DNA from: Shigella phage A2
Length of the DNA stretch: 64,000 nucleotides
Strand: one strand, 5' to 3'
Sequence record: OP197928
In this document: piece after piece, positions 1 to 64,000 of the stretch
Position numbering within the stretch: position 1 is the first letter of the stretch
Layout: every line of letters starts with the position of its first letter
Program-made: the position numbers and the translations under genes
Notes under the pieces: generated by a model
Database searches by the model: none
What the model was told of the DNA's origin: nothing
The model's input: the letters and a program-made list of their open reading frames with translations, nothing else

Positions 1-2178
1 TTAGGCCGCAAGGGCCTTCATAGTTTTAGCGATTTGGGAAACTTCATCATCGCTTAAAGAATTGCGATAACCGATGAAGTCGGAAACAATACGGAATTTC
101 TTGGTAAACTCAGCAACCATTTTATCACTGTTTTTTGAAGCATTATTTGATAATACATCAAAAAGATTAGTTACTGTCCAGATATCATGACCGATGGTAT
201 CTTTTCCACCATTGAAATATACACCGCGTAATGAACTAACCATATTACCAAGTCGTGTATATTCTTCAGAAACTTCATCTGTACTGAAGTACTTCATCAT
301 AAAATCTAGTTCAGGATACTTGATAATTTTATCAATATATCGTTGAGCTGAACTTGAATAACCTACATACTTATCATAATCTACAGCATCAAAAGCATCT
401 ACATATAAATCACGCAGGGTTTCAAAAATACATTGGCACTGACCAAGTTCTTTTACCTTTTTCTGCAAAAGCGGACGAATAACATAAAATTCATTAATGC
501 CAATAAGATTAGCCATACGAGTCAAAATACTCGTAGACGGATTACAAAGCGATGTAGTACCATCCATAGAGAAAATATCAGAACGATGCATGTATGCTAC
601 ATAACCAGTAATTTCATCTGCTTCTGACGTAAGTGTAAACAGTTCCTCTTTTTCCCAGCGCCCGTCTTTAATTTCAAACTTAAATGCAGTAGCAGCTTTA
701 GGACGAGGAGCTTTACTTTTAACTGCCTTTGGAATATAACTTTTAACTAAAGCTTCAATTTCTGACAAATAATGAATGTTAACTTCATCACTTTCAAACA
801 TTGCCATAATATCAGGGAGTAAATCAATCTGCGATTCTACTTCCGGATTAATAAACAGAAGACGCTCATTATGATGAATATTCAAAGTGTTATTAAATTC
901 ACTATCATCTAACGCATGTGCTAATCCACGGACAATATTAACACGATTTTTAATATTATCAATAACGATATTAATTTTTGTTGTATTAATGCCAAACAGA
1001 CGATAACTTGATGCAATGGCTGAAGTTTCATGGCTTTGCTTAATGCGTTTCAGTCGAGGGTCAAGATTTACTTCATACACAACCCCTGCATTGCATAACT
1101 TACTGTCAGGTTCAAACATGCTCTGCATCTTTTTATATGACAGATTTTTAGTCGTAAATTTGACTGAATTACTAATCATATAATCTCGAGCAGAATATCC
1201 CATCTTCATCAATTCACGGTATGTATGACGAGGAGATGTAGATTCTTTAAATCGTTTTACATCTTCATTGAATGCTTTCTCACTAAGCTCTTTAACACGC
1301 TCAATAATATTTTTACGAGTACGATCATCTAGTGAAAGAGCTTCGCGTGATGGAGCAATATCAAGTGAACCCATTGGAAACTTAATGTAATTCACTTCAT
1401 TGCGGATGCTTAACCAGTTACGGTCTCTAATAACACCATCAATAGGATAAACAATACCACCGTAGATAGCATACAATCCACCACGATCTGGCCAATATCT
1501 TTCTGGATTTACGCCGTAATAGTCATCAAAATCCGGAAAATAATCAATTTCACGGTCAAGACCATTAATGATAGCCAAATCTTTGAATGGTCGCATGATA
1601 TAAGAAACTTCATAAGCAAAGTTTCTAAAGTCTTTTTCTTCAACTGGAACTACGATTTCAATACCAGTTTTATCATCTGGACCCATTTCTTTCACGAATG
1701 TAGGTTTAATTTGTGGACCATCGCCATCCATGTAAGCTACATAACCACGAATTTCACCTTTATGATACGAAGTAATACTAAATGTATCAGTATAACTAAA
1801 CGGAGATTTAGAACCTAAACCAAATCCACCAATGAAATCATTAGATTCAGCCTTAGATGAACTAAAGTATGAATTATACAACCCAGGAGAATTATCATCA
1901 CCCTGAATATCAAAATCGCTCATACCTGGACCAAAATCTCGGCAAACAAATCGCGGATCTAATCGTCCTGGAACTTGAATGATAAATTTTTCAGGATTTC
2001 CATTAAGAGCATGGGCATCAATCATGTTGGTAATCAATTCACGGACTACTGCGCGAATCTTGTTTGTATACAAATCAGATGACAGAATTTTAAATACTTT
2101 AGGATTTGCTGCGATGCTAAATGCTTTTGATTTAGCACCATTACCAAGAATTGTTTCTTTTTCAGTGGTGATAATCAT
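1..2178 (-). CDS. rIIA: rIIA protein, complete (725 aa); window begins at its stop codon
   Basis: 725-aa ORF; N-terminal ATPase-like motifs ([15 protein letters not shown]); length and sequence as recalled for T-even rIIA. Confidence 0.92.
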
Positions 2179-2188
2179 AATTTCCTCA

Positions 2189-2392
2189 TTAATTCATATT
2201 GCGTTTAATAACTTCAGCAACTTCTAGTAGTTCATCTTTAGTTGCAGTGTCGGATTGAATTTTATCTCTAATATCCTTAAAGCGGTTTTTAAACTCTTCG
2301 GCTTCTCCCATATCGAAAAAGCGTTGAATGATTCTATATTCTCGATGAACTGCTTTATCAAAAAGTTCTAAATTTACTTTATATGATTTCAT
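2189..2392 (-). CDS. hypothetical protein (rIIA.1 position), 67 aa
   Basis: minus-strand ORF immediately downstream of early promoter at 2418-2447 and upstream of rIIA. Confidence 0.55.
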
Positions 2393-2417
2393 TTCAATAT
2401 CCTCATTTGCCCAATTA

Positions 2418-2447
2418 ATTATACCACATCCTTGTGGTAAAGTAAAC
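2418..2447 (-). promoter_or_regulatory. early promoter (GTTTAC -35, 18-bp spacer, TATAAT -10)
   Basis: reverse complement GTTTACtttaccacaaggatgtggTATAAT. Confidence 0.6.
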
Positions 2448-4267
2448 TACTGGCTCATCCATTCTTTACGAAGGTCAGCATTATCTCCCATGAGCATTTC
2501 AAAAAGCTCTTTCCAGTTCTCAGGAAGTTTAACAACATCATATACTGGGTTTTGAATCATCTCACGATATTCAGATTTTTCCAAAGAGCCAAGTCCCTTA
2601 ATATAACGGATGCTATGTTTAGGTAGAGCATCTTTGGCACTCTCATATTCAGCAACTGTATAAAACCATTCTTGTTTTTTACCGACCTGAGCGATGATTA
2701 CAGGAGTTTTGACGAAGCGAATTCTTCCTTGTTCAAACAGTTCTGGCCAATTACTAAAAAATCCGAGCAGAGAAGGATAAATGCTTCCTAGACCATCATG
2801 GTCAGCATCAGTCATAATAGCAATATTATGATAATTCAAGTTTTCAGCCTTTTCACCAAGAACTAATCCAGTGATTGCGCAAATATCAAACAGTTCTTTG
2901 TTTTTAAGCATATCAGCATATGACATACCCCAGCTGTTAAGAACTTTACCGCGCAATGGATAACCACCATGAAGTTCTTTATCGCGAACATCAATAAGAT
3001 ATCCGATAGCAGAATCACCCTCAGTCAAGAAAAGAGTAGTGTCAGCATCTTTACCACAAAGATTCGCTTTAATATGTTTATGAACCTTAGCTTTAGAAGC
3101 CTTTTTAGCTGCTTTAGTTTCTGCTGCCTTTTCTGCTGCCAATTTACGAGCCAAGGCAGCTTCAATAATTGGCATTAAAATTGCTTCATTATTTAGAATA
3201 GCGCGTGAAATCTTTTTAGCATCAAGCTGAATATGACTACGAATTTCGCCAAATGGAGAAGTCAAACGCTCTTTAGTTTGAGAATCAAATCGCATGTTTT
3301 TCATATCACGGACAAACATAACGATAGTCAAACATTCTTTGACACGTGCTTTAGTTACATCAATTTTGAACTTACGTTTGATTTGTGGAATAAGGTCTTC
3401 ACAAATATCATCCATAACACAGTCAATGTGATGGCCACCATTCTTAGTGTGAATGTTATTCACGTAAGTTAATTGACGAAATCCATCCGGTGAACGACCA
3501 ACCGCAATAGAACAATTTTCTTGTTCTTGAACAATAGCATGTTCATCATACTGTCGTGCATATTTCTTAAAATTGCCCTGAACCTTTTTACCGTTAAAGG
3601 TAAATTGAATATCAGGATAAACAACAGCAAGTGTCTGGAGACGATCTAGTGTAATGTCAAGATAAACTTGGGACAGCTCATTAGTTTCAAATGACATAAA
3701 ATCTGGAATGAAAGTAACACGAGTTCCTTTCCATTTTCCAGGAATATCTTCCCATGATTTATTTTCCATGCCGTTTGAACAACGAACTACAATATTATTT
3801 TGACCGTCGCCAGTTTCACCGACAAACATCACAGAAAAAATGTTAGTTAAACTAGAACCAACACCATTCATACCGCCAGTGACGCGTTCTTTATCATCAC
3901 CAAAGTTACCACCTGCTTTTGGAATAGTCCAGGCAGCAACAGGACCAGGAATTTCTTCACCAGTAGGTGTTTTAACCATCGCTTGTGGAATACCGCGACC
4001 ATTATCTTCAACTGTTACTTGATTATTTTTAATAGTAACATTAATTTTATTTGCGAATTTAAACTTAGTACGAATACCTTCATCTACTGAGTTATCGATA
4101 ATTTCATCAATAAGCTTAACAAGACCAGGTACATACTGAACACTTTCCCATTTACCAAACAGAAAGCGCTCATGCATTTCATTAGCTGAAGAGCCAATGT
4201 ACATGCCGCTACGCTTTTTGATATGTTCAATATCGCTCAGAATTTTAATTTCATTCTTAATCATCAC
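2447..4267 (-). CDS. 39: DNA topoisomerase II large (ATPase) subunit, single 606-aa ORF equivalent to T4 gp39 plus gp60
   Basis: GHKL ATPase motifs (IDNSVDEG, VEDNGRGIP, GGMNGVGSS); uninterrupted reading frame through the region that is split in T4. Confidence 0.9.
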   Translation of the reverse strand: MMIKNEIKILSDIEHIKKRSGMYIGSSANEMHERFLFGKWESVQYVPGLVKLIDEIIDNSVDEGIRTKFKFANKINVTIKNNQVTVEDNGRGIPQAMVKTPTGEEIPGPVAAWTIPKAGGNFGDDKERVTGGMNGVGSSLTNIFSVMFVGETGDGQNNIVVRCSNGMENKSWEDIPGKWKGTRVTFIPDFMSFETNELSQVYLDITLDRLQTLAVVYPDIQFTFNGKKVQGNFKKYARQYDEHAIVQEQENCSIAVGRSPDGFRQLTYVNNIHTKNGGHHIDCVMDDICEDLIPQIKRKFKIDVTKARVKECLTIVMFVRDMKNMRFDSQTKERLTSPFGEIRSHIQLDAKKISRAILNNEAILMPIIEAALARKLAAEKAAETKAAKKASKAKVHKHIKANLCGKDADTTLFLTEGDSAIGYLIDVRDKELHGGYPLRGKVLNSWGMSYADMLKNKELFDICAITGLVLGEKAENLNYHNIAIMTDADHDGLGSIYPSLLGFFSNWPELFEQGRIRFVKTPVIIAQVGKKQEWFYTVAEYESAKDALPKHSIRYIKGLGSLEKSEYREMIQNPVYDVVKLPENWKELFEMLMGDNADLRKEWMSQ

Positions 4268-4291
4268 TTATCCTCGTTTGGTTTCGGGAAT

Positions 4292-4317
4292 ATTATACTC
4301 CGGTAATCATAAAGCTA
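4292..4317 (-). promoter_or_regulatory. middle-type promoter upstream of gene 39 (imperfect MotA box TAGCTTTA, 12 bp, TATAAT)
   Basis: reverse complement TTTAGCTTTAtgattaccggagTATAAT. Confidence 0.35.
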
Positions 4318-4334
4318 AAGGCCCGAAGGCCTTT
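4317..4334 (-). terminator. UUCG-tetraloop stem-loop (possible terminator / RNA stability element)
   Basis: AAAGGCC-UUCG-GGCCUUU on minus-strand RNA. Confidence 0.45.
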
Positions 4335-4603
4335 TATTTAAAACGGATAGTCGAATCTTTGAAGAATAGACCAGAACATACTGTTCCTTCTACTTTCTGC
4401 CCGGTAGGTCCAACAGCACGAAATCCAGTATGTTGGAAATCATTTTCAGAACAACCGAACCAATTATATCCAGTGATTTCAATATTAGTAAAACCACTTG
4501 AAGACAAAACTTTGGTTGCATTATCAGCATCAGTACATCCTACTAAAGATACTGCTAATACTAATGCTGCAATAGAACGATTAATATATTTCATAATTTT
4601 CAC
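4334..4603 (-). CDS. putative lipoprotein, 89 aa
   Basis: N-terminal signal peptide with lipobox LVGC; stop overlaps UUCG hairpin. Confidence 0.55.
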   Translation of the reverse strand: MKIMKYINRSIAALVLAVSLVGCTDADNATKVLSSSGFTNIEITGYNWFGCSENDFQHTGFRAVGPTGQKVEGTVCSGLFFKDSTIRFK

Positions 4604-4971
4604 TTAAATTTAATGGCTTGAAGAAGACTAATAATTCTCAAGCGACTTCTTTCATCTTTAACTGTAAAAGAAAGAGGGTCACCAGATTTCATAGTAATAG
4701 TACATTCAAAATCAAAATCTTCTGTGACTTCTTCGAAGAAGTCAAATTCTTCATCATAAATTAGAACATTACTCTGACAACTATGAAGAATTTTTCCATC
4801 ATTTCCAGATGCTGTACTAATCATTGTAACATTATGACCTTTCATATCTTCAACGATAAATTCACTAGTCAATATTACGGCATTAATAGAACTATTCCTA
4901 TTACTAGCAGAAAGTAGATATTTCTGTTCTTCACCTTCACGAATACGATATTTCTTACCGATTTTAAACAT
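4600..4971 (-). CDS. hypothetical protein, 123 aa
   Basis: minus-strand ORF, 4-nt overlap with upstream gene. Confidence 0.5.
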   Translation of the reverse strand: MFKIGKKYRIREGEEQKYLLSASNRNSSINAVILTSEFIVEDMKGHNVTMISTASGNDGKILHSCQSNVLIYDEEFDFFEEVTEDFDFECTITMKSGDPLSFTVKDERSRLRIISLLQAIKFK

Positions 4972-4973
4972 AA

Positions 4974-5150
4974 TTACCCTTTAAGTAAGTCGTAAAATCC
5001 ACCATTCACATGCTTAGGAGCAGAAGGCCGACGAATAGACAGACGATGACATTTAGGGCAAACATCATTTTCTCGTTCAGAAATCTTTTTAATTTTTTCA
5101 TATTCATGCCCGCAATCTTCGGATTGGCATTTATAATCATACATTGGCAT
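4974..5150 (-). CDS. small zinc-ribbon protein (FmdB-like CxxC..CxxC), 58 aa; not in supplied ORF track
   Basis: ATG at 5148-5150 preceded by AGGA; translation MPMYDYKCQSEDCGHEYE...CPKCHRL; stop TAA at 4974-4976. Confidence 0.5.
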   Translation of the reverse strand: MPMYDYKCQSEDCGHEYEKIKKISERENDVCPKCHRLSIRRPSAPKHVNGGFYDLLKG

Positions 5151-5152
5151 AA

Positions 5153-5578
5153 TTATTCCTTAAAATGAGCTTTCAGCATCTGATACAAGGACCATGCCTG
5201 TTCATTATTTTCAATAGTAACTTTCATGACAGGAAATTCTGTGAAATCTTCTATTTGTTCTTGCTCTTGCTCTTCCTGCTCTTGCTCTTCAGCTGCCTGA
5301 TATGGATTTTCCACTTCATCAAAGAACTCGGCTTCGTTAGTAGAGAGCCAGATAAAGTTTTCGTCAAGGATATCACCATGTGTTGCATATCCAATTGTGC
5401 CAGTAAATGACATAATTTTAGTAGGACGACCAAGATGGTCAACATCTAAAATTTTAAAAGGATGCATACCTAAACGTCGTGCATAAATTCCGTTATCAGT
5501 ATGGTCTTTAATAAAAGCTTCTTGAGCTTGTTTATTTTTAAATTGATACCATTTATTAACTTCAAATTTAATAGCCAT
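5153..5578 (-). CDS. hypothetical protein with acidic EQ-repeat tract, 141 aa
   Basis: minus-strand ORF; low-complexity [12 protein letters not shown] segment. Confidence 0.5.
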
Positions 5579-5793
5579 TAATAAATTTCCTTCCAGTAAG
5601 TTGTGCCATCTTCAGTAATTTCACGAAATACACCGTAAATTGGTTGTTTATCACCAACCTTTTCATACACATAAACCGAAGTCAAGTGAGTAAACTTAAC
5701 GGTATGTTCCTTTTGAACTACTACCAAATCTGGATCGAATAATACATCTTCAAATTCGTCATTAGTGCAGTTCTGAACAATTTTACGTTTCAT
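5578..5793 (-). CDS. hypothetical protein, 71 aa
   Basis: minus-strand ORF, start/stop overlap with neighbours. Confidence 0.45.
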
Positions 5794-5806
5794 TACAATT
5801 TCCTCA

Positions 5807-6076
5807 TTAATTGAACAGTGGAGCGATGCGTTTCAGAAGAGTAGCAGCACCTTTAGCGAATTTTACATCATGAAAAACAGTTTCTTCTTCCGTTACAACA
5901 CGAGCTTTAATGTTTTCACAATCCCAATTTTTGCGAACAATCTTCAAAAGCTGCAGTAAATCTTTACATTCAGCAATATCGATAACACATCCACGAGAAT
6001 CTTCCATTATCGCACGATAACCGTAAGCCATACCATAATAATTGAAAGATTGCTCGATGATAATTAAATTTTCCAT
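5807..6076 (-). CDS. hypothetical protein, 89 aa
   Basis: minus-strand ORF downstream of promoter/inverted repeat at 6101-6149. Confidence 0.45.
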   Translation of the reverse strand: MENLIIIEQSFNYYGMAYGYRAIMEDSRGCVIDIAECKDLLQLLKIVRKNWDCENIKARVVTEEETVFHDVKFAKGAATLLKRIAPLFN

Positions 6077-6119
6077 TTTATTCTCCGAGTTGTTTTCTGT
6101 ATCAGTAGTTGATATTGAT

Positions 6120-6149
6120 ATAGTACCATAATCAACTACTGATGTATAT
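6120..6149 (-). promoter_or_regulatory. early promoter with degenerate -35 (ATATAC) and -10 TACTAT, inside 13-bp inverted repeat
   Basis: tggTACTAT -10 block as in other early promoters; AT-rich UP element. Confidence 0.4.
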
Positions 6150-6183
6150 AGTTTTATGAAAAAATTTTAAACTTTATGCAAAT

Positions 6184-6603
6184 TTATGCTAAAGCTGCTT
6201 CGCACCATTTTTTAATTTGGAATTCAGGAACTACCATGAACTGGCCTGCAAAAACAATATTGTAGAGCTTGACACCATCTTCTACCCAACGGTCCGAAAT
6301 AAAACCAGCGACTTGATTCGTTGTCCATGGAGTTCCATCTGTTGCCGCCGCAATTGTGAATTTATGGTCTTTTACAACTAAAACTGAAGAACAAAGTTTC
6401 CATTTAAATGCGCTTTCTTCTGGCTCAATGAATTGGCTTGAGACATAACCAATGTTACCATCAGCGTCACGAACTTTAACCTCGTTACGACCAAAAACTG
6501 GATCACTTACAGAAAGAACTTCAACCAACTTTCCTGCAACTTTAGAACGAGAAGCAACGGATACATATACGTAATCACCAGTAGAGAGATTTACAATATT
6601 CAT
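6184..6603 (-). CDS. hypothetical protein, paralog family member 1 (139 aa)
   Basis: shares C-terminal motif GFISDRWVEDGVKLYNIVFAGQF with the next two genes. Confidence 0.55.
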   Translation of the reverse strand: MNIVNLSTGDYVYVSVASRSKVAGKLVEVLSVSDPVFGRNEVKVRDADGNIGYVSSQFIEPEESAFKWKLCSSVLVVKDHKFTIAAATDGTPWTTNQVAGFISDRWVEDGVKLYNIVFAGQFMVVPEFQIKKWCEAALA

Positions 6604-6615
6604 AATAATAATTCC

Positions 6616-7089
6616 TTAAGCTTTACGAGGAGAAGCATAACGAGTGATTTCAGATTCTTCAACAACCCGGAAGTCACCTAAGAATACGATATTGTATAGC
6701 TTTTTACCGTCTTCAATCCATTGGTCTGTGATAAAGCCACACATCCTATCAGTTTTACTTGGACCAGCGAAATCATCAATATAATCGAATTCTTCATCAG
6801 TTACAAATTCAACGCCTTTACACAACGCCCATTTAAATTGTGCATTAGACTCAGTGGATTCAACTTCTTCAACAGAAGCAAAATGAGAGCTAACACGAGT
6901 TTCCAGAAATTTAGGACTTACGTAAGCGTACTGAGTTTCAGTTTTTCCAGAACTAGGAATGATTCGAACTTTAACTTCTATAACACGACCAGTACCATTA
7001 GTACGAAGTCCTACCACTTCAACTAGACGACCTGCAGCTTTAGAACGAGATGCAGACGATACACGCTTAATTTCACCGATAGTAATCAT
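6616..7089 (-). CDS. hypothetical protein, paralog family member 2 (157 aa)
   Basis: motif GFITDQWIEDGKKLYNIVFLGDF; N-terminal SRSKAAGRLVEV shared with member 1. Confidence 0.55.
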   Translation of the reverse strand: MITIGEIKRVSSASRSKAAGRLVEVVGLRTNGTGRVIEVKVRIIPSSGKTETQYAYVSPKFLETRVSSHFASVEEVESTESNAQFKWALCKGVEFVTDEEFDYIDDFAGPSKTDRMCGFITDQWIEDGKKLYNIVFLGDFRVVEESEITRYASPRKA

Positions 7090-7133
7090 AATTTTTCTCT
7101 CTTTGTTGTTAAGATTTATTCTCCATGAGAGCC

Positions 7134-7161
7134 ATTATAACAGGCTCTCTATAAAGTAAAC
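7134..7161 (-). promoter_or_regulatory. early promoter
   Basis: reverse complement GTTTACtttatagagagcctgtTATAAT. Confidence 0.5.
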
Positions 7162-7656
7162 TTAATTAAGGATATTAATTACTGCACTACGTGGAACTAC
7201 ACTAAAATCACCTGCATGAACAACGTTCAGAAGTTCAACACCGTCTTCAATCCACTGATCAGTTACCCATCCACTCACTGGACCTGCGAACGGACGTCGA
7301 ATTGAAACAGCTTTACACAACAAATCAGTAGGCTCAATAGGCTTAACCAGAGTACCGTACATACAAGCGATATCCATATCAATACAGATGTCTTTAACGG
7401 GTTCTACTTCTTCAATCAACAGTTCAAAGTCGGTGCTTGGAAGGGCGGTAGTAGAAATTGTACCGTATGAATTTTTAATTTCTAAGAATAACCAAGGGCC
7501 TTCAGCTTGTTTGATGAAGTTAACAATAGTGAAACTATTACCTTGAGTGGCGCCTAAAATTTCACAAAACTTTTCATAAGCTCGCACTGAAGCACCATAC
7601 CAGTTGATTTGCTTTTCGTCTTTCAGGATGTAAGTAGCTGTAGTACTGATATTCAT
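7162..7656 (-). CDS. hypothetical protein, paralog family member 3 (164 aa)
   Basis: motif GWVTDQWIEDGVELLNVVHAGDF. Confidence 0.55.
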   Translation of the reverse strand: MNISTTATYILKDEKQINWYGASVRAYEKFCEILGATQGNSFTIVNFIKQAEGPWLFLEIKNSYGTISTTALPSTDFELLIEEVEPVKDICIDMDIACMYGTLVKPIEPTDLLCKAVSIRRPFAGPVSGWVTDQWIEDGVELLNVVHAGDFSVVPRSAVINILN

Positions 7657-7668
7657 GATGTTTTCCCC

Positions 7669-8172
7669 TTAATCTAAGGTAATAAAGCCTTTTAATTCGG
7701 CATGTGACTTGCGGAACATTACTTGATGACCGCCAATGATAACTTGGTCATCAGGTACTTCGTATACAGCGAGATAAAATCCTTTAGAAGCTAATTCTTC
7801 ACGCTCTTCTCGTGTGAACCATCTCATCATATCATATTCGCTAGCGAAAGCAAAATGATAAAGAGCTATAAACCATCCTGGAATATAGTGATCTACGCCT
7901 ACATATTCTTCTTTCTCAAAGTTAGTATTAATTGCTATATTAGCATTTTTAACTAATAATTTGTCTTCGTGCGGAAGAGGAATTCTTTTATTATCATTAC
8001 TATGATGCATAAAATTAGGTCTGTCATAACCTACGTGTAATAACCACTCTTCGCTCCATGAATCCATTATACTCCTGTATGGCGTTATCTGAACACAAAG
8101 ATTTCGACGTATTGTTATAGCATCTTCATAATTAAGAATACTAAAAGATGATTCAACACGATAAATTTTCAT
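7669..8172 (-). CDS. hypothetical protein, 167 aa (start moved to internal ATG downstream of promoter)
   Basis: ATG at 8170-8172 with GAGGA SD; track start lies upstream of the early promoter. Confidence 0.5.
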   Translation of the reverse strand: MKIYRVESSFSILNYEDAITIRRNLCVQITPYRSIMDSWSEEWLLHVGYDRPNFMHHSNDNKRIPLPHEDKLLVKNANIAINTNFEKEEYVGVDHYIPGWFIALYHFAFASEYDMMRWFTREEREELASKGFYLAVYEVPDDQVIIGGHQVMFRKSHAELKGFITLD

Positions 8173-8199
8173 TTTATTATCCTCAGTAGCTATGGTGTT

Positions 8200-8229
8200 A
8201 TAATACCACAACTAACCGAGGAAGTAAAC
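8200..8229 (-). promoter_or_regulatory. early promoter
   Basis: reverse complement GTTTACttcctcggttagttgtggTATTAT. Confidence 0.55.
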
Positions 8230-8235
8230 AACTTT

Positions 8236-8919
8236 TTATCGTTTTGTTGGAAGAGAAAGAGGATCGCACTCTTCCTCTGACGGAGCATCTTCAAGACCCA
8301 TAGCATATCGCAAAGCATACTTCATCATCAGGATGTCTTTCGCACAGTCATGAATAGAATCATGTGCAACGAATCCATCTAAAGTTCCCTTTGGAAGAGG
8401 ACATGTGGTCATATCACGAACAAGCAGAAGTGCTTCAATTCTAGTACGAATATCACGTTGATTCCAGAATTTACAAGGTTCTAACTTAAACGTATCAAGC
8501 TCATTCTCGGAAACGCCGTTAAGACGTTGAATATCGCGAATGAGATCGACTAAAATTGGAAAATCAAACGACATTCCACGGCACCAGCCTTGAGATTTCC
8601 AAGGATCGATATTATGCGCATTGATGTAATCATTAAATTTTGCAATACCATCGATAGTGCTTACATCTTCATCTGATGGCGCAATATTTTTTCGAGCTTC
8701 AGGAGATTGATTCTTCCACCATTCGATAGTGCTTTTAGTAAAAAGACGATGTCCTTTTTGACTTTTTAAGTCAAATTTAATTTTAATCCCACGTGAAACT
8801 AGTTCATCGAATGTTTCAACAACTTCTGGGTTAGGGTCAAAAGCAATTACAGCCAAATCAATAACAGCTGCTTTTTCACCGCTTCCCATTGTTTCAAAAT
8901 CTATAATAAAATCAAACAT
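8236..8919 (-). CDS. dexA: exonuclease A (DEDD-type 3'-5' exonuclease), 227 aa
   Basis: 227 aa, N-terminal FDFIIDFETMG exonuclease motif; matches T4 DexA as recalled. Confidence 0.85.
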   Translation of the reverse strand: MFDFIIDFETMGSGEKAAVIDLAVIAFDPNPEVVETFDELVSRGIKIKFDLKSQKGHRLFTKSTIEWWKNQSPEARKNIAPSDEDVSTIDGIAKFNDYINAHNIDPWKSQGWCRGMSFDFPILVDLIRDIQRLNGVSENELDTFKLEPCKFWNQRDIRTRIEALLLVRDMTTCPLPKGTLDGFVAHDSIHDCAKDILMMKYALRYAMGLEDAPSEEECDPLSLPTKR

Positions 8920-9161
8920 TAAATTTTCCTCGCTAAATCACGAATTTGACCTACAGTATAGTCTTGAATATAAACTTTATTAATAGGCTCATCAATAAAT
9001 TTTGCCATAGATTCAATGTCTTTTTGTATTTCTTCAAGACTGTATACTATCTTTAAAGCTTTTTCGCGAGTAGTAATATTTTCAGGACCCTGATTTTCTT
9101 CAATGACAGCTTTAACATTTGTCATAAGAGATTTAAATTGGTACCAACTTAATTCAATCAT
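8919..9161 (-). CDS. hypothetical small protein, 80 aa, paralog of next gene
   Basis: ATG at 9159-9161 with SD; C-terminal LEEIQKDI...DYTVGQI resembles neighbour. Confidence 0.45.
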   Translation of the reverse strand: MIELSWYQFKSLMTNVKAVIEENQGPENITTREKALKIVYSLEEIQKDIESMAKFIDEPINKVYIQDYTVGQIRDLARKI

Positions 9162-9399
9162 TAATAATCGCCTCATAAAGATAGCTAATTTCGCCTAAAA
9201 CATAATCACTGATTGTAACAGTTTTCACTTCGCCACAAAAGAATTCTAACGCAATTAAATCTCGTTCAATTTCTTCTAATTGAAGCATTAACTTTCCAGA
9301 TTCAATTTTTACGTTTCTACGATTTTTACTATAAGCTAATTCATAAATTTCGCTAACTTTATCTTGAAGCAGATAAAACTGGTCTTTAGTTATTTCCAC
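9154..9399 (-). CDS. hypothetical small protein, about 81 aa (probable GTG start)
   Basis: GTG at 9397-9399 preceded by GAGGAAG; LEEIERDL...DYVLGEI motif. Confidence 0.4.
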   Translation of the reverse strand: MEITKDQFYLLQDKVSEIYELAYSKNRRNVKIESGKLMLQLEEIERDLIALEFFCGEVKTVTISDYVLGEISYLYEAIIND

Positions 9400-9646
9400 G
9401 AATAGCTTCCTCAAATTTAATTAGTAATTTACAGATACTTTCATCTAGTGTAATTACCGTATCTGTATTACTGTGATATGATTGTTTTTCAATTCGTTTA
9501 ATTGCTAATATAGTATCACTTATAAGATAAAGCTTATGAAGGAGCTCAGCTCCTGTTACCATAACATCGAGATTATCTTGCTTATTAGTATGCTTCCTTA
9601 TACCATCTATTAGACGATTTAAATATTTTGAATTGATGTTAATCAT
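9386..9646 (-). CDS. hypothetical small protein, 86 aa
   Basis: ATG with GAGGCT SD directly downstream of dda. Confidence 0.45.
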   Translation of the reverse strand: MININSKYLNRLIDGIRKHTNKQDNLDVMVTGAELLHKLYLISDTILAIKRIEKQSYHSNTDTVITLDESICKLLIKFEEAIRGNN

Positions 9647-9652
9647 ATAGCC

Positions 9653-10972
9653 TCACACATAAAACACATCATAACGACCACGTGTTACACCAACATAAAG
9701 AAGTTGTTGAGCTAATTCAGCATCTGCATAATGAATACAAGGCGTATAAATGAAAGCACGGTCTACAGACATACCCTGAGCTTTATGGAATGTTGATGCA
9801 GGAAGTGCTTTCACTTTACTAAACTGTGATTTAGCATCCCAAAAATCACTCCACGGAGCTTTTCCGCCTTTGTTCCAATTTTTATAAGTTTCTGCCGTTT
9901 TACCTAAAAATAGGTTAAACTTATATAGCTCTTCATCAGATGAAATTATTTTAATCTTTTCACGATAATATTCATCATCGCCATAAGTTTCTACTGTTAA
10001 ATCCCAATGACGAATTAAGTATTCTCCAGGAACACCACGAGCTTTAACAAAGGTTGATGTATACTCTGCTTCTATAATACGAACTAATTGTCCATTATTA
10101 AAAATAATTTCTGACACAGGCTTTCCATCAATTTTATATGTTTTAATTAATGGTTCCTGCATTACAATAATTTCACCGACAATAAAATCTTTATCAGTTT
10201 CAAAAATCTTTTTACGAATAATGCTATTTAACTTGTCAACAGATTTATTCGTAAATGCCATTACGCGATTTTCAAACAAATCATCTAGAGATTTGACGAT
10301 TGAAAAATAATTTACCATAAAATCGCGTAAAGCGGTATCACCAGTAAATCCACGTACTCCATGCCCGTCAACAACTTTATCATAAATCCACTTACCGTTA
10401 CGAACGTCAGTAGCTACATCAATAATAGGAGCATTACTGCGTTTAACTTCAGTGAGTTCACACTGATAAAAATCTTTATGCGTAAAGAATGGACTGATAT
10501 AAGCAGTATTTTCTCCTGGGTCAACAGGTCTAATTTGCTTATTATCACCTATTCCAATTATAGTACACCACGGCGGGATAGTTGAAAGCAGAATTTTAAA
10601 TAGCTTTCTATCATACATTGACACTTCATCGCAGATTAATACTCTGCATTTAGCTAAATCTGGTACTTCCTTCTGCTCAAAGAGGACATTTTCTTCATAT
10701 GTTACCGGGTTAATTTTGAGAATACTGTGAATAGTACTCGCTTCTTTCCCTGATAGTTTTGAAAGAATCTTTTTAGCTGCATGAGTAGGAGCTGCTAAAA
10801 TAATGCCAGTTTCGCCCGTAGATATTAAGGCTTCAATGATGAACTTAGTAAGAGTAGTCTTACCAGTACCAGCAGGTCCATTAATAGTTACATGATGTTT
10901 CTTTTCTTTAATAGCCCTCATAACAATGTTAAAGGCATTTTTCTGGCCTTCAGTCAAATCATCAAATGTCAT
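9653..10972 (-). CDS. dda: Dda DNA helicase (SF1B), 439 aa
   Basis: Walker A GPAGTGKT; sequence essentially as recalled for T4 Dda (MTFDDLTEGQKNAFNIV...). Confidence 0.95.
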   Translation of the reverse strand: MTFDDLTEGQKNAFNIVMRAIKEKKHHVTINGPAGTGKTTLTKFIIEALISTGETGIILAAPTHAAKKILSKLSGKEASTIHSILKINPVTYEENVLFEQKEVPDLAKCRVLICDEVSMYDRKLFKILLSTIPPWCTIIGIGDNKQIRPVDPGENTAYISPFFTHKDFYQCELTEVKRSNAPIIDVATDVRNGKWIYDKVVDGHGVRGFTGDTALRDFMVNYFSIVKSLDDLFENRVMAFTNKSVDKLNSIIRKKIFETDKDFIVGEIIVMQEPLIKTYKIDGKPVSEIIFNNGQLVRIIEAEYTSTFVKARGVPGEYLIRHWDLTVETYGDDEYYREKIKIISSDEELYKFNLFLGKTAETYKNWNKGGKAPWSDFWDAKSQFSKVKALPASTFHKAQGMSVDRAFIYTPCIHYADAELAQQLLYVGVTRGRYDVFYV

Positions 10973-11280
10973 CGTAAATTCCCTGCAATTGGTATACTAA
11001 CAATACGCCCAGTATCTAAAATTCGCCGATATAATCTTTGTGTGTCTACATCAGGCTTAACATGTTTAACTTCTATTTTATTAAACCAAAACTTGCGTGG
11101 AGTCTCAACTAATCTTGGAATTCCCTTACCTAAAGCTAATCGATACTGCTCTTTAAGAGTAGTAAATACTTTATCAGCAATATTCCATTCAAAAAATACA
11201 GCAGGACGATGTTCATCAAGCGGAACTGGCGCCGTAAATCCGTCTTTGTCTCGGTAAACTATCGCATATACATAAACCAT
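10969..11280 (-). CDS. hypothetical protein (dda.1 position), 103 aa
   Basis: ORF with 4-nt overlap to dda start. Confidence 0.55.
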   Translation of the reverse strand: MVYVYAIVYRDKDGFTAPVPLDEHRPAVFFEWNIADKVFTTLKEQYRLALGKGIPRLVETPRKFWFNKIEVKHVKPDVDTQRLYRRILDTGRIVSIPIAGNLR

Positions 11281-11281
11281 A

Positions 11282-12037
11282 TTATCCTCGGATAAGTTTA
11301 AAAATTGAACAATTTAGCGGGTATCCTCTTTTCAGTTTAAGTTTATCAATAAAAGACAAGTTTTGATACCGCTTTACACCTTGAATAATTTTATCACACA
11401 TATCATATTGCATTTCTGCTTCTGACAACTTTTTCACAATTTTCCAATCCGAGCCTTTAAGAAGAACGTTCAGTTTAACAACTTCAGCGCCTTCTGCTAT
11501 GCGAGAACCATCAATACGAGCTTTAAGTGCTATAATTCTTAGCTTAATGTCAGAGGTCTGTTTTGATTTAGAAAGCTGAGAAATGTGTTCAATTCGGTTT
11601 TCACGTTTTTTCTGTATAGCTTTAATTTGATTATAAGTCTTTTTGATTTTAGCCCATTTCTTTTCATCTAAATTTAGTTTATGAACTTTTTTCGCAGATG
11701 AACGACCAATTCGCAAAGCAAATAAATCACGCTTTTCAATCAACTCTTCTAAAGTATAATCAGAACGAAATGTATTATACTTTTTCTTTACTGCAATAAC
11801 ATTCCCTTTAATGTATCCAATGTTATTATCAAAACGTTCTAATGATAATTTCTCTCCTTCAATACGATTATCAAAAGGTTCTCCCGAGTAAGCACAAACT
11901 TTTTGATCTAAAATGTTCTTAATGTAATTGAAGTCTAAGTTAAAATCTTTAGAACGTCTTTTTGCAGATGCCTGAGTATGCTCTAAACGACGTTTAATTT
12001 TACGAATTTGGTTATTAGACATATTATGCAGTTTCAT
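11282..12037 (-). CDS. srd: Srd-like protein (position and size of T4 srd), 251 aa
   Basis: 251-aa basic ORF between dda.1 and modA, preceded by early promoter. Confidence 0.55.
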   Translation of the reverse strand: MKLHNMSNNQIRKIKRRLEHTQASAKRRSKDFNLDFNYIKNILDQKVCAYSGEPFDNRIEGEKLSLERFDNNIGYIKGNVIAVKKKYNTFRSDYTLEELIEKRDLFALRIGRSSAKKVHKLNLDEKKWAKIKKTYNQIKAIQKKRENRIEHISQLSKSKQTSDIKLRIIALKARIDGSRIAEGAEVVKLNVLLKGSDWKIVKKLSEAEMQYDMCDKIIQGVKRYQNLSFIDKLKLKRGYPLNCSIFKLIRG

Positions 12038-12073
12038 ATTTTTATCACATCTTACGGACGGTTAACTACTTAT

Positions 12074-12103
12074 ACTATAACATTTTTACTTTAACTTGTA
12101 AAC
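12074..12103 (-). promoter_or_regulatory. early promoter upstream of srd
   Basis: reverse complement GTTTACaagttaaagtaaaaatgttaTAGTAT. Confidence 0.5.
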
Positions 12104-12159
12104 AATTTTATGAAAAATGCTTTAAAAATTTCATGGTATAATGAATCTAAGTCCTTCCA

Positions 12160-12762
12160 TTATAGATTAAATCCTTCAAAATCAAGAGTATAGATAGTGT
12201 ATGTTGAATACTTTTTATACTCATATCTATCTGCAATTCTAAATACACTTCCAGCTGGTATCATTACTTCTTGTTCATCTGAAACTAATTCCATATTACG
12301 ATAACGATGGCTATCCGGAAACTTAAAGTTTGGATTGTATTCTTTACAGCGTAGAGCTTTTATAGCATACTCCTGGAAATTGAATACCATAGGAGCTTTG
12401 AATTCAAAAATAACTTGTGTGTTATACTCTAAACCAGAAGCAAAATGTAGAGCTATATTTTTATCGTATGAAGCTGATACGACTTTATCAAATGTAATAA
12501 TATCAATTCCTTGATTTAATATTTGTTTAGTCTCAACTGGAACACCTCTCCAAAGAGGTTTATCGTTTGGAACCAAACGAGATTTGATTATTTCATTTAA
12601 CCAAGTATGGTCATCTGGTTTATTAGTAATACAATGAATTAAAAGTTCAATTTCAGATAAATTAAACCCTTCAGAAAGTAATTCTTCACGAATAGAAGCA
12701 CGCACCGATGCATCCATTGATTTTATTTTAAAATCTTTTAGTTGCATTATTGAGTATTTCAT
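12160..12762 (-). CDS. modA: ADP-ribosyltransferase ModA, 200 aa
   Basis: 200 aa, paralogous to adjacent 207-aa gene; size and order as in T4 modA/modB. Confidence 0.7.
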   Translation of the reverse strand: MKYSIMQLKDFKIKSMDASVRASIREELLSEGFNLSEIELLIHCITNKPDDHTWLNEIIKSRLVPNDKPLWRGVPVETKQILNQGIDIITFDKVVSASYDKNIALHFASGLEYNTQVIFEFKAPMVFNFQEYAIKALRCKEYNPNFKFPDSHRYRNMELVSDEQEVMIPAGSVFRIADRYEYKKYSTYTIYTLDFEGFNL

Positions 12763-13382
12763 TCAACTACCTCAATATCATAAACTTTAAATGTTCCAAA
12801 TGAATCGTGTAATTTTTCTTTTGAAATAGAAGTTATTCTATACTTTCCAATTGGAATCATCCATTCTTGTTCATGCACAATCATCATTAAGTTATCAGTA
12901 CGCTCTGAATCTAACCCATCAGTATCTTCATATGTATACTTAAACTCAGTATTAGGAGAAGAAAGTATAATATCGCTGATATGGTCAGAATAATTAAAAG
13001 CTTTATCAGTTTTTAAACGAAGTATTGTTTCAGTGAAATATTCAGCATAAGAAAAAGAACACGCTGTATGCAAACTAGTAGTAAATGAATCTACCCTGTT
13101 CGTTGAAAACACTTCTCCAACTTGTAAATCTTTAATAAGTTCTTTTGTCGATTTTGATATACCACGATATAATTGATAAGGCGATTTAGTTAAATGCTTT
13201 TTAATGATTTTATTCAACTGCCTATGAATAGCTTCATTCTTTTTGGCTTCCATACATTGCCAAAGAACAGACTGCTCAAAGTCAGTAAATTTTTCACAGA
13301 CTTTTTTATACATATCATATTGAAAATCAACGCTTTCAGCTTTTATAGATAACTGTTCAACATCTGCAGGATTAATAATCAT
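12759..13382 (-). CDS. modB: ADP-ribosyltransferase ModB, 207 aa
   Basis: 207 aa; R-S-E type ART arrangement (..YRGISKSTKE..); early promoter immediately upstream. Confidence 0.7.
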   Translation of the reverse strand: MIINPADVEQLSIKAESVDFQYDMYKKVCEKFTDFEQSVLWQCMEAKKNEAIHRQLNKIIKKHLTKSPYQLYRGISKSTKELIKDLQVGEVFSTNRVDSFTTSLHTACSFSYAEYFTETILRLKTDKAFNYSDHISDIILSSPNTEFKYTYEDTDGLDSERTDNLMMIVHEQEWMIPIGKYRITSISKEKLHDSFGTFKVYDIEVVE

Positions 13383-13408
13383 GATAGCCTCCGTATACTT
13401 CAGAAGCT

Positions 13409-13438
13409 ATCATATCATTGTTAGGAAGGAAAGTAAAC
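13409..13438 (-). promoter_or_regulatory. early promoter upstream of modB
   Basis: reverse complement GTTTACtttccttcctaacaatgaTATGAT. Confidence 0.5.
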
Positions 13439-13449
13439 AACTTTTTGAA

Positions 13450-13632
13450 TTATTTTGCCCAGGGAGCCCAAGGCGGAGGGTCAAGATGGTATGAAGCTAG
13501 TTCTTCTAGAAGAGCATCTGGGGCTTCAATTCCATAATTCTGTAATACTATACGGTACTCTTTCTTATAATCACTAGAATCATTCTGGTTATTCGTAGAA
13601 TGATTATCTTCTAACATCTCAAATAAATCCAT
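13450..13632 (-). CDS. hypothetical protein, 60 aa
   Basis: minus-strand ORF. Confidence 0.35.
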   Translation of the reverse strand: MDLFEMLEDNHSTNNQNDSSDYKKEYRIVLQNYGIEAPDALLEELASYHLDPPPWAPWAK

Positions 13633-13640
13633 ATTAATTC

Positions 13641-14111
13641 CTAGCGATAAAAACCAAATTTACGATTAGCTTCAATAATCTTTCTTTCTTCTTCGGACAT
13701 TCTCCAGCGTAGTCCAACATCAAAATGAGCCCAGACCATCCTAACAAATGCATTTATATCTTTAATATCTTCAATAATGAATGTTTTACTTTTAGAAGGT
13801 TGACTCGCTAATTTAACTTTATCGTCTTCAAACAGGTCAAAAAGACCATATTCATGAGCTCTTTTATAGCCTTTAATAGTTAAAGCTTCAGAAGAAGAAA
13901 ACGGTGAATCAGTATTCTGCAAAATATCTTCAGTATGCTTTATAATTAGAATAACATTTTCTGGATATTTTCTTTCTTTTATATCTTTAATTAAAAAATC
14001 CGGATTTTCTGCTAAAGGAATAATTAATGAGCAATTTTTATCAAGTGTATTTACTGATTTACCTTCTTTAGACATAAATTCTATTGAATAATGTTTTGCT
14101 ACTTCAATCAT
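13641..14111 (-). CDS. hypothetical protein, 156 aa
   Basis: minus-strand ORF. Confidence 0.5.
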
Positions 14112-14268
14112 GTGATTTCCTTTTGCCTACTAATGGACCATCAGGAATTTTGTTTTCCTGGATATATTTCTCATTTTCTTCCATCATTTTACTGCCAATT
14201 TTAAGAAGCAAATCCATTGCTTCATTTGCTTTAGCTTTAGCCTCTTCTAACATCATATTCTTGTTCAT
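14104..14268 (-). CDS. hypothetical small protein, 54 aa; not in ORF track
   Basis: ATG 14266-14268 overlapping upstream stop (ATGA); translation [21 protein letters not shown]... Confidence 0.35.
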
Positions 14269-14468
14269 GATTTATCCCCATAGATGTCTCTCATCAATTT
14301 AAGCGCTGAGCGTTCTAATTTCTTTTCTTTCTCAGCACTAATCATTGATTTCATCCATTCTTCCGATTCGTTCTGCATTTCTTTATTTGCTTGTTCAACC
14401 CAACCATCATCAATATACATTGAGTTTGGTCTATTGAACCATTCAAGCATCTTCTTCAGAACTTTCAT
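14265..14468 (-). CDS. hypothetical protein, 67 aa
   Basis: minus-strand ORF. Confidence 0.4.
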
Positions 14469-14940
14469 TTGTTTTACCTAAAACAACAGTAGGAGCATCA
14501 TCAAATTCATGAATTTTTAGCAAATTTGGATGTAAACTATTCCATACAGAAGAAATAAAGTATGATAAAGCATCTTCGTCCACAATTATAAATTTATTTC
14601 CTTTATCTATTTTCCAACTATATACTGAATCGTACGAATAAAAAGATAAAGGTTCATCATTATATTTTTCTGTGTTAACATTAATGTATTCTGATTTAGT
14701 AAATGCTTCAATTGCTCTAAATGGAATATTTGGCACAGTTTCAATAATACCAATCTTTTTAAGTTTTATTTCAGCATCTTCTGGAACTGGCATTGAAACG
14801 AAATTTTCTACGAGATACATTGGGTCACAATAACCCTTATCAATCATTACTGCTACGGTAATTGGAACGTCTTTAGCAAACGACAAACTATTACTGCTAA
14901 TATACATTTCAAACAAAATCGCTTCCATAATTTTCCTCAA
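14443..14940 (-). CDS. hypothetical protein, about 165 aa
   Basis: minus-strand ORF, ATGA overlap with upstream gene. Confidence 0.5.
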
Positions 14941-15275
14941 TCACAAGATGTAGATGAACAACTAGAATCACAAGAACTTCCACACGAATCGCCTGCCCAT
15001 ACATGAACAGGAACATTAGTGTCATATGAATCAGAACTAGACTGTGTATTCTGCGTATTAGATGATGTAGATGTTGACCAACGCCAAGGATTTTTATAAT
15101 ATTCTTGGGCTTCTTCATAAGTCATAGTAACTGCTTCTACTGTTCCATCTCCCATATAAACATATTCAACTACAGTTAAAGGAAGGTAGTCATTTGAAAT
15201 AGGAACTACACCTTCTCCGGGAGTTGTAGAGAAAAAATCCGTAAAGAAACTTTTAAACCAATTAAAGATAAACAT
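14937..15275 (-). CDS. hypothetical protein with Cys/Ser-rich C-terminus, 112 aa
   Basis: C-terminal [15 protein letters not shown]. Confidence 0.5.
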
Positions 15276-15481
15276 TACAAAAAGCCTCTTTTGAATTCAA
15301 CTTGCTTCTCGCCATAATCATAACGAATCTCTGCATTAAATTCGACAGAACCATCTGCGTACATCATAAATGAATGCACAACAACTTCTGTAGACCATGG
15401 CTGCAGTTCATATTTCTTCATTACATGCCGTGAAATGATAATATCTAAATCTTCATTTGGTTTAATCCAGCGATTTAACAT
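15275..15481 (-). CDS. hypothetical protein, 68 aa
   Basis: first ORF after early promoter 15508-15537. Confidence 0.45.
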   Translation of the reverse strand: MLNRWIKPNEDLDIIISRHVMKKYELQPWSTEVVVHSFMMYADGSVEFNAEIRYDYGEKQVEFKRGFL

Positions 15482-15507
15482 AGTGCTCTCCTCTATAAGA
15501 TAATTTT

Positions 15508-15537
15508 ATTATACCATACTCATTTTGGAAAGTAAAC
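15508..15537 (-). promoter_or_regulatory. early promoter immediately downstream of soc terminator
   Basis: reverse complement GTTTACtttccaaaatgagtatggTATAAT. Confidence 0.6.
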
Positions 15538-15544
15538 CGGTAAA

Positions 15545-15573
15545 ATGAAAAAGGACTCCCGAAGGAGTCCTTG
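15545..15573 (-). terminator. intrinsic terminator downstream of soc
   Basis: GGACUCC-UUCG-GGAGUCC followed by UUUUU. Confidence 0.7.
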
Positions 15574-15578
15574 AATTA

Positions 15579-15815
15579 TTAACCACCTATTTCTGTAGGC
15601 GTAAACATTGCAGCATTCTTAGTTTTCCAAGTTGCTGCATCGGAAACTACATCAGAATAAGCTGCTTTTTCTGACGGAAAGATTTGATAATGAGAATCTG
15701 CAATACGGTGTTCATTTGAATATACATCAAATGCTACAGAAACTTCCATACCTTTAACTTCTTTGCCTTCACCTGCTGGATGAGTAAAGGTCTTGATGTT
15801 AACGAAACCACCCAT
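15579..15815 (-). CDS. soc: small outer capsid protein Soc, 78 aa
   Basis: VNIKTF...SVAF..YS..H.I...HYQ.FPSEKAAYS core; late promoter TATAAATA about 30 nt upstream; terminator downstream. Confidence 0.75.
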   Translation of the reverse strand: MGGFVNIKTFTHPAGEGKEVKGMEVSVAFDVYSNEHRIADSHYQIFPSEKAAYSDVVSDAATWKTKNAAMFTPTEIGG

Positions 15816-15846
15816 AATAAACTCCTTTATTGTTTAATTACAGGTG

Positions 15847-15854
15847 TATTTATA
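15847..15854 (-). promoter_or_regulatory. late promoter (TATAAATA) for soc
   Basis: exact TATAAATA on minus strand about 30 nt upstream of soc ATG. Confidence 0.6.
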
Positions 15855-16024
15855 TCAGTCTTCAATGAAAACTTGTGCTAGGAATTCGTGTTCATCATGA
15901 ATTTGTTTATATAAAGCCATTACAGCATTTATATTAGAGCTATCTACTTTAAGCTGATAAGCATACCACTCGTGTAAATTAATTAAAGCTTTTTGTCGTC
16001 TAATAAATTCTTCTTTGGATATTT

Positions 16025-16225
16025 TCATTTTGAATGCTCTATAATTAATTTTAAGGCTTCTTCACTGACAAAAATTTCATCAGGACCTTCTTCTACAACC
16101 CAATCAACCACACGAAGCTGATTAGATAAGAGCTCACATACGAGCTCCTTGTCATAATTTTTAAATAGCTGGTCAATACGTTTCTTGTGGGCTTTCTTAA
16201 GCTGGCGTTTATTTAAACGAGCCAT
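16025..16225 (-). CDS. hypothetical protein, 66 aa
   Basis: minus-strand ORF upstream of soc. Confidence 0.4.
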   Translation of the reverse strand: MARLNKRQLKKAHKKRIDQLFKNYDKELVCELLSNQLRVVDWVVEEGPDEIFVSEEALKLIIEHSK

Positions 16226-16743
16226 TAATAACCTCGGTCTTGACGAGCGAAGTTTTCAGCATTTTTCAGATAATAAAGTTTAAAGATTTCTTCAGCCGTA
16301 AGACCGAGACCTTGGAACATGTTCAGAACGAAATGAAGAATATCAATCATTTCGAATTTAATTTCCAACTGGTCTTGTGGAGACAAATCAGTAATTAAAG
16401 TTTCACGGCGTTCACCATGCTGTGACTTCCAAGGTTTCCATACAGCAGATGCATCTTTTTCACCATTGCTCATACCACCAAGAGAAGTCAATAGTTCGCG
16501 GAATTCATCATCAATATAATCTTTCTGATTACGCAGCCAATCAACAACTTCGCCTGCGGTAGCCAAATCATCAGGATGACGGTTATATTCAGGTTTATCT
16601 TTAGCTAAACGAACCTGCAGAGATTTCTGCATATCAAGCATAACCTGCAGCGGGTCTTTTTCATCACCGAGAATATCCCAGTATTCATTTTGAGCTTTAT
16701 CAGCGCCTTCAATCAGTTGTGAACATTCATTAAAGTAAGCCAT
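16225..16743 (-). CDS. 56: dCTP/dUTP pyrophosphatase gp56 (MazG-like), 172 aa
   Basis: ATG 16741-16743 with AAGGA SD; MazG-like core; size matches T4 gp56; MotA-box middle promoter upstream. Confidence 0.8.
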   Translation of the reverse strand: MAYFNECSQLIEGADKAQNEYWDILGDEKDPLQVMLDMQKSLQVRLAKDKPEYNRHPDDLATAGEVVDWLRNQKDYIDDEFRELLTSLGGMSNGEKDASAVWKPWKSQHGERRETLITDLSPQDQLEIKFEMIDILHFVLNMFQGLGLTAEEIFKLYYLKNAENFARQDRGY

Positions 16744-16777
16744 TATTTTTCCTTTCAATTCATGGGTTAGTAGATTA

Positions 16778-16802
16778 ATTATACAATAAATATATAAAGC
16801 AA
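16778..16802 (-). promoter_or_regulatory. middle promoter for gene 56 (MotA box TTGCTTTA, 11 bp, TATAAT)
   Basis: reverse complement TTGCTTTAtatatttattgTATAAT. Confidence 0.6.
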
Positions 16803-16814
16803 TAAGGAGGACAT

Positions 16815-17015
16815 ATGGTACAAAAATTAATGGCACTTGTTAATGCCATAAAAGGTAATAAAAAACGTATAGCTTTTACTATTTCTGCTATGGTAGGAAT
16901 TTTACTCTGGAACTTTATTTTATCACCAATTGCAATTGCGCATGGTGTTAATATTCCAGTAGTTACTCTTGATACATTCGTAGATCTAGCATTTGCTTTA
17001 GTTGGGTTAATTTAA
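16815..17015 (+). CDS. small hydrophobic (2-TM) protein, 66 aa, plus strand
   Basis: AAGGAGG 6 nt before ATG; lies in the 56-61 intergenic gap not covered by any minus-strand ORF. Confidence 0.45.
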   Translation: MVQKLMALVNAIKGNKKRIAFTISAMVGILLWNFILSPIAIAHGVNIPVVTLDTFVDLAFALVGLI

Positions 17016-18040
17016 ATCTTGGCATATTTAGATAGCCGCATTTTAGCCATTAACCCCTGGGCAATATTATTTTTCATATATTCCATAATTTGTTCAGGGG
17101 TTGCACCTTCCTTTCTAATCATATCATTGACATCTTTTGATTTCCAGGGAGATTTATCCCAAAACATAACCCTTTCTCCTGCATCAACTAATTTAGTCAT
17201 TCGTTTGATAGTGTCAGGGTGACGAGGTTCATTATCTAAAACCCACACTCGTCTATCTTTAAATGGAACAACTTCTAGGTCTAATTGACCACCCGTAATA
17301 GCTATACCATTTTCAATAAAAAGTGAATCTATAGGTCCTTCTAGAACATATACATCACCATCTTTAACTCGTTCGACTCCATATATTTTTGTTGCCTCAG
17401 GATAAGCTTTAATGGTGATATATTTTTGAGGAGCATCTTTCTTTAATGCACGTCCTTGAAAAGACTCAGCTTTTCCATTAGCATTATAAATTGGAATAAC
17501 AAGACGAGGCTCAGAAATTTCCTTTTTGTATGTTCCCGGTGCTATGCTATTAACTAATTTAGGCCATTCAGTTGTAAACCAAAGATATTTCCATTTATCC
17601 TTTGGAATACAACGAGCTTTTACATATTTTATAATTGGATGGTCTTCCGCCAGTTTATCTAATCTAACACATGACGGAAGAGATTTAATTATTTTCTTCT
17701 CAAGTTGTTTAGGAAGTTCTTTAGGTTTTTCTACTGGACGACTTTTACCTTTTTCTTTTCTTATTTCAAAGATATACTCACGATATAAATCAGGTTCAAA
17801 CTCCTTTAAATATATTCCGATTGGTGCATGATAGTTACAGTTATAACAATGAATATTTCCTTCATTATTATCACCATAATACCATCCACGGGCTTTATTC
17901 TGGTCGGTTTTTGAATCTCCACAAACAGGGCATCTAAAACGTAATTTAAAAGTTGAACTATTATTTACTTGTGTGAATTTAGGTAAATGAGCCAATGCAC
18001 GGTATGCAAACTCATTATCAATCCAAGGTATTGATGACAT
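17012..18040 (-). CDS. 61: DNA primase gp61, 342 aa
   Basis: N-terminal zinc ribbon CPVCGDS...CYNC; TOPRIM-like core; 342 aa as T4 gp61. Confidence 0.9.
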   Translation of the reverse strand: MSSIPWIDNEFAYRALAHLPKFTQVNNSSTFKLRFRCPVCGDSKTDQNKARGWYYGDNNEGNIHCYNCNYHAPIGIYLKEFEPDLYREYIFEIRKEKGKSRPVEKPKELPKQLEKKIIKSLPSCVRLDKLAEDHPIIKYVKARCIPKDKWKYLWFTTEWPKLVNSIAPGTYKKEISEPRLVIPIYNANGKAESFQGRALKKDAPQKYITIKAYPEATKIYGVERVKDGDVYVLEGPIDSLFIENGIAITGGQLDLEVVPFKDRRVWVLDNEPRHPDTIKRMTKLVDAGERVMFWDKSPWKSKDVNDMIRKEGATPEQIMEYMKNNIAQGLMAKMRLSKYAKI

Positions 18041-18042
18041 TT

Positions 18043-18207
18043 TTACTCTTCTTTTTCTTTAGATTCCTCTTTCTTCTTTTTAGGAATCTGTTCAGGGCCT
18101 TTATTTACTACAGCACCTGATGTTGTTCCAGTAGAGATATTTTCAGGATTACCACCTGAATCTCCAGCAACCATATCTTCTTTAATAAATTCTTTATATG
18201 TTTTCAT
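18043..18207 (-). CDS. small protein with internal-protein-type capsid targeting sequence (MKTYKEFIKE), 54 aa; not in ORF track
   Basis: ATG 18205-18207 with AGAGGT SD; N-terminus matches CTS consensus MKTYQEFIAE; Gly/Lys/Glu-rich remainder. Confidence 0.5.
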   Translation of the reverse strand: MKTYKEFIKEDMVAGDSGGNPENISTGTTSGAVVNKGPEQIPKKKKEESKEKEE

Positions 18208-18208
18208 A

Positions 18209-18565
18209 TTAACCTCTATTCATAAAAGCATTAAAAATTTGGTCATCAATCGATGGAATAGCAACTTTTTCTGCATCATTTAACAAATCATTAATTTCAT
18301 CAGATAGCATAACACATGTATCTTTATTTCCTGTAATTGTTACTGCGCAATTACGAACATTTTCTTTATTAAATTTTAGGTTAATATTTTCGTAATGAAA
18401 ATCCTTTAATGCTGAATATATTTTTAAAATAAAATTGTCTTTTACTACAATAAACCCAACCTCACTATTAAAACGTGGTTCATGGAAACTGTAATAAACC
18501 TTTTCATCTATAAAATCGTATGAAATTTTTTCCATTTTTAAATATGAAAATTCAGAACTATACAT
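18209..18565 (-). CDS. hypothetical protein (61.1 position), 118 aa
   Basis: minus-strand ORF. Confidence 0.5.
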   Translation of the reverse strand: MYSSEFSYLKMEKISYDFIDEKVYYSFHEPRFNSEVGFIVVKDNFILKIYSALKDFHYENINLKFNKENVRNCAVTITGNKDTCVMLSDEINDLLNDAEKVAIPSIDDQIFNAFMNRG

Positions 18566-18577
18566 ATCAACCTCTAA

Positions 18578-18871
18578 TTACTCACCTACCACTTCAGCGA
18601 TGATATTTTTGTTATTAAAGTTTTTATCGCAATACAGAACATAATTATACTGCATTACACCACCAGACTTAAGCTGTTTTTGTACTTCAGCTTTCATTTC
18701 AGGACGATCACGCTCAACGATATTCATAATATCCGCTTCAATTTGAGTTTCAACTTCAGTCTGATCTGCAGTCATAGACCATTCACACAAATCTTTATCA
18801 TAACCTGCCATAGCAGGCTGAGCAGCACAAGAAGCCAAAGTAAAAATTGTAGCAAAAATAAATTTTTTCAT
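18578..18871 (-). CDS. sp: periplasmic protein, probable Spackle (Sp, superinfection exclusion), 97 aa
   Basis: signal peptide MKKFIFATIFTLASCAAQPAMA; 97 aa; in the 61.x cluster as T4 sp. Confidence 0.55.
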   Translation of the reverse strand: MKKFIFATIFTLASCAAQPAMAGYDKDLCEWSMTADQTEVETQIEADIMNIVERDRPEMKAEVQKQLKSGGVMQYNYVLYCDKNFNNKNIIAEVVGE

Positions 18872-18899
18872 GATAATCTCCTCAGTAGTTTATGTTTAT

Positions 18900-18929
18900 A
18901 TAGTATCTCAATTTCCAACAAAAGTAAAC
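18900..18929 (-). promoter_or_regulatory. early promoter upstream of sp
   Basis: reverse complement GTTTACttttgttggaaattgagaTACTAT. Confidence 0.5.
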
Positions 18930-18931
18930 AG

Positions 18932-19189
18932 CTATTTTAAAACTTCTGCATAATCACATGTTACAAACTGTTTCTCTAGCTTAACGATCTTACGAAAATG
19001 CCTTTTACACTGACGAATCTGCCTCTTCGTAGGACGTACAACAAACTTAATAAATTCCACTCGACCAAATGGAGGACTTTCTTCTGCTGGAATATCTAGC
19101 ACCAATTCCCACGTATCTGCAATAAGTGCTTTGAATTGAGTATTTTTCCTGGCGTTATACGGAGTAGGTTTAAATAAAACAATATGCAT
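18932..19189 (-). CDS. hypothetical protein (61.4 position), 85 aa
   Basis: minus-strand ORF. Confidence 0.45.
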   Translation of the reverse strand: MHIVLFKPTPYNARKNTQFKALIADTWELVLDIPAEESPPFGRVEFIKFVVRPTKRQIRQCKRHFRKIVKLEKQFVTCDYAEVLK

Positions 19190-19190
19190 A

Positions 19191-19373
19191 TTATCCTCGG
19201 CAATCTACTTCACATACTTTCTTGTCATCAATGAAAGCTTTAACTAATGCTTTATTAACTTCAGCATATTGAGTAGTAGCCCATTGAACGTCATCTTTCA
19301 TCATTGTGGTTTCTTTAGTAAACATGCTTTCATTCTTAAACCACCCCATAAAAACTACCTTTACCAATTCCAT
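19191..19373 (-). CDS. dmd: Dmd antitoxin (inhibitor of RnlA/LsoA), 60 aa
   Basis: 60 aa, MELVKVVFMGWF... immediately upstream of gene 41 position; own early promoter. Confidence 0.65.
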   Translation of the reverse strand: MELVKVVFMGWFKNESMFTKETTMMKDDVQWATTQYAEVNKALVKAFIDDKKVCEVDCRG

Positions 19374-19403
19374 AACAATCTCCTCATTTAACCAACAAGA
19401 CTA

Positions 19404-19433
19404 CTATACCATAGTCTCGTCAGCTTGTAAACT
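19404..19433 (-). promoter_or_regulatory. early promoter upstream of dmd
   Basis: reverse complement GTTTACaagctgacgagactatggTATAGT. Confidence 0.55.
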
Positions 19434-20859
19434 AAAATTTTAATTCATTCGCCAAAGCATCTAACTGAGCTCGAGTGGATTCATTTCTTTGATAGCGATT
19501 CTGCTCAGCTTGTATCTGTTGTGAACCTGCTACCTCACTCACTTCAGTTGGAGTAGAATCTTGTTCAATTTCTACCCATTTCTGATTTCCTTTTTGAACA
19601 CCCATCAAAAACTTATTCCATTTGTTCTTATCGCCATATCGTGATTTGATTTGCTTAATGAGTTGTTGTTCAGCAGCTGCTAGCTCCTCGGTTTCAATGA
19701 CCGCAAGCATAAAATCGGCTGTCGCTGGAAGACCAGCCGATTCTGCGATATCACTCATGTTAACATCAGAAGAATCCCAAGCCTGTTTACCAACCTGAGC
19801 TGCAGTCCAAAGAACAGTTTCGGTTTCAACAGCCAGAGCACGCAATTCCTCTGCAATAGCTTTAACAGTTGTGTAACTATTTTCTGAATAAACTCTGATG
19901 CGGCAAGATTTACAAATACCCAGATAGTCGACAATAATGATTGTTGGAACAAAATTCTTCTTGAGCTTCAATTCGTTTAAAAGTGATCGAAATGTATTAG
20001 CATCTGCTCCACCAGTAGGATACTGTTTAACGATTAAACGACCGAGAGTAGATTTCTCACGCCATTTTTCCATTTTTCCTTTATACTCAGCGTAAGAAAT
20101 ATGCCCATCATCAATGTCATCAAGAGAAACATCAAGCATATTAGCGTCAATACGTTTAGCGCAGACTTCTTCTGCCATTTCCATGGAAATGTAAAGAACA
20201 TTATGTCCGAGCTGTAAATAATCTGCCGCTAATGAACACAATCCTAATGACTTACCAACGTTAACACCAGCCATTAAAACGTTCAGTGTTCCAGTTTCAG
20301 CTCCGCCTTTAGTAATTTTGTTTAGAATTCTGAGTTTAAATGGAACCTTACGAGCTTTATTCATATAAGATAGCCAACGTGCTTCGTAGTCATCCATCCA
20401 ATCATGACCAACGTAACTATCAAATGAAATTGATAATGCTTGGCGCATGATGTCAGGAATAGCACCAACATCCGGCATTTTCTTATTTCGTTTTTCCGGA
20501 GGAAGCTCAGCATTAGTTTGAATTTCGATTATTTTAGACGTAGCATTAAACATCGCCTTTTGCTGAACATATTTTTCTGTTTCTTTTACTAACCAGCTGT
20601 GGTCTTCTGGAGAATCAGCCAGTTTTGAAATAAGTGTTTTTACACCAGAATATTCTGTTTCAGTAAATGAACTATTTTCTAATGCAACATTTAACGCATT
20701 AATAGATGGAACGCTATGATACTCATTAACATGAGATTTAATTAATTTGAATGTATTTTTAGCTGGACCACTTTCAAAATATTCTGAATCCATATATGGC
20801 CAAACTTTTGAAAAATAAGCTTGATCAAATATGAGATGAGAAAGAATAATTTCTACCAC
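19432..20859 (-). CDS. 41: replicative DNA helicase gp41 (DnaB-like), 475 aa
   Basis: Walker A GVNVGKS; 475 aa. Confidence 0.9.
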   Translation of the reverse strand: MVEIILSHLIFDQAYFSKVWPYMDSEYFESGPAKNTFKLIKSHVNEYHSVPSINALNVALENSSFTETEYSGVKTLISKLADSPEDHSWLVKETEKYVQQKAMFNATSKIIEIQTNAELPPEKRNKKMPDVGAIPDIMRQALSISFDSYVGHDWMDDYEARWLSYMNKARKVPFKLRILNKITKGGAETGTLNVLMAGVNVGKSLGLCSLAADYLQLGHNVLYISMEMAEEVCAKRIDANMLDVSLDDIDDGHISYAEYKGKMEKWREKSTLGRLIVKQYPTGGADANTFRSLLNELKLKKNFVPTIIIVDYLGICKSCRIRVYSENSYTTVKAIAEELRALAVETETVLWTAAQVGKQAWDSSDVNMSDIAESAGLPATADFMLAVIETEELAAAEQQLIKQIKSRYGDKNKWNKFLMGVQKGNQKWVEIEQDSTPTEVSEVAGSQQIQAEQNRYQRNESTRAQLDALANELKF

Positions 20860-20868
20860 ACTTACTCC

Positions 20869-21213
20869 TTAAAAGAATTTAAACTTTTTCTTTGACCTTT
20901 TATTAAATGCATCTTGTAGTTGCATTGTAATACATTTTTCTACATGAGGAGCTAACTCAGCTTTTCTTTCTTGGTCAAGAACAGCAAAGTCCATTACGAC
21001 TTTTCCATTAACCCAATCTAATTTTGTCACATACACAATGTGTGTAGAACCATCTTCTAGTTTAATGACAATCTCCTGGATAACATTTTCCATAGCGGAT
21101 TTAATTATCTTAAGAGACTCATTAAAAAGACGTTCTTTTCTTTCTTCTTCCCCCTCCGAAGAGGGGGATTCATCGATAATTTCTAGATCTAAATCTAAAT
21201 CATCTTTATTCAT
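20869..21213 (-). CDS. 40: gp40-like protein (head assembly factor position), about 114 aa
   Basis: ORF between uvsX and 41; start chosen at ATG with GGAAGA SD overlapping uvsX stop. Confidence 0.5.
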   Translation of the reverse strand: MNKDDLDLDLEIIDESPSSEGEEERKERLFNESLKIIKSAMENVIQEIVIKLEDGSTHIVYVTKLDWVNGKVVMDFAVLDQERKAELAPHVEKCITMQLQDAFNKRSKKKFKFF

Positions 21214-22387
21214 TAAATTCTTCCATATCACTTAACTGCTCGAGGTCAGTTTCTAAATCAGCAGCTGATTTACTTTTACTTTCTGGAGATTTAAATTTTT
21301 CAACCTTTGAGTTAATCAATTCATCAACTTCAGCTTCAACAATTTCATTACTATCAATAGCACCTAACTGATAAGCACGTTTAATAGCATCTCGGAATGG
21401 TTGATGCTTAAATAAAGGACCCCAGAATGTGGTGCAGTTGGTATCTTTTGCACGCCAAGATTTTTCTTCGCGAATCATCTCACCGGTTTCTTCATCAAGA
21501 AATTCACGAGCATACCAACCATTTTTAGGTTTTACCACGAATCCTAATTCTAGAGCCATATCTAACAATCCAGAATAAGGATCGATACCGCCGTCAAATT
21601 TAACATCAATAAAGAATTTACTTTTTTCTTTAACGGTACGAGATTTTTCTACATTTAGAACAAATTGATACCCTTGAAGATCAGAACCATCTTTAATCTG
21701 ACGTTTACCGATAATGAATACGGTATCAGCCGAATACATTACGCCTGTACCACCTGTCATCACGGTTTTACTAAACATTTCAATTGTTTCAATTGTATGG
21801 TTAACCGCAACGCACGGAATATTTTTAATGCTAAAATAAGGAGTAACAATACGGAATAATGACTTCAGTGATTTAGCACGAGTCATATCTGCCACAGATT
21901 TTTCATTCAAGGCATCTTCCGTTTCTTTCTTAGAAGCCATATTACCAATTGAGTCGATGAATACAATAACTTTTTCACCGCGCTCAATAGCTTCAAGCTG
22001 ATTCACCATATCAATTTTCAGCTGTTCAACTGACTGGATTGGCGTATGAATTACTCGTTCCGGGTCAACTCCCATTGATCGCAAATAAGCTGGAGTAATA
22101 CCAAATTCGCTATCATAGAATAGACAAACCGCGTCAGGATATTTGTTCAAATACGCCGCAACCATAGTCAAAGACATATTTGATTTAAAGTGTTTAGAAG
22201 GCCCTGCGAAAATAGTTAAACCAGACTGCATACCACCATCAATCGCACCAGAAATAGCAATATTAAGCATTGGAATTTTTGTACGAATTACATCCTTTTC
22301 ATTAAAGAATTTAGATGTAGTCAGTTCAGCAGTCATTTTAGAAGTGGAAGCTTTAATCAAACGGGATTTTAAATCTGCAATAGACAT
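21206..22387 (-). CDS. uvsX: UvsX recombinase (RecA-like), 393 aa
   Basis: RecA fold motifs (GPSKHFKS Walker A); close to T4 UvsX as recalled. Confidence 0.9.
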   Translation of the reverse strand: MSIADLKSRLIKASTSKMTAELTTSKFFNEKDVIRTKIPMLNIAISGAIDGGMQSGLTIFAGPSKHFKSNMSLTMVAAYLNKYPDAVCLFYDSEFGITPAYLRSMGVDPERVIHTPIQSVEQLKIDMVNQLEAIERGEKVIVFIDSIGNMASKKETEDALNEKSVADMTRAKSLKSLFRIVTPYFSIKNIPCVAVNHTIETIEMFSKTVMTGGTGVMYSADTVFIIGKRQIKDGSDLQGYQFVLNVEKSRTVKEKSKFFIDVKFDGGIDPYSGLLDMALELGFVVKPKNGWYAREFLDEETGEMIREEKSWRAKDTNCTTFWGPLFKHQPFRDAIKRAYQLGAIDSNEIVEAEVDELINSKVEKFKSPESKSKSAADLETDLEQLSDMEEFNE

Positions 22388-22440
22388 TCATTTTTTCCAT
22401 AGGCATCATTATATTTTCCTCACTGGTTAAAGATAGAGTA

Positions 22441-22465
22441 ATTATAACACAATAAATTTAGGCAT
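22441..22465 (-). promoter_or_regulatory. possible middle promoter upstream of uvsX (imperfect MotA box)
   Basis: reverse complement ATGCCTAAAtttattgtgtTATAAT. Confidence 0.3.
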
Positions 22466-23307
22466 TAATCAACTGCTATCGGATGAATAGCATTAAACTT
22501 ATGAAATGCTTCTGATTTTTCTTTACGAGAAACACACATGCGAAGAACCTTTAATGGCTCGTCTTCTTCACCCAACGATTTTCGTTTTTCAATATTAGAA
22601 GTTTTCCAACGAGCTTGCTCTGGAAACTCTCTATTGATTTGCTCAAGCGCTCTATTATGTTTAGAATTACTACGAATTGAACTACACCCACCAGGAGCTT
22701 GCGCTTTACCTGATACAACCAGATATTTGAACAAGGCCAAATGCGGATAACCTTGATTAATTAAATTGAGAAATGCATACATATCTTCGCACAAATCAAT
22801 TTTTCCATACCCAATTTGTTCTGTCGTAAGTTTTCCAAGGTCATACCATGTATTCGTGAATCCATATGAATTTTCACGATAATTACCCCAAGATGAAGTA
22901 ATTTTAAAAATAGGTAGACGAGCATGGCCATGATAATACCCGCAATCCATGGCATCCTCAACATATTGAATCAATTCATAGAACTGTTCACGAGTCAATT
23001 GATTGACTTTATCTACGCAACGACGGTCATCTCTTTTTCGCATTGAACTCATACGAATAGTAGTATCATCGTCAATCATCCAGATTCGTTGACCTGCATA
23101 CATATCAGTAATTGCTTTACGAGTACCAGCAATTCCGTTTACATCATCAGGAATAGTTATAATTTTAGCTCTAGACCCATAAGCGTCATAATAAGCTTTT
23201 TCTTCATGTTCACGCACTACAATATGGGGTTCATAATCAGTCGGAAACATATCAAGGGCAGAAACTGCCCCGACCCGCTGATAACTTGGAATTACGAATT
23301 GAATCAT
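22465..23307 (-). CDS. glycosyltransferase in the beta-gt slot; candidate HMC beta-glucosyl-alpha-glucosyltransferase type, 280 aa
   Basis: DxD-type motif IWMIDDDTTI; located between uvsX and 42; length unlike T4 beta-gt (351 aa). Confidence 0.5.
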   Translation of the reverse strand: MIQFVIPSYQRVGAVSALDMFPTDYEPHIVVREHEEKAYYDAYGSRAKIITIPDDVNGIAGTRKAITDMYAGQRIWMIDDDTTIRMSSMRKRDDRRCVDKVNQLTREQFYELIQYVEDAMDCGYYHGHARLPIFKITSSWGNYRENSYGFTNTWYDLGKLTTEQIGYGKIDLCEDMYAFLNLINQGYPHLALFKYLVVSGKAQAPGGCSSIRSNSKHNRALEQINREFPEQARWKTSNIEKRKSLGEEDEPLKVLRMCVSRKEKSEAFHKFNAIHPIAVD

Positions 23308-24044
23308 TTCCACTCACCGTTATAATCTTTTTTCACAATATGAGTTTCGCCAGTATTCCACCAATGATCAACCAAGTAAAAATGACGAGAATATACATGA
23401 AGACTTCCAACATTCCATATAATAGAACCTGCTTTATACTGACGAGTTGAATCGCCTGCATTCAAATCAGATACTAATTTATCTAATACGTATTTTTGCC
23501 ATGCATAATCATTACGGAATCCGAAGACCACGTCATTTGAGCGCATGCTTACTACTGCATTGACTTTCTTGTCACGAATCAGATACTGTACGGTATTCGT
23601 ACACATGAAATCTGACATACCATCTTTATTATAGTCAAACTGCATAGATGGACGAGTATAAATCATGATACCACGTCGAGAATCAGGATTTTGACCAAGT
23701 TCAGCTAAACACATATCATACTGGGCATAGTTATCTTCTGACCAAATAGCCCAACCATAATTCGAGTTAATTTCGCCTTTAGAAGATGCTACCTGCTGCC
23801 AAATCTTTGGTGTTTCACCTGGAATATCTTTAACAAACAAGCTCTTAGATTTATACCATTCAAGTTCGCGCTGAATGTATTCATCATTAAGAGCACCAAA
23901 AATAAACGGTTCATCTGCTACAAATGATGCGCCAATAATTTCAATAGTTTTAACACCAGTTTTATCAACTACGAAATCTTTTTCTTTTAATGCAAGCCCC
24001 AAATGAAGACGGATTTCTTCAACTGTCATAGAGTCACTAATCAT
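23304..24044 (-). CDS. 42: dCMP hydroxymethylase gp42, 246 aa
   Basis: thymidylate-synthase-like fold; 246 aa, N-terminus MISDSMTVEEIRLHLG. Confidence 0.9.
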   Translation of the reverse strand: MISDSMTVEEIRLHLGLALKEKDFVVDKTGVKTIEIIGASFVADEPFIFGALNDEYIQRELEWYKSKSLFVKDIPGETPKIWQQVASSKGEINSNYGWAIWSEDNYAQYDMCLAELGQNPDSRRGIMIYTRPSMQFDYNKDGMSDFMCTNTVQYLIRDKKVNAVVSMRSNDVVFGFRNDYAWQKYVLDKLVSDLNAGDSTRQYKAGSIIWNVGSLHVYSRHFYLVDHWWNTGETHIVKKDYNGEWK

Positions 24045-24151
24045 TTAAACCTCAATTGATACATTCATATTTAACTTGTAACAGTAATAAACCCCAACCT
24101 AAAATAATAGTTGGAATCATAAGAGGAACCGTTACACTATAGTATATACTT

Positions 24152-24177
24152 ATTATAATCATCAAGATTAAAAGCAA
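24152..24177 (-). promoter_or_regulatory. possible middle promoter in imm-42 intergenic region
   Basis: reverse complement TTGCTTTTAatcttgatgatTATAAT. Confidence 0.35.
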
Positions 24178-24197
24178 CACTGTTATAATTTTGCTTT

Positions 24198-24449
24198 TCA
24201 TTCCTTCTCTCTGATGATAATTACCTGATTTGGTTGTGCAGACTTTTTAGTTTCACCCGCAATTGACCAAATAAATGTAATAAACCAACCAATAATTGAC
24301 CAGTTAAACAGTAAAGATGTGAAAAAGATTCCTACTGTCGATTTTGACCCACGCATCAAAGCAATAAACCATGGAAGCATGTATATAATAATAGCCAACA
24401 CACCTGAAACTAAAACCATAAAAATTGAACCTGCTACTAAAGTTTCCAT
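24198..24449 (-). CDS. imm: immunity (superinfection exclusion) membrane protein Imm, 83 aa
   Basis: 83 aa, two hydrophobic TM segments. Confidence 0.7.
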   Translation of the reverse strand: METLVAGSIFMVLVSGVLAIIIYMLPWFIALMRGSKSTVGIFFTSLLFNWSIIGWFITFIWSIAGETKKSAQPNQVIIIREKE

Positions 24450-24464
24450 ATTTTCCTCACTTAG

Positions 24465-24836
24465 TCAAATTTTTACGCATGAATTATAAGAATTCACTAC
24501 ATACTCCATCGGAGCATTTTTACCAGTACGCCATTGGTAATTATTGGCCCAATTAGCCCAAAGCTCGGCGCAGTAGTTTTCAATTTTTTCTTCGCGTGTA
24601 ATTACATCAGAATTACGATATGCTTGAGCAGATTCATCTGGACGAATAGCTTCGTCAAAATTCGCCTGCATTTGTTCGACTGTTTGCTTTGGAGCTTCTT
24701 TATAACACTTGACATTAGGATTATAAAATTTGCTTGAACAGTTTACAATTTTTCCTGCATCAGACTGATTTACTACCGGTCCTTGAGCTACACAACCAGT
24801 AAGACCTAATGCAATAACCAAAATAGCGATTTTCAT
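24465..24836 (-). CDS. putative lipoprotein, 123 aa
   Basis: signal peptide with lipobox LTGC. Confidence 0.5.
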   Translation of the reverse strand: MKIAILVIALGLTGCVAQGPVVNQSDAGKIVNCSSKFYNPNVKCYKEAPKQTVEQMQANFDEAIRPDESAQAYRNSDVITREEKIENYCAELWANWANNYQWRTGKNAPMEYVVNSYNSCVKI

Positions 24837-24846
24837 AATAATTTCC

Positions 24847-25083
24847 TCAAATGCAAGTAGTAATTACTCCAGTAGTGCTTATGCAGGTATTACCCATTTG
24901 CACACCTAAAGATCCATTTGTATTCACATGAAGATTATCATCAATTTTAACTGATATTTTACCATTAGTGTGAATAACAGTGCTAGATTCAATCACAGGT
25001 TGAGTATCATTTTCAACACTAACAAATGGAACAGCTGCTAATGCAACTAAACACACTGCTAAACAACCATAAACAATTTTCAT
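24847..25083 (-). CDS. small secreted/membrane protein, 78 aa
   Basis: ATG 25081-25083 with GGAGAA SD; N-terminal signal-like MKIVYGCLAVCLVALAAVPFVSV. Confidence 0.45.
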   Translation of the reverse strand: MKIVYGCLAVCLVALAAVPFVSVENDTQPVIESSTVIHTNGKISVKIDDNLHVNTNGSLGVQMGNTCISTTGVITTCI

Positions 25084-25117
25084 TTTATTCTCCAAATCCG
25101 TATCAGTTGATAGTTGT

Positions 25118-25147
25118 ATAGTACCACGGAAGAACAGGGATGTAAAC
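25118..25147 (-). promoter_or_regulatory. early promoter downstream of gene 43 terminator
   Basis: reverse complement GTTTACatccctgttcttccgtggTACTAT. Confidence 0.5.
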
Positions 25148-25228
25148 AGTTTTATGAAAAATTTTTTAATGAATTCCAAAGGTCCAGAATCATCTATTTT
25201 TCTTAAGTATAGATTTATATTACTTGTA

Positions 25229-25252
25229 TGAAAAGGGGACCCGGAGGTCCCT
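25229..25252 (-). terminator. intrinsic terminator downstream of gene 43
   Basis: GGGACC-UCCG-GGUCCC followed by CUUUU. Confidence 0.65.
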
Positions 25253-25264
25253 AGATTTATTCTA

Positions 25265-27961
25265 TCAGCCAAACAGGAAGTCTAACGAAGCTTTTTCCTC
25301 ATAGTCCATACCTGCCGATTCACACATACCCGCAAGTGGTTTAACAAACGATTTTTGGAACAAAGTTGAGTAGTCAATCCAAGACAGTACGTCAGAACGA
25401 ATTTCTTTTGGAAGTTCTGTGCCCGACGGCCAAGCAATGCACTTATCACCAAACGGATTTCCTTCACGTAATGGAAGAACCATTACTTTATTTCCATCCA
25501 AAATTGGAGCTACACCTAAACCGTTAACAGCTCGACGATAAGTTAGCACACCACGAATATGGAACGGGCATTTAAACCCTGGCCAACCTTTATCATCATA
25601 TTTCGCTATATCGTTCGCGGTTTTTACTTCAGCAATAACTTTATAGTCAAGCTGACGATATTCTTTCTCGAAGTTCTTGTAATATTCTTGGACAGACTCT
25701 TCACCTTCCTGAAGAATACGACGGATACTTTCTTCAAGAGCTTCTTGGACCGCTTTAGGCGTTGAACTTTGCTGAGTTTCCATACCCATGATTTTTAGAT
25801 GCGGTTCAGCAAATCGCTTATCTTCCATATCATAAACGTTCAGAGCATAACGCTTTTTCGCTTTCCAAAATCCACCAACGCCCTTTGAACCAAGTGGAGG
25901 GCAAGAAATAGCTTCACGGTCCATATGCATCAGATGCTCGCGGTTATTCATATAATCACATAACTCACGATATGCAACATCAATCATAGGTTCCATCTTT
26001 TTCTTACCGAACTGATTCATGAATTCAACTAAATCGTTCTGCTCTTTGAATCGGTCAAGACCAACTTTTTCAATAACTTTATCTACACAAACATATACCG
26101 AATCAGTATCACCTGCTGCGATGAAATCTTCACCATTAGTTCCGCATACTTTATTCAGATATTCATTAATTTTACGAGCAATCCACTGAATACCAACTTG
26201 GCCGAAAATTGTGATAGCAGTAGCATTTCGCAAATCATAGTAACGGAAATGAATATTACCAAGAGCACCATAAAGACTGTTAATAAGAATTTTACGGTTC
26301 AGCTGATTTGTGTTAGCAAGTGTAGCTGCTTTTTCACATTCTTCGATCAGACTATTAAGAACAGATTCAGTGTAATTCGATAATTCATTTAAGAAATCAT
26401 CACTGAACTTAACATATCGTTCAACTTCAGGTTTAGTTGAACAAGACCCTGCGCCTTTCATAATAATCTTTTTAATAGCTTCGGCATTCATTTCTTCAGC
26501 GAACATTTTCTTTTTCCAATCTTTACGCTGGAAAAATACTTTAGCGATTTCCTTTGGAATGATACCTTCTTGATGCTTATCATACATCCATCCATTCGGA
26601 GAACAAGAATATTCATCACTTGGTTTAGGAGCTGTTCCTGCGATATATTCATGAATTGGATGAACTTTAAACTGACCACGAATAGTCTCAGGACTAATGT
26701 TAACCTGACGAATAATGCTCGGATACAGAGACGTCAAGTCAAAACTCATAATATATCGACGAGCAATTGGTTTAGGTTCAAACACAAATGCACCCGGAAA
26801 ACTCTGTTTAACATGCGAACCTTGTTGAGGAATAACCTTATGTTCACCTTTCAATGAGTTAAAAATAATGGCATCCCAGGTTTTAATAGGACTCATTACA
26901 CCAGAAAAAGGCATTTTAGCGTAATAAGACATACTTAAAACTAGATCGATAAACCCGCGAATTTTATCAATTGCTTGAACTGATTCTACGTCAATGATGT
27001 TATAACTAATGTATCGTTGATGATTAGTCTCACGAAGTTTATTAATAGGACCGTCGTATGGTAATTTACCTTTTTTGGTTTCATGCTGAGCAACTGATTC
27101 CAAAGAGAACGATGGCAAATTAGTAAATGCGAACTTCTTGTATAAATCTAAATAATCAAGAATAGATACGCCATCAATAGAATAAATTTCTTTGCTACCG
27201 TACATATTTTGAATTAGTTTAGATTTTACTCGACCGATTGGAGAGAAGCGTTTCATACTGCGTTCACCGAGAACCATTTTAACACGGTTCATGATATACG
27301 GAACGTCAAATCCCTCAATATTCCAACCGGTAAAAATAGCAGGTCGTTTCTGTTCCCAAAGATTGATATATTCCATGAGCATATCACGCTCATTATCGAA
27401 TGGCATATAAATTACTCGGTCAAGAATTTCTTGAGGAACTTCATCACCACCTTCACAGTCAAGCTTAGCAGCTAATTTTGCATCCCATTTTGATACTGAA
27501 CCGTACATTGAATTCAACAAATCAAAGACGTAAAAACGATCGTCAATTGAATCATAATGAGTGATAGCATCAATTTCATATTCTGCTTTCATTGGGTCAG
27601 GAAATTTATCACCAGTAACCTCAATGTCACAGTTAGCTACACGAACAAATTTTCGGTCATAAACAATTTCTGAACCATATGTATCACTGATATAAGCGAG
27701 TTTAAAATCGTTCATACCGAGAGCTTCGAGACCGATGTCTTCCATCCGCTTCATCCAGTCTCGTGCATCTTTCATTGATGGAAATTTTTGAGGAGCGCAA
27801 TTTTTACCATAAATGTCTTTGTATTTTGACTCTTCCTTACAATGCCTAAACATAGTCGGAAGATATTCTACTTCACGAGTACGTTCCTTTCCGTTTTCAT
27901 CAATATAACGTTCAACAATGTTATTTCCGACTGTTTCGATAGAGATATAAAATTCTTTCAT
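25265..27961 (-). CDS. 43: DNA polymerase gp43 (family B), 898 aa
   Basis: 898 aa; exonuclease and polymerase motifs (DIE, YGDTDS); translational operator hairpin upstream. Confidence 0.95.
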   Translation of the reverse strand: MKEFYISIETVGNNIVERYIDENGKERTREVEYLPTMFRHCKEESKYKDIYGKNCAPQKFPSMKDARDWMKRMEDIGLEALGMNDFKLAYISDTYGSEIVYDRKFVRVANCDIEVTGDKFPDPMKAEYEIDAITHYDSIDDRFYVFDLLNSMYGSVSKWDAKLAAKLDCEGGDEVPQEILDRVIYMPFDNERDMLMEYINLWEQKRPAIFTGWNIEGFDVPYIMNRVKMVLGERSMKRFSPIGRVKSKLIQNMYGSKEIYSIDGVSILDYLDLYKKFAFTNLPSFSLESVAQHETKKGKLPYDGPINKLRETNHQRYISYNIIDVESVQAIDKIRGFIDLVLSMSYYAKMPFSGVMSPIKTWDAIIFNSLKGEHKVIPQQGSHVKQSFPGAFVFEPKPIARRYIMSFDLTSLYPSIIRQVNISPETIRGQFKVHPIHEYIAGTAPKPSDEYSCSPNGWMYDKHQEGIIPKEIAKVFFQRKDWKKKMFAEEMNAEAIKKIIMKGAGSCSTKPEVERYVKFSDDFLNELSNYTESVLNSLIEECEKAATLANTNQLNRKILINSLYGALGNIHFRYYDLRNATAITIFGQVGIQWIARKINEYLNKVCGTNGEDFIAAGDTDSVYVCVDKVIEKVGLDRFKEQNDLVEFMNQFGKKKMEPMIDVAYRELCDYMNNREHLMHMDREAISCPPLGSKGVGGFWKAKKRYALNVYDMEDKRFAEPHLKIMGMETQQSSTPKAVQEALEESIRRILQEGEESVQEYYKNFEKEYRQLDYKVIAEVKTANDIAKYDDKGWPGFKCPFHIRGVLTYRRAVNGLGVAPILDGNKVMVLPLREGNPFGDKCIAWPSGTELPKEIRSDVLSWIDYSTLFQKSFVKPLAGMCESAGMDYEEKASLDFLFG

Positions 27962-27962
27962 A

Positions 27963-27997
27963 GATATTCCTTAGTTTATAGCCCGAGTTATTAGGCT
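27963..27997 (-). promoter_or_regulatory. gene 43 translational operator (autogenous repression hairpin plus SD)
   Basis: minus-strand RNA AGCCUAAUAACUCGGGCU (5-bp stem, 8-nt loop) followed by AAGGAA SD and AUG, as described for T4 gene 43. Confidence 0.65.
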
Positions 27998-28020
27998 CTT
28001 GATATATTATACTCCAAATA

Positions 28021-28036
28021 AGGGGCCGAAGCCCCT
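28021..28036 (-). terminator. UUCG-tetraloop stem-loop upstream of gene 43 operator
   Basis: AGGGGC-UUCG-GCCCCU. Confidence 0.45.
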
Positions 28037-28041
28037 TTGCT

Positions 28042-28278
28042 TTAAATTTCTATTGTGCGACGCGATATAACGGACTTGCCATCTTTATTTGTGGTTTTGA
28101 TAATCGCATGAAATGCGAGCTGGTGCGGGTAAACTAATCGTTGGAATTCTTTTTGGAATTCTATTTGTTTATCTTCCGGGAGGTCAAAAACCAGTTGGGT
28201 AGAAGACAGACCATATGTTTGTTTTAGATTTTCGAATATTAGAAAAGCTTCGGTAAACTGAATCTCTGATTGCGTCAT
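28042..28278 (-). CDS. hypothetical protein between regA and 43, 78 aa
   Basis: ATG 28276-28278 10 nt after regA stop. Confidence 0.4.
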   Translation of the reverse strand: MTQSEIQFTEAFLIFENLKQTYGLSSTQLVFDLPEDKQIEFQKEFQRLVYPHQLAFHAIIKTTNKDGKSVISRRTIEI

Positions 28279-28288
28279 ATAATTTGCC

Positions 28289-28657
28289 TTAATTACCAAT
28301 CGTATATTTAGGAACGAGTTTCCATTCGTGTTTTTGTTTAAAAGAAATAACTCGGAAGTTATTGGTTAAATCTTTCATAAAAGTTCTTTGACCAGGAACG
28401 ATTTCAATCAATCCCCAATCTTCTAACAGCCATGCAATCGAATCACGACGAACTTCATCTTCTTCTGTCATTTCAACTTGACGACCATCCATACGAAGCA
28501 TTTCTTTAAAATGAACGATATAGTATAGTCCTTTTTTCTGAAGAATATGGCAGGACTGATACAGAACTTTATCTTTATTATTAGCAATTCCCATACGAGT
28601 CAAAGTTTCTTTTACTTTCAGAAAATCTTCAGGTTTTTTAAGAGTAATTTCAATCAT
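28289..28657 (-). CDS. regA: translational repressor RegA, 122 aa
   Basis: 122 aa, MIEITLKKPEDFLKVKETL... Confidence 0.85.
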   Translation of the reverse strand: MIEITLKKPEDFLKVKETLTRMGIANNKDKVLYQSCHILQKKGLYYIVHFKEMLRMDGRQVEMTEEDEVRRDSIAWLLEDWGLIEIVPGQRTFMKDLTNNFRVISFKQKHEWKLVPKYTIGN

Positions 28658-28658
28658 T

Positions 28659-29222
28659 TTACCATTCCAATGCTAGTTTTTTGAGTTGTTTCTGTTCTTT
28701 TACGTTCTTAGTCACTTCTTTCAAAAAATCATCCGTGACTAATCCTTTAAGTTCTTTTAATACTAAAGGCAGTTTTCCATTTTTAGTAAGAATTGATTTA
28801 TAGTTAATTGCATCATTTGTATTAACTTGATACCGCTTAGCAAGTAACTTAATAATCAATACTTCGGTGGAATCTTCAACTAGTTTTGCCCATTTACCAT
28901 ATCTTTTACCACGAGGAACTGCAGCCATTAGATAATTAAAATGAGCTTCATCGCTTAAACCTGATCCAATTAAATTCATAGCATATACAGCTGGCATGCA
29001 CTCTGGAAATTGTGATAATGCATTTTCAACCATGAATTTTGAATAATCTTTTTGAGCAATAGAGCATTTAGTTTTATTATTAATAGCTCCAATTATTTCA
29101 AAAAATTCATTTTCAGCTTTTTCTTTAAAAGTATCAGCAGCAGATTGGACAGCTGTCCAATCTTTAGAATACCAAGCAACTTGATGCTCGTTTAATTGAA
29201 TATCATCTTCAAATAAGCTCAT
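28659..29222 (-). CDS. 62: clamp-loader small subunit gp62, 187 aa
   Basis: 187 aa, adjacent to gp44. Confidence 0.85.
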
Positions 29223-29223
29223 A

Positions 29224-30183
29224 TCACTTCCACTGCATTTCGCATGCTAATTGAATGAAAAGATATGCTAAATGTAATTCCGTATTAGCCGCAATTCCAT
29301 GATACTGGTTATTTTCACCAACAATTTCATACATACGAATAATACTTTGCGGAGTTACGCGTGTATAGATTTCTTCGGCAAGCTTACCTACGAACCACGA
29401 ATAATCAGCTGCGTATTTTGGCGCTAAAGCTCTGAGCTGTTTAACATCTTTATTTTTGAGAGATTCAAGAACATCATCAATAGCGCCACGATCGTTAGTA
29501 ACCAGTGATAAAATACCAGCATCCAAAACACCTTTAGATGAATAACTATCGAGCTCACCAATAGTTTTACGAAAATCAGGAAAATTCTTTTTAACCAAAG
29601 CTGCTACAACTTTCATATCAGCTATAGCAATTCCTTCATGCTTGCAGATTTCAGTCAATCGACGAATCATCTGCTTCATCATTTCAATTTTATCTTCATC
29701 GGTCGGTTGACCGAACGTAATAACTCGGCAGCGTGACTGAAGTGGTTTAATAATACCATCAATATTGTTAGCAGTAATAATAATACTACAGTTTGAGCTG
29801 TAAGCTTCCATAAAGGAACGAAGATGTCGCTGAGACTCTGCTAATCCTGAGCGGTCAAATTCATCAATAACGATTACTTTTTGACGCCCATCAAATGAAG
29901 CGGCGCTAGCAAAATTAGTCAAAGGACCACGAACGAAATCAATTTTACAGTCTGATCCATTTACAAACATCATATCAGCATTTACATCATGACACAATGC
30001 TTTCGCTACAGTTGTTTTACCTGTTCCTGGAGAAGGAGAATGAAGAATAATATGTGGAATCTTACCTTTACTTGTAATAGATTTAAAGGTTTCTTTATCA
30101 AAGGCGGGAAGAATACATTCATCGATAGTAGATGGACGATATTTCTGTTCAAGAATGTGTTCTTTTTCATTTACGGTAATCAT
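29224..30183 (-). CDS. 44: clamp-loader ATPase gp44, 319 aa
   Basis: Walker A SPGTGKTT; start at MITVNEK with GAGGAA SD. Confidence 0.9.
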
Positions 30184-30216
30184 AATTTCCTCATTCAAGT
30201 TTTAGTGTAAATTATA

Positions 30217-30234
30217 AAGGGCCGAAGCCCTTTA
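30217..30234 (-). terminator. UUCG-tetraloop stem-loop between genes 45 and 44
   Basis: AAAGGGC-UUCG-GCCCUUU. Confidence 0.45.
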
Positions 30235-30921
30235 TTAAAAATCGTGGGTAGAATCAGCTTCAAGAGCTACTACATAATTCGCGTGTTCACCTTCAAATTT
30301 AGCAGCGCCTTGTTTACCTTTTGCCCAGAGCAGAAGTTTATAATTTCCTGGTTGCATTTTCATATTTGCCATATTGATAATGAAATTAAATGTATTTTCA
30401 CCATCATAATCACCAAGAGTCAAAGAATATTTAACACGGGTCAGAGCAGAATCTTCTACTTTATTAAAACCGTTAATTACGATTTTACCTTCTTTTACCG
30501 TGATAGCAATTGTATCAATTTGCAGACCACGAGATACACGCAACAGTTGTTGAAGGTCTTCAGCTTTAATTTCAGTAACAACAGATGCTACCGGGAATGG
30601 AATTGGTTTATTAGGAGCAACTACTGTACTCGGATCGGCTGCTGGCCAAAAAATTGTTGAACGAGCATCAGCAATTTTAATATTACCATCTTCTGACTGG
30701 GAAATTTCTGCATCATCATTAACTAGAGACAGAATACCGAGAAAACCGTTCAAATCGTAAATTGCTACATCAAAATCAATAACGTCAGAAATATTTGCTT
30801 CCGCATAAGTTGTACCATTAACTGCGCGAGTCATAATAAATTGACCGGATTTAAGCATAATACCGGAGTTAATAGTAGCGAAATTTTTAAGCAGAGCAGT
30901 AGTATCTTTAGACAGTTTCAT
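30235..30921 (-). CDS. 45: sliding clamp gp45, 228 aa
   Basis: 228 aa; MotA-box middle promoter upstream. Confidence 0.9.
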   Translation of the reverse strand: MKLSKDTTALLKNFATINSGIMLKSGQFIMTRAVNGTTYAEANISDVIDFDVAIYDLNGFLGILSLVNDDAEISQSEDGNIKIADARSTIFWPAADPSTVVAPNKPIPFPVASVVTEIKAEDLQQLLRVSRGLQIDTIAITVKEGKIVINGFNKVEDSALTRVKYSLTLGDYDGENTFNFIINMANMKMQPGNYKLLLWAKGKQGAAKFEGEHANYVVALEADSTHDF

Positions 30922-30950
30922 GTAATTTCCTTCAATTCAAATGAGATTTA

Positions 30951-30976
30951 ATTTTATAACTAATTTAATAAAGCAA
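30951..30976 (-). promoter_or_regulatory. middle promoter for gene 45 (MotA box TTGCTTTA, 12 bp, TAAAAT)
   Basis: reverse complement TTGCTTTAttaaattagttaTAAAAT. Confidence 0.6.
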
Positions 30977-31366
30977 TTAACGATTAAAATCAGCCGCAAT
31001 TGTTTCCGCAACAATTTGAGCAGCAACAATTAGGCGTTCATCTGCATTGCCGCAATATTCATCTTCAAGGCGTTCACCACATGAAGTCATAATAAATTTA
31101 GCACCAGCGTTTAGGGATTCTGTAGTATGTTTACGCATTAGTTCAATCCATTTATTACTTACTTCACGATCGATAGCTTCATAATACGCATGACGAGCAG
31201 GTGCAGATTTAATTTTGTTCTGAATAACTTCCATTGCGTTATCAGAAAGAGACAAAACCCATGCTCGACGAATTTTATTTTGGTTTTGTGGATTTGATTC
31301 AGAACGCACGTGTTTTGGCTGAATATCTTTTACATCAACAGTATAATTCACAGTAATTTTAGTCAT
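30977..31366 (-). CDS. rpbA: RNA polymerase binding protein RpbA, 129 aa
   Basis: 129-aa ORF between 45 and 46. Confidence 0.6.
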
Positions 31367-31375
31367 AATACACCT

Positions 31376-31564
31376 TTAGTCATAATAATCAGTAACAGTC
31401 CAAGCTTCATTTCTATTGGACATTATTTTTGTATATTCTGCTTTAAATGCATTCCTAAGCATAGATTCAGTAACTATATGCTCTTCATTAGAAAAATTAT
31501 TTCTCAGAATATATCGTTTTATTTCAGGAATAGTTAATAGATGCTGTCCAGTTGAATATTCCAT
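31376..31564 (-). CDS. hypothetical protein (45.2 position), 62 aa
   Basis: minus-strand ORF. Confidence 0.4.
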   Translation of the reverse strand: MEYSTGQHLLTIPEIKRYILRNNFSNEEHIVTESMLRNAFKAEYTKIMSNRNEAWTVTDYYD

Positions 31565-31619
31565 GTTTTTCCTCCATAGAGATTATACTCTAATAAATTA
31601 AAGCATAATCTCTTATAAA

Positions 31620-33302
31620 TTAAACCATTACAGTAAATCGACCAACTTTCTTCATTTGAAGATGCTGACCATATTCTTGTGGGTCATGGTCTTTATGCGA
31701 AATTATAAAGACATTAGTGTTTTTCATTGAATTTATAATATTAGCTACACCTTTAATACCTTCGGCGTCAAATGACCCATCAAACACTTCATCGAGTATT
31801 AATGTACTAATACTAACACCAGATACAATAGAAGCAATATCACGCCAAGTAAATAAAAGAGCAATATCAATTCGTGCTTTTTCACCTTCACTAAATGAAG
31901 CATAACTAAAATCTTCACGACCACGGGATTTAATTGTCTCATTAAATTCTTCATCTAATGTAAACACATAATCCGCTTCCATTATTTTAAGATAATGGTT
32001 AATTTGCTTATTAAATAATGGAATGTACTTTTTAATAATAGCGCCTTTAATACCAGAATCTTTGAGCATATCAGTCAAAATTCCTCTATGGTATTTTTCC
32101 ATTACTAAATTAGTTTTTGTCTTAACAATTTTATCAAGTTCTTCTTGAAGCAGTGCTATTTCATCAGCATGGTCAATAAACTCAGAAGATGCTTTTTCTA
32201 TAGCTGCTTTAACTTTTTTAGCTTTATCTACAGTCGTGATTAGAGATTTCTTTTTATTGCGAATATCATTTGCCAACGACTGTTGAGTTTTAATATTATC
32301 TCGGTATTCATCAACAAGAACTTTTAAATTATCACGGTGTGTTGAAAGCTGTTCAAACGAATGCGTACATTCAGAAACTTTATCTTTAATTTTAGAAACA
32401 ACTTTATCACCTGAACTTAATTGTGACAAGCAGGTTGGACATAATCCACCTTCGTGATACATATTAATGACTTTATTATACGAGTCAATTTTTGATTTAA
32501 TTAAAACTGCTTCTTGACCGATTTTATTAAATGCATCAGTCGGGTCTTCATCTAAAACAATATTAACTAATCTTTCGTTAGCTTCTTCTATTTCCGATTT
32601 TAACGTTCTAGCTTCTTTTGCCAAATCATCATACATATTTTGCAGACGAGTAAGGTTGTCACCCGTTAATTTTTTCTGGCGTTCAACGTTATCATTATAT
32701 ATTTTAATTTGTTGGATAATACTATCTTTTTTAACATCAAGCACTTGGTTCTGCGAATTTAATTCGCGTATTAGTGCTTTATTAAGCTTATCCATTTCAG
32801 CTAATGTTCCTACCTCAAGCAGGTCTTCCACAAGCTTTCTTCGTGCAGGGGTCGACAAACCCATGAAAGGGGTATACCCTGCTGTACCAAGGACAACAAT
32901 CTGCTTGAAACTGGCATATGACATTCCGATAAGCTGTTCAAATTCTGCTTGGAAATCTTTACTGCTGGCAGATTCATTAAGACGTGTACCGTTAACGGTG
33001 ATTTCGAAAACGTTTGGTTTTTGTCCTCTTTTGATATAATACTTTTTCTCATCATATTCCATCCACAGTTCAACTAAAAGTTCTTTCTTATTTGTGCTGT
33101 TTATTAATTGACCTTTCTTTACATCACGAAATGGCTTGCCAAAAAGCCCAAATGTGATGGCTTCTAACATAGTAGACTTACCACCGCCATTTCGTCCAGT
33201 AATAAGAGTTTTTTGAACCTTATCTAATTGAATGTCAATAGGATTTCCACCTACTGACATTATATTTTGATACCTAACTCGGTTTAATTTAAAATTCTTC
33301 AC
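31620..33302 (-). CDS. 46: recombination nuclease subunit gp46 (Rad50/SbcC-like ATPase), 560 aa
   Basis: Walker A GRNGGGKST, coiled-coil with CPTC zinc hook, C-terminal signature. Confidence 0.9.
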   Translation of the reverse strand: MKNFKLNRVRYQNIMSVGGNPIDIQLDKVQKTLITGRNGGGKSTMLEAITFGLFGKPFRDVKKGQLINSTNKKELLVELWMEYDEKKYYIKRGQKPNVFEITVNGTRLNESASSKDFQAEFEQLIGMSYASFKQIVVLGTAGYTPFMGLSTPARRKLVEDLLEVGTLAEMDKLNKALIRELNSQNQVLDVKKDSIIQQIKIYNDNVERQKKLTGDNLTRLQNMYDDLAKEARTLKSEIEEANERLVNIVLDEDPTDAFNKIGQEAVLIKSKIDSYNKVINMYHEGGLCPTCLSQLSSGDKVVSKIKDKVSECTHSFEQLSTHRDNLKVLVDEYRDNIKTQQSLANDIRNKKKSLITTVDKAKKVKAAIEKASSEFIDHADEIALLQEELDKIVKTKTNLVMEKYHRGILTDMLKDSGIKGAIIKKYIPLFNKQINHYLKIMEADYVFTLDEEFNETIKSRGREDFSYASFSEGEKARIDIALLFTWRDIASIVSGVSISTLILDEVFDGSFDAEGIKGVANIINSMKNTNVFIISHKDHDPQEYGQHLQMKKVGRFTVMV

Positions 33303-33514
33303 AAAAGATTCCTTTTAATGTATCTTTTAGACCATTCTATCATATCATCATAATCTAAAAAGTATTCATCAAATTCAGCCATGCAAACAACACCTTGTGC
33401 TGTTTTTGATGTAATATAAATTATTCCAACATATCTGGAATCTTCTTCAGTATAATCAATATTTGCTATGAATTCATCATTAATGTCAAATGTCGAAAAC
33501 TTCACAGTATGCAT
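33299..33514 (-). CDS. hypothetical protein (46.1 position), about 71 aa
   Basis: ATG 33512-33514 with AAGGAT SD. Confidence 0.4.
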   Translation of the reverse strand: MHTVKFSTFDINDEFIANIDYTEEDSRYVGIIYITSKTAQGVVCMAEFDEYFLDYDDMIEWSKRYIKRNLL

Positions 33515-33749
33515 CCTTAATACAAGATACAGCCATATCTCGTAATGATTTAGGTGTGTCATTATCTAAAATGTTGAAGTTAAAAGATACAGCCCAGTCA
33601 GTGCACACTGTAACCTTTTTAATACAATTATCTTCAACCTCTAACGGTTCAAACCAATATTCAATAATTTCTTTATGCCCAATATCATCTTTTACTTCGC
33701 ATTCAAAATGCTGACTCATCATAACATTTTTAAATTCATCAAAAGTCAT
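33486..33749 (-). CDS. hypothetical protein (46.2 position), 87 aa
   Basis: minus-strand ORF, 4-nt overlap with gp47. Confidence 0.45.
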   Translation of the reverse strand: MTFDEFKNVMMSQHFECEVKDDIGHKEIIEYWFEPLEVEDNCIKKVTVCTDWAVSFNFNILDNDTPKSLRDMAVSCIKDAYCEVFDI

Positions 33750-34765
33750 TGTGTTGCCTCTACATATAACTGATTCGCATATTGAATAAGTGCTTCACGG
33801 TCAGAATCAGTGATGTCTGGAATTGCATTAATGTATTCTTCCATTAACGTCTGAAGAGATTGAACTTCAACTTCTTCACTGTCATCTGACTCGACAGAGT
33901 TATCAATTTTTGACACAACTCGTAATGAATGCACAACTTTTTCTAGTTCAGATTCGAACTTAGTTAAATTTTTGTCTACTTCAGTTACTATAACACGTAC
34001 TGATAGATTTGTAAAATCTTTATAGTCAATTTTTCCTTTAAATGGATAATGAATTCTACGATGCCAGGTAGTGTTGTTTGGAATAAATTCCATTCGTTCT
34101 GTTTCTGTATCAAACATCCAGAACCCACGAGGGTCATTCTCGTCACCTGCAGTTAGTGTCCATGGTGTCCCAATATATCTGACGTTAGCAGCCTCAGAGA
34201 TAGTATGGAAGTGACCAGACCACACTTCTTTATAAGTCTTAAGGAAATCGGGTTCAAGACCGTGAGATTTCATTCCTTTATAAAAATAAAATCCGTTCAG
34301 CTCCCAGTGACCAACACAAAAAGAAGCAGATGAAGTTTTGATGTGCTCAAGAATTTCACCAGTATTTTCTTCACACATCCAAGGAATTAAATCAATTAAA
34401 CATCCGTCAAAATCTACTGTAGTAGGCTTATCATATACTTTAACATTAGGATATTTAGCCAAAAGCTCAGTAGAGGCATTTGGAGTTAAAGTATTTTTAA
34501 AGTGCATATCATGGTTTCCTACAACAGTATGTAGGGTAATACCAGCATCATCAAGCATTTGAACTATTTCACGAGCGAACTCCATAGTTTTATGTGTGAT
34601 TGCTTTTCGCACATCAAAAATATCGCCATATTGAATCCAGGTAGTAATTCCATTTTTCTTAGAATATTCTATTGCTTGTTTAATTCCATCCAACTGAATG
34701 GATTGAACCCACTCATCATCGGCTTTAACGCCTAAATGCCAATCACCTAAATTTAAAATTTTCAT
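33746..34765 (-). CDS. 47: recombination nuclease subunit gp47 (Mre11/SbcD-like phosphoesterase), 339 aa
   Basis: metallophosphoesterase motifs (GDWHLG, GNHD, GHxH). Confidence 0.9.
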   Translation of the reverse strand: MKILNLGDWHLGVKADDEWVQSIQLDGIKQAIEYSKKNGITTWIQYGDIFDVRKAITHKTMEFAREIVQMLDDAGITLHTVVGNHDMHFKNTLTPNASTELLAKYPNVKVYDKPTTVDFDGCLIDLIPWMCEENTGEILEHIKTSSASFCVGHWELNGFYFYKGMKSHGLEPDFLKTYKEVWSGHFHTISEAANVRYIGTPWTLTAGDENDPRGFWMFDTETERMEFIPNNTTWHRRIHYPFKGKIDYKDFTNLSVRVIVTEVDKNLTKFESELEKVVHSLRVVSKIDNSVESDDSEEVEVQSLQTLMEEYINAIPDITDSDREALIQYANQLYVEATQ

Positions 34766-34925
34766 ATATCAAGAACCGTCATTGAAATGCAAAATAAAAT
34801 TATTGAAATAAACCCATCTGGTGTGCTAAAGAACCCAATCCAACATGCTCTAGTGAATAGATAAAATGCAAGAAAAAGTATCACATATCCAAGAAATATC
34901 ATTATATCAAACTCCGTATAAAGCT

Positions 34926-34943
34926 AAAGGGCCGAAGCCCTTT
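34926..34943 (-). terminator. UUCG-tetraloop stem-loop downstream of alpha-gt
   Basis: AAAGGGC-UUCG-GCCCUUU. Confidence 0.45.
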
Positions 34944-36144
34944 ATTTTGTAATAATGTCAAACTGTTCTTTAAAGCAGAAGCTTGAATCTTGATGCTGAT
35001 ACAAAAATTCATAAGCTTTTTCACGTTCGCGGTCATAAAGAGTTCGGTCAGATGACAGTTCTTTAATACGTTCAAATGTTGATTCCATATCATTTTCATC
35101 AAACCAAATGATACCGCTATCATGCGAGGTCAAAGGAGTATTATCAACACGGAATTTTAAATTTTCGCCAGTAGATTTCCAAAATACCGGAATTGTTCCG
35201 CATGCACCAAGCTCGAGATGAGTATATTCTAAAGAACGCTGTAGATATTTTTTGTCCAACTTACTCAGCTGATAACCAAATCCGGATTTACTCATACGTT
35301 CAAGCATTTCGCTATTTACATAACGGTCAAGAATTTGCGTTGGCAAATTAGGAGCAATTTTAATTTGGTCTACTTGATGAAGACGATAATACTCGTATGG
35401 AATTCCTTTTTCTTTAATAGGAATGAACGCTGGAGAACGTTCCAGACCTTCCATAATAGTACTTAGTCCTGCAGGTTTAAGATGTTTTTCGTGAAAATCA
35501 AACATCTGATAAAAACCTTTCCATGTAGTCGTACGACCAATCCAACGGTTGATATTCATGTTAATTTCAGAAACATCTTTCCAGTAGGTTGATCGAACTT
35601 TCGCAATATCCATAGGAGGCTGAAAGTTATATACTGTCGGTGCTTCTTCAATATCATCAAACAGAGAAACAGTTTCTGGATACCATTCTTTCATCAGAAC
35701 TTTATTAAAATCACCATTATCAGAATGGCTAAAAATAACATCAGCTCGACGAACAGTTTCTTCTAATCCCAAATTTCGGCGCAAAGAAAGAGAAGAATGG
35801 TCATGTTGATAAACTACAACACGAACCGAAGGTTTAATGTTATCAATAATTTTTTTATAGTTATTAATAGTGTCTTCTTCGACTGAAGTAGCAGGAACTG
35901 AATTGATAATTAGAATATCACAATCATTTACCAGCTTAAGTGTTTTATCGTATTCTTTTGCCAATAAAACCGGAATTGAAAATGACTTATAATCATGCGC
36001 GCAATTACGAGTAAATGATTTATCTTTAGCATAAACCAAAGTTACTTCATGACCATTTTTAATAAACCAATCACGTTGCTCAAGAGAAAATTTAGTTACG
36101 CCGCAACCTTCAAGACCTCGAGCCATAAAAATGCATACTTTCAT
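34942..36144 (-). CDS. a-gt: DNA alpha-glucosyltransferase, 400 aa
   Basis: 400 aa; sequence as recalled for T4 alpha-gt (..CIFMARGLEGCGVTKFSLEQRDWF..). Confidence 0.9.
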   Translation of the reverse strand: MKVCIFMARGLEGCGVTKFSLEQRDWFIKNGHEVTLVYAKDKSFTRNCAHDYKSFSIPVLLAKEYDKTLKLVNDCDILIINSVPATSVEEDTINNYKKIIDNIKPSVRVVVYQHDHSSLSLRRNLGLEETVRRADVIFSHSDNGDFNKVLMKEWYPETVSLFDDIEEAPTVYNFQPPMDIAKVRSTYWKDVSEINMNINRWIGRTTTWKGFYQMFDFHEKHLKPAGLSTIMEGLERSPAFIPIKEKGIPYEYYRLHQVDQIKIAPNLPTQILDRYVNSEMLERMSKSGFGYQLSKLDKKYLQRSLEYTHLELGACGTIPVFWKSTGENLKFRVDNTPLTSHDSGIIWFDENDMESTFERIKELSSDRTLYDREREKAYEFLYQHQDSSFCFKEQFDIITK

Positions 36145-36168
36145 TTAATATCCTCATTGTTTTGGTTT

Positions 36169-36193
36169 ATTTTACCAAAAATTTATAAAGCAA
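36169..36193 (-). promoter_or_regulatory. middle promoter for alpha-gt (MotA box TTGCTTTA, 11 bp, TAAAAT)
   Basis: reverse complement TTGCTTTAtaaatttttggTAAAAT. Confidence 0.55.
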
Positions 36194-36195
36194 TA

Positions 36196-36212
36196 TAGGA
36201 GCCGAAGCTCCT
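36196..36212 (-). terminator. UUCG-tetraloop stem-loop upstream of alpha-gt promoter
   Basis: GGAGC-UUCG-GCUCC. Confidence 0.35.
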
Positions 36213-36387
36213 ATCCGCATAATACACCATACAGAGGCTCATTAGAGCTTCTAAATTTTATACGCTTATATGTTATAGTTCCTTCTGCTTTAGCTTTATC
36301 ATGAGACTCTTTAAAGCGTCTCATCATTTCTACTTTAGAGGAACGAATTTTATTATAATCTATTTCAGAAGTCTGGGTGTTCATCTT

Positions 36388-36591
36388 TCATAACTGCCAC
36401 CATTTTTTGACTTGATAAGAATCAACCCACACTTTCATATTAGGGTCTGCTCTTACAATAGGAGGATTAACTTCTTTAATTGAACTATCATGGTATTCTT
36501 TTTCAGAAATTTTCACACAAAGATGACCATTCAAAGATTCAGTAAATCCTGCATTAATTTTAAGACGCTTGAATTTTACGTGTGTAAGCAT
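36388..36591 (-). CDS. hypothetical protein, about 67 aa
   Basis: ATG 36589-36591 with GAGGAT SD; overlaps upstream gene by about 30 nt. Confidence 0.35.
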   Translation of the reverse strand: MLTHVKFKRLKINAGFTESLNGHLCVKISEKEYHDSSIKEVNPPIVRADPNMKVWVDSYQVKKWWQL

Positions 36592-36877
36592 CAATCATAT
36601 CCTCAATCTGCGATCTAGTAGTCTTCCAAAGAATACTGATGAGTTCATCGTTATATGGCTGTTTTAGAATATCCCGACTTTTCTTGATAGCATATTCGTA
36701 TTGAGCAAAATTATTGTTTTCAGCTGCAATCTGAGCATGCTTATAAAGACGGTTCAGTTCGCGTTTGTTTTTAGACAATAACTTATTTGCTTTTCTTTCT
36801 GCTTCAAGACGGTTCTTTTCTTCAATAGAAGAAATAAGCTTTTCCACTTCATCATTAATTTCGGGTTTATCAGTCAT
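36560..36877 (-). CDS. hypothetical protein, 105 aa
   Basis: minus-strand ORF. Confidence 0.5.
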   Translation of the reverse strand: MTDKPEINDEVEKLISSIEEKNRLEAERKANKLLSKNKRELNRLYKHAQIAAENNNFAQYEYAIKKSRDILKQPYNDELISILWKTTRSQIEDMIDAYTRKIQAS

Positions 36878-36878
36878 A

Positions 36879-37097
36879 TTATTTCTCTAATATAAAATAA
36901 AAATCATCATCTGTTAAATGATACCGATAGTTTAATTCTACACCATTAGATTTAAAAGCGGTATCATACGGATTTTCTGGATCAATATCAATGTCAAGAG
37001 CTAAAACTTCCCTGAGATACATTTTAAGTAAATAGGGAATAGCTTCAACTTCAGGTATTTCTTCCAAGAATCCGGAGAGGTTAATCGTTAGCCTCAT
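36879..37097 (-). CDS. hypothetical protein, 72 aa
   Basis: minus-strand ORF directly downstream of gene 55. Confidence 0.45.
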
Positions 37098-37638
37098 ATA
37101 AAAAATCCAAACTAGGAGAATCGTCTACAACACTTTTCTTTTCAGCCCCCGGTGTTCTATAGGTTGATTCTTCGTAATGCGTCATTTTATCGTAGATGTC
37201 TTGAATAAAAGTTTCATCTACTAACGCAACCATATCGTCGTCACGGCTGTCATAGACATTGTGAACGAAGTAACTATATTTCTTTGCAACTTCCTTACGT
37301 TCTTTTTTAATACGTTGGACGAATGCATTAAAACAAGCTTGAGTTATATATGCATGCGGGTTTTTATATTTCGTTTCATCAAAATTGTGAAGCCCCTTAA
37401 TAGAAGCTTCTATACCATCTGCAATCATTTCTTGTTTCCAAGACTGGGTGTATCCTGAAAAGTTGAAACGTTTAGATAAGCCTTCTGCAATAAGCATAAT
37501 GGCTAATCCGATAGTATCATTCTGACGAACTACTTTATTTGGGTCTTTATTATTTGCTAATTCTGTTTTCCAATCAATAATAGCTTGTAAAAGCTCTTTA
37601 TTGTTTACGTAATTATATTTAGGCTTAGTTTCTGACAT
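37081..37638 (-). CDS. 55: late-transcription sigma factor gp55, 185 aa
   Basis: start [17 protein letters not shown] with GAGGTG SD; 185 aa. Confidence 0.85.
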
Positions 37639-37716
37639 TTTCACCTCTTAGCTCAATTCATAGATCTATTATATCATAATATTTGAAGATCTATCTTAAA
37701 GCACAGAGGATATCAG

Positions 37717-37986
37717 TTATCTAAGTAAACAGTATGCTTGGAATACTTTCTCCATCATCTTTTTAAATTCATGAATATCTATATAATGACTAGTTAGATC
37801 AGCATGATATAAAAAGTCTAAAAACTTTTCATGTGTACTAACATATTCACTTTCATTTAATTCAGAAACATGACTTTCCCAATATCCAACACCAGTCTTA
37901 TTTGGGAAAAATGAAATTTTCATGTATTGGTCAACATAGAAAATGCCATAATTTTCAATAGTAATAGAAATATTAATAAATTTCAT
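37717..37986 (-). CDS. hypothetical protein, 89 aa
   Basis: minus-strand ORF. Confidence 0.45.
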   Translation of the reverse strand: MKFINISITIENYGIFYVDQYMKISFFPNKTGVGYWESHVSELNESEYVSTHEKFLDFLYHADLTSHYIDIHEFKKMMEKVFQAYCLLR

Positions 37987-38204
37987 ACATTCATCAACTT
38001 AGCCGCTTCGAGAGCTGCATCTAGTGAATCAAACTGGTCAACGTATTCAATCAATTCGCCATAATTAGCGTATAACCACCATTGGCTAAATTCATACTCA
38101 AGGATGAATCCATTTCCTTCAATTTGAGTTAAACCAATGCCATTTGTATTTACTTCATATCCGGCAAGACGTAAATCGTTAATAAGAGCTTCGTTCATAT
38201 TCAT
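37983..38204 (-). CDS. hypothetical protein, 73 aa
   Basis: minus-strand ORF, 4-nt overlaps. Confidence 0.45.
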   Translation of the reverse strand: MNMNEALINDLRLAGYEVNTNGIGLTQIEGNGFILEYEFSQWWLYANYGELIEYVDQFDSLDAALEAAKLMNV

Positions 38205-38527
38205 ACCTTAGCAATTTTCAGGTCAGCAAATTTTTTCTTGCGTTGATTTTTCATACGACGAATAGTTTTATCGGAAATTTCATGTTTTTGATAAGCTTTA
38301 GATTCTACACCAAAAGCTTTAACATCAAATTCTGACAAGATATATTGAACCAACAATTCACGGACAGTATTTCGTCCAATCTTCTGATCATTCTGTTTCA
38401 TCGTCTGATGAAGCTCTTTTTCCCATTTATCCAAAATTTGAGGAGTTACAATATCGCCTTTTTCTAGCAGAGAAACTACTTTATCATATGCATAAGAATT
38501 GATGGCGTTTTTAATTTGAATAGTCAT
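38201..38527 (-). CDS. hypothetical protein, 108 aa
   Basis: minus-strand ORF following terminator at 38561-38582. Confidence 0.5.
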   Translation of the reverse strand: MTIQIKNAINSYAYDKVVSLLEKGDIVTPQILDKWEKELHQTMKQNDQKIGRNTVRELLVQYILSEFDVKAFGVESKAYQKHEISDKTIRRMKNQRKKKFADLKIAKV

Positions 38528-38560
38528 ACATTATCCTCAATTGCGTTAAAATTTTATTAT

Positions 38561-38582
38561 CCAAAAAGGGCCGAAGCCCTTA
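38561..38582 (-). terminator. intrinsic terminator
   Basis: AAGGGC-UUCG-GCCCUU followed by UUUUUGG. Confidence 0.6.
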
Positions 38583-38780
38583 GCTAAACTGTTTGGCACC
38601 CTTCCAGCCTTCGTACATCATTGCGGCTGATATTAATATTGCTCCTGCGCATTTTGAATATTTGTGATTCCAAAACCAGTTCAGAAAAACTTCGTCATCA
38701 ATACCCTGGGCTATCATATTTTCAAAGAACTGGCGACGAGCTTCAGCAATTCGTTGCGATAATTTAGATTCAGGATTCAT
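38580..38780 (-). CDS. hypothetical protein, 66 aa
   Basis: minus-strand ORF. Confidence 0.4.
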   Translation of the reverse strand: MNPESKLSQRIAEARRQFFENMIAQGIDDEVFLNWFWNHKYSKCAGAILISAAMMYEGWKGAKQFS

Positions 38781-38996
38781 TTAAATTTTCCAATTACCAT
38801 TTTCATCAATAAATTTAATCCAGTCATTTACTGACCACTTGGTCGTATCGCCTTTTGGAGCAACATTTAAAGTATATAATCCCTGTTTAAAAAGCATGCG
38901 TTTGATATTCATATTTTCCTCAGCTGTAACGATAGCACTCGTTTGATTTACGCTTAGCAACTCGTTGAGAAGTATTGTAATCAAAATCATCGTCAA
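38781..38996 (-). CDS. hypothetical protein, 71 aa
   Basis: minus-strand ORF. Confidence 0.4.
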   Translation of the reverse strand: MTMILITILLNELLSVNQTSAIVTAEENMNIKRMLFKQGLYTLNVAPKGDTTKWSVNDWIKFIDENGNWKI

Positions 38997-39258
38997 TGTA
39001 AACTGATTTTTTCAACTTTCTTACTTCACCACGCAGTTGACGATTCAATTCATTTTTAACCTCTGAATCAACACCTCGCATACGTCGCCATTTATCTGAA
39101 CGAAAAATGTTTTCAACCATATCTTTATGACTTACCCCATCAGGAGCTTTACGCTTTCCGAAATAGTCATAATCACGAACTTTCAAGTCTTTACGACGAT
39201 ACGTTTTACCCATGGAGTTTAATTTCCTTAGCAACTGAACTAAATACAGCACGATCAC
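38920..39258 (-). CDS. hypothetical basic protein, 112 aa
   Basis: minus-strand ORF; Arg/Lys-rich. Confidence 0.4.
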   Translation of the reverse strand: MIVLYLVQLLRKLNSMGKTYRRKDLKVRDYDYFGKRKAPDGVSHKDMVENIFRSDKWRRMRGVDSEVKNELNRQLRGEVRKLKKSVYIDDDFDYNTSQRVAKRKSNECYRYS

Positions 39259-39388
39259 AAATCATGTGTTTATGTAACTTAAGTATAAGATAATAAACAT
39301 CATAACCATTTACGTAAGTAACACGAACAACATTACCATTAATAAAATAATATTGTCCCTTTTTAATTTCTTTATCAACCACAACCAT
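39206..39388 (-). CDS. hypothetical protein, 60 aa
   Basis: first ORF after early promoter 39419-39448. Confidence 0.4.
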   Translation of the reverse strand: MVVVDKEIKKGQYYFINGNVVRVTYVNGYDVYYLILKLHKHMICDRAVFSSVAKEIKLHG

Positions 39389-39418
39389 ATCAAATCCTCA
39401 AAGGCAATTCATATGTTA

Positions 39419-39448
39419 ATAATACCACGGTTTGAACTTGTTGTAAAC
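39419..39448 (-). promoter_or_regulatory. early promoter
   Basis: reverse complement GTTTACaacaagttcaaaccgtggTATTAT. Confidence 0.55.
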
Positions 39449-39518
39449 AACTTTGTGAAAATTATTTTAGGGAATGATAAGAAGGGAACGATAGCTTAGA
39501 ATGGTAATATACAGAATG

Positions 39519-39544
39519 TAAGAAAGAAAGGCCCAGAGGGCCCG
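39519..39544 (-). terminator. intrinsic terminator downstream of nrdH-like gene
   Basis: GC-rich stem GGGCC/GGCCC followed by U-rich tract UUUCUUUCUU. Confidence 0.5.
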
Positions 39545-39546
39545 TC

Positions 39547-39918
39547 TTAGTCTTCTATGATATCTCTATCATATCCAAGTGAAATGAGAGTTTCTTTGAA
39601 GTGTTTAATGTTCTTTTGTCTAGAATCATTAATGAAAATGACAGGATACCGAATATTAAGAGATGTGAATCCGGCGCGTTTGGCAAGAGATACAATCAAT
39701 GGGCGATCGTACTCAATCTTACCATTATTAGTAAGAACTTTATAGAAAGTAAAAGGAGCATTGAGCTCCTTTAGAAGTTTTGTAACTGATTGACATCCAG
39801 GACAACGACCTACTTCATCTGGAATTCCATAGACTTCAATCTTATTCTTTAAGTTCGAGTTTTGTTCCACGAGAAATAATTCCTTGATAAGCCCAGTATG
39901 GCGGGTTAACAGAATCAT
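39547..39918 (-). CDS. glutaredoxin-like protein (NrdH-like), about 123 aa; start uncertain
   Basis: redox motif CPGCQ after beta-strand KIEVYG; start placed at first in-frame ATG, overlaps upstream ORF. Confidence 0.5.
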   Translation of the reverse strand: MILLTRHTGLIKELFLVEQNSNLKNKIEVYGIPDEVGRCPGCQSVTKLLKELNAPFTFYKVLTNNGKIEYDRPLIVSLAKRAGFTSLNIRYPVIFINDSRQKNIKHFKETLISLGYDRDIIED

Positions 39919-40153
39919 CGCCAGAATTTTCTTCAGGAAAATAAACCTGGATAACGAAGCCGGATTCATCAAAGGTGAAATAAGTAGTAGGCAGTTCACC
40001 TAACAAATCGGCACGAGCGTTGATTTCTTCGAGGTCTTGTTCACGTCCAGCCCAGAAGCTTGGGTTCAGACTACATTCATAGAAATAATAGTCATTACCG
40101 AACATATCAAACCCATTCCAACTCTCTACTACATACCGCTCAAAACTAATCAT
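39842..40153 (-). CDS. hypothetical protein, 103 aa
   Basis: minus-strand ORF. Confidence 0.4.
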   Translation of the reverse strand: MISFERYVVESWNGFDMFGNDYYFYECSLNPSFWAGREQDLEEINARADLLGELPTTYFTFDESGFVIQVYFPEENSGDDSVNPPYWAYQGIISRGTKLELKE

Positions 40154-40155
40154 AA

Positions 40156-40371
40156 TTAAGCCTTTTTATCAAGAACAGCATTCAGCTTGTTAGTAATTTT
40201 ATCCAGACGCTCATTGAACTCACTAGAAGATAGTCCTTTTTCTGGAGAAATCAAACTAATCACGAAAAATATAGCAATAAAAGGAATAAGGAAAATAGCT
40301 CCAACTGCCATAAACAAAAAGAATGTTACAGTTGTAAGAAAATCAGCTAAACCTTTACGAAATTTATACAT
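40156..40371 (-). CDS. small membrane protein, 71 aa
   Basis: two hydrophobic segments. Confidence 0.45.
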   Translation of the reverse strand: MYKFRKGLADFLTTVTFFLFMAVGAIFLIPFIAIFFVISLISPEKGLSSSEFNERLDKITNKLNAVLDKKA

Positions 40372-40485
40372 ATTTACCCTTAATTAATTAACCAAGCATT
40401 GATAAGCACTAAACTATATTGCGAATAAAATTCTGGACCAAAATGAAAAATCATATCATTTATAGTATCCATAATGTAATTCAAT

Positions 40486-40956
40486 TTAATCATGTGTCCA
40501 CACCCCATCGGTATTTGACCAAAGTCGCTGATTATCTGATCCTCGCCACAGCTTTTTGGTCGGAAGATTTTTCTCATACTTCCCATCAATAATAACATCA
40601 ACATATTTAAGCATTTCTAGTTGTTTAATATCTTCAAACTTATATCCTGTCCACAACCAAATGCTTTTATTGGGATAAAGATTTTTAATAGTTTGAACCA
40701 CAGAGTGAATCACGTCTCTGTTATCAGGATAAAGAGGGTCACCTCCGGTTATAGTTAATCCTTCTATATAATCATTATTCAAACATTCAATTAATTGTTC
40801 TAGTGTTTCACCAGTGAATGGAATACCATTTCTAGCATTCCATGTTGATTTATTATAACACCCTTCGCATTTATGCAAACAACCTGTAACGAAAAGAACG
40901 ACCCTGCAGCCAGGGCCATTCACAAAATCGCAAGGATAAAATCTATCATAATTCAT
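40486..40956 (-). CDS. nrdG: anaerobic ribonucleotide reductase activating protein NrdG (radical SAM), 156 aa
   Basis: Cys cluster CRVVLFVTGCLHKCEGC; 156 aa; directly downstream of nrdD. Confidence 0.85.
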   Translation of the reverse strand: MNYDRFYPCDFVNGPGCRVVLFVTGCLHKCEGCYNKSTWNARNGIPFTGETLEQLIECLNNDYIEGLTITGGDPLYPDNRDVIHSVVQTIKNLYPNKSIWLWTGYKFEDIKQLEMLKYVDVIIDGKYEKNLPTKKLWRGSDNQRLWSNTDGVWTHD

Positions 40957-42770
40957 TGGTGTTTAACCCTATGCATGATTTCTTTATTTTTACCGAGATT
41001 AAATCCGCGTTCGTTCGGATTTCCCAAATAGCCGCATGTTCTTCTTATTGTGTTCATCTTTTTAGGATCAGTTTCTCCACAAATAGAACAAACAAATCCG
41101 TTTTCAGTAGGAGTCATTTCATGAGTACTTCCGCATGTAAAACATTTATCTACTGGCATATTAACACCAAAATAATCTAAATGTTGTGCAGCATAATCCC
41201 ACACGGCCTCAAGACCCTTTAAATTGTTTTTCATATCTGGAAGTTCAACATAAGAAATGTGACCGCCTGTTGCAATGAAATGATATGGCGCTTCACGAGA
41301 AACCTTTTCAAACGGAGTAATATTTTCTTCTACTGAAACATGGAAACTATTAGTGTACCAGCCTTTATCAGTAACATCCTTTACACTTCCATATTTTTCA
41401 GTATCAAGTTTACAGAAGCGATAACAAAGGTTTTCAGCAGGAGTCGAATATAAACTAAAAGCAAAACCGGTTCTTTCAGTCCACTGTTTAAGATGAGCAT
41501 TCATTTTAGTTAAAATTTCCTGTCCAATATCACGACCGACAAGAATATTCAATTCATGAATACCAATGTATCCTAAAGACACTGAACTTCTGCCATTTTT
41601 AAATAACTCAATTATATCGTCATCAGGTTTAAGACGAACCCCGAATGCACCTTCTTGGTAAAGAATAGGAGCAACAGTCGCTTTAACTCCTTTTAAGGAA
41701 CTAATTCTACACATCAATGCTTCAAAACACAAATCCATTCGTTCATTGAACAATTCGGCAAATTTCTGTTCATTGAACTGTGTTCCAATATAAGAATCTA
41801 ATGCAATACGAGGAAGATTCAATGTTACAACGCCAAGATTATTACGTCCATCAAGAATTTCATTACCAGTCGAATCTTTCCATACGCTCAAGAAACTGCG
41901 GCAACCCATTGGAGAAACAGGAATAGATGAACCTGTGATAGCTTTATTGTTCTTAGCTGAAATAATATCAGGATACATTCTTTTGCTTGCGCACTCTAGA
42001 GCAAGCTGTTTAATATCATAGTTCGGATCGTCTTTATAAAGATTAACACCTTCTTCAACGAACATAACAAGCTTAGGGAAAATAGGAGTTATCCCATCAC
42101 GACCTAGACCTTTAATACGATTTTTCAGAATTGCTTTCTGAATCATTCGTTCAGTCCAGTCAGTTCCTGTACCAAATGTAATTGTTACAAAAGGTGTTTG
42201 TCCGTTTGAACTAAAGAGAGTATTTACTTCATATTCATAAGCTTGGAATGCATCGTATACGTCTTTTTCTGTTTTAGATTGGGCATAATTCAACGCATCA
42301 GCGATTTGCCATTTTTCTGCATCCTCAATATGTTTTGCATAGGTGCGTTTAACGTAAGGAGAAAGTACTTTATCTACATTAGCAAAAGTCGTTCCGCCGT
42401 ACTGATGCGAAGCAACCTGTGCAGTAATTTGTGCCATAATTGCAGTCGCAACGCCAATTGATTTAGGAGTTTCAATCTGCGCATTACCAAGCTTAAATCC
42501 GTTCTCAAGCATTCCTTTTAAATCTACTAAACAACAATTAGTAAATGGAAGAGCAGGGGAATAATCAATATCATGGAAATGAATAATTCCGCTTTCATGC
42601 GCTTTCATAATAAAAGACGGGACCATATTTTTGGCAATGTGTTTAGACACAATACCAGCCATAAGGTCCCGTTGAGTTGGAAAAACACGAGAATCTTTAT
42701 TAGCATTCTCGTTTAAAAGGTCTTTATTAGTTTTATGAATCAATCCTTCAATTTCTTTTTCAATTGTCAT
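40953..42770 (-). CDS. nrdD: anaerobic ribonucleoside-triphosphate reductase NrdD, 605 aa, uninterrupted (no intron)
   Basis: C-terminal glycyl-radical motif RRTCGYLG and Zn ribbon CFTCGS...CSICG; single continuous ORF. Confidence 0.9.
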   Translation of the reverse strand: MTIEKEIEGLIHKTNKDLLNENANKDSRVFPTQRDLMAGIVSKHIAKNMVPSFIMKAHESGIIHFHDIDYSPALPFTNCCLVDLKGMLENGFKLGNAQIETPKSIGVATAIMAQITAQVASHQYGGTTFANVDKVLSPYVKRTYAKHIEDAEKWQIADALNYAQSKTEKDVYDAFQAYEYEVNTLFSSNGQTPFVTITFGTGTDWTERMIQKAILKNRIKGLGRDGITPIFPKLVMFVEEGVNLYKDDPNYDIKQLALECASKRMYPDIISAKNNKAITGSSIPVSPMGCRSFLSVWKDSTGNEILDGRNNLGVVTLNLPRIALDSYIGTQFNEQKFAELFNERMDLCFEALMCRISSLKGVKATVAPILYQEGAFGVRLKPDDDIIELFKNGRSSVSLGYIGIHELNILVGRDIGQEILTKMNAHLKQWTERTGFAFSLYSTPAENLCYRFCKLDTEKYGSVKDVTDKGWYTNSFHVSVEENITPFEKVSREAPYHFIATGGHISYVELPDMKNNLKGLEAVWDYAAQHLDYFGVNMPVDKCFTCGSTHEMTPTENGFVCSICGETDPKKMNTIRRTCGYLGNPNERGFNLGKNKEIMHRVKHQ

Positions 42771-43240
42771 TTTAAACTCTTTCTAAGCTGCTTCTTAAAT
42801 GAAGCTATTAATTGTGTTTTAGTGTCAGATTCATTATATTCAAATCCTCTTTGAAGCATCTCAGCCATCATTTCCTCTTTTCCTAAACGAGAAAATTCCT
42901 TTGATTTATCTCCAACAAAGTTAGGGTGAATATTATTTTGGGTGTAATCGGATTTTAAATAAGTAAGTAAATTTTCTAACCATTCAAGATAATCAACACC
43001 TTGTCCCTTTAAGCCAGAACGATTAAATTTATGCTTCATTTGACCTTCTGCGGCATTGCAGAGATTACAAAGCAATCCACGTACCTTTCCTGCTTTTGGT
43101 CCATTTAATTCATGGTCATGGTCGAGGTGATTAGCTTGAACATCAGGATTTAGTTCTCGTTGGCAAATTAAGCATTTACCATTTTGTGCATCATAAAATT
43201 TCTGTTTTTCTTCTTTATATAATTTGCCAGTCAATAACAT
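42767..43240 (-). CDS. 49: endonuclease VII (Holliday junction resolvase) gp49, 157 aa
   Basis: sequence as recalled for T4 endo VII (MLLTGKLYKEEKQKFYDAQNGKCLICQ...HLDHDHELNG). Confidence 0.9.
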   Translation of the reverse strand: MLLTGKLYKEEKQKFYDAQNGKCLICQRELNPDVQANHLDHDHELNGPKAGKVRGLLCNLCNAAEGQMKHKFNRSGLKGQGVDYLEWLENLLTYLKSDYTQNNIHPNFVGDKSKEFSRLGKEEMMAEMLQRGFEYNESDTKTQLIASFKKQLRKSLK

Positions 43241-43245
43241 AATAA

Positions 43246-43270
43246 ACCCTTACCTTAAATAGATAAGGGT
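43246..43270 (-). promoter_or_regulatory. hairpin sequestering the gene 49 ribosome-binding site
   Basis: 7-bp inverted repeat ACCCTTA/TAAGGGT whose 3' arm contains the AAGGG SD 5 nt before the gene 49 AUG. Confidence 0.45.
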
Positions 43271-43282
43271 ATTTATTATTTT

Positions 43283-43768
43283 TCAAGTATTGTAAAACAT
43301 TTGATTCAATCGCTTATATTGCCGAATCTTTTGGTCAGAAAAAGAAATTTGGGTTTCAAGCCATTCAATATATTCTGCCGCAGCTTGCATCAAATTTCCT
43401 TCATAGCCATCGTTATTTTCTTGTGCAGCTAATTTAGCTAATGCGTATGAAATACGTTCACCTTGAAAATCAGCTTTAGGCTTCTGAACAACTTGATTAG
43501 TTCTCTCTACAACTTCTTCAATTTCGCCATTTTCTACTGATTCAGTATTCCACAAGCACCAATACGTAATTGGCTTATCGTAGATGTTAATAATCTTTCC
43601 ATCAGAAAGTTCAATTTCAATAATTCCAGTATCAGGCTCTATATCATCTTCACATTCTTTTGCAAGTTCACGAACTTTAAAGACAGTACCTGCACTAAGT
43701 TCCGGCCAGTAATTACACAGCCCTGTATCAGCACGATTAATTCTAAACCACTTATCTACTGTAATCAT
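43283..43768 (-). CDS. hypothetical protein at pin position (possible Lon protease inhibitor Pin), 161 aa
   Basis: ATG 43766-43768; 161 aa matches recalled Pin length; position between 49 and nrdC. Confidence 0.45.
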   Translation of the reverse strand: MITVDKWFRINRADTGLCNYWPELSAGTVFKVRELAKECEDDIEPDTGIIEIELSDGKIINIYDKPITYWCLWNTESVENGEIEEVVERTNQVVQKPKADFQGERISYALAKLAAQENNDGYEGNLMQAAAEYIEWLETQISFSDQKIRQYKRLNQMFYNT

Positions 43769-43891
43769 GTCCCATCTCCATATCAATTAAGTCATTTATC
43801 GTTGGTTCATTATATATTGTTTCTTCATCAGTGTAAACCGGTTCTTCCGGCTCTGGCTCTACAGTTTCCCATCTAGCCGCCCACCAAGGTT

Positions 43892-44212
43892 TTATAGCGT
43901 AATCCATTCTCGTACTGTCTGAGTTACTACACGTTCATGGGGCTCGACTAGTTCAACAGTCGGAACTGCATAATACCAGTCAGAATGATAAGAACCTGAC
44001 CGAGATTCATTTACAGCCACATGTACATTATGTTTTGGACTAAAGTAAACACACTGACGATATTGACATTTACCATCTTGCACCCAGTCTTCTATTTCGA
44101 CAGGTTTAAGATAATCGGAAAAATCGAAATCATAGTTTTCCGAAAATGCATCATGGTCTTCAATGATTTCGCTCAGAACTGCATCAACATCTAATTTATT
44201 TTCAATAGTCAT
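43892..44212 (-). CDS. hypothetical protein, 106 aa
   Basis: minus-strand ORF. Confidence 0.45.
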   Translation of the reverse strand: MTIENKLDVDAVLSEIIEDHDAFSENYDFDFSDYLKPVEIEDWVQDGKCQYRQCVYFSPKHNVHVAVNESRSGSYHSDWYYAVPTVELVEPHERVVTQTVREWITL

Positions 44213-44222
44213 TTTTCACCAA

Positions 44223-44417
44223 TTAATTTCGCAATTTATTAAGTTCTTCATAATCAATCCAGGATTCTAATCCTGATGGCAAATCAGATTCAATTTCCCA
44301 AAGAAGCTCTTCAATTTTCTGAAGACGATCTAGTTCTTCAGCTGGAATAGTAACCATTGATGGAGTTCTTGATACACTAATATCGTAAATCATATTTACC
44401 CCAGTTTGACCATGCAA
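44223..44417 (-). CDS. hypothetical protein, 64 aa
   Basis: minus-strand ORF. Confidence 0.4.
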   Translation of the reverse strand: MHGQTGVNMIYDISVSRTPSMVTIPAEELDRLQKIEELLWEIESDLPSGLESWIDYEELNKLRN

Positions 44418-44611
44418 TCACCGTATTTCCACTTAGAAATAGACTTTTCACCATTAGAATAATGAACTTCGAGTTTAGCACGATTATTTTTAATTTGAAT
44501 AACCTTGGCTGTCATCAAAGTTCCATACCCATAATAAACTGCAACTTCATCACCTACATATACCGCGCTTCCGCGGTAATCATGAATATAGTCAGTTCCT
44601 TCGAGCATCAT
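44396..44611 (-). CDS. hypothetical protein, 71 aa
   Basis: minus-strand ORF. Confidence 0.4.
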   Translation of the reverse strand: MMLEGTDYIHDYRGSAVYVGDEVAVYYGYGTLMTAKVIQIKNNRAKLEVHYSNGEKSISKWKYGDCMVKLG

Positions 44612-44871
44612 TTAAAATATTCTCGCAGTTGGTCAAATCCACCAATATGACTTCCATCAGGAGCAAATACCTGGGGCATTGTCAAGCCGATTTGAGTATC
44701 ACGACCTAGTTTAGTTAGAAGCTCAGCGATTTTCTCATCATCAAAAACACCTTTTTCCGGCATAATGTTGATAAATTCAAATGGCTGTTTCTTCACAGTC
44801 AAAAGACGTTTTGCATTATCGCAATACACGCATTTATGAATGTTGCTATCATAACCATATACTTTAAACAT
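44608..44871 (-). CDS. nrdC: glutaredoxin/thioredoxin NrdC, 87 aa
   Basis: active site CVYC; 87 aa; as recalled for T4 thioredoxin. Confidence 0.85.
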   Translation of the reverse strand: MFKVYGYDSNIHKCVYCDNAKRLLTVKKQPFEFINIMPEKGVFDDEKIAELLTKLGRDTQIGLTMPQVFAPDGSHIGGFDQLREYFK

Positions 44872-44872
44872 A

Positions 44873-45115
44873 TTATTCCTTAATTCCTAGTACTTGTTTA
44901 AAAGTCTCGTCGTAATCAAGACTTTGGCCCGTTTGTTCTTTATGTTTGTATATAATATCACTTACTTCTGATAGCATATTTTTATATGAACGAGTTAAAG
45001 CAGATTTAAGCACGCTATATCTATCAGGAAATTTACCATGTTCATTATAATAAGCTATTGCTAATTCACGGACTGCCTTTTCAGCAGTCTCCATATATTC
45101 TTTACGCTTTGTCAT
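44873..45115 (-). CDS. hypothetical protein, 80 aa
   Basis: minus-strand ORF. Confidence 0.45.
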
Positions 45116-45419
45116 TTTCTTCTCGGTTAAATCGGTGTTTGCAATGACGGCATTTATAACGAAGATTACTAGTCTGCCAATGAACTAATTGTACCTGTTC
45201 GGTACCACATTTTGGGCAGTTCGGAACACTCTTAGAAGCCCTTTCGCGACGTTCAACCATAGCCATAATAGCATCCCAGGCTGGAGGTTTAAAATCTAAA
45301 TCGTCACAACCATGAATCTTTCCACGCATTTCTAAATCGTCTTCTTCACCATCCATAATAATTTTAATTAGACTGGAATTACTTGAAGCTGCAATATCTT
45401 CTAATAAGCGCTTTTTCAT
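45102..45419 (-). CDS. hypothetical protein with C-terminal C4 zinc ribbon, 105 aa
   Basis: CPKCG...CRHCKH. Confidence 0.45.
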
Positions 45420-46345
45420 TTCAATACCTCAATAGCATTACGTAAACCATTTGCTTTTGCATTAAGAGCTTTTAACAATTTGGTGTGTTCGGCAATCTGG
45501 GATTCAACTTCAATTAAGCGAGCATTGAGATATTCACGTTCTTCGCTCAGGTTATCAACCTTTTCTACTTTAGGCTCTTTTACAACTGTCTTATATGTAT
45601 TAGGGTTCTTCAGTTTAATTAGAATGCGTGAACTGTATAACATTGAACCATTATCTTCGATTTCGTCATACATTTCTACTACGTCCATGATTTTTAACAT
45701 CATGCGGAGTTTATAAGACAATGAACGAATAGTTTTGTTGTGCTTATTAATTTCTCTAGAGTTCATGGTGCCGAGATTACGTGAGTAATAATAAGGAACC
45801 TGAATATTAATTAACACTGATGAACCACCTGGCTTGTGTGTTACTTCATCAGCAATAACCCAATCCTTAACATGAACTGTATTTGTACGGTCATCGCCTG
45901 CGGTAAATAGTTTGCGAGCATGCTTAAAAAGCATATTCACTTGGTCATTGAATTGACAAGCAAATTTATCAGCAAATTTAGTTTCAGGAATGGTAGATAA
46001 CCAATCAGCCAAATGGGTCTTTTTAACATCGTTAACAATAGTAAATTCAACCAAATCGGTTATAGATGTCTCAGATTTAATGAAGCTCGGCTTCATAAAG
46101 TTTTTAATGTTATCACGAGCTACAGTAGAAGATAACATACGAGAACGTTTAAACCATTCAAGCAAATTGCCTAACGAATGAGAATAAGCGTTTTGAGTAT
46201 CTTTACAGATATGATTTTCCTGACCAACATATTGAAGGAAATCACGAAGAATATTATTGATTACTGCTCTGTGTCCGATCTGATAATTACGGTGTTTAGT
46301 AATAAGACTGTCAAAATAATCAATATAATGTTTACGAGTTTTCAT
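45416..46345 (-). CDS. hypothetical protein with C-terminal coiled-coil tail, 309 aa
   Basis: globular N-domain plus about 45-aa heptad-like C-terminus. Confidence 0.55.
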   Translation of the reverse strand: MKTRKHYIDYFDSLITKHRNYQIGHRAVINNILRDFLQYVGQENHICKDTQNAYSHSLGNLLEWFKRSRMLSSTVARDNIKNFMKPSFIKSETSITDLVEFTIVNDVKKTHLADWLSTIPETKFADKFACQFNDQVNMLFKHARKLFTAGDDRTNTVHVKDWVIADEVTHKPGGSSVLINIQVPYYYSRNLGTMNSREINKHNKTIRSLSYKLRMMLKIMDVVEMYDEIEDNGSMLYSSRILIKLKNPNTYKTVVKEPKVEKVDNLSEEREYLNARLIEVESQIAEHTKLLKALNAKANGLRNAIEVLK

Positions 46346-46398
46346 GTTCTTCTCACTTGGTTAATGAATTTATACTCCGAGCCATCCTTGGCTTTAAA

Positions 46399-47400
46399 TT
46401 ACTTAATTAACTGTAAAGCTTGTTCCAAACGATCAAGGCGATTAACAGATTCTTCCCAAATCCTTTTAGCCTTCTCATATTCTTTCTGCGCTTTATTAGA
46501 AATTTCTAGAACTTCTTTATAAGCTTTTTCTAGTGCAATAACTTCTGGACGAACTTCTATCGGTTCAGGCGAATCGTCAAGACATTCCATTAGTTCTTCA
46601 AGGGTAGTTTCTTCTTTAGGAGTATTCACAATTTCATCACATTTTTGTTGGTAAATTTCTTTATCAGTCGGTGAGTACGTACGTTTCACTTCACGAAGGC
46701 TAATTATAATTTTATATCCTTCCCAACCACACATATTTTTGAAAGGATATGTATGAATACTTTTTACGGTTTCCATACAGCCCAAAGCCGCCTCTAATTG
46801 ATAAGTTATAGTGCTAGCAATTGAGAAAAATTTATTAATATTCTTTTGGTTAGCGTTTGGTGTAAAAAATCCATAATTCACAAAAATAGCTACTTTATTT
46901 TTATCAAGCTCATATTCTTTTACGATAATCATATCAGAAGCCAAAGGATGAATTTGACGATAATCGCCATAACATAATTTAGAAGCTGATTTTAGAATTT
47001 GTCCTTTGAAAAGTCTGAAATTACTAATCCAACGACGAGTAAAAATATTCTCAGGGTCTTCTTTATTATTAAGATGATAAGAATTAACATCACCGAACCA
47101 ATTATATCCTACTACATCTTTAGTTCGTTTAATTTCTTTCCCAAATTTACTAAGAATATCTCTGTTGACTAAGTATGAAAGAAGACGAGACCCTTTAAAG
47201 GTTTTCTTAATGTCATCTTTATCTGTACGACTAGAAATTTCACGAACTTCGTGAATAAATCTGCTGGAAGAAACAATGCTTACATCAATATTATTGAGCC
47301 ATTGATTGATAATAGAAAGAACACTATTCTGACTAGACATAGGTTTAACTTTATCATCAATAACGCTATTGAATGATTTGATATATTCGTTACGAGTCAT
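46399..47400 (-). CDS. hypothetical protein with C-terminal coiled-coil tail, 333 aa
   Basis: start ATG 47398-47400 with GAGGAG SD downstream of early promoter; coiled-coil C-terminus. Confidence 0.55.
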   Translation of the reverse strand: MTRNEYIKSFNSVIDDKVKPMSSQNSVLSIINQWLNNIDVSIVSSSRFIHEVREISSRTDKDDIKKTFKGSRLLSYLVNRDILSKFGKEIKRTKDVVGYNWFGDVNSYHLNNKEDPENIFTRRWISNFRLFKGQILKSASKLCYGDYRQIHPLASDMIIVKEYELDKNKVAIFVNYGFFTPNANQKNINKFFSIASTITYQLEAALGCMETVKSIHTYPFKNMCGWEGYKIIISLREVKRTYSPTDKEIYQQKCDEIVNTPKEETTLEELMECLDDSPEPIEVRPEVIALEKAYKEVLEISNKAQKEYEKAKRIWEESVNRLDRLEQALQLIK

Positions 47401-47428
47401 ATTAATCTCCTCAGTAGAAAGTAAGAAC

Positions 47429-47458
47429 ATTATACCACATCCTTGTGGCAAAGTAAAC
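47429..47458 (-). promoter_or_regulatory. early promoter
   Basis: reverse complement GTTTACtttgccacaaggatgtggTATAAT (near-duplicate of promoter at 2418-2447). Confidence 0.6.
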
Positions 47459-48483
47459 TAGTTTAGTGCATTTAGTGCATTGTTCAGTTTAGAACGTTGC
47501 TTCGTAAGATTTTTGACTTTTTCTTGAGCTTTTTCTAGCATCTTTTCAGCTTCTAGCACTTCATTAGTTGCTTTAACGAGTTCATCATCTACTGCCTTGA
47601 TAGACTTCTCAATCGCATCGGCATGCCATTTTTCAACAGGTTTAAGACTCGGATTTTCAACAGGAAGAAAATTCACTTTATTGAATTTCCATGCATCCTT
47701 ATTACCTGAACTATACATCCAAAATTTAGGATCGTTTGATGAGTAATTAGATAAATTTAAATTTAAGTTATCTTGCACTTCTTGCTTTTTCTCTTGTGTA
47801 ACTTCGTCCTTTCTCAAAAAATCATATTTAAATGAAACGATCATATCAAGTTCATATGTTGTCGTATCTAATTTAAATCGTTCGAAATGCTGCGAAATCT
47901 TAGATTGAACAGCAGCAACAACATCCATATACTTAAATGCTTCTGTCAACTGCGATTTAAGGCATTCGCAAATTGAAAGAGAATTTTTAGTACTAGGTTT
48001 AAAGCTAATTCGTGCAGTTCTATTATTTTCTTTTAATGGTCTTACTTCCATCTGAAGAGTATAACCATCAAATTTCAGGTTCTTTAAGTTAATGTCAGAA
48101 CCTTTTAATCGACTAGCCGTCGACAAAATTTGCTTTAATTGTTTACGGAATAGAGCAATAAATCTCCATTCAATACGATAATGATTTGGATTAAAAAATC
48201 CAGATGATAAATCGACCTTACTCTGACCAACGCCTTGAACAAATAGAGGATTTTTATAATCAATAGTTTTACAGAAATCGGTGAGCTGCTCACGAGCCGT
48301 CATTTGTGTAATATACCCCGCTTTACTAAAATGACGTAACCATTCATTGCTATTCATATATTTAAAGTGAATATCACGATTAACTTTATCAGGGTCTAAA
48401 TTATTTTGGCACAAAAATGTCATAACATTACGGGTATAGCTGGCATTACGAACCATATCTTCAATTTGAGAACGAGTTTTCAT
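47458..48483 (-). CDS. hypothetical protein with C-terminal coiled-coil tail, 341 aa
   Basis: coiled-coil C-terminus DDELVKATNEVLEAEKMLEKAQEKVKNL. Confidence 0.55.
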   Translation of the reverse strand: MKTRSQIEDMVRNASYTRNVMTFLCQNNLDPDKVNRDIHFKYMNSNEWLRHFSKAGYITQMTAREQLTDFCKTIDYKNPLFVQGVGQSKVDLSSGFFNPNHYRIEWRFIALFRKQLKQILSTASRLKGSDINLKNLKFDGYTLQMEVRPLKENNRTARISFKPSTKNSLSICECLKSQLTEAFKYMDVVAAVQSKISQHFERFKLDTTTYELDMIVSFKYDFLRKDEVTQEKKQEVQDNLNLNLSNYSSNDPKFWMYSSGNKDAWKFNKVNFLPVENPSLKPVEKWHADAIEKSIKAVDDELVKATNEVLEAEKMLEKAQEKVKNLTKQRSKLNNALNALN

Positions 48484-48491
48484 AGTGTTCC

Positions 48492-49400
48492 TTAAGATTT
48501 AAGTAAATCAACAATTTTAATTAATTTTTCACGCTCAGATTTAGCTTTACTACTCAATCCAGATAGTCTGAAAATTTCATCGTCATACTGTTGAATAGAA
48601 ATATTCAGCTCTTCAATTTGCTTATTAAAATAATCAATTTGCTCAGAATGTTTTTCATTACTGCGAACTGGTACAGGTTTTGTAGGTAATTTAGATGAAC
48701 TGGATTCATCCGGGCGATAAATTAAAATACAACTTGAACCAATCGGGCATTTAGCACCAGACACATATTCTAATGTTCCGGCTTCTTTTAAAACTTCAAA
48801 AGCTAAACAGAGATGATGCCCCATATTAACATAATCTGTAGAGCGAGCTCTGACGTAATAATCATCGCCGCGAATACTAAATTTAAAGCATTTAAGGTCT
48901 TCTGTATTATTGGTCTTAAAAATCATTTGTTTATCTAGACCTTTAGCTAATCGAGCGCCTAATGCTAATAATCGTCGTTGATTTTCCCACAAATCTGCGA
49001 TCATTTGGTCAAATGATAATTTCGGCATTAGTCGACCGTAAAGATCATAGCCTTTATTATAATTGCGAAGAATTTCACTTGCATTAATACGAGACAATGC
49101 TCCAATTTTATTAAGGGCTTTCATAATGCGATTAGATAAACCCATTCCAGACCCGTTTGTTCGCTGTAAATGTTTTTCTAATCCAAATCCAATATCAACT
49201 TTAAACTTATCTAAAATTTCTGCATGAACATCTCTGTCAATAACATCCAAATCCAAAGTTGGGTTAAATCTATGAAAAAATTTATCTGGCTCTCCACGAC
49301 GAAGTACAGTCCATTCATTCAATTTTTTATTAACTAAAGATTTAATTACTGCATTGACATTATTAATTACTACTGACATATTTTCCTCACTCAATTTCAA
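48492..49400 (-). CDS. hypothetical protein with C-terminal coiled-coil tail, 302 aa
   Basis: coiled-coil C-terminus. Confidence 0.55.
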   Translation of the reverse strand: MKLSEENMSVVINNVNAVIKSLVNKKLNEWTVLRRGEPDKFFHRFNPTLDLDVIDRDVHAEILDKFKVDIGFGLEKHLQRTNGSGMGLSNRIMKALNKIGALSRINASEILRNYNKGYDLYGRLMPKLSFDQMIADLWENQRRLLALGARLAKGLDKQMIFKTNNTEDLKCFKFSIRGDDYYVRARSTDYVNMGHHLCLAFEVLKEAGTLEYVSGAKCPIGSSCILIYRPDESSSSKLPTKPVPVRSNEKHSEQIDYFNKQIEELNISIQQYDDEIFRLSGLSSKAKSEREKLIKIVDLLKS

Positions 49401-49794
49401 TTTTACTAAATATACAGAATATGATGGAAAAGACTATATAAGCACCGCATACAGATTGAACTAATACCATTCCAAAGAACCAAACAATATTATCAAACAA
49501 TGTCTGTTTTACGTCGAAAGGACGTAAACTTACAGTAATATTATCGCCTTTTTCTATTGATGAATACATCTCTGGGGAAATATATTCGCTAAATCTATAA
49601 CCGTCTTTGAGTTCATATACGGCAATAAACGATAAACTAGACCCCTTTCCTTGAGTTCCTGTAAGGGTATTAACTACAGTAACATCATAATCTTTATAAT
49701 GCATATAATCATTAATTGCGTAATAACCATATGCAATTACTATACATAAACAACATATCAATAAATTCAATCTTTTAATTATCAACTGTTTCAT
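49387..49794 (-). CDS. membrane protein, 135 aa
   Basis: N- and C-terminal hydrophobic segments. Confidence 0.5.
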   Translation of the reverse strand: MKQLIIKRLNLLICCLCIVIAYGYYAINDYMHYKDYDVTVVNTLTGTQGKGSSLSFIAVYELKDGYRFSEYISPEMYSSIEKGDNITVSLRPFDVKQTLFDNIVWFFGMVLVQSVCGAYIVFSIIFCIFSKIEIE

Positions 49795-49849
49795 AATAAT
49801 CTCAATTAAAAGGGCTTAGAACCATTATACCATCCTTGGTATAAAGCGG

Positions 49850-50377
49850 TTATGCGAGTACCGTCTTTAACCGTTCTTCAAATTTCCGAAGAGTGTTCTG
49901 GCGTTCAGCTCTTTGCTTTTTGTAAGTTTCAATACGCTCTGAAATGAGAGTGTATCGTTCATTTACTGATTCTTTCATAAAATCAGGAATTTCACGAGAA
50001 GCTTTAATCTCGTCAAATTTATCAATAACAGCTTGCTCTTCAGCAATTAAGTTATCATACATCAAAATATCTTTCTTGATGAACTCAATATCTTCTTGAG
50101 TTACACGAGATAATTTAGATGCTTTATCCTTTTTGTACTGTTCGTTAGTATCACGAGACCAGTGTAATGTACGATTTTTATTCGTATTCTTGTAAATTTC
50201 TACAATACCAATCTCATCGATAATAACGATCCAATTCCAACGGGATTTGTAAATTTGTCCTCCATCAACCGTGATTTCACCACCGATTGAGACATCATTA
50301 AAGAACTTGCTTTGAGCTTCAGATTTAAATTTACCATCATTGTAGTTTACCAAGTTGAAAATATCTTTAGCATTCAT
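49850..50377 (-). CDS. hypothetical protein, 175 aa
   Basis: ATG 50375-50377 with GGAGGA SD downstream of early promoter 50406-50435. Confidence 0.55.
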   Translation of the reverse strand: MNAKDIFNLVNYNDGKFKSEAQSKFFNDVSIGGEITVDGGQIYKSRWNWIVIIDEIGIVEIYKNTNKNRTLHWSRDTNEQYKKDKASKLSRVTQEDIEFIKKDILMYDNLIAEEQAVIDKFDEIKASREIPDFMKESVNERYTLISERIETYKKQRAERQNTLRKFEERLKTVLA

Positions 50378-50405
50378 TTTCTGTTCCTCCGTAGTTGATA
50401 GTTGT

Positions 50406-50435
50406 ATAATACCACAGAGGAACAGTCTTGTAAAC
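50406..50435 (-). promoter_or_regulatory. early promoter
   Basis: reverse complement GTTTACaagactgttcctctgtggTATTAT. Confidence 0.55.
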
Positions 50436-50437
50436 AA

Positions 50438-50752
50438 CTAAAAGAAACTTCTTTCACAATTTTTTCCACTGAACCAAGCGCTCACTGCTTTCTTAGTCTC
50501 AGGAGCAGTGTTATCCATAAACCATTCAAAGGCAGCCTTTTTATGATTCTGGAGGGCTTCTCGGGCTTTAATCTGCTCACGGTCTATTAACACTAACATA
50601 TGAGCCTTTCTTGTCACCAAGGGCTTCTTATGATTCTTGGAGTATTCCCAGTCATTTGTCCAACGCATTGTCGTTGCGAACTGATGAACCGCGTCTTTAA
50701 TTTTAGTTTCGTAAATTTCACGAGCCTTTGAGTATAACATCATTACCTCCAT
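50438..50752 (-). CDS. hypothetical protein, 104 aa
   Basis: GGAGGT SD; minus-strand ORF. Confidence 0.5.
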   Translation of the reverse strand: MEVMMLYSKAREIYETKIKDAVHQFATTMRWTNDWEYSKNHKKPLVTRKAHMLVLIDREQIKAREALQNHKKAAFEWFMDNTAPETKKAVSAWFSGKNCERSFF

Positions 50753-50841
50753 TTACCAGTTTAATTCTAGTCATCTTTTTGATGGCAGTCCATATAATCT
50801 ATTTCTGAACTGCCTTTTTGTCATAGAAGGCCTCTTATGAA

Positions 50842-51810
50842 TTATTTCAGAAGAGTAACCTCAGCAATTTCTTCCCAACCGTTTTTGTCTGTCATAATAA
50901 AGTCAGCAAGATAAAGAGCAGTACGCAGTGAAACATTGCGTAAACGATTAACATTGACTTTCATCCATGATAATGCTTTATAAGTTTCTTCATCAGAAAG
51001 ACCGCGCTTTTGCATCATGTCAGTTGAAAGAATAACATCTTCAACCCTGACCATAATTTCTTCATTAGTGTGAACACCCAAATCCAAATAAACTGAGCGG
51101 GAAACTAATGCTTGTAAATGTGGAGCAAGTTTAGTACCACGATCTAATTCGCGGTCAATATCAACGTTTGTGATAAAAACAATCGTTCCTTTAAATTCAA
51201 ACTCACGCTCAATGCCTTTTTCTTCTAAGTAAGAAGATGCAGTGCTCCAGCAGACTTTACGGGTCTCTCCAGTGTCCAGAGCAGCTTTTAGAAGATTAAG
51301 AATGTCCATATCAGAGAAAACATCCACATCATCAATCAAAAGGACAGAATTCTCTTCACGATTATTCCAAAGCTGTTCATAAAGACCGATACCAGAGATT
51401 TTACCATTAATGCTTTTATATTCAATGTATCCAATATCATTTGCTTTATTTAAAGCTTTATCTAAAGAATACGTTTTACCAATACCCGCCGCACCAGAGA
51501 TAATTAATGAACGAATGTTTCCGTTAATAATACCATTCGTCATCATTCCCATAACATTAAATCTTTTATTAATGCGGGTTTTCATATCTTCATACGATTC
51601 TTTAACTTCTTCAACTTTTACACCATCATATGAAATGTCTGATTTGTAAACCCAAACACCGCGACGCTTACCGTCAATTTCAACAAAAACTTTACCATCT
51701 CCTTGTGCATCTACCGGAGCATTATCTGGGAACCATTCGCCTAAGAGCTCAAAAGTTCCAGAGATTTCTTTACCGAAGTAGATACCCTTATTGATAGTTA
51801 CAGTTTTCAT
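50842..51810 (-). CDS. AAA+ family ATPase, 322 aa
   Basis: Walker A ISGAAGIGKT, Walker B VLLIDDVD. Confidence 0.6.
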   Translation of the reverse strand: MKTVTINKGIYFGKEISGTFELLGEWFPDNAPVDAQGDGKVFVEIDGKRRGVWVYKSDISYDGVKVEEVKESYEDMKTRINKRFNVMGMMTNGIINGNIRSLIISGAAGIGKTYSLDKALNKANDIGYIEYKSINGKISGIGLYEQLWNNREENSVLLIDDVDVFSDMDILNLLKAALDTGETRKVCWSTASSYLEEKGIEREFEFKGTIVFITNVDIDRELDRGTKLAPHLQALVSRSVYLDLGVHTNEEIMVRVEDVILSTDMMQKRGLSDEETYKALSWMKVNVNRLRNVSLRTALYLADFIMTDKNGWEEIAEVTLLK

Positions 51811-51867
51811 TTTATTCTCCTTTGATTTGATAGGACTACTATAACATAGTCCTATCAGTTTGTATAC

Positions 51868-52068
51868 TTATTTTGACATTTCTTCGATGTCACGACGATA
51901 CCCGTCACGAACTTCACGAAGAGCTTCAAGGCCACACATAGGCTCGATACCAGTAATGTGAACTTGATTAATCTGATACTCTACATCTTCTAACTGAGCG
52001 AAAACATAACGACGTTCAGCTGCACAACCAGATTTAGCTTTACCGAAACGTTTATTCAAAGTAGTCAT
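51868..52068 (-). CDS. hypothetical protein, 66 aa
   Basis: minus-strand ORF after early promoter 52107-52136. Confidence 0.45.
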   Translation of the reverse strand: MTTLNKRFGKAKSGCAAERRYVFAQLEDVEYQINQVHITGIEPMCGLEALREVRDGYRRDIEEMSK

Positions 52069-52106
52069 TTTGTATCTCCAATTTACTCATTTGTTTTGAT
52101 AGTTGT

Positions 52107-52136
52107 ATAGTACCATAAAGCTTTATGCCTGTAAAC
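52107..52136 (-). promoter_or_regulatory. early promoter immediately downstream of terminator
   Basis: reverse complement GTTTACaggcataaagctttatggTACTAT. Confidence 0.55.
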
Positions 52137-52154
52137 CGTTTTGTGAAAAATTTT

Positions 52155-52184
52155 TAAAATAAAAAGGGAGCCCGAAGGCTCCCT
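52155..52184 (-). terminator. intrinsic terminator downstream of nucleotidyltransferase gene
   Basis: GGGAGCC-UUCG-GGCUCCC followed by UUUUUAUUUU. Confidence 0.75.
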
Positions 52185-52185
52185 A

Positions 52186-53199
52186 TCATTTATAATAACT
52201 TCGGTGGTTTTCAAGATAAACCCTCTCAAGGAAGTCATCCCAGAAACCCATGTCTACTTTTTGCTGCATACCGTTCTTAGAAGCTTCAATAGATGCTGCT
52301 TCTACTTGATCGACCACATCTTCCAAAAACTCTTGAACAGTTTTAAATGGGTGTTTACCCAGCTTCACGTCGAGAATAAATGGAGCGTCTTGAAGTGGAT
52401 AGACTAAGTCACCAGTTTTGTAAATTTCCAATAGTTGGAGTCCACCACGACAAGCATGACTCAGTGCTTTCCAGTCAATGCCCTCATTCGCTTCAGCCTT
52501 ACGAGCACGTTCACCGTATTCGGCATCAAGTTTATTCAAAGACTGCTTAAGCTCAATAAGAGAAAGTGTTGTCTGATATTTACGACCCAACACAGTGTAG
52601 AACGTTTGTGGACCGGTTTTCTCATGATTATGGAATACCCATTCACAAAACTCGTTTTCAGGGAGTCGGTGTTTGATATCTTCTACCTTAGTTCGGCGTA
52701 AACGATCTGGAATTCCCTCTTGGTAATCAACCCACTGGTCAGGGATTTGATTAACTACTTTCAATACATCACGTAATGCGGCCAAACGAGAACCCTTGAC
52801 ACCGTATTTAGAAGCTTGCTTGCGAACATATCCTAAATAGGATTTCATGTTAGTCGTATAAAAACGAGAACGATTGTCTTGAATAAACTTCCATACATCA
52901 GGCAAATCAGATTTAACTACCAGTTCAGGTGGAGTGTGGAGCATATCCAATGCTACGGTTTCACCATCTGCTGCTAATTTAAAGAAATACTTAAGACTGT
53001 ATAGTTCATGGTCAATATCATCTTTGGTGTTTTTAGATGATGTGTTGTTAGTGTTTTTACTCATATGCTCTTTAACATTTCCAATAAGAATATCGCGAGC
53101 AGGAGGAACAAAGATTTCTTTAAAATCTACATCAGATTCTGGAGTAGAAGTTCCATAAAGATGACTACCAAAATAGCTTTTCATTACTGTTTTCATCAT
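52186..53199 (-). CDS. putative polymerase-beta superfamily nucleotidyltransferase, 337 aa
   Basis: N-terminal GS-x10-DVD motif (GSHLYGTSTPESDVDF); followed by strong terminator. Confidence 0.5.
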   Translation of the reverse strand: MMKTVMKSYFGSHLYGTSTPESDVDFKEIFVPPARDILIGNVKEHMSKNTNNTSSKNTKDDIDHELYSLKYFFKLAADGETVALDMLHTPPELVVKSDLPDVWKFIQDNRSRFYTTNMKSYLGYVRKQASKYGVKGSRLAALRDVLKVVNQIPDQWVDYQEGIPDRLRRTKVEDIKHRLPENEFCEWVFHNHEKTGPQTFYTVLGRKYQTTLSLIELKQSLNKLDAEYGERARKAEANEGIDWKALSHACRGGLQLLEIYKTGDLVYPLQDAPFILDVKLGKHPFKTVQEFLEDVVDQVEAASIEASKNGMQQKVDMGFWDDFLERVYLENHRSYYK

Positions 53200-53657
53200 T
53201 CAGCCTTATATTCAATAACAGGACATACTTTAGCTTTACGCGCTTTTAAAAATTCGACGATAATAGATTTCTTTGGTTGAATAGGAGGTAAACCTTTATA
53301 CGCCCTATCAATATTTTCTACATGTAAAGCATAATCCTTTTTCCATTTATAATCTTTATATTTTTCATGCAGTTGTGCAGGAATAACAAATGAACCAATA
53401 ATAAGTAAAACAAGCAAAATAGCAAGTATAAATGCTGATGGAATAAGAGTCCATAAACTACCAAAAATAAGCCATTTCTGCATGATTTCTGCGCAGATGA
53501 TAGTTAGACCTGCGAGTATAGTACATCCGAAAAAAGAAACGAAAAATGTAGGGATAACAATAGACCAAAAGTATGCACACAGTGTCTTAGGTCGTTTCCA
53601 TTCGTCGTTAAACAGTTTGAATAATTTATAGTGCCAAGAGTTTTCATTAATAATCAT
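53196..53657 (-). CDS. integral membrane protein, 153 aa
   Basis: two long hydrophobic helices. Confidence 0.5.
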   Translation of the reverse strand: MIINENSWHYKLFKLFNDEWKRPKTLCAYFWSIVIPTFFVSFFGCTILAGLTIICAEIMQKWLIFGSLWTLIPSAFILAILLVLLIIGSFVIPAQLHEKYKDYKWKKDYALHVENIDRAYKGLPPIQPKKSIIVEFLKARKAKVCPVIEYKAE

Positions 53658-53659
53658 AA

Positions 53660-54181
53660 TTATCCTTTCATTGAAGGTGTAACAGTTGTTAAATACTTAA
53701 TCATAGCCTCAGCTTCTGATTTTGATAGTGAAATTTCTTCACCGTTTTGGCGAATAGAAACAAAATCTGGATGACGATCACCACCAGCTTTTAAAACACA
53801 CATATAAGTATCAGCTTCGCCTTCAATATTTGAAATGATTGAAGCAGTTCCACACGAATGTGGTTTTTGATAAATCAATACAGCTTTTCTTCCACCATTT
53901 GACTGTTCATAGGCTTTTAATACATCAAACAAATCAGTTCTTTTATCAATAGCTAAAATGTTATTTTCATCTTCAATGTTAAATCCTTCGGATACTTCAT
54001 AAAGTGTCACCCATAAATCGCCAATATCAATAACAGCGTTCACTTTTCCATGACTTTCAAGAGCATGACAAATTTTCTTGATTTCGTCATAACTCATTTT
54101 AATAATATCATCTCCTTGAATAAGAAAGATGTCATTTTTAAATTCAACACGAATTAAACCACTTTCACTTGAAATAAACAT
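53660..54181 (-). CDS. hypothetical protein, 173 aa, paralog of next gene
   Basis: C-terminus SKSEAEAMIKYLTTVTPSM resembles neighbour. Confidence 0.5.
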   Translation of the reverse strand: MFISSESGLIRVEFKNDIFLIQGDDIIKMSYDEIKKICHALESHGKVNAVIDIGDLWVTLYEVSEGFNIEDENNILAIDKRTDLFDVLKAYEQSNGGRKAVLIYQKPHSCGTASIISNIEGEADTYMCVLKAGGDRHPDFVSIRQNGEEISLSKSEAEAMIKYLTTVTPSMKG

Positions 54182-54187
54182 ATTTCC

Positions 54188-54733
54188 TCACTTTGAAATC
54201 ATAGTTGGAATGACAGAATCAAGATAAGTCTTTAGTGCAATAGCTTCGTCTTTGGTAAATGTGACAATATGTGCTCGAAAATCATCAATTTGACGAATAG
54301 TTAAGACATCTCCATCTTCATAACATTTTGATACGTTTAAAACAGTTTCATCATTCTGATTGCAAGCGTTAGTAATAATAGCATTGCAATTTTTAAACCA
54401 TTTTAAACTATGTTTTCTTTCATTAGAATAATAAAAATATTTAATCTTATCTATAAAACTATCCCAATGGATAACTGATAAGCATATTGACTCGCTTTCA
54501 ATATTAAATCCTGGGCATGAAGAATAAAAATGAATTTTATGCTCATCATTAATGCTTACAATTTTATCAGTATAAGGATTTTCAATTTTGGTTAAATGAA
54601 TGATTTCACTAGGCGTAAAATACAGCATATCGTCTTCTTGTGTCAAACGATACATATTATTTACTTTTTCTATAGCCAATTCACCAAAAAGTGAACTAAC
54701 TTCTAATACTAATCGTTTCGCCGCTACCGTCAT
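54188..54733 (-). CDS. hypothetical protein, 181 aa, paralog of previous gene
   Basis: C-terminus TKDEAIALKTYLDSVIPTM. Confidence 0.5.
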   Translation of the reverse strand: MTVAAKRLVLEVSSLFGELAIEKVNNMYRLTQEDDMLYFTPSEIIHLTKIENPYTDKIVSINDEHKIHFYSSCPGFNIESESICLSVIHWDSFIDKIKYFYYSNERKHSLKWFKNCNAIITNACNQNDETVLNVSKCYEDGDVLTIRQIDDFRAHIVTFTKDEAIALKTYLDSVIPTMISK

Positions 54734-54865
54734 TACATACTCCTCTGAATCATATCAATAATGTTGTTTACCAAATTATAAGTAAACATTGGGTAATTAT
54801 ATTGAATCATCACATACACAACAAACAAAACTTTCATTCTCTTCTCCTTGGCAGTTGACAAGATT

Positions 54866-54895
54866 ACTATACCATAACCTTGCCAACTTGTAAAC
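54866..54895 (-). promoter_or_regulatory. early promoter
   Basis: reverse complement GTTTACaagttggcaaggttatggTATAGT. Confidence 0.55.
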
Positions 54896-54897
54896 CA

Positions 54898-55071
54898 TTA
54901 AATGACGTTTTCAATAAAATTCTGAAGCTTTGTATGAGCATCAACCATGATTTTCAATTCTTCTTTAGCGAAAGCCGTACCTCTTTCCCGAGCAGAATAC
55001 TCATAGTCAGAAACTGCATTAGCATATTCTTCAATTAGCTTCATTAAAAACATCTGCTTTTCAGTTTTCAT
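54898..55071 (-). CDS. hypothetical small protein, 57 aa; not in ORF track
   Basis: ATG 55069-55071; MKTEKQMFLMKLIEEYANAVSDYEY...; early promoter just downstream. Confidence 0.35.
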   Translation of the reverse strand: MKTEKQMFLMKLIEEYANAVSDYEYSARERGTAFAKEELKIMVDAHTKLQNFIENVI

Positions 55072-55255
55072 TATTCCACCTAATCATTTCAAGATATTGA
55101 ACTAACTTAGCTTTGGATTTATCCAAATCCTTTTTAGCTGCTTCTATACCATCGTACGAATATCCTTCACAATGCTCAACTGCCAATTGGTATGAATCTA
55201 TTTCAATATCACGTGCTAATTTAATGATCTTTTCAAACTGTTCACGTGTTAGCAT
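55061..55255 (-). CDS. hypothetical protein, 64 aa
   Basis: minus-strand ORF. Confidence 0.4.
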   Translation of the reverse strand: MLTREQFEKIIKLARDIEIDSYQLAVEHCEGYSYDGIEAAKKDLDKSKAKLVQYLEMIRWNNEN

Positions 55256-55257
55256 AC

Positions 55258-55461
55258 TTAAACTCTCGTATTATGATCGATAATTTCATCAAGAAACATA
55301 TCTAAAGCTTCTACAGCATTATCAACTTTAGCTTCAAGTTCTTCAGCGCCTTTATTTGCAATGCCTGACGAAAACCAAGCAAAGTCACTAAGTTCCTCAT
55401 CTGCTTTACGAATTGAAGCCACTAATTCCTTGATTTTATCTGCTTGCTCTATACTAATCAT
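55258..55461 (-). CDS. hypothetical protein, about 67 aa
   Basis: ATG overlapping upstream stop (TAATG). Confidence 0.4.
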   Translation of the reverse strand: MISIEQADKIKELVASIRKADEELSDFAWFSSGIANKGAEELEAKVDNAVEALDMFLDEIIDHNTRV

Positions 55462-55694
55462 TATTCCACCACATATGACAGAGAGAATATTGCACACGCC
55501 ATGTGAGTTGCAACTTCATCACACATATTATAACGTTTCTTAAGAAATTCTACAAGTTCTTCACTAGTAACTTCATCCATGTCGACGAAAAAATCACCAT
55601 TAATGATGACGTAGATATTTCCTTCTTGATTAAGTGCTTCAATTTTCATGATGTTCTCCTCTTTATCCGATGGTTGTATAGTACCACAGCTCAA
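55461..55694 (-). CDS. hypothetical protein, 77 aa
   Basis: minus-strand ORF after early promoter 55678-55707. Confidence 0.4.
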
Positions 55695-55707
55695 ACGGAA
55701 AGTAAAC
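55678..55707 (-). promoter_or_regulatory. early promoter immediately downstream of terminator
   Basis: reverse complement GTTTACtttccgtttgagctgtggTACTAT. Confidence 0.55.
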
Positions 55708-55713
55708 CGGTAA

Positions 55714-55741
55714 AATGAAAAAAGTCTCCCGAAGGAGACTA
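55714..55741 (-). terminator. intrinsic terminator
   Basis: AGUCUCC-UUCG-GGAGACU followed by UUUUUUC. Confidence 0.75.
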
Positions 55742-55744
55742 ATG

Positions 55745-56131
55745 TTATTCGAGGGAAAGAAGATACTTACTCTGGTAAAACATCCCAGTAATATCATCTA
55801 TCGTGCTTTGAATGGCTGGAGGCATTTCTTTATAAATGCTGTTAGATTGGTCTAGTATGTGATCAATCATTTTAATTGTGTCGGTAGGAAGTTTACTGGC
55901 ATCTGGAATTGAAGGTGTGTATTTTCTACCAGAATACCCCAAATATTGCTCACCAAATTTATCAATCAAATCTGGCAACTCGGAGAAAATAAAATCGTAT
56001 GCTTTGTGTCTAGCATAACTTTTAGTTTCAAAATGTGCAGAATGAAAATAAGCTTGTGCAGCCATTAATAAACCTAAGTATTCATCTGCCTTTGAAGGTT
56101 TTCCACTTTGTGAAAAGTCGCTGAATTTCAT
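55745..56131 (-). CDS. hypothetical protein, 128 aa
   Basis: minus-strand ORF followed by terminator 55714-55741. Confidence 0.5.
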
Positions 56132-56421
56132 TCAGTCTCCAATTTAATGTTCATAATTCTAGCGTATGATTGTGCCATCTCCGCGCCTCGTTCTATACAT
56201 TCAAAATCAGAAGAGCACGGGTCATTTTTATAGGTCGTTCTCATAAAACTATAGAATTGTTCAGACGATTCTACGCTTTTATTTTCAAAAAGCATATAAA
56301 CATGTCTAATACCAGATTCCATAAATTTATCAAAATGAGGATCGACATTCGCTTCAATCGATGGAGATAAAACAAATGACAATCCTAGCATGGCAAAAAG
56401 TGCCGTTGCTTTTAAGGCCAT
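56128..56421 (-). CDS. rI: lysis inhibition antiholin RI, 97 aa
   Basis: N-terminal signal-anchor MALKATALFAMLGLSFVLSPSIEA; 97 aa as T4 RI. Confidence 0.7.
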   Translation of the reverse strand: MALKATALFAMLGLSFVLSPSIEANVDPHFDKFMESGIRHVYMLFENKSVESSEQFYSFMRTTYKNDPCSSDFECIERGAEMAQSYARIMNIKLETE

Positions 56422-56433
56422 AAAGGCCTCCTA

Positions 56434-56646
56434 TCATTTTTGTCCTGTATTTACTTTATGCCGATGCACGGCCTTAACTTTATCAAGGTATTTTTCAAAA
56501 TTTCGCAATCTAGTATAGTCTGCCGGAGATTGGTTGAGTGATACTTCTCGACGCAAAGCTGAAATGATATTTCCAACTTTCCTACGAATTTCATCTAATT
56601 GAAGCACAGTAAGATTGCGAAGTTGCTTTTCAGTTAATTGTAGCAT
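56434..56646 (-). CDS. hypothetical protein, 70 aa
   Basis: minus-strand ORF between tk and rI. Confidence 0.45.
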
Positions 56647-56688
56647 ATATACCCCTTTAGTTAGATAAACCTATTTATAACTTTTGCA

Positions 56689-57270
56689 CTAACCAAGCTT
56701 TTTAGTTAATTCATTCCAATGTTTTCTGCACAAAGAAACATAAATTTCATCACCAATACAGATTTGATTACCTTCTTTAACTGGTGTTCCATCTTCCATT
56801 AATCGAGCTGTCATAATCGCTTTTTTGCCGCAATGACAAACTGCCTTTAGTTCAATAAGTTTATCTGCAATCGCTAAAAGTTCTTTAGAACCTTCAAACA
56901 ATTTTCCAGCGAAATCAGTCCTTAATCCATAAGCCATAACAGGAACATTATATGTATCAACAATTCGGCTTAATTGGTGCACCTGTTCAGTTTTTAAAAA
57001 CTGAGCTTCATCTACAAATACGCAATGAATATCTTTTTGTGCTTCAGCCCATTTATAGAACTCGAAAATATCCATATCATCTGTAATAATATTCGCTTCC
57101 TGTTTAATTCCAATGCGAGAAACAACTTCACAGACAGAATCGCGAGTATCAATAGCAGGCTTAAGAACTAATACACTCATTCCACGTTCTTTATAATTAT
57201 GTGCAGCAGTCAAAAGAGAAGCAGATTTTCCAGCATTCATTGCTGCATAAGTAAAAATTAAACTCGCCAT
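56689..57270 (-). CDS. tk: thymidine kinase, 193 aa
   Basis: P-loop AAMNAGKS, C-terminal Zn-binding Cys; 193 aa. Confidence 0.9.
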   Translation of the reverse strand: MASLIFTYAAMNAGKSASLLTAAHNYKERGMSVLVLKPAIDTRDSVCEVVSRIGIKQEANIITDDMDIFEFYKWAEAQKDIHCVFVDEAQFLKTEQVHQLSRIVDTYNVPVMAYGLRTDFAGKLFEGSKELLAIADKLIELKAVCHCGKKAIMTARLMEDGTPVKEGNQICIGDEIYVSLCRKHWNELTKKLG

Positions 57271-57279
57271 ATCACCTTC

Positions 57280-57465
57280 TTAAAGCGTATTCACATAAGC
57301 TATTAATTCATTTTCTTTCTTATCAAACCGATCAGCAAATTCTTCCTGCTGTTCTGGAGATAGCGGGCCGTATTCATCATAAAAGGTGTTTGCTTCTATA
57401 TGCTCATCTAGAAGTTCATGGATAAGCTCAAACAATTTATCTTTTTGTTCTTTGCTTAGGCTCAC
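57280..57465 (-). CDS. hypothetical protein, 61 aa
   Basis: minus-strand ORF. Confidence 0.45.
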   Translation of the reverse strand: MSLSKEQKDKLFELIHELLDEHIEANTFYDEYGPLSPEQQEEFADRFDKKENELIAYVNTL

Positions 57466-57638
57466 AGTATGTCAATCCCCAAAAGTTTTAAAATGACTCG
57501 TTTCTGATTCATAACCGCTACGATTGAATGACCGTTGGGGTCTTTTTGACCCGATCCAATTATAAATCCTTTTTGTGCAGAAAGTTCAATCAAAACATCA
57601 AGTTCACGTAATAATTGATATTTTAAATCATCATTCAT
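57462..57638 (-). CDS. hypothetical small protein, 58 aa; not in ORF track
   Basis: ATG 57636-57638; MNDDLKYQLLRELDVLIELSAQKGFIIG...; 4-nt overlaps on both sides. Confidence 0.35.
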   Translation of the reverse strand: MNDDLKYQLLRELDVLIELSAQKGFIIGSGQKDPNGHSIVAVMNQKRVILKLLGIDIL

Positions 57639-57862
57639 TTTGGTTTACCTTCTTTAACGAAATCAGGATAAGGATAAAATCCCGAATAAAATCCTTCACC
57701 TTTATGATTGATGCATCCTTTATTAGAACAATAGCACCAATAATCGAAATCACAAGCCATTTCATCGTTGCATAAAGCAAAAACAACCGGCCACTTACAC
57801 TTTTCACAGTGGGCATTTTTAAGAATATTAGTTTGGCTCATAACCATGTAACCTTTAAGCAA
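57635..57862 (-). CDS. cysteine-rich small protein (8 Cys), 75 aa
   Basis: CEKCKW...C..DEMAC.F.YWCYCSNKGC. Confidence 0.45.
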   Translation of the reverse strand: MLKGYMVMSQTNILKNAHCEKCKWPVVFALCNDEMACDFDYWCYCSNKGCINHKGEGFYSGFYPYPDFVKEGKPK

Positions 57863-58050
57863 TATTCTTCTACATGTTGTTTACGACCTTTCTTATCAAT
57901 AAAGGTATATTCAACGAATGTTCCAATGTAGTCTTTATCTACATCATGTGGACTATTAATTGGACATTTAGTACGGCAAATGCGTTCCCATTGACGAATA
58001 ATTACTGCTTTGTTTTTAGGATCAAACGGATGCGGGTAATGTACTTTCAT
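57838..58050 (-). CDS. hypothetical protein, 70 aa
   Basis: minus-strand ORF. Confidence 0.45.
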   Translation of the reverse strand: MKVHYPHPFDPKNKAVIIRQWERICRTKCPINSPHDVDKDYIGTFVEYTFIDKKGRKQHVEEYCLKVTWL

Positions 58051-58501
58051 AATCCACCACTATTAAATCAATATCAGGAGTAAACATGTCGATTAATTTA
58101 GAAACCTTATCCCAATCGCCGCCAGCAATACCACAACCTATGCGTGGAATGTAAATTACTGGTTTAAACAAAAGGGTTTCTGCCTGTAGATTTAATTCTA
58201 TCATGCAGTTTACTAAAGCACCATAATCAAGATTAGGACCTGGTTCGTATTGCGTATACAAGTTATAACATATACCAAAACCATTAGGTTTATGTTTAAA
58301 AACAATAGACATATCGCCTAATTTATCACGAGAACCGTACTCAGTAGTGGTTTTATCTATTTCTAAAATTTTAGGATAGGCTCTTGCTAATTGACCCGCT
58401 ACACCTGAACCCATAGTATGAAAACAATTGCACCCGTGCGCAATAATATTACCTTGAAGAAATAGGGCGACAATATCGCCCTTGATATATTTTACAATCA
58501 T
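58022..58501 (-). CDS. macro-domain protein (putative ADP-ribose binding/hydrolase), 159 aa
   Basis: GDIV..(x)..NIIAHGCNC..MGSGVAGQLARAYP and C-terminal PRIGCGIAGGDW resemble macro-domain signature motifs (GDIT..VNAAN..GGGGV.GAI, ..STGVYGYP). Confidence 0.5.
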   Translation of the reverse strand: MIVKYIKGDIVALFLQGNIIAHGCNCFHTMGSGVAGQLARAYPKILEIDKTTTEYGSRDKLGDMSIVFKHKPNGFGICYNLYTQYEPGPNLDYGALVNCMIELNLQAETLLFKPVIYIPRIGCGIAGGDWDKVSKLIDMFTPDIDLIVVDYESTLPASV

Positions 58502-58839
58502 CTAGTACTCAATCCTCGATTATAAGAATCTACCAAACGGTCAACCATTGAATGACAAGCGGCTTTATCTTTTTCCTCCGCAACTGAACATTCTAAGGTA
58601 TTCCACTTTTTAGCATATCGTTTTAACAATGTATCATTTTTGTATCTGCTTGATTTATCTCTTTCTCCGTCTTTATATGCATATATTAATTTCTGTGCAA
58701 ATTCAGCTTGGCATGCTTTATTTTTCCCGCAATAATCCGCTGCAGTACGGTTTACATACTCTCTAATTTCAGTATATGATGTATCTGCTAACGCAGAAAA
58801 TGAAATTAATCCTATACATAAAACCAAAATTTTAGTCAT
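58498..58839 (-). CDS. secreted protein, 113 aa
   Basis: signal peptide MTKILVLCIGLISFSALA; 4 Cys. Confidence 0.5.
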   Translation of the reverse strand: MTKILVLCIGLISFSALADTSYTEIREYVNRTAADYCGKNKACQAEFAQKLIYAYKDGERDKSSRYKNDTLLKRYAKKWNTLECSVAEEKDKAACHSMVDRLVDSYNRGLSTR

Positions 58840-59377
58840 TTACTATTTCCAAAAGTTTATTATTTTTAAGGTAATTAGCCTTTTCTAGGACTTCAGAAGC
58901 ATATTTAGAGCCTGCTTTAACATTCCATCCCGAATTATAAGAGGATATTGCTTTTCTTATATCGCCCTTATGTATATTTAACCAATAAGAAAGTTCAATG
59001 TACGCCCAGGAAGCTGAATTGGATCGTTTATTCAACATTCTTTTTATTTCAGCATCGGTCATATTATAACCAAGTTCCTTAACTCTTGCTCGCATAGTAG
59101 GCAAATAATTTTGGAACATTCCATAAGCGTGATGCTTTGGTTTAGATTTTAAATTAACTCCGCCAGAGCTTTCTTGCCATAAAATAGCAGCCATTATATG
59201 ACCTAATCCGCTCTTGTGGATATTTTTGTGTGTTTTATATTTTCCATCCTTAGAAAACTGTTCCCCGAATTGATACGCGTAACGCATGTTATCGAGTTGG
59301 ACATTACTGAAAGTATGCTCGGAGCTATGTGCCATCATTGAAATGGCCAATAGACCAGCGAGTAGTGCTTTTCTCAT
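58832..59377 (-). CDS. secreted lytic-transglycosylase-like (SLT domain) protein, 181 aa
   Basis: signal peptide; SLT-like motifs WQESSGG, YGMFQ, SSYNSGWN. Confidence 0.5.
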   Translation of the reverse strand: MRKALLAGLLAISMMAHSSEHTFSNVQLDNMRYAYQFGEQFSKDGKYKTHKNIHKSGLGHIMAAILWQESSGGVNLKSKPKHHAYGMFQNYLPTMRARVKELGYNMTDAEIKRMLNKRSNSASWAYIELSYWLNIHKGDIRKAISSYNSGWNVKAGSKYASEVLEKANYLKNNKLLEIVND

Positions 59378-59384
59378 GCTTACC

Positions 59385-59846
59385 TCATTGAGTTTTAATT
59401 ACTGCTTTAGAAGCCTTTCCTGGTAAACGACGACTATTGATAATTGCCATCCTGCACTGGAGTGACGGGTTTTTGAACTTCTCATTAGGCTTACAAACTG
59501 TAAATCCAAGCCAAAGATTTCCATCTGTGATTTCTAAACGTCCAGGACGATATTCAACCCCATCAATAAAATCCTCGTCAATGTCAGGACGCGGAGGCAT
59601 ACTCAGGAATTCATTAACTTCTAAAACATGGTCTTTTATTTTATGGAATAATTCAAAAACATATGTCTCATCAATCTCCCGTTGAATTGCACGATCAAGA
59701 AGATGCTGAGAATATTTTAGATGAAACGATGAGACCCCTGCTGCTTTTGATGCCTCACGAATCTCATTGTTAATTTGACGAAACTCCGACTCAAAGTGAC
59801 GACGAAGCTTATTTCGACGGATAAAAACTTCTGTATTGATAGTCAT
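59385..59846 (-). CDS. regB: endoribonuclease RegB, 153 aa
   Basis: 153 aa, MTINTEVFIRRNKLRRHFESEF...; early promoter upstream. Confidence 0.9.
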   Translation of the reverse strand: MTINTEVFIRRNKLRRHFESEFRQINNEIREASKAAGVSSFHLKYSQHLLDRAIQREIDETYVFELFHKIKDHVLEVNEFLSMPPRPDIDEDFIDGVEYRPGRLEITDGNLWLGFTVCKPNEKFKNPSLQCRMAIINSRRLPGKASKAVIKTQ

Positions 59847-59873
59847 GTTATTCTCCTCTTAACTGATAGAAAA

Positions 59874-59903
59874 ATTATACCACAGTCAAGAGGAAAAGTA
59901 AAC
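59874..59903 (-). promoter_or_regulatory. early promoter upstream of regB
   Basis: reverse complement GTTTACttttcctcttgactgtggTATAAT. Confidence 0.6.
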
Positions 59904-59905
59904 AG

Positions 59906-60184
59906 TTATTCTTTAAATCTAATCAATTTATTCATAGACTTTGAAACTTCTGCACGAACCTCATGTAAGTTTTTAAGCTGTTCAAGACGCTGCTCATAGT
60001 AAGCAATTTCATCTTCTTCGAGACAGTCCTGTGAATCTTCTTTAAGATAACGTGCATAGTCCTGAAAAGCTTTACGGACTACTTCCTGGAAGTCATCAAG
60101 ACTTTGAATTTTCTTAGGAGCGGCAGATACACGACGAGGTGCAGTATAATACTCATAACCAAACCCTGCACTTAATTGAGCCAT
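59906..60184 (-). CDS. hypothetical protein (vs-region), about 92 aa
   Basis: ATG overlapping upstream stop (TAATG). Confidence 0.45.
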
Positions 60185-60450
60185 TAGTATTTTTCCTCTG
60201 GTTGGAACACTGCACGACAAGCCCACATACTGGCTTCTTTGAGTTTCGTTTTAGCAATAGTTAACTGATCGAGGCTTTCAGCATAATTCTTCGCGAGTTC
60301 ATCGTCTTCACAGCTATCAAATGCTTCCCAAAATTCATCGTATAAAGCATCAAAGATAAGTCCTAAACGAACTTCAGCGTCTTTAATAGCATTTACTTTA
60401 CCGATTTTTTCGTCGGTATGTGGCTTATAACCTTTAATATCTTCAATCAT
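60184..60450 (-). CDS. hypothetical acidic protein (vs-region), about 88 aa
   Basis: ATG 60448-60450 with GAGGAAG SD. Confidence 0.45.
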
Positions 60451-60664
60451 ATTTGACTTCCTCGCCAGTACATAAATCGTATTCAACTAAACGAATAGGT
60501 TCATGAATGCCATATCCTTGAACAGAAATTTCTGTCGTAGGATAAATTCCATCAATATCACCCATATTCCAGGCTTCATTAAATTGCTGTTCGCCTGAAT
60601 TACTAAACCACTCGGCGAAAGCATTTAGCACATCTTTAGAACCTTCAATAATTATCTTTGCCAT
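60443..60664 (-). CDS. hypothetical protein (vs-region), 73 aa
   Basis: TAATG overlap with GrcA-like gene. Confidence 0.45.
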   Translation of the reverse strand: MAKIIIEGSKDVLNAFAEWFSNSGEQQFNEAWNMGDIDGIYPTTEISVQGYGIHEPIRLVEYDLCTGEEVKYD

Positions 60665-61026
60665 TACAAACTCTCAGTAAAGGTACGAGCGATAACGTCG
60701 CGCTGCTGTTCCGGAGTCAGAGAGTTAAAGCGAACTGCATAACCAGATACACGGATGGTCAGCTGCGGATATTTTTCCGGATGCTTAACTGCATCTTCCA
60801 GAGTTTCACGACGCAGAACGTTAACGTTCAGGTGTTGACCACCTTCAATTTTAACTGTAGGCTGTGGCTCAATTTCAATTTCACGAGCATGCAAACCGTA
60901 GAAAATTTCTGGGTCTACAAAAGAGTCCTCTTTAAAGGTTTTAGAGACAATAATTCGTGCTTGAATACCATCTTCAAAATAAATAGTACCTTTATGTGTG
61001 CCTTCAAGAATTTGATATGCTTTCAT
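60664..61026 (-). CDS. autonomous glycyl-radical cofactor (GrcA/YfiD-like; T4 Y06I-type), 120 aa
   Basis: C-terminal glycyl radical motif [27 protein letters not shown]; C-terminal half matches E. coli GrcA as recalled. Confidence 0.8.
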
Positions 61027-61033
61027 ATAAACC

Positions 61034-61363
61034 TCAATTAGAAAATAAATTTATCCAAGATTGTTCTTTAATTAAAAATGGCTCAGAATCATATGCCATT
61101 AAACTTTGGGTGATTAGTCCTTTAAAAGGTCCATCAATAAATTCCATGGTAAAATATGGAATTTTATTCATTAACTGTGCGTTAGGAGCAGTGCACAACA
61201 CTCTGCATCCTTTGAATACGCCTTTTTGTAATTTGTATTGCTTGGGATAAAATTCGCTTAAAATGTTGTTATTTGCCAAAATTTCAAAATGATTCACCAA
61301 TTTATTTTTAATAGTTTTTGGCGAAAAATAAAGATATTCGAAAAGCTGAGTGTCTGTCATCAT
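61034..61363 (-). CDS. hypothetical protein, about 109 aa
   Basis: ATGA overlap with upstream gene. Confidence 0.4.
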
Positions 61364-61899
61364 TGCATTCCGATTACGAAAAACTGTGGACGAGTAATAC
61401 CACCAATGCAACATTTACTATTACAGCAGTAGTGTACAGTGTCAATATGGACGCTATAAATCTTATCCATATCAGGAGATTTGACAGGCTCATCAATTAT
61501 ATACAAAATTCGCGAAAGCGATAAACCTCTGAACTTGCTTCCTTTATTACCAATAAAACTGCGCACAGAATCAGTAAATAAACGAAAACGTATATCATCA
61601 TTAGAATAACGCGAAAATTCCTTTTTAATGTTATTTGCAGAAATTTTAGCGTAAGCTGAAGTATTAGAAAGAACAATAACTGTTCCGCCATCATACAACC
61701 AATTAGCAGCAAAGTTAGTCACAGCAATTGATTTACCGGATTGACGTCCACCATCTATACGAAGTGTGCAGTACTGTTTAAGTAATTCTTCAAATGGCGG
61801 GATATATTCGTTTTTACAAATTTCTTCTACTCTAGCGTCAGAATGGTGTGTAAAAGCATTCATCAGGGATAGATAAGGACCAGTTAAAAATGTTCTCAT
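61360..61899 (-). CDS. hypothetical protein with P-loop-like motif, 179 aa
   Basis: ATG 61897-61899; Walker-A-like GGRQSGKS. Confidence 0.45.
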   Translation of the reverse strand: MRTFLTGPYLSLMNAFTHHSDARVEEICKNEYIPPFEELLKQYCTLRIDGGRQSGKSIAVTNFAANWLYDGGTVIVLSNTSAYAKISANNIKKEFSRYSNDDIRFRLFTDSVRSFIGNKGSKFRGLSLSRILYIIDEPVKSPDMDKIYSVHIDTVHYCCNSKCCIGGITRPQFFVIGMQ

Positions 61900-62039
61900 T
61901 TTATTCTCTCTAAATTTGGGCCATTCCGTGGCGCATGAATTGTCCATTCCTGCATTACCCATTACCGCACTTGGGCTCGACCTTATTACAGGTTGGCGGG
62001 AATCCCTCACAGAATCATGAGGTCCAGGTTGTTCCCATA

Positions 62040-62513
62040 TTATTTGAACGATTTAACGTACTGAATAGAACCCTTACTATTCACAAAGGCAATTTTACCA
62101 TTTTTATTATACATGGTAGCAGTACGCTGATAACCATAGGTTTGTTTACCAGATTGATAACCAACTAATGCAAAATTATCTTCACCCATTTTATTCTGTT
62201 TAGCGCGAATGCGTTCATGACCATGTGCCATAAGAACCTTAGCATCACCAGTTGCAATGGATCGACGAGTTTTTTCATCTTCAACTGCATTAACAAAGTC
62301 GTCAAATGAATCAAATTTAGCATGAGATTTATTATACAGTTTTCCATCTACTGCATAATTATATCCTTGTACATCCATCTCAACTTCTGTACCATCATCC
62401 AATACAGCAGTGATTTTTTGACCTTTTTTAAATTTCAAAAGATCAGTAAAAGATTCAGCAATAATTTGAGAATTAATAGCTGCTTCAGTAATAAATTCTT
62501 GATATGTTTTCAT
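62040..62513 (-). CDS. putative head internal protein with capsid targeting sequence, 157 aa
   Basis: N-terminus MKTYQEFITE (CTS consensus); AAGGAAA SD. Confidence 0.6.
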   Translation of the reverse strand: MKTYQEFITEAAINSQIIAESFTDLLKFKKGQKITAVLDDGTEVEMDVQGYNYAVDGKLYNKSHAKFDSFDDFVNAVEDEKTRRSIATGDAKVLMAHGHERIRAKQNKMGEDNFALVGYQSGKQTYGYQRTATMYNKNGKIAFVNSKGSIQYVKSFK

Positions 62514-62529
62514 GTGTTTCCTTTAATTT

Positions 62530-62847
62530 TTATTCTTTAGGGAAGTTTTTAGAATATGCATCATAAAGCTTATTTCCAATACGGCGGAAAACTCTAGCCG
62601 CAAAACGATTTTCTGGGTTTTTAATCATGATTTGCATCATATAAGTACCCGCGTCAGAAAGAGCTTCTTCATAGTACCCGTTAATTTCTTTAAGAGTCCT
62701 ACGTTTACCGCCAGGACCATCAACAGTGATTTTCCATTTACCTGTAGAAGTGCGACTTGGCGGCTCAACTTGTTCAATCCAGATATAACCGCCTTCTACA
62801 CGTTGTCCTGCGGCAGATTCTGCAATAAATTCTTTATACGTTTTCAT
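62530..62847 (-). CDS. putative head internal protein with capsid targeting sequence, 105 aa
   Basis: N-terminus MKTYKEFIAE (CTS consensus). Confidence 0.6.
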   Translation of the reverse strand: MKTYKEFIAESAAGQRVEGGYIWIEQVEPPSRTSTGKWKITVDGPGGKRRTLKEINGYYEEALSDAGTYMMQIMIKNPENRFAARVFRRIGNKLYDAYSKNFPKE

Positions 62848-62856
62848 ATGTTTCCT

Positions 62857-63273
62857 TTAAATGTAAATATTTTTGCCGTAATACTTGTACCAGTGTGGCT
62901 TCATTAAAATTTTTTCATCGAGTCGTTGTTGACTCAATTTAATAGCTGATTTGCATGGATTATAATCATTTTTCCATTCTGCTGGAATATCACTGATGTC
63001 AGGAACTTCAGTATCTTTTATACTAAACCCACGTTTTAAGCATTCCGTTATAATGTCTGATTGACGCTTTCGCAAAAATTCTAACTTATCGTAAAAGAAC
63101 GTAACATGACCAGAACCTAAAATAAACTCGGAAGATATTTTAAAATCTTTAACCCGCTTACCATTTGCCACGTGTTTACGAACTATACCAAAAACACGTG
63201 GCAATTCACGGTATTCTGCGATTAAATGCTGATCAGCAAGTTCAGATACTAAAGTCAAATTAATACGAGTCAT
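62857..63273 (-). CDS. denV: endonuclease V (pyrimidine dimer DNA glycosylase) DenV, 138 aa
   Basis: [17 protein letters not shown]...YRELPRVFG; 138 aa. Confidence 0.9.
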
Positions 63274-63298
63274 TTTATCCCTCCAAGTAACTGTGAAT

Positions 63299-63328
63299 AT
63301 ACTATCACAGTTCTAGGAGAAAGTAAAC
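63299..63328 (-). promoter_or_regulatory. early promoter upstream of denV
   Basis: reverse complement GTTTACtttctcctagaactgtgaTAGTAT. Confidence 0.5.
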
Positions 63329-63332
63329 AACT

Positions 63333-64000
<668 letters not shown>

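Follow-up and report, generated by a model that had tools for sequence, protein, structure and literature searches.

Why does a T4-like phage carry four adjacent genes of similar length, each ending in a heptad-like tail? Are they copies of one ancestor or unrelated heads that came to share an architecture, and what might they do? The stretch of DNA in which these questions arise, here called the window, comprises 64,000 nt of Shigella phage A2 (record OP197928), with the piece from 45,116 to 49,400 in focus. A sequence-only reading had left two origins open, an ancient duplicated family or a convergent architecture. All four belong as tandem paralogues to a single Straboviridae-specific family, in which both heads and tails are of common ancestry. 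The homology of all four is shown here; the anti-Dsr1 activity of T4 NrdC.5, the dispensability of the genes and the presence of anti-defence neighbours are known from the literature.

Identity and limits of the four genes

The window is placed in Tequatrovirus and follows the T4 gene order 49-pin-49.x-nrdC-nrdC.1...nrdC.11. The four minus-strand ORFs are orthologues of T4 nrdC.3 (45416..46345, 309 aa, in the same position as its T4 counterpart), nrdC.4 (46399..47400, 333 aa), nrdC.5 (47458..48483, 341 aa) and nrdC.6 (48492..49379, 295 aa), here paralogues 1 to 4, and their earlier assignment to the T4-type nrdC-mobD interval was correct. The ORFs first proposed are real and lie on the minus strand, but the start of the fourth has to be moved. 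Its TTG at 49400 is a mechanical ORF start only; a GAGGA ribosome-binding site lies 5 nt upstream of the ATG at 49379, and nearly all database orthologues (295-296 aa) begin at that position, which together define nrdC.6 as 48492-49379. The ATG of nrdC.4 is likewise accompanied by a GAGGA ribosome-binding site. The spacer between nrdC.5 and nrdC.4 contains a promoter-like site of the sigma-70/T4-early type (TTTACT-17-TATAAT with TG; 47429..47457, minus strand), located upstream of nrdC.4 and overlapping a small hairpin; it is a consensus match only, in a region where the total of such matches is about that expected from shuffles.

Database profiles assign the genes to phage families. nrdC.3 matches phrog_1435 over its full length (E 2.5e-116); nrdC.4 also matches this family (E 9.8e-165), and its 63 database relatives are all T4-like phage sequence (precomputed Pfam PF26897). 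nrdC.6 belongs with phrog_2257 (E 2.9e-152) and has 105 relatives (precomputed Pfam PF26899). nrdC.5 covers the whole of Pfam DUF7235 (PF23882; profile positions 1-307 of 307, E 3.4e-121, 404.8 bits where the curated cut-off is 30), a profile without a match in the nrdC.3, nrdC.4 and nrdC.6 proteins of the window. It is 92.7% identical to T4 NrdC.5 over its full length, in the same T4 gene order, whereas nrdC.3 shares 61% identity with T4 NrdC.3 and 77% with the Mosigvirus allele. Many GenBank records name these proteins thioredoxin. None of the four has a thioredoxin match in Pfam or NCBIfam and the models of nrdC.4 and nrdC.6 are not thioredoxin-like; the label derives from the locus name nrdC.x.

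The C-terminal tails

The expectation that each protein ends in a heptad-like tail was confirmed by heptad scores, shuffles, register and the modelled helices of nrdC.4 and nrdC.6. The tails, encoded on the minus strand, comprise approximately residues 265-309 of nrdC.3 (45419..45553) and residues 285-333 of nrdC.4, ending RLEQALQLIK (46402..46548). In nrdC.5 the predicted tail covers approximately residues 287-341, ending KLNNALNALN (47461..47625), and in nrdC.6 it covers residues 242-295, modelled as two helices with a Gly kink and ending KLIKIVDLLKS (48495..48656). In all four proteins six heptads occupy the C terminus.

When the 74 window ORFs of at least 100 aa were ranked by a simple heptad score over their C-terminal 60 residues, the top five were nrdC.5, nrdC.3, nrdC.6, nrdC.8 and nrdC.4, in that order. 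The contrast in hydrophobicity at a/d positions within each 42-residue tail was compared with 20,000 shuffles; the observed value was reached by 323 shuffles for nrdC.3, 76 for nrdC.4, none for nrdC.5 and 36 for nrdC.6. Hydrophobic residues fill 83-92% of a/d positions in the four window tails (83% over six heptads in nrdC.3, 92% in nrdC.5) and 67-100% across family members, and no 42-residue tail has more than one G or P. The heptad register relative to the terminal L-K is identical in all four families, with hydrophobic residues at -1, -4, -8, -15 and -18.

A fifth heptad-tail protein is found nearby, the 175-aa orthologue of nrdC.8 (49850..50377, minus strand), whose tail has the fourth-best score and whose a/d contrast was reached by 81 of 20,000 shuffles. 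Comparison with the four families by hhalign gave at most 1.3% for the full length and for the head, and 8.6% for the tail only; homology was not found.

Are the tails there to hold the four proteins together? They are equally long and share both their register and a terminal motif, Lxx[A/I][I/L/V]xxLK, and the genes lie side by side and are probably expressed together, with a gap of only 8 nt between nrdC.6 and nrdC.5. One might thus imagine four subunits of one hetero-oligomeric machine joined through mutually compatible tails. We consider this distinctly unlikely, because many genera with one copy keep the same kind of tail, so the tail needs no paralogous partners. The sets of copies also vary: nrdC.3 is absent from Gaprivervirus and Dhakavirus and nrdC.4 from Mosigvirus, a phage contig of genome length (167 kb) lacks nrdC.4 and has an nrdC.5-nrdC.3 deletion chimera, and nrdC.6 of the reference T4 sequence has no tail. 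Furthermore, nrdC.5 alone complements the Dsr1 phenotype described below, although other paralogues may still be present in that mutant.

Common ancestry of the heads

The heads had been judged not obviously alignable by eye. This holds for two pairs, nrdC.4/nrdC.5 and nrdC.5/nrdC.6, for which pairwise BLAST found nothing. It does not hold otherwise: nrdC.3 and nrdC.4, which share phrog_1435, align by BLASTP with 25% identity over 226 aa (E 2e-8), and nrdC.4 and nrdC.5 are both weak matches to phrog_26858. Profile comparison of the N-terminal domains, an early suggestion for checking the relationship, was carried out with hhalign by leaving out one family at a time. Full-length probabilities were 97-99% (nrdC.3 98.7, nrdC.5 98.0, nrdC.6 97.0). 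With the tails removed they were 97.4% for nrdC.3, 97.2% for nrdC.4, 95.9% for nrdC.5 and 95.9% for nrdC.6, against at most 6.2% in reversed controls. The direct comparison of the nrdC.4 and nrdC.5 families is weak (12-52%), and when the nrdC.5 profile was searched exhaustively with HMMER, none of the other families was reached at a library-wide E of 0.001 or less. The membership of nrdC.5 in the NrdC.3-6 family is drawn from sequence profiles, the structure models being those of nrdC.4 and nrdC.6.

Iterative HMM searches without tails were run against 567 sequences, made up of 554 ORFs from the window and nine related genomes and 13 database family members; they picked up genes of the nrdC.3-6 locus only and no unrelated ORF. 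The genes that bridge the four families are the single-copy loci of a Klebsiella phage, Winklervirus, Karamvirus, Moonvirus and Tegunavirus, and a head motif, [IL][LI]xx[AG][AS][RK]Lxx[GS]xD, can be aligned across families.

Which regions of the proteins share a fold? The AlphaFold2 model of nrdC.4 (pLDDT 84) begins with six helices, which are followed by an alpha/beta core, a linker with pLDDT <50 and a solitary 48-residue tail helix (residues 285-332). In the nrdC.6 model (pLDDT 78.5) the order of core helices and strands matches that of nrdC.4; a disordered, low-confidence stretch (227-241) precedes tail helices at 242-271 and 277-294, and the heptad register continues through the Gly kink. 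Both models are of monomers. A Foldseek search of BFVD with the nrdC.4 model found JS10 NrdC.6 (E 1.2e-5, prob 1.0), and the significant matches common to both models include JS10 NrdC.6, Acj61 and Acj9 (Acinetobacter phages), PM2 and Cronus. The N-terminal domains of nrdC.4 and nrdC.6 thus have a common core topology and joint structural matches. These observations are best explained by a four-part layout in each protein, with an N-terminal helical subdomain, an alpha/beta core, a disordered linker and, at the C terminus, an amphipathic helix some 45 residues long, the core consisting of two helices followed by strand-strand-helix-strand-strand.

Could unrelated heads instead have independently gained, or become fused to, a coiled-coil tail? 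The blank BLAST pairs would fit, as would the tendency of coiled coils to resemble each other through composition and a metagenomic contig in which an nrdC.5 tail is joined to an unrelated head, possibly an assembly chimera. The persistence of the profile matches without tails, the absence of unrelated ORFs from the head-only searches, the agreement of the two models in topology and database matches, and the same locus in all genera make such convergence highly improbable, and it is effectively excluded. Of the two origins entertained at the outset, profile-profile, iterative HMM and structure comparisons unite all four genes in the ancient duplicated family; the architecture of variable head plus coiled-coil tail is borne out.

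Copy number and divergence across the Straboviridae

Comparison of gene content across T-even relatives, also proposed earlier, shows that genera across the Straboviridae have between one and four copies each, at a constant locus. This locus lies between nrdC.10 and nrdC in Tequatro-, Mosig-, Gapriver-, Dhaka-, Karam-, Winkler-, Moon- and Lasallevirus and in an unclassified Klebsiella phage. In Tegunavirus, where the record is unannotated, gp94 is on the nrdC.10-nrdC side and a second candidate is upstream of nrdC.10. The alleles of nrdC.3 are discrete (60%, 75% or >95% identical), and the family includes natural deletion chimeras and one internal duplication.

A dN/dS of 0.06-0.31 against T4 and four other relatives shows that the four genes are genuine and subject to purifying selection. 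Values for nrdC.3-5 are mostly 0.14-0.31, compared with 0-0.13 in most comparisons for nrdC.8-10, nrdC, nrdC.1 and endonuclease VII; nrdC.6 (0.06-0.13) is about as conserved as ordinary neighbours. Since all these values are well below 1, they are no direct proof of positive selection. The varied copy number, the nrdC.3 alleles, the higher dN/dS of nrdC.3-5 and the chimeras form an arms-race signature, which we count in favour of the explanation given below.

A probable role in counter-defence

What do these proteins do? They had been taken as probably undescribed in function, which is outdated. T4 nrdC.5, described as an early gene, is sufficient when supplied alone on a plasmid to restore plating of a deletion mutant on cells carrying Dsr1, a sirtuin/SIR2-NADase defence of ECOR17 (Srikant, Guegler & Laub 2022, eLife, PMC9391042). 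Two small neighbours in the same island are also counter-defence genes: gp49.2 (orthologue at 43892-44212 of the window) is an inhibitor of OLD (PMC13096335) and NrdC.1 (orthologue at 44873-45115) is an inhibitor of Septu (bioRxiv 2025.11.20.689424). The genes nrdC.1-6 can be deleted (PMC9825161), and transposon sequencing (HIDEN-SEQ) gives nrdC.3-6 as non-essential, with no fitness effect of nrdC.3, nrdC.4 and nrdC.6 in the table rows covered.

No enzymatic domain was found in the four proteins with Pfam, NCBIfam or PADLOC, no solved structure matched the fold of the modelled proteins, and the superfamily alignment has no conserved catalytic residue, hydrophobic positions alone being conserved. 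We regard it as probable that the family consists of diversifying, oligomeric, non-enzymatic binding inhibitors of host anti-phage immunity, with nrdC.3, nrdC.4 and nrdC.6 aimed elsewhere than Dsr1. NrdC.3-6 would bind host immune proteins directly, the fast-evolving head setting target specificity and the conserved tail forming a homo-oligomer (dimer or trimer) that could provide avidity towards immune sensors that are themselves oligomeric. As orthologue of the T4 protein, nrdC.5 would neutralise Dsr1. The other three may be specificity variants against other defence proteins: as a paralogue disarms Dsr1 in T4, they are good candidate immune-evasion factors, and with <25% identity to NrdC.5 they probably have other targets, one guess being relatives of the Dsr1/Avs7 TPR-sensor group. 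The effect of NrdC.5 on Dsr1 could instead be indirect, for example by way of NAD+ metabolism or because the trigger is masked.

Alternatively, the primary role might lie outside immunity, in host takeover, nucleic-acid or nucleotide metabolism or regulation, with anti-Dsr1 activity as a by-product or as a specialisation that arose late in a single copy. Nucleotide-metabolism genes (nrdC, nrdD, nrdG, tk) surround the array, nrdC.6 is fairly conserved, and residues 30-86 of nrdC.3 are weakly similar to the SAM-like DNA-binding domain at the N terminus of tyrosine recombinases, at scores far below the cut-offs (Pfam E 0.064, NCBIfam E 0.0017). This seems to us unlikely, given that none of the four genes is essential on laboratory hosts, copy number and alleles are highly variable, catalytic residues are not conserved, and counter-defence is both the sole phenotype known for any member and the function of the immediate neighbours.

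A further proposal, to which we give little credence, assigns a different task to the tail. As a common docking module, it would let every member, whatever its head binds, plug into one shared partner, so that the array would act as a modular adaptor system delivering immune sensors to one neutralising machine. The partner could be a host protease, a chaperone or a mixed paralogue bundle, and recombination could swap new heads onto the tail, as is hinted by the metagenomic contig with the nrdC.5 tail.

Comparison with known systems

The closest point of reference for the proposed inhibitor family is T4 NrdC.5, of which window 47458-48483 is the orthologue and the other three genes are distant paralogues. 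Only the T4 protein has been shown to be active, against the Dsr1 of ECOR17; the window protein is known by sequence. A possible model for its action is DSAD1 of SPbeta-like phages, which is reported to turn off the SIR2-NADase DSR2 by binding; no sequence or fold similarity to DSAD1 was found. The neighbours gp49.2 and NrdC.1 resemble the four genes in belonging to the same island within 2 kb and in being early and non-essential. They differ in being 80-106 aa long, unrelated in sequence and without a coiled-coil tail.

A parallel on the level of organisation is offered by the T4 internal proteins IPI, IPII and IPIII, of which IPI inhibits GmrSD and IPIII is required on ECOR17 (PMC9391042). 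Their shared module is an N-terminal capsid-targeting sequence that directs packaging into the head, whereas NrdC.3-6 carry theirs at the C terminus as a coiled coil and are made in the cell; the two groups are unrelated in sequence. In both, related T-even accessory proteins combine a common module with bodies of differing specificity.

Gene identity and genomic setting

Which genes lie in this interval? All four ORFs named in the sequence-only reading were found on the minus strand. The T4 reference (NC_000866) carries nrdC.3, nrdC.4, nrdC.5 and nrdC.6 at the same positions, followed by nrdC.7 to nrdC.11; the four genes are therefore the orthologues of T4 nrdC.3 (45416-46345; 309 aa), nrdC.4 (46399-47400; 333 aa), nrdC.5 (47458-48483; 341 aa) and nrdC.6 (48492-49379; 295 aa). 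The flanking ORFs are recognisable as endonuclease VII, Pin and the NrdC thioredoxin, and 656 phage records match the 4-kb stretch, the best at 97% and nearly all from T4-like phages of Escherichia, Shigella and Yersinia. The nrdC.4 gene starts at the ATG at 47400, with a GAGGA site upstream. The start of nrdC.6 had been placed at a TTG at 49400, but the true start is the ATG at 49379, which has a GAGGA site, and database orthologues are 295-296 aa long. In comparisons with T4 and four other close relatives, the dN/dS of the four genes is 0.06-0.31, and by this measure they are real genes.

Two sites on the minus strand resemble promoters of the sigma-70/T4-early type. One (47429-47457; TTTACT-17-TATAAT with an upstream TG) lies upstream of nrdC.4, and the other (50406-50434; TTTACA-17-TATTAT with an upstream TG) lies upstream of nrdC.8. 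The first overlaps a small hairpin at 47433-47450.

Many phage GenBank records label the products of nrdC.3-nrdC.6 as "thioredoxin", as they do those of nrdC.10 and nrdC.11. The label is rejected for the four proteins, in which there is no thioredoxin domain; it seems to have been propagated from the locus name nrdC.x. A widespread mis-annotation in databases is thus corrected for nrdC.3-nrdC.6.

Homology of the N-terminal heads

Are the variable N-terminal bodies (heads) of the four proteins related? They had been described as not alignable by eye, yet nrdC.3 and nrdC.4 are significantly similar already by BLASTP (25% identity over 226 residues, E 2e-8), and PHROGs places both in a single family, phrog_1435. 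Pairwise BLASTP of nrdC.4 with nrdC.5 and of nrdC.5 with nrdC.6 gave nothing significant; both nrdC.4 and nrdC.5 have weak matches to phrog_26858. With small family profiles, hhalign paired nrdC.3 with nrdC.4 at 98% and with nrdC.5 at 67-86%, and nrdC.6 was not significant against any other family. The homology of nrdC.6 could be seen only once the profiles included bridge sequences of other genera. These came from nine further Straboviridae loci, eight of them from classified genera and the ninth from an unclassified Klebsiella phage.

Iterative HMM searches were run, with the last 55 residues of each sequence removed, on a local set of 567 sequences, made up of 554 ORFs of the window and of these loci plus 13 family members taken from databases. 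When seeded with nrdC.3 or nrdC.4, the search first recruited a single-copy gene of the Klebsiella phage (E 5e-4), next a Winklervirus gene and nrdC.5 (E 2e-4), and then nrdC.6 (E 7e-5). Seeded with nrdC.6, it led back to these single-copy bridges. Unrelated ORFs among the 567 sequences were never recruited by these tail-less searches.

The cleanest of the tests of head homology left out one family at a time, and compared its profile with a profile of all remaining members. For nrdC.3, nrdC.4, nrdC.5 and nrdC.6, the probabilities were 98.7, 98.1, 98.0 and 97.0% at full length, and 97.4, 97.2, 95.9 and 95.9% with the tails removed; reversed-sequence controls gave at most 6%. A head motif, [IL][LI]xx[AG][AS][RK]Lxx[GS]xD, aligns across the families and falls on equivalent helices in the structure models of nrdC.4 and nrdC.6. 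Convergence, in which unrelated heads would have come to carry similar tails, is contradicted by the tail-less profile results and is very improbable. The other alternative offered from sequence, an ancient duplicated family, was right according to the leave-one-family-out profiles and the iterative searches: nrdC.3-nrdC.6 are tandem paralogues, four in all, that share both the fold of the head and the coiled-coil tail.

The place of nrdC.5 in this family rests on its position and architecture, its tail register and its sequence profiles. When 1.84 billion representatives were searched exhaustively with HMMER and the nrdC.5 profile, 13 proteins came back, none of them from the other three families, and an IMG/VR search with nrdC.5 returned five close relatives only.

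Fold and enzymatic signature

AlphaFold2 models of nrdC.4 (pLDDT 84) and nrdC.6 (pLDDT 78.5) have a common core order: a pair of helices and a short third one, then two strands, a long helix and two further strands, after which come a linker and the tail. When the nrdC.4 model was searched against BFVD with Foldseek, matches at a probability of 1.0 included an nrdC.3-like protein of Yersinia phage fPS-65, NrdC.6 of phage JS10 (E 1.2e-5), and further proteins of 300-370 aa from T4-like phages of Acinetobacter, Pectobacterium, Erwinia, Serratia, Klebsiella and Yersinia. The nrdC.6 model retrieved largely the same set from BFVD. Two of the Foldseek matches, both from phage Acj61, are neighbouring genes at the same locus.

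The family is without an enzymatic signature. The superfamily alignment holds no conserved candidate catalytic residue, the conserved positions being hydrophobic only; sequence searches of the PDB found designed helical repeats only, and PADLOC and NCBIfam searches gave only sub-threshold noise. Residues 30-86 of NrdC.3 (45416-46345, minus strand) bear a weak, sub-threshold likeness to the N-terminal SAM-like DNA-binding domain of tyrosine recombinases, far below cut-offs (Pfam PF02899, E 0.064; NCBIfam XerD-type, E 0.0017-0.012).

Coiled-coil tails

A simple heptad score was applied to the C-terminal tails of the window's 74 ORFs of 100 aa or more, and the five highest values belong to nrdC.5, nrdC.3, nrdC.6, nrdC.8 and nrdC.4. 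When the 42-residue tails were shuffled 20,000 times, the observed a/d contrast was reached by 323 shuffles for nrdC.3, 76 for nrdC.4, 0 for nrdC.5 and 36 for nrdC.6. The coiled-coil-like tails noticed on all four proteins are thus non-random by both measures. In the AlphaFold2 models, the tail helices span residues 285-332 of nrdC.4, and residues 242-271 and 277-294 of nrdC.6, each preceded by a low-confidence linker.

Are the tails themselves homologous? Counted from the terminal Leu-Lys, the heptad register is identical in all four families, and the C-terminal ends share a pattern (...LRNAIEVLK, ...LEQALQLIK, ...LNNALNALN/K and ...LIKIVDLLKS). Since tail-only profile comparisons were mostly non-significant, with the exception of nrdC.3-nrdC.5 at 60%, the case for tail homology rests on register, anchor and context.

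The nrdC.8 orthologue (49850-50377, minus strand; 175 aa) also has a significant heptad tail, the fourth-best in the window. It was rejected as a fifth member of the family: neither its head nor its tail gave a profile signal against the four. A 2026 paper reported that T4 nrdC.8 is down-regulated in DRT1-expressing cells and treated it as a nucleotide reductase, an identity for which this analysis found no support.

Distribution, alleles and rearrangements

The family is specific to the Straboviridae, and its copy number and alleles are variable. Database searches found its proteins in T4-like phage sequence only, with one to four copies in Straboviridae that infect Escherichia, Klebsiella, Enterobacter, Erwinia, Yersinia and Acinetobacter. 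Tequatrovirus has four copies; Mosigvirus, Gaprivervirus and Dhakavirus have three each, the missing members differing; Tegunavirus and Acinetobacter phage Acj61 have two; Karamvirus, Winklervirus, Moonvirus and a Klebsiella phage have one. Could the four proteins be subunits of a single hetero-complex? This is unlikely, and is weakened by the single-copy genera, by paralogue sets that differ between genera, and by phage sequences of genome length in which a member or a tail is missing.

A conserved gene of about 260 aa occupies the same interval in the Klebsiella-phage (L013, 12256-13074), Karamvirus (L014, 12683-13456), Winklervirus (L016, 12190-12993) and Tegunavirus (L012, 12630-13421) loci, and in the first three it is directly upstream of a family member. 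Its product ends in ...THAFYKRPS and has no coiled-coil tail.

The nrdC.3 gene exists as discrete alleles, and the window copy is 61% identical to that of T4 and 77% to that of Mosigvirus. Together, nrdC.2 and nrdC.3 (45102-46345, minus strand) form deeply divergent alleles within Tequatrovirus, with about 60% protein identity and dS above 1. The genes on either side are more than 90% identical, and the synonymous divergence above 1 reaches into nrdC.2, which suggests that nrdC.2-nrdC.3 is an allelic cassette exchanged by recombination. The dN/dS of nrdC.3-nrdC.5 is mostly higher, at 0.12-0.31, against mostly 0-0.13 in nrdC.8-nrdC.10, nrdC, nrdC.1 and endonuclease VII.

Family members have also been rearranged. 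In a genome-length phage contig of 167 kb, a deletion chimera of 299 aa (P0119) fuses NrdC.5 residues 145-273 to NrdC.3 residues ~134-309; its junction lies at a short KVN(F/M)L microhomology and nrdC.4 has been removed. In NrdC.6 of Shigella phage Sf25 (P0121; 378 aa), a stretch of about 83 residues (about 176-258) is duplicated internally in tandem, and the duplication junction is the ...QIEEL position where the T4 reference leaves frame. In that reference, the nrdC.6 product (NC_000866, 52066-52893; 275 aa) diverges beyond ...QIEEL and reads IFLFNNMMMKFSDYLD, apparently through a frameshift that costs it the coiled-coil tail. The HIDEN-SEQ supplement annotates a T4 stock in which nrdC.6 has 891 nt (296 aa), and the reference may therefore contain a sequencing error or a strain-specific mutation. 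Finally, a contig of 803 bp (ENA ERZ27280904 k141_89665; P0230) encodes a 173-aa ORF (120-641) that joins a foreign head of 115 residues to a tail identical to that of nrdC.5, and the start of nrdC.4 comes next on the contig. The foreign head had no match in the phage collection. Either the head has truly been replaced, or the 803-bp contig is a chimera of short-read assembly.

Function and counter-defence

Even in T4, the phage studied best of all, about half of the genes lack a known function. For NrdC.5, the earlier description of these proteins as functionally undescribed is out of date, since NrdC.5 of T4 was identified as an anti-Dsr1 factor (PMC9391042). In that work, a T4 deletion mutant no longer plated on ECOR17, and the cause was the sirtuin defence Dsr1 (Srikant, Guegler & Laub, eLife 2022, PMC9391042). 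Dsr1 has been reported to have a TPR sensor that recognises the phage major capsid protein (PMC12803255).

Other genes of the same island act against host defences. Just downstream of the four genes are orthologues of gp49.2 (43892-44212, minus strand), whose product inhibits OLD (PMC13096335; reported for T6), and of NrdC.1 (44873-45115, minus strand; 100% identical to T4 NrdC.1), which inhibits Septu in T4 (bioRxiv 2025.11.20.689424). The Lon inhibitor Pin is encoded at 43283-43768. T4 tolerates deletion of nrdC.1-6 (PMC9825161), and nrdC.3, nrdC.4, nrdC.5 and nrdC.6 are each scored as non-essential by transposon sequencing in the supplement of the HIDEN-SEQ preprint.

How might the four proteins work? 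The nrdC.3-6 proteins would be binding inhibitors, with heads that recognise different host immune proteins and tails that mediate oligomerisation; the targets of nrdC.3, nrdC.4 and nrdC.6 would be defences other than Dsr1. A primary role outside immunity, for which location is the only positive support, is improbable, if somewhat less so than a hetero-complex.

NrdC.5, the anti-Dsr1 protein, is the only member of the block whose role is known, and the paralogy of nrdC.3, nrdC.4 and nrdC.6 with it makes them three specific and testable candidates for new counter-defence genes. The domain map of variable head, linker and conserved coiled coil can guide truncation, binding and structural work on the inhibition of Dsr1. 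No paper in the literature searched treats nrdC.3-6 as one family or mentions their tails, and both the relationship and the conserved tail appear to be unreported so far. The finding is solid, yet it does not amount to a new kind of system.

Follow-up and report, generated by a model that had tools for sequence, protein, structure and literature searches.

The nrdC.11 locus of Shigella phage A2

The minus strand of the window, by which we mean the whole 64,000-nucleotide stretch of Shigella phage A2 (OP197928) that was analyzed, carries at 52186..53199 an open reading frame which encodes 337 aa from its first ATG and ends with a TAA stop codon at 52186..52188; this frame, on which the initial annotation was built, is present as such in the ORF list. 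The first ATG shares bases with the TGA that ends the membrane-protein gene upstream (ATGA), and a second ATG at 53196 corresponds to the start annotated in orthologs and gives a product of 336 aa. Plus-strand shadow ORFs of 56-88 aa lying over the locus had no support and were set aside.

The phage is of the Tequatrovirus (T4-like) class. The stretch 51800-53700 is 99.6% identical to Escherichia phage JLBYU22, and 683 phage records matched it in a nucleotide search. T4 NrdC.11 (NP_049709; RefSeq name "nucleotidyltransferase") shows 96% amino acid identity over its full length and NrdC.11 of phage ime09 shows 100%. Homologs were detected by tblastn in 1517 phage records, at identities from 100% down to about 28%, in phages of Escherichia, Klebsiella, Aeromonas, Acinetobacter, and Vibrio and in Sinorhizobium phage phiM12. 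By sequence comparison the ORF at 52186..53199 is the ortholog of T4 nrdC.11 and encodes a Pol-beta nucleotidyltransferase of the RlaP family (PF10127). It is therefore an annotated T4 gene and a published member of RlaP, already known and not a new element; a match of T4 NrdC.11 to COG3541 was noted in 2006. In the T4 reference sequence NC_000866 residue 102 of the nrdC.11 product (L086:6436-7446) is given as X, which points to an ambiguous base within the gene in that record.

Transcription unit and neighboring genes

An intrinsic terminator at 52155..52184 (-) starts one base past the stop codon of nrdC.11. Its 8-bp stem, in which six pairs are GC, is capped by a UUCG loop and followed by a T5-A-T4 tail; the element was read in the terminator scan as AGGGAGCC-TTCG-GGCTCCCT, then TTTTTATTTT (52184..52165, minus strand). 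The hairpin had been described as the strongest terminator in the window; it is real and kept in T4, and at -14.1 kcal/mol it ranks as the second most stable terminator-like hairpin on both strands of the whole window, so that the description is approximately correct. The most stable one, at 40896..40921 (-), has an 11-bp stem and -17.5 kcal/mol and is followed by TTTTCG. Beyond the nrdC.11 terminator the promoter scan found, as had been claimed, an early-type sigma-70 promoter-like site at 52107..52135 (-) with the sequence TTTACA-17-TACTAT and a TG. Both terminator and promoter are present at the same place in T4, where the promoter lies upstream of nrdC.10.

Judging from its match to the consensus, the site at 52107..52135 would start the next unit, composed of a 66-aa ORF (51868..52068 (-); PHROG 6200, unknown function) and then nrdC.10 (50842..51810 (-)). 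The latter is the downstream AAA+ gene of the initial annotation, encoding an AAA+-like protein with a P-loop and sub-threshold AAA matches. The 66-aa ORF, which lies between the promoter and nrdC.10, is a small insertion with respect to T4, in which nrdC.10 directly follows the promoter. The gap between this ORF and the start of nrdC.10 contains an inverted repeat with a 12-bp stem (51827..51858), which is overlapped by a promoter-like TATACA-17-TATAGT with TG at 51866..51838 (-); the repeat and this site may represent a regulatory hairpin or a second promoter.

Upstream of nrdC.11, and likewise on the minus strand, are a gene for a 153-aa membrane protein (53196..53657; PHROG 944), whose stop overlaps the nrdC.11 start, two y05I-like paralogs at 53660..54181 and 54188..54733 (PF24449 and PF24448), and a 42-aa ORF of the ORF list within the upstream unit, 53196..54894. 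The membrane protein and the duplicated gene pair noted earlier were thus recovered with family assignments. A promoter-like site at 54894..54866 (-) reads TTTACA-17-TATAGT and agrees with the consensus at 10 of 12 positions, with TG. The scan detected no minus-strand terminator between this site and nrdC.11, and from this layout nrdC.11 is probably co-transcribed with the upstream genes of 53196..54894 (-). Rather than the stand-alone gene that had been proposed, nrdC.11 comes last in an early unit of several genes, which it closes, as was also proposed, with the terminator one base past its stop and a promoter next.

The upstream neighbors differ between the two phages. In T4 nrdC.11 is abutted by the homing-endonuclease gene mobD, which this phage lacks. 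The place of mobD is taken by the membrane-protein gene (PHROG 944) and, beside the mobD.1-type gene, another y05I-like paralog, and 53196..54733 has the appearance of a hotspot for gene exchange. Compared with T4 as a whole, the 96% identity, the position upstream of nrdC.10, the terminator, and the promoter are shared, whereas the 66-aa ORF before nrdC.10 and the extra y05I-like paralog are found here only and residue 61 of the protein is D instead of the N of T4.

Family membership and active site

The N-terminus of the protein reads FGSHLYGTSTPESDVDF, i.e., G11-S12 (53164..53169 (-)), ten residues, and D23-V24-D25 (53125..53133 (-); codons GATGTAGAT, minus strand, 53133..53125), exactly the GS-x10-DVD motif which had suggested the Pol-beta superfamily. 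This spacing agrees with the superfamily signature, hG[GS] followed 9-13 residues on by [DE]h[DE]h, and the DVD is the predicted metal-binding motif of an N-terminal NTase domain. The Pfam model PF10127 (RlaP, "RNA repair pathway DNA polymerase beta family") matched residues 7-136 with profile positions 23-143 of 249, at 43.8 bits (E=3.3e-11; cut-off, 23 bits), and PHROG 388 'nucleotidyltransferase' matched with E=2.5e-136; a spurious motif match can be rejected on these profile scores. The first description of RlaP is reportedly due to Burroughs and Aravind.

A HMMER scan against 1.84 billion cluster representatives produced 3426 relatives at E<=1e-3, the best 150 of which were mostly full-length proteins of 300-350 aa. 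In a clade alignment of 138 sequences, which are 34-55% identical to the query, the residues G11, S12, Y132, H248, R251, and P268 are invariant (138/138); 137 sequences retain D23 and D25, and position 63 is always D or E (138/138). D63 (53011..53013 (-)) lies on the predicted strand 62-68 of the AlphaFold2 (AF2) model; because T4 has N at position 61, D63 and not D61 is the likely third catalytic carboxylate, the acidic residue which the initial annotation had left to be checked. Inactivating substitutions were looked for on the alignment and are absent, and the conservation of D23, D25, and D63 therefore points to an intact active site. Taken together, the alignment and the profiles indicate that the GS...DVD motif is not a chance match, and the Pol-beta reading passed the profile, fold, and active-site tests alike.

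Membership in each of the other families considered, the CD-NTase, MNT, ANT, and CCA-adding enzymes, was rejected since no profile-level match was obtained. PADLOC returned nothing, no CD-NTase (CBASS) match was obtained in profile or fold, and none to the MNT family rose above threshold. The MntA model NF047752 of NCBIfam, with a cut-off of 60, scored 13.2 bits in the region of the GS motif only, and a HEPN toxin partner, as in MntA-type pairs, was not found among the genes around nrdC.11. Nor was there profile-level membership in the aminoglycoside and lincosamide nucleotidyltransferases (KNTase, ANT(4'), LinB).

Domain architecture and a clade-specific insertion

While nothing recognizable had been seen in some 280 aa following the motif, this part of the protein can be resolved into the rest of the RlaP N-terminal domain (to residue ~140), an insertion of the clade, and a C-terminal helical domain. 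The AF2 model built with the alignment (pLDDT 94.3, pTM 0.85) shows an NTase alpha/beta domain with helices to about residue 150, followed by a beta-strand module (155-209), a long helix (214-236), and a helical C-terminal domain; its pattern of strands and helices is consistent with the minimal NTase alpha/beta fold.

For comparison with canonical RlaPs two PF10127 proteins of 252 aa were used, one encoded on a plasmid of Bacillus pumilus and the other on a plasmid of Curtobacterium; each covers the whole 249-position model. In contrast, the nrdC.11 protein and all 10 further clade members scanned matched only positions ~19-150 of 249. Profile-profile comparison (hhalign) nevertheless aligned the clade with the two canonical RlaPs over the full length (probability, 99.8% and 99.0%), in two blocks corresponding to residues 3-~140 and ~241-330, and D242-W-K...H248-x-x-R251 of the phage protein fell on a D-x-K...H-x-x-R of the canonical proteins. 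The NTase domain (residues ~1-140; 52780..53199 (-)) is thus defined by the PF10127 match, the conserved residues, and the AF2 fold. The C-terminal domain (~241-337; 52189..52479 (-)), which contains the motif D242-W-K-A-x-S-H248-A-x-R251 (H248..R251 at 52447..52458 (-)), is defined by the hhalign alignment. Residues ~145-240 (52480..52767 (-)), modeled by AF2 as strands and a helix, have no counterpart in the canonical RlaPs. An insertion at this place was found in 138 of 138 clade members, with a length of 72-108 aa (typically about 85-95 aa) and a conserved motif of its own, Y-x-VCG-x-K-x-Q-x-T, and it is because of this insertion that the Pfam match stops at ~150 of 249. [quoted passage not shown] The basic residues conserved in the 138-sequence alignment of the NrdC.11 clade (K131, R138, R231, K244, R251, and K279) are compatible with a cleft of this type.

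Searches of the PDB by sequence, using the protein and the clade profile, gave no meaningful match, and Foldseek with the AF2 model returned nothing at E<1e-3, the best E being no better than 6e-3; no PfRlaP-like chain was found by sequence or by fold. The structures at the top of the Foldseek matches are two-domain NTases with 8-15% identity, namely HalB, ANT/KNTase, LinB, and the structural-genomics NTase 3c18, and these resemblances of the predicted model are at the level of the fold only. KNTase, ANT(4'), LinB, and 3c18 (8-13% identity) have no profile match to the phage protein, and the first three act on small molecules. The best structural match, the Hailong oligodeoxyadenylate synthase HalB (9dbh, 9dbj), is 15% identical and invisible to sequence and PADLOC models; it is shorter (~217 aa) and partners with the effector HalA, which has no counterpart here. 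Many phage "nucleotidyltransferases" in a library of viral structures, 230-290 aa in length, span the whole model, with target-normalized TM values of 0.5-0.77.

Genomic context of the NrdC.11 clade

In T4 and in phages of the present type, nrdC.11 lies among unrelated early genes, 50-80 kb from pnk, rnlA, and rnlB; in the near-identical JLBYU22 the genes for Rnl2, Pnk, and Rnl1 were located at this distance. A different picture emerged when the clade was followed beyond these phages. A scan of bacterial and archaeal genomes identified 156 relatives with 32-54% identity, and for the best 80 of these loci the neighboring ORFs were clustered and checked against Pfam. RNA-repair genes were neighbors in 15 of the 80, and in 10 of the 48 whose flanks reached 3 kb or more on each side; they nearly always shared the strand of the homolog and in many cases directly adjoined it. 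Among the best 80, RtcB was found eight times, Pnkp (kinase-phosphatase-ligase) six times, and Hen1 and Ro60/TROVE four times each. The other bacterial and archaeal neighborhoods of the clade were heterogeneous. Of 80 diverse viral loci from IMG/VR, 21 had, no more than 8 kb away and in every case on the same strand, a gene for Pnk, Rnl1, RtcB, Ro60, an Rnl2-like ligase, or a Pnkp-like protein. About 75-80% of the clade loci are without an RNA-repair neighbor.

Four viral loci carry compact cassettes, each confirmed with Pfam, in which the RlaP is of the NrdC.11 type and the virus is uncultured: T4-type Pnk (kinase and HAD phosphatase), RlaP, and Rnl1 (L163:6902-10020); an HD-kinase protein, RlaP, and Rnl1 (L126:4731-8155); RlaP, Pnk, and Rnl1 (L146:8001-12479); and RlaP with RtcB (L119:7977-10419). 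In phage phiM12 the homolog is flanked by two RNA ligase genes. The association with RNA ligases and end-healing enzymes which characterizes RlaP neighborhoods is therefore seen across the clade and not locally in this phage, and the partners RtcB, Pnkp, Hen1, and RNA ligase are those to which the RlaP family at large is also linked. No toxin, HEPN, or effector partner was conserved beside the clade in the 80 genome loci and 80 viral loci.

Some other pairings were also encountered. A protein of ~516 aa with a uracil-DNA-glycosylase-superfamily domain follows the NrdC.11-type gene in three loci of the genome scan (e.g., L010:1614-3164) and a RecQ-like helicase does so in three (e.g., L036:8964-10895); both are DNA-repair and not RNA-repair neighbors. 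In the Curtobacterium plasmid NZ_CP126255 (L088:4760-8399) a gap of 46 bp separates the canonical 252-aa RlaP from a downstream gene of the same strand, whose product, more than 1200 aa within the locus, has methyltransferase and DEAD/ResIII helicase domains, an unusual partner for an RlaP.

Proposed function of NrdC.11

RNA repair in the service of phage counter-defense has its founding example in the Pnk and Rnl1 enzymes of T4, and nucleases of the RloC type have been proposed to defeat them by removing a nucleotide. Our preferred reading, which we regard as probable on balance, is that NrdC.11 acts between Pnk and Rnl1 and restores the excised nucleotide of a cleaved tRNA. In this scheme NrdC.11 would be expressed early, its GS loop (G11-S12) would bind an NTP, and D23, D25, and D63 would hold two metals; with the RNA held in the cleft formed with the helical domain, NMP would be transferred from the NTP to an RNA 3'-OH without a template and for 1-2 nt. 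Pnk would first turn the 2',3'-cyclic phosphate at the break into a 3'-OH and phosphorylate the 5'-OH, NrdC.11 would then replace the nucleotide excised by a RloC-type host anticodon nuclease, and Rnl1, which joins 5'-phosphate to 3'-OH, would finally seal the nick. The ~90-aa insertion may help to recognize the broken RNA. We infer the broken tRNA as substrate, the order of the pathway, and the role of the insertion from the family and its gene neighborhoods.

The activity at the RNA 3'-OH is assigned to the phage enzyme by analogy with two RlaPs of Pseudomonas, PfRlaP and PaRlaP, characterized in a preprint of December 2025 (PMC12776372). Among E. coli macromolecules both label RNA alone, and not protein or DNA; they require a 3'-OH, add 1-2 NMP with little base preference and then stop, prefer Mn2+ or Co2+, and favor the 5' half of a broken-tRNA mimic (PMC12776372). 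RlaPs also partly restore the aminoacylation of a tRNA-Asp lacking one anticodon-loop nucleotide, and the authors propose that they counter nucleotide-removing ribotoxins such as RloC (PMC12776372), which excises the wobble nucleotide (PMC2610378). The same prediction was made for phage RlaPs in a 2021 survey of jumbo phages, where their distribution was found to mirror that of RNA ligases (PMC7824862). According to the preprint RlaP chemistry is not obviously compatible with RtcB (PMC12776372); the addition of NMP is compatible with the ligases of T4. Of the options which the initial annotation had listed for the phage protein, modification of nucleic acid ends fits best, because NrdC.11 is an RlaP and genes of its clade are linked to those for Pnk, RNA ligase, and RtcB.

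[quoted passage not shown] If its base choice were as non-specific as that of the characterized RlaPs, faithful restoration of a nucleotide would be inefficient. Since the characterized enzymes belong to the other sub-cluster and are without the insertion, the acceptor specificity of NrdC.11 could differ from theirs. The literature's own prediction, as applied to T4, would make NrdC.11 the missing third enzyme of tRNA repair in this phage, reversing the wobble excision by RloC; we hold this tentatively and would place it below an even chance. T4 tolerates a deletion from nrdC.11 to mobD.3 under laboratory conditions (PMC9825161), which is compatible with a conditional role and gives no positive support.

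The distance of nrdC.11 from the repair genes in T4-like phages, and the majority of clade loci that have no repair neighbor, would also suit an RNA 3'-end nucleotidyltransferase with no role in break repair, one which tails or marks host or phage RNAs or mends the 3' (CCA) ends of tRNA. The characterized RlaPs do accept single-stranded RNA and, in total RNA of E. coli, label species with the sizes of rRNA and of full-length tRNA (PMC12776372). However, their addition halts at 1-2 nt, unlike that of tailing enzymes (PMC12776372), and where the clade is linked to other genes these are Pnk, Rnl1, RtcB, and Pnkp/Hen1 and not genes of RNA decay or tRNA maturation. Aeromonas phage AS-sw, moreover, has a separate tRNA nucleotidyltransferase in addition to its nrdC.11 homolog, which argues against redundancy with CCA repair. 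We consider this alternative unlikely.

A good deal less probable is an anti-defense nucleotidyltransferase with a non-RNA acceptor, which would AMPylate a toxin as MntA does, nucleotidylylate a small molecule as do ANT and LinB, or make or mimic an oligonucleotide signal as does HalB. It is the resemblance in fold to HalB, ANT, and MNT that suggests such an acceptor or a signaling role, but with 8-15% identity and Foldseek E-values no better than 6e-3 the likeness stays at the fold level, PADLOC, MntA (13 bits against 60), and the PDB chains gave no sequence match, the characterized RlaPs leave protein and DNA unmodified (PMC12776372), and the clade has no conserved toxin, HEPN, or effector partner. 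Neither the transfer to small molecules nor the interference with nucleotide signaling (CBASS/Pycsar) that had been suggested for this gene thus found support. A related idea, that the insertion redirects NrdC.11 from tRNA repair to the making or extension of oligonucleotides or to the modification of a defense component, e.g., as a mimic of the HalB signal which silences a Hailong-like effector, would amount to a new kind of counter-defense, and we regard it as very improbable. Least probable of all is a two-gene module with the AAA+-like NrdC.10: they are neighbors both in T4 and here, but are separated by a strong terminator and a separate promoter, and a nrdC.10-like neighbor was present in none of the 80 diverse viral loci and none of phiM12, KPN8, and AS-sw, so that a functional pair was rejected.

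If NrdC.11 does restore a missing nucleotide between Pnk and Rnl1, it would represent another round in the RNA-repair arms race between phage and host, and it would be explained why more than 1500 sequenced phages, both T4-like and other large ones, retain the gene. The idea itself is already in print, both in the 2021 jumbo-phage survey, where an older account of RlaP is credited (PMC7824862), and in the 2025 RlaP preprint (PMC12776372). Seen in the present analysis are the conservation of the C-terminal domain in the phage clade, a defined insertion of ~90 aa, and viral Pnk-RlaP-Rnl1 cassettes which belong to the NrdC.11 clade.

Database labels of related genes

Labels derived from gene names have led to widespread errors in GenBank. 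NrdC.10, NrdC.11, and other nrdC.x products are deposited as 'thioredoxin', mobD.x proteins as 'molybdopterin-guanine dinucleotide biosynthesis protein MobD', and one NrdC.11 record carries the label 'HNH homing endonuclease'.

Follow-up and report, generated by a model that had tools for sequence, protein, structure and literature searches.

A divergent allele of T4 tk.4 (adfM) in a Tequatrovirus encodes an ALC1-like macrodomain that probably counters DarT2

Phage macrodomains that undo the action of DarT2 are already documented in T4, by genetics, and in PhiKZ, by biochemistry. The T4 case comes from the HIDEN-SEQ preprint of November 2025, in which a saturated T4 transposon library was screened on a DarTG2-expressing host: tk.4 was the sole significant hit, a clean tk.4 knockout sensitised T4 to DarTG2, and the gene, which is non-essential in T4 except on DarTG2, was renamed adfM, for anti-DarT factor Macrodomain (bioRxiv 10.1101/2025.11.20.689424). 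This evidence is genetic only, and in the words of its authors it 'seems likely' that an enzyme takes ADP-ribose off the DNA (bioRxiv 10.1101/2025.11.20.689424). T4 lacking both adfA and adfN stays resistant to DarTG2 (PMC11825919), implying another anti-DarTG2 factor, in line with the tk.4 genetics. The name AdfM was given independently to PhiKZ gp104, which removes T-ADPr from ssDNA in vitro (PMC13309987). With the T4 gene named adfM, the role of tk.4 is largely explained, and the allele described here adds little by itself.

The biochemistry most relevant to this allele is that of SCO6735 from Streptomyces coelicolor. On DNA carrying DarT-made thymidine-ADP-ribose it is a faster hydrolase than DarG or TARG1, and it protects E. 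coli against DarT; it has no action on guanosine-ADP-ribose but also acts on Glu/Asp-linked ADPr (PMC9411070). At the position occupied by the catalytic lysine in TARG1 and DarG, SCO6735 carries Gln85, which is essential, the Q85A and Q85E mutants being inactive and N27S nearly so (PMC9411070). Another described system concerns aRES, a RES-domain defence turning NAD+ into nicotinamide plus ADPR-1''-phosphate (hereafter ADPR-1P); 15% of phage NARP1 operons contain Adpp, a Poa1p-like Macro protein (bioRxiv 10.64898/2026.01.28.702374, January 2026).

The window, the whole 64,000-nt stretch of Shigella phage A2 (OP197928) that was analysed, belongs to a T4-like phage of the genus Tequatrovirus. 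On its minus strand, an ORF with an ATG start (58022..58501; ORF list and translation) is an allele of tk.4/adfM and encodes a stand-alone macrodomain protein of 159 amino acids. The original prediction had recognised a macrodomain here from GDIV, NIIAHGCNC...MGSGVAGQLARAYP and PRIGCGIAGGDW, all of which occur in the translation, and the assignment was supported by profile search, structure prediction and fold search. In the Pfam HMM search that had been proposed as a check, Macro (PF01661) matched residues 22-136, equivalent to profile positions 2-117 of 118, scoring 33.1 bits (E=6.2e-8) where the gathering cut-off is 22. Structure prediction, proposed likewise, gave an AlphaFold2 model built on 54 homologues (pLDDT 93.5, pTM 0.89), in which the predicted fold is the three-layer alpha/beta/alpha macro fold. 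Both Gly-rich loops, whose absence had been named as evidence against the assignment, are present; TARG1, DarG and Bt_1257 have their own diphosphate- and distal-ribose-binding loops where the window protein has MGSG (residues 30-33) and GCGIAGG (122-128) in the alignments.

The best fold matches of the model were the ALC1-like macrodomains Bt_1257, DarG, Poa1p and TARG1, with human TARG1/OARD1 (4J5R) as the top Foldseek match (E 5e-10). Its closest structural neighbours are in the ALC1-like class (TARG1, DarG, SCO6735, Poa1p), ahead of MacroD-type and viral macrodomains, which establishes the class together with the fold. The macro-domain part of the earlier claim stands, with the refinement that the motifs with which the protein had been compared, VNAAN..GGGV and ISTGVYGYP, are those of MacroD-type or viral macrodomains, the window protein being ALC1-like. 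Relatives were found by tblastn in 2,773 phage records and are encoded at no fewer than 500 bacterial genome loci. Taken together, the Pfam score, the phage and bacterial relatives and the confident AlphaFold2 model confirm that the ORF encodes a genuine macrodomain and that the Pfam match is not due to chance. The predicted ligand is ADP-ribose or a derivative of it.

The gene lies between vs and tk.3 in the order regB-vs.1-vs-tk.4-tk.3, as in T4 and also in phage GiZh and a Dhakavirus. The 2.3 kb surrounding it are 99.2% identical to GiZh, and the flanks (tk.3, vs, vs.1, regB and beyond) show 92-100% DNA identity to T4. The window protein aligns with T4 Tk.4 over 155 aa at 57% identity and 74% positives with no gaps (E 1e-69). 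The same gene order, the near-identical flanks and the 57% protein identity establish the window gene as the positional orthologue of T4 tk.4. The two proteins are of one length class, 159 aa in the window and 155 aa in T4, the window protein having 4 extra C-terminal residues. All family-invariant residues are common to both alleles, including His22, Asn25 and Gln84. The second Gly-rich loop reads GCGIAGGDW in the window protein and GAGIGKGNW in T4, the window form being the better match to the family consensus.

The placement in the tk-regB interval proved correct, with tk at 56689-57270 and regB at 59385-59846, both on the minus strand and identified by profile search. So did the description of the neighbourhood as an operon-like run: the genes from tk to regB are all on the minus strand with ends that overlap or abut. 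Downstream of tk.4 are tk.3 (DUF7202), which adjoins it, and tk.2 (57635-57862), which encodes a Cys-rich Phage_zn_bind protein; upstream are vs, which ends at 58498 (ORF list), and vs.1, with an SLT domain, the assignments of tk.2, tk.3 and vs.1 being from profile searches and all four genes being on the minus strand. The Cys-rich, secreted and SLT-like partners that had been claimed are therefore present, as tk.2, as signal-peptide-like N-termini on Vs and Vs.1, and as the SLT domain of Vs.1. The stop codon of vs and the start codon of tk.4 overlap in an ATGA (58498..58501, minus strand; 58498 is the last position of vs and 58501 the first of tk.4), through which the two genes are likely to be translationally coupled. 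At the other end, tk.4 overlaps the start of tk.3 by 29 nt (58022..58050, minus strand; ORF coordinates and comparison of 3' junctions), whereas the overlap in T4 is 4 nt. A scan for promoters and terminators gave no signal, its 19 promoter-like sites being no more than the 21 that chance alone would give.

The active-site residues were located by translation and alignment. The first ADP-ribose-binding loop, HGCNCFHTMGSGVAG, spans residues 22-36 (58394..58438, minus strand) and contains the invariant His22 and Asn25. Residues 80-84, NLYTQ (58250..58264, minus strand), place Gln84 at the position of the catalytic lysine of TARG1 (K84) and DarG (K80) in HMMER and MAFFT alignments, and the second, phosphate-binding Gly-rich loop, PRIGCGIAGGDW, spans residues 119-130 (58112..58147, minus strand). 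His22, Gly23, Asn25, Cys26 and Gly33 are invariant in 54 relatives. Asn80, Tyr82 and Gln84 are invariant both in the 54 phage and metagenome relatives and in 77 bacterial ones, and these three residues lie outside the patterns with which the 77 bacterial loci were fetched. Across all 131 relatives the invariant set comprises H22, N25, N80, Y82, Q84, P119, G122, G124 and W130. Asn25 aligns with Asn22 of DarG; mutation of its counterparts, Asn27 in SCO6735 (PMC9411070) and Asn23 in PhiKZ gp104 (PMC13309987), lowers activity.

Compared with TARG1, which is of the same fold class and shares about 20% identity, the window protein has Gln84 and Ala126 in place of the catalytic dyad Lys84/Asp125. TARG1 reportedly reverses DarT thymidine ADP-ribosylation. 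The closer likeness is to SCO6735 (5E3B) and Bt_1257 of Bacteroides (2FG1/2AFC), which are 54% identical to each other and are Gln-type ALC1-like macrodomains with a conserved supporting Asn. The second loop, PRIGCGIAGGDW, is nearly identical to 'PRIGCGLAGGTW' of SCO6735 and 'PRIGCGLAGGKW' of Bt_1257. The placement of SCO6735 Gln85 at the Gln84 position is taken from the published work (PMC9411070). The window protein thus carries, as judged from these alignments, the SCO6735-type catalytic set of His22, Asn25, Gln84 and the Gly-rich loops. The idea that the replacement of lysine by glutamine makes an inactive or binding-only macrodomain was dropped, since SCO6735, also with Gln at this position, acts strongly on dT-ADPr DNA and depends on the residue for it.

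The likeness has limits. SCO6735 and Bt_1257 share only ~26-29% identity with the window protein and are encoded by bacterial genes, not by phage counter-defence genes. Their subclass has a 'mobile loop' five residues longer than that of TARG1 and DarG. Directly after the Gln, Bt_1257 carries six residues more than the Tk.4-family profile, and the window protein has the short form. A Lys in the MG-x-G loop of Bt_1257 corresponds to Ser32 of the window protein; this Lys is probably the counterpart of Lys34 in SCO6735. Lys34 of SCO6735 is important for activity on DNA (PMC9411070). The short loop and Ser32 of the Tk.4 family count against an SCO6735-like action on DNA.

Considering the orthology to T4 tk.4/adfM together with the biochemistry of SCO6735, we find it probable that the window protein frees phage DNA of the ADP-ribose that DarT2 places on thymidines, in a Gln-type reaction that does not depend on lysine. 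The earlier suggestion that the macrodomain answers a host-imposed, DarT-type ADP-ribosylation agrees with the transposon-screen and knockout genetics of the T4 orthologue (bioRxiv 10.1101/2025.11.20.689424). DarTG2 protection is known for the T4 allele only, and the 57%-identical window allele presumably acts in the same way. Weighing against this assignment are the purely genetic nature of the evidence for T4 Tk.4 itself and the 43% of residues at which the window protein differs from it.

In the proposed mechanism, the host DarT2 toxin would attach ADP-ribose to thymidines in single-stranded phage DNA, thereby blocking replication. The window protein, made inside the regB-vs.1-vs-tk.4-tk.3 gene run, would hold the ADP-ribose between the Gly-rich loops MGSG and GCGIAGG. 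Asn25 may hold Gln84 in place, with Gln84 positioning the distal ribose, and an activated water would then cleave the thymine N-glycosidic bond without a covalent lysine intermediate, in the way put forward for SCO6735. This would leave free ADP-ribose and intact DNA, allowing replication to continue. Net charge and pI, considered as hints of DNA binding, were uninformative, PhiKZ gp104 being as acidic as Tk.4.

A different origin of the gene, as an 'orphan antitoxin' derived from DarG, was rejected. The NCBIfam DarG model NF048014 scored 27.7 bits against a cut-off of 250 and matched at model positions 2-142 of 338 only; the PADLOC DarG model matched at positions 3-144 of 329, again the macro part only. 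In the HMMER and MAFFT alignments the FPTK of DarG, with the catalytic K80, becomes LYTQ in the window protein. The 159-aa protein has neither a full-length DarG match nor the catalytic Lys nor the C-terminal DarT-binding domain, and DarG was the least close of the compared proteins in profile searches (47 bits, against 77 for Bt_1257/SCO6735 and 65 for TARG1). DarG (5M31 from T. aquaticus, 5M3I from M. tuberculosis) differs from it in the FPTK Lys, the DarT-binding C-terminal domain and the adjoining darT. The genes adjoining tk.4 are vs and tk.3, and a tblastn search of the window with P. aeruginosa DarT2, a single query of limited sensitivity, returned nothing. PhiKZ gp104 has the DarG-type FPTK and barely aligns with the window protein (BLASTP, 23 bits). 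On sequence grounds the name 'AdfM' covers two macrodomain subfamilies, a Lys-type, DarG-like one (PhiKZ) and a Gln-type, SCO6735-like one (T-even).

The bacterial relatives were surveyed at 80 genome loci, none of which had a DarT beside the macrodomain gene (neighbour survey and tblastn); this counts against an action on DarT2-modified DNA. Two kinds of gene recurred as neighbours at these loci: housekeeping genes, namely ileS, rpoC, EamA, one of the EEP family and a semialdehyde dehydrogenase, and NARP1 genes. At seven alphaproteobacterial loci a class I aminoacyl-tRNA synthetase is encoded upstream, which had looked like an echo of T4 vs (ValRS modifier). The enzyme is IleRS, so the link to tRNA synthetases was rejected as a coincidence.

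The NARP1 genes among these neighbours bear on another function, in which the window protein would mainly act as a phosphatase on ADPR-1''-phosphate, in the manner of Adpp and yeast Poa1p, converting ADPR-1P from RES-type NAD+ phosphorylases (aRES, RES toxins) to ADP-ribose and so detoxifying the metabolite or feeding a pathway that rebuilds NAD+. Purified Adpp, an enzyme of the NARP1-AP pathway, performs this conversion, as detected by LC-MS (bioRxiv 10.64898/2026.01.28.702374). The Adpp tested was GARY_182 of Vibrio phage Gary, encoded between Adps-like and Namat genes; its alignment with the window protein covers 143 aa at 40.6% identity (E 2e-23), and all the family-invariant residues are common to both. 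That Gary Adpp shares every invariant residue yet is an ADPR-1''-phosphate phosphatase argues against a substrate assignment in favour of DarT2-modified DNA, since the sequence cannot choose between dT-ADPr and ADPR-1P. Namat and/or Adps also adjoin 5-6 of the 77 relatives from bacteria or MAGs. Sequence and fold searches both gave Poa1p as one of their top matches; it shares the H-x-C-N-C motif and the fold, and its His23, mutated by the depositors of 6lfs, corresponds to His22. At the position aligned with Gln84, Poa1p probably has Ser rather than Gln.

The genomic setting differs from that of Adpp, which is encoded in an Adps-Adpp-Namat operon: the window gene has vs and tk.3 as neighbours, and the 64-kb window contains no homologue of Adps or Namat. 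T4-type phages are not known to carry NARP1. All three genes are needed to overcome aRES (bioRxiv 10.64898/2026.01.28.702374), so that a lone phosphatase would not restore NAD+, and a NARP1-type role in this phage is unlikely. Furthermore, what Adpp was shown to act on is a free metabolite rather than DNA, and the loop that follows the Gln is longer in Gary Adpp than in the T-even proteins. Of the characterised relatives, T4 Tk.4, with its DarTG2-specific phenotype, is by far the nearest. Hydrolysis of dT-ADPr and of ADPR-1P are not mutually exclusive, and in each a substituent is taken off the 1'' position of the ribose. We regard a mainly phosphatase role as unlikely and retain removal of ADP-ribose from DarT2-modified thymidines as the preferred function.

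Annotations vary, tk.4 homologues being labelled 'phosphatase' (RefSeq, Pharokka-style, PHROG 335) and elsewhere 'macro domain protein' or 'Poa1p-like'. It is probably Adpp/Poa1p-type similarity that gave rise to the term 'phosphatase' in RefSeq and PHROG 335. PHROG membership was dropped as a discriminator because the 'phosphatase' PHROG 335 holds Tk.4, Adpp and PhiKZ gp104 alike. One Gln-type family has two reported functions, DarTG2 resistance for tk.4 and phosphatase activity for Adpp; as the family holds a member with a different proven substrate, homology alone cannot label a Tk.4-like gene 'anti-DarT2' or 'phosphatase'.

The original prediction had also pointed to the phage's own ADP-ribosyltransferases. 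As it had said, modA (12160-12762) and modB (12759-13382) are both within the window, identified by 98.5% and 97.6% identity, respectively, to the annotated GiZh proteins. Macrodomains in general are able to erase protein ADP-ribosylation, SCO6735 and TARG1 removing Glu/Asp-linked ADPr, and the window protein could accordingly reverse or tune what Alt, ModA and ModB do to host proteins, be it ADP-ribosylation or RNAylation. These enzymes make arginine-linked ADP-ribose, a linkage that no ALC1-like macrodomain is known to cleave. The substrates of SCO6735 are instead dT-ADPr and Glu/Asp-linked ADPr (PMC9411070). The gene lies 45 kb from modA/modB with no gene linkage, and relatives of Tk.4 are found in many Klebsiella, Vibrio and Pseudomonas phages of groups that are not known to have Mod enzymes. 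With T4 tk.4 being dispensable except on DarTG2 (bioRxiv 10.1101/2025.11.20.689424) and the linkages being different, reversal of the phage's own marks found no support and appears highly improbable.

We give still less credence to the degradation or sequestration of ADP-ribose-derived immune signals, such as the Thoeris signals gcADPR or His-ADPR, which had been offered as a further function. One metagenomic phage relative does lie within ~4.5 kb of the anti-defence gene Acb5. The anti-Thoeris proteins in the Thoeris/Migulavirinae paper, however, have other folds and work as sponges or by blocking active sites, and T4 tk.4 was identified with DarTG2, no signalling-system phenotype being reported for it; nothing pointed to Thoeris signals. 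Macrodomains are mentioned in both the CmdTAC and the Thoeris/Migulavirinae papers, in which the Tk.4 protein is absent.

The window gene differs sharply from T4 tk.4 over most of its length. Identity of the MAFFT alignment with T4 was determined in successive 100-column blocks: the first 100 nt of tk.4 are 88% identical and the other ~375 nt 50-59%, defining an island of divergence at 58027..58401. Within codons 34-155, 26 of the 60 conserved amino acids are encoded by different codons in the window and in T4. Such an island with differing codons speaks for an old allele that has been exchanged, and not for recent fast evolution. Tk.4-family macrodomains might be general hydrolases of ribose 1'' substituents, handling both DarT2-thymidine ADP-ribose and ADPR-1P in a lysine-free, Gln-centred site, with T-even alleles that differ in the substrate or defence they handle best; we consider this generalisation possible, though on the doubtful side. 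The 57%-identical tk.4 alleles in closely related T-even phages are natural variants for probing the substrate range. The window-type allele (at least 90% identity) is present in ~312 phage records and the T4-type allele in ~224, with 159 more records at 80-90%. The nearest allele outside the genus, from a Dhakavirus, is 74% identical and occupies the same position.

In the 61.2 region of GiZh, the closest relative, a gene for a 210-aa gp61.2, annotated as similar to RB69 gp61.2 (AdfA family), separates a 118-aa 61.2-like ORF from sp. The 210-aa gene is absent from the window, where the 118-aa ORF (18209-18565, minus strand) leads directly to sp (18578-18871, minus strand; 18209-18871 in all), so near-identical phages also differ at a second anti-DarT locus. 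The tk.1/tk.2 region (57289-57836, minus strand), which lies between tk and tk.3 and immediately adjoins the macrodomain gene tk.4, is a second replaced segment. The T4 match between tk and tk.3 is weak (67% identity over 176 nt), and in the comparison of this interval 57465-57836 had no match to T4. The window encodes a Phage_zn_bind protein at 57635-57862, and the T4 counterpart region carries two PHROG-653 genes.

Within tk.4, codons 7-13 contain a GC-rich hairpin (AGGGCGA-tattg-TCGCCCT, 58464-58482) that the promoter/terminator scan scored as terminator-like on both strands. The hairpin belongs to the 5' part of the gene, where identity to T4 is 88%, just upstream of the point at which that identity drops; it is also kept in T4, and the Dhakavirus copy differs by a single change, located in the loop. 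Because the same nucleotides encode KGDIVAL, a conserved motif of the tk.4 product, conservation of the hairpin may simply be a by-product of protein conservation.

The upstream gene, vs (58498-58839, minus strand), encodes a 113-aa 'valyl-tRNA synthetase modifier' with a typical signal-peptide-like N-terminus, MTKILVLCIGLISFSALA followed by DTS (12-residue Kyte-Doolittle mean of 2.7). Given that the stated binding partner of Vs is a cytoplasmic enzyme, such an apparent signal peptide is odd. The neighboring gene vs.1 (58832-59377, minus strand) encodes a protein with a weak SLT lytic transglycosylase domain match, yet one over the threshold (25.1 bits vs 21.3), and its N-terminus, MRKALLAGLLAISMMAHS, is likewise signal-peptide-like; Vs.1 looks like a periplasmic murein-cleaving enzyme. 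According to the HIDEN-SEQ preprint on T4, no gene was depleted more strongly than vs in minimal medium, where plaque formation was also impaired when vs had been deleted (bioRxiv 10.1101/2025.11.20.689424).

The original statement that the genome encodes ModA and ModB holds, as both genes (12160-13382, minus strand; 200 and 207 aa) are present in the window; their products share 98.5% and 97.6% identity, respectively, with the GiZh counterparts.

At six loci on bacterial or MAG contigs, in assemblies labelled as bacteria (L030, L088, L049, L014, L038 and L028), a Tk.4-family gene directly adjoins homologues of the NARP1-AP genes Namat and/or Adps, an arrangement that forms NARP1-AP-like operons; these may represent prophages, or phage contigs that were binned wrongly. 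In several alphaproteobacteria, ileS, the gene for isoleucyl-tRNA synthetase, is followed directly on its own strand by a Tk.4-like macrodomain gene (L013, L032, L043, L045, L054 and L072; Hyphomicrobiaceae and Jannaschia). Since these taxa are related, the order may represent one inherited arrangement.

Follow-up and report, generated by a model that had tools for sequence, protein, structure and literature searches.

What do an apparently exported murein-cleaving enzyme and the small cysteine-containing protein encoded directly behind it do for a T4-like phage? T4 has three murein-cleaving proteins, and roles are known only for lysozyme E and the gp5 tail lysozyme. The remaining one, Vs.1, is conserved across the Straboviridae, with apparently exported relatives in the Ackermannviridae and Felixounavirus, and its function is a gap in a model system. 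The window analyzed here, a stretch of DNA of 64,000 nucleotides, comes from a Tequatrovirus, and its 57.8‒60.3 kb segment shares 99% identity with many Tequatrovirus (T4-like) genomes.

The two adjacent open reading frames named in the original prediction were both found on the minus strand with exactly the predicted boundaries, and they are the T4 genes vs.1 (58832..59377, 181 aa) and vs (58498..58839, 113 aa). The former encodes a predicted exported SLT/GH23 lytic-transglycosylase-like protein; the latter, annotated as 'valyl-tRNA synthetase modifier', was identified by its ORF, its match to phrog_1256 (5e-40), and its correspondence to T4 ORF 60.9/Vs. The pair lies between regB (59385..59846, minus strand; Pfam REGB_T4, 6e-69) and the 159-aa macro-domain ORF tk.4 (58022..58501, minus strand; Pfam Macro, 6e-8), whose product is named AdfM, the T4 anti-DarTG2 factor, in the HIDEN-SEQ preprint. 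Phage GiZh and T4 have the same order of transcription on this strand, namely regB, vs.1, vs, and tk.4. The stop of vs.1 and the start of vs overlap by 8 nt (ATGACTAA, 58832..58839, minus strand), and the start of tk.4 overlaps the stop of vs by 4 nt (ATGA). In the 1986 T4 sequence record (X04567), the two frames are listed as ORF 61.4 and ORF 60.9 only, and the name vs is absent. Downstream of tk.4 lies a 75-aa ORF (57635‒57862, minus strand) whose Cys-rich sequence (CEKCKW...CNDEMACDFDYWCYCSNKGC) points to a small zinc-binding protein; similar ORFs recur in related loci.

The 181-aa product had been proposed to be a secreted enzyme related to soluble lytic transglycosylases on the strength of three motifs, WQESSGG, YGMFQ, and SSYNSGWN, all of which are present in its translation. 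In the profile search that had been suggested as a check, Pfam SLT (PF01464) matches residues 61‒154 of Vs.1 with E = 1.4e-5 and 25.1 bits, above the gathering score of 21.3. The same family is precomputed for several homologues, and several carry the UniRef label 'Transglycosylase SLT domain-containing protein'. A tblastn search finds the Vs.1 family in 2045 phage records, and the PHROG matches of Vs.1 include lytic tail proteins and endolysin domains. In an alignment of 32 homologues with identities down to 40%, Trp67, Glu69, Gly73, Gly86, Phe88, Gln89, Tyr147, Asn148, Gly150, and Tyr159 are invariant. On these sequence grounds, the motifs are not chance resemblances. A second invariant acidic residue, Glu128 (about 58994‒58996, minus strand), lies in a conserved WAYIELSYW helix in 32/32 homologues.

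Since the direct HMM alignment of the Vs.1 family with MltE and Slt70 was too weak, the E. coli MG1655 sequences were placed on the family alignment with MAFFT --add, after confirming that MltE residue 64 and Slt precursor residue 505 are the Glu of the ES motif. Glu478 of Slt70 (mature numbering) is catalytic, and PDB 4hjy is the E64Q mutant of MltE. In Vs.1, Glu69 (codon 59171..59173, minus strand), which lies in motif I (W-Q-E-S-S) and is the predicted catalytic acid/base, aligns with MltE Glu64 and Slt70 Glu505, and the Glu69-Ser70 pair is invariant or nearly so. Motif II (Y-G-M-F-Q, residues 85‒89; 59111..59125, minus strand) is the counterpart of the G-L-M-Q of family 1, with Gly86, Phe88, and Gln89 falling on the GLMQ of MltE and Slt70. 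Likewise, Tyr147-Asn148-x-Gly150 of motif III (S-Y-N-S-G, residues 146‒150; 58928..58942, minus strand) falls on the AYNAG of both enzymes, which reads AAYNAG in Slt70. Since Glu69-Ser70 and motifs II and III align in this way, the catalytic Glu, on whose presence the original prediction had staked its reading, is there.

The AlphaFold2 model of Vs.1 (pLDDT 88.5, pTM 0.83) has the lysozyme-like all-alpha catalytic fold of GH23, with Glu69 at the C-terminal end of helix 59‒70. In a Foldseek search of the PDB with this model, the E-values were weak and the top matches were all GH23, namely MltD, a GH23 chitinase, g-type lysozyme, Slt, and phi6 P5. Sequence searches of the PDB with Vs.1, Vs, or the family profiles gave nothing useful beyond a single marginal match to g-type lysozyme. 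Since the 32 homologues have no invariant Asp between Glu69 and motif II, transglycosylase chemistry is favored over hydrolase chemistry for Vs.1. The assignment of Vs.1 as a secreted SLT/GH23 lytic-transglycosylase-like protein is supported by the Pfam match, the motifs, the fold model, and the signal-peptide-like N-terminus described below. This core result is not new, since the SLT similarity of T4 Vs.1 has been published: according to Nolan 2006, which cites Miller 2003, it corroborates earlier PSI-BLAST matches to lysozyme. The literature searched contained no experimental function of Vs.1 and no enzymatic, localization, or interaction data for Vs.1 or Vs; searches on vs.1, the tau peptide, and challenges to the Vs annotation returned only Nolan 2006, the HIDEN-SEQ preprint, and an expression survey.

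Export of both proteins was assessed by heuristics together with comparative data, and the signal-peptide N-termini claimed for the pair are borne out by these means (46/48 family members for Vs.1 and 43/43 for Vs). Analysis of the n-, h-, and c-regions of Vs.1 predicts a Sec signal peptide of residues 1‒18 (MRKALLAGLLAISMMAHS; 59324..59377, minus strand), with a positive n-region, a 13-residue h-region, small residues at positions -3 and -1, and cleavage after AHS (|SE). The count for Vs.1 refers to family members in which at least 8 consecutive residues are uncharged and a (-3,-1) site is present. The signal segment has a low pLDDT of about 53 in the AlphaFold2 model, and the mature protein is predicted to have about 163 aa, a mass of 18.8 kDa, and a pI of 9.65. 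Signal peptides are likewise present at the start of distant homologues in Aeromonas phage 31, Det7 (Ackermannviridae), and finno (Felixounavirus), each of which retains the ES, G-x-F-Q-N, and S-Y-N-A-G motifs. Those of Escherichia phage finno (L007:1801-2349) and Salmonella phage Det7 (gp70, L006:1753-2370) are thus putative exported Vs.1-like transglycosylases outside the Straboviridae. The Felixounavirus gene, which carries the annotation 'putative lysin', lies between rIIB and the polynucleotide kinase gene, with the spanin genes about 1.2 kb downstream of it.

The 113-aa neighbor is a clear member of phrog_1256 (5.2e-40) and PF26829, 'valyl-tRNA synthetase modifier', and PF26829 is present on all Vs homologues. 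Its residues 1‒18 (MTKILVLCIGLISFSALA; 58786..58839, minus strand) form a predicted signal peptide on heuristic and comparative grounds, with cleavage at ALA|D (|DT). The N-terminus is hydrophobic in all 43 distinct members, and 42 of them have a (-3,-1) site. A canonical lipobox (LSGC) takes the place of the signal-peptidase-I site in four homologues (L038, 3549‒3872; L039; L042; L058), with the N-terminus MKKLFVLLVVFALSGC..., suggesting that the family comprises a lipoprotein form and a soluble form. Vs of the window is two residues shorter than that of T4 (113 versus 115 aa), and the indel lies in the c-region of the signal peptide (SALA versus SASASA), as fits a segment removed from the mature protein. 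We found no in-frame start in vs that would give a signal-less protein retaining the first Cys pair. Since the family carries a signal peptide or lipobox and has no such internal start, Vs is predicted to lie outside the cytoplasm, where ValRS binding would take place. This predicted topology is hard to reconcile with binding to a cytoplasmic synthetase. According to PMC8076793, N-terminally His-tagged full-length Vs is insoluble in the E. coli cytoplasm.

Mature Vs would have about 95 aa and a mass of 11.0 kDa and is predicted to be helical. Four Cys had been counted in this partner protein; four are indeed conserved in the mature part (Cys37, Cys43, Cys84, and Cys95), whereas the precursor has five, the extra Cys8 lying inside the signal peptide and not being conserved. 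The spacings, C-x5-6-C and C-x8-10-C, are not zinc-like, and all 43 distinct sequences align with their Cys in register. Divergent four-Cys neighbors of vs.1 that the first HMM missed match phrog_1256 at 1e-29 to 1e-37 and PF26829, so that all belong to a single Vs family. The AlphaFold2 model of Vs shows four helices at low confidence (pLDDT 61), with Cys37 and Cys43 on either side of the helix 1‒helix 2 turn and Cys84 and Cys95 around the helix 3‒helix 4 turn. Taken together, these features lead to the prediction that Vs is exported and disulfide-bonded, with a mass of about 11.0 kDa. A profile search of 1.84 billion cluster representatives yielded 26 Vs relatives, all small and of phage type, together with one junk repeat protein, and no bacterial relative was among the representatives. 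No Pfam family recurs among 22 Vs members, the NCBIfam and PADLOC searches gave no matches, and the PDB fold search with the Vs model (pLDDT 61) returned only noise. A similarity of Vs to the four-Cys helical lysozyme inhibitors of the LprI/DUF1311 type or to the CxxxxC loop of Ivy was considered but not supported, as no such Pfam match appeared among the 22 members.

The constancy of the pair was examined in 55 IMG/VR loci around Vs.1 homologues, 51 of them T4-like, by inspecting the ORF after vs.1. In 51/51 T4-like loci, vs starts between -8 and +3 nt from the vs.1 stop, and nothing is ever inserted between the two genes. In 49 of these, the ORF following vs.1 has 99‒122 aa and its N-terminus is hydrophobic, with exactly four Cys beyond residue 20; the remaining two (L023 and L041) have a truncated vs beside an intact vs.1. 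The vs.1-vs block is the most persistent in the region and is kept in Acinetobacter-phage loci without regB or tk.4; the adjacency is found in phages that infect Acinetobacter, Aeromonas, Proteus, and Pseudomonas. The gene after vs in many genera encodes a third exported protein, which has two Cys (phrog_4957). This 130‒148-aa protein has a signal peptide ending in ...AWEKLPGYP and is encoded between vs and tk.4 in T4-like phages other than Tequatrovirus (e.g., L016:3866-4267, L053:3842-4267, and L052:3857-4303); it is absent from the window. Two further small exported ORFs occur in Acinetobacter-phage loci.

Other observations weaken the significance of this adjacency. A Vs-like neighbor of the Vs.1 homologue is absent in Aeromonas phage 31, Det7 (Ackermannviridae), finno (Felixounavirus), and four metagenomic loci. 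The synteny of regB and vs.1 is nearly as conserved as that of vs.1 and vs, and a distance-matrix (mirror-tree) test showed no specific co-evolution of Vs.1 and Vs (partial r 0.20, versus 0.56 for Vs.1 and RegB). We also discount the 8-nt overlap as evidence of coupling, since vs overlaps tk.4 too, by 4 nt; overlapping or tightly packed genes are the rule in this T4 region. In Aeromonas phage 31 (L005:2405-3096), a 75-aa signal-less ORF and a 146-aa putative lipoprotein (phrog_9490) lie between vs.1 and tk.4, so that an unrelated, putative envelope protein occupies the vs position.

The timing of expression can be judged from the position and strand of the genes, which suggest that vs.1 and vs are expressed early. 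In agreement with the proposal that Vs.1 is separate from lysozyme E and the gp5 lysozyme, vs.1 is located in the early region, far from t and e. A sigma-70-like match upstream of regB (TTTACT-17-TATAAT with TG; 59874..59902, minus strand) is the nearest candidate start of a regB-vs.1-vs-tk.4 transcript, as identified by a consensus scan in which such sites are no more frequent in the region than in shuffles. Directly upstream of vs.1 or vs, there is no match to a MotA-box middle promoter. One match of this type (TGCTTTA, 12 nt, TAGAAT) lies inside tk.4 (58195‒58220, minus strand), and the pattern is enriched across the window (14 matches versus 3.9 expected). A terminator-like hairpin (58464‒58482, minus strand), with an 8-bp stem containing 5 G-C pairs and a T-rich tail, is located 16 nt past the vs stop, within the first codons of tk.4; it might cause attenuation after vs or be an RNA-processing element.

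Transposon fitness data for T4 are given in the HIDEN-SEQ preprint (Extended Data Table 6, sheet S8). In LB competition, the mean insertion counts are 26.6 for vs and 22.6 for vs.1, and those for regB, tk.4, and vs.3 are 178.6, 289.6, and 652, respectively. In M9 glucose, vs is the most depleted T4 gene (log2FC -2.19, padj 0), and vs.1 has a log2FC of -0.87 (p 0.0055, padj 0.155). The preprint classes both genes as non-essential, and insertions in each lower fitness; an essential score is given to the holin and spanin genes. On M9, a vs knockout forms plaques poorly.

The explanation that we consider best, which we in part infer and to which we would give about an even chance, is that Vs.1 is a periplasmic transglycosylase and Vs an exported partner in the same pathway. 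Vs.1 would be made before replication and exported through Sec, and its signal peptide would be cut after residue 18. Once in the periplasm, the mature protein may serve as a small, soluble lytic transglycosylase of family 1 (SLT/GH23): the MurNAc-GlcNAc glycosidic bond would receive a proton from Glu69, and attack by the muramyl C6-OH would close a 1,6-anhydro ring. Its task would probably be limited cutting or remodeling of the sacculus in the latent period rather than final lysis. Vs, translated directly after Vs.1, presumably from the same transcript, would also be exported, in some relatives as a lipoprotein, and would fold into a helical protein of about 11 kDa with two disulfides, Cys37-Cys43 and Cys84-Cys95. 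It would most likely reside in the envelope and serve the Vs.1 pathway, for example as a modulating or targeting partner. Against a common pathway stands the annotation of Vs, on biochemical and genetic grounds, as a cytoplasmic ValRS binder, with which the minimal-medium phenotype fits equally well. The weaker phenotype of vs.1, moreover, could be due to polarity on vs.

It is possible, although we lean against it, that Vs has been annotated correctly all along and that the two genes are linked by synteny only. Vs.1 would then work alone in the periplasm, and Vs, or a fraction of it escaping export, would bind cytoplasmic ValRS and alter the host enzyme, aiding translation when nutrients are scarce. 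The factor studied by Müller and Marchin in 1977 reportedly had a size of roughly 10 kDa, close to the 11.0 kDa of mature Vs, and the classical work on vs is reported to have included in vivo stabilization of a temperature-sensitive ValRS, which, if correct, is real evidence that the true vs product acts in the cytoplasm. The name 'valyl-tRNA synthetase modifier' is given to the family in every database, and the strong depletion of vs in M9 glucose agrees with a role under scarcity. The mirror-tree result, the Vs.1 homologues that have no Vs, and the commonness of overlaps in the region are likewise as expected from synteny only. However, the conservation of a Sec-type or lipoprotein signal, together with the disulfide-like spacing of the four invariant Cys, fits poorly with a cytoplasmic binder, and no alternative start would provide a cytoplasmic isoform. 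ORF 60.9 was also unnamed in the original 1986 record, and the family is kept beside vs.1 in phages of four further host genera.

The partner reading can be carried further: Vs (disulfide-bonded and periplasmic or lipid-anchored), Vs.1, and, in many T4-like phages, the phrog_4957 protein may form a conserved envelope module, with the ValRS label being wrong or artefactual. We put this forward tentatively and doubt it more than we believe it. The ValRS modification would then have been assigned to the wrong ORF, or would reflect periplasmic Vs meeting ValRS after cell breakage, and vs mutants would fare poorly in minimal medium because of a cell-envelope phenotype.

It is improbable that Vs is instead a dedicated periplasmic inhibitor (antidote) of Vs.1 that restrains the enzyme until lysis, after the models of T4 Spackle for the gp5 lysozyme and of the immunity proteins of type VI muramidase effectors. 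If Vs did no more than neutralize Vs.1, insertions in vs.1 should be neutral whether or not they are polar on vs, yet they are depleted like those in vs in LB and mildly in M9; since vs.1 disruption is not neutral, a role of Vs as a mere antidote is disfavored. Neither sequence nor fold comparison linked Vs to Ivy, PliC/MliC, PliG, LprI, or Spackle, the fold comparison being made with a model of pLDDT only 61, and the two loci with a truncated vs beside an intact vs.1 do not suit an antidote. That Vs.1 is a second, SAR-type endolysin, held inactive in the inner membrane by its N-terminus until holin action dissipates the membrane potential and then acting with lysozyme E, seems very unlikely: Ala, Gly, Ser, and Leu abound in its h-region, the Felixounavirus homologue is a 'putative lysin' near spanin genes, and the PHROG matches include lytic tail proteins and endolysin domains, but the h-region is short (about 13 residues) and followed by conserved small -3/-1 residues (AHS, AHG, AYG, and VFA) as in cleaved signals, vs.1 lies among prereplicative genes far from t and e, and its insertions are tolerated whereas those two lysis functions, holin and spanin, have genes that score as essential.

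If Vs is periplasmic, a 50-year-old label on about 800 matching phage records would have to be revised, and the newly reported minimal-medium phenotype of vs would speak for envelope physiology rather than translation. While the Vs.1 part of this work repeats a published annotation, what merits follow-up is that Vs is predicted to be exported and that its gene always sits behind vs.1.

Among known systems, the closest to Vs.1 are the small 'specialized' family-1 transglycosylases with a signal peptide, namely EtgA, P19 of plasmid R1, IagB/IpgF, and the VirB1-type enzymes, alongside which MltE is grouped. The identity of Vs.1 to these proteins is only 15‒20%, and Vs.1 differs from the specialized enzymes in its highly conserved N-terminal segment (residues 19‒58, FSNxQLDNLxYAYxFGEQ). 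The specialized transglycosylases are encoded inside secretion-system operons, whereas vs.1 belongs to a lytic phage and lies among early genes; we know of no trans-envelope machine that Vs.1 would serve. EtgA needs a second acidic residue, Asp60, and PDB 4xp8 is its D60N mutant; a counterpart of Asp60 is not evident in Vs.1. Also close are the catalytic domains (Pfam SLT, PF01464) of E. coli Slt70 and of Pseudomonas Slt and MltF. In comparison with Slt70, which has superhelical U and L domains, and MltF, which has an ABC-like domain, Vs.1 is a bare catalytic module. The phage-encoded phi6 P5, phiKZ gp144, and T7 gp16 domain share the lytic-transglycosylase fold with Vs.1. However, they are virion-associated entry enzymes or endolysins, whereas Vs.1 has a predicted Sec signal, is non-essential, and is encoded in the early region.

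For Vs, the likeness to Spackle, Ivy, PliC/MliC, and PliG is one of kind only: small, exported, disulfide-containing proteins encoded in the same genome as a murein-cleaving enzyme. T4 Spackle acts on the gp5 lysozyme. Its gene, sp, is listed for a periplasmic protein in the HIDEN-SEQ preprint. With the Vs family as annotated (phrog_1256, PF26829), the sequence of Vs fits well, while its predicted topology, with a signal peptide or lipobox and conserved Cys pairs, is unlike that of a cytoplasmic synthetase-binding protein.
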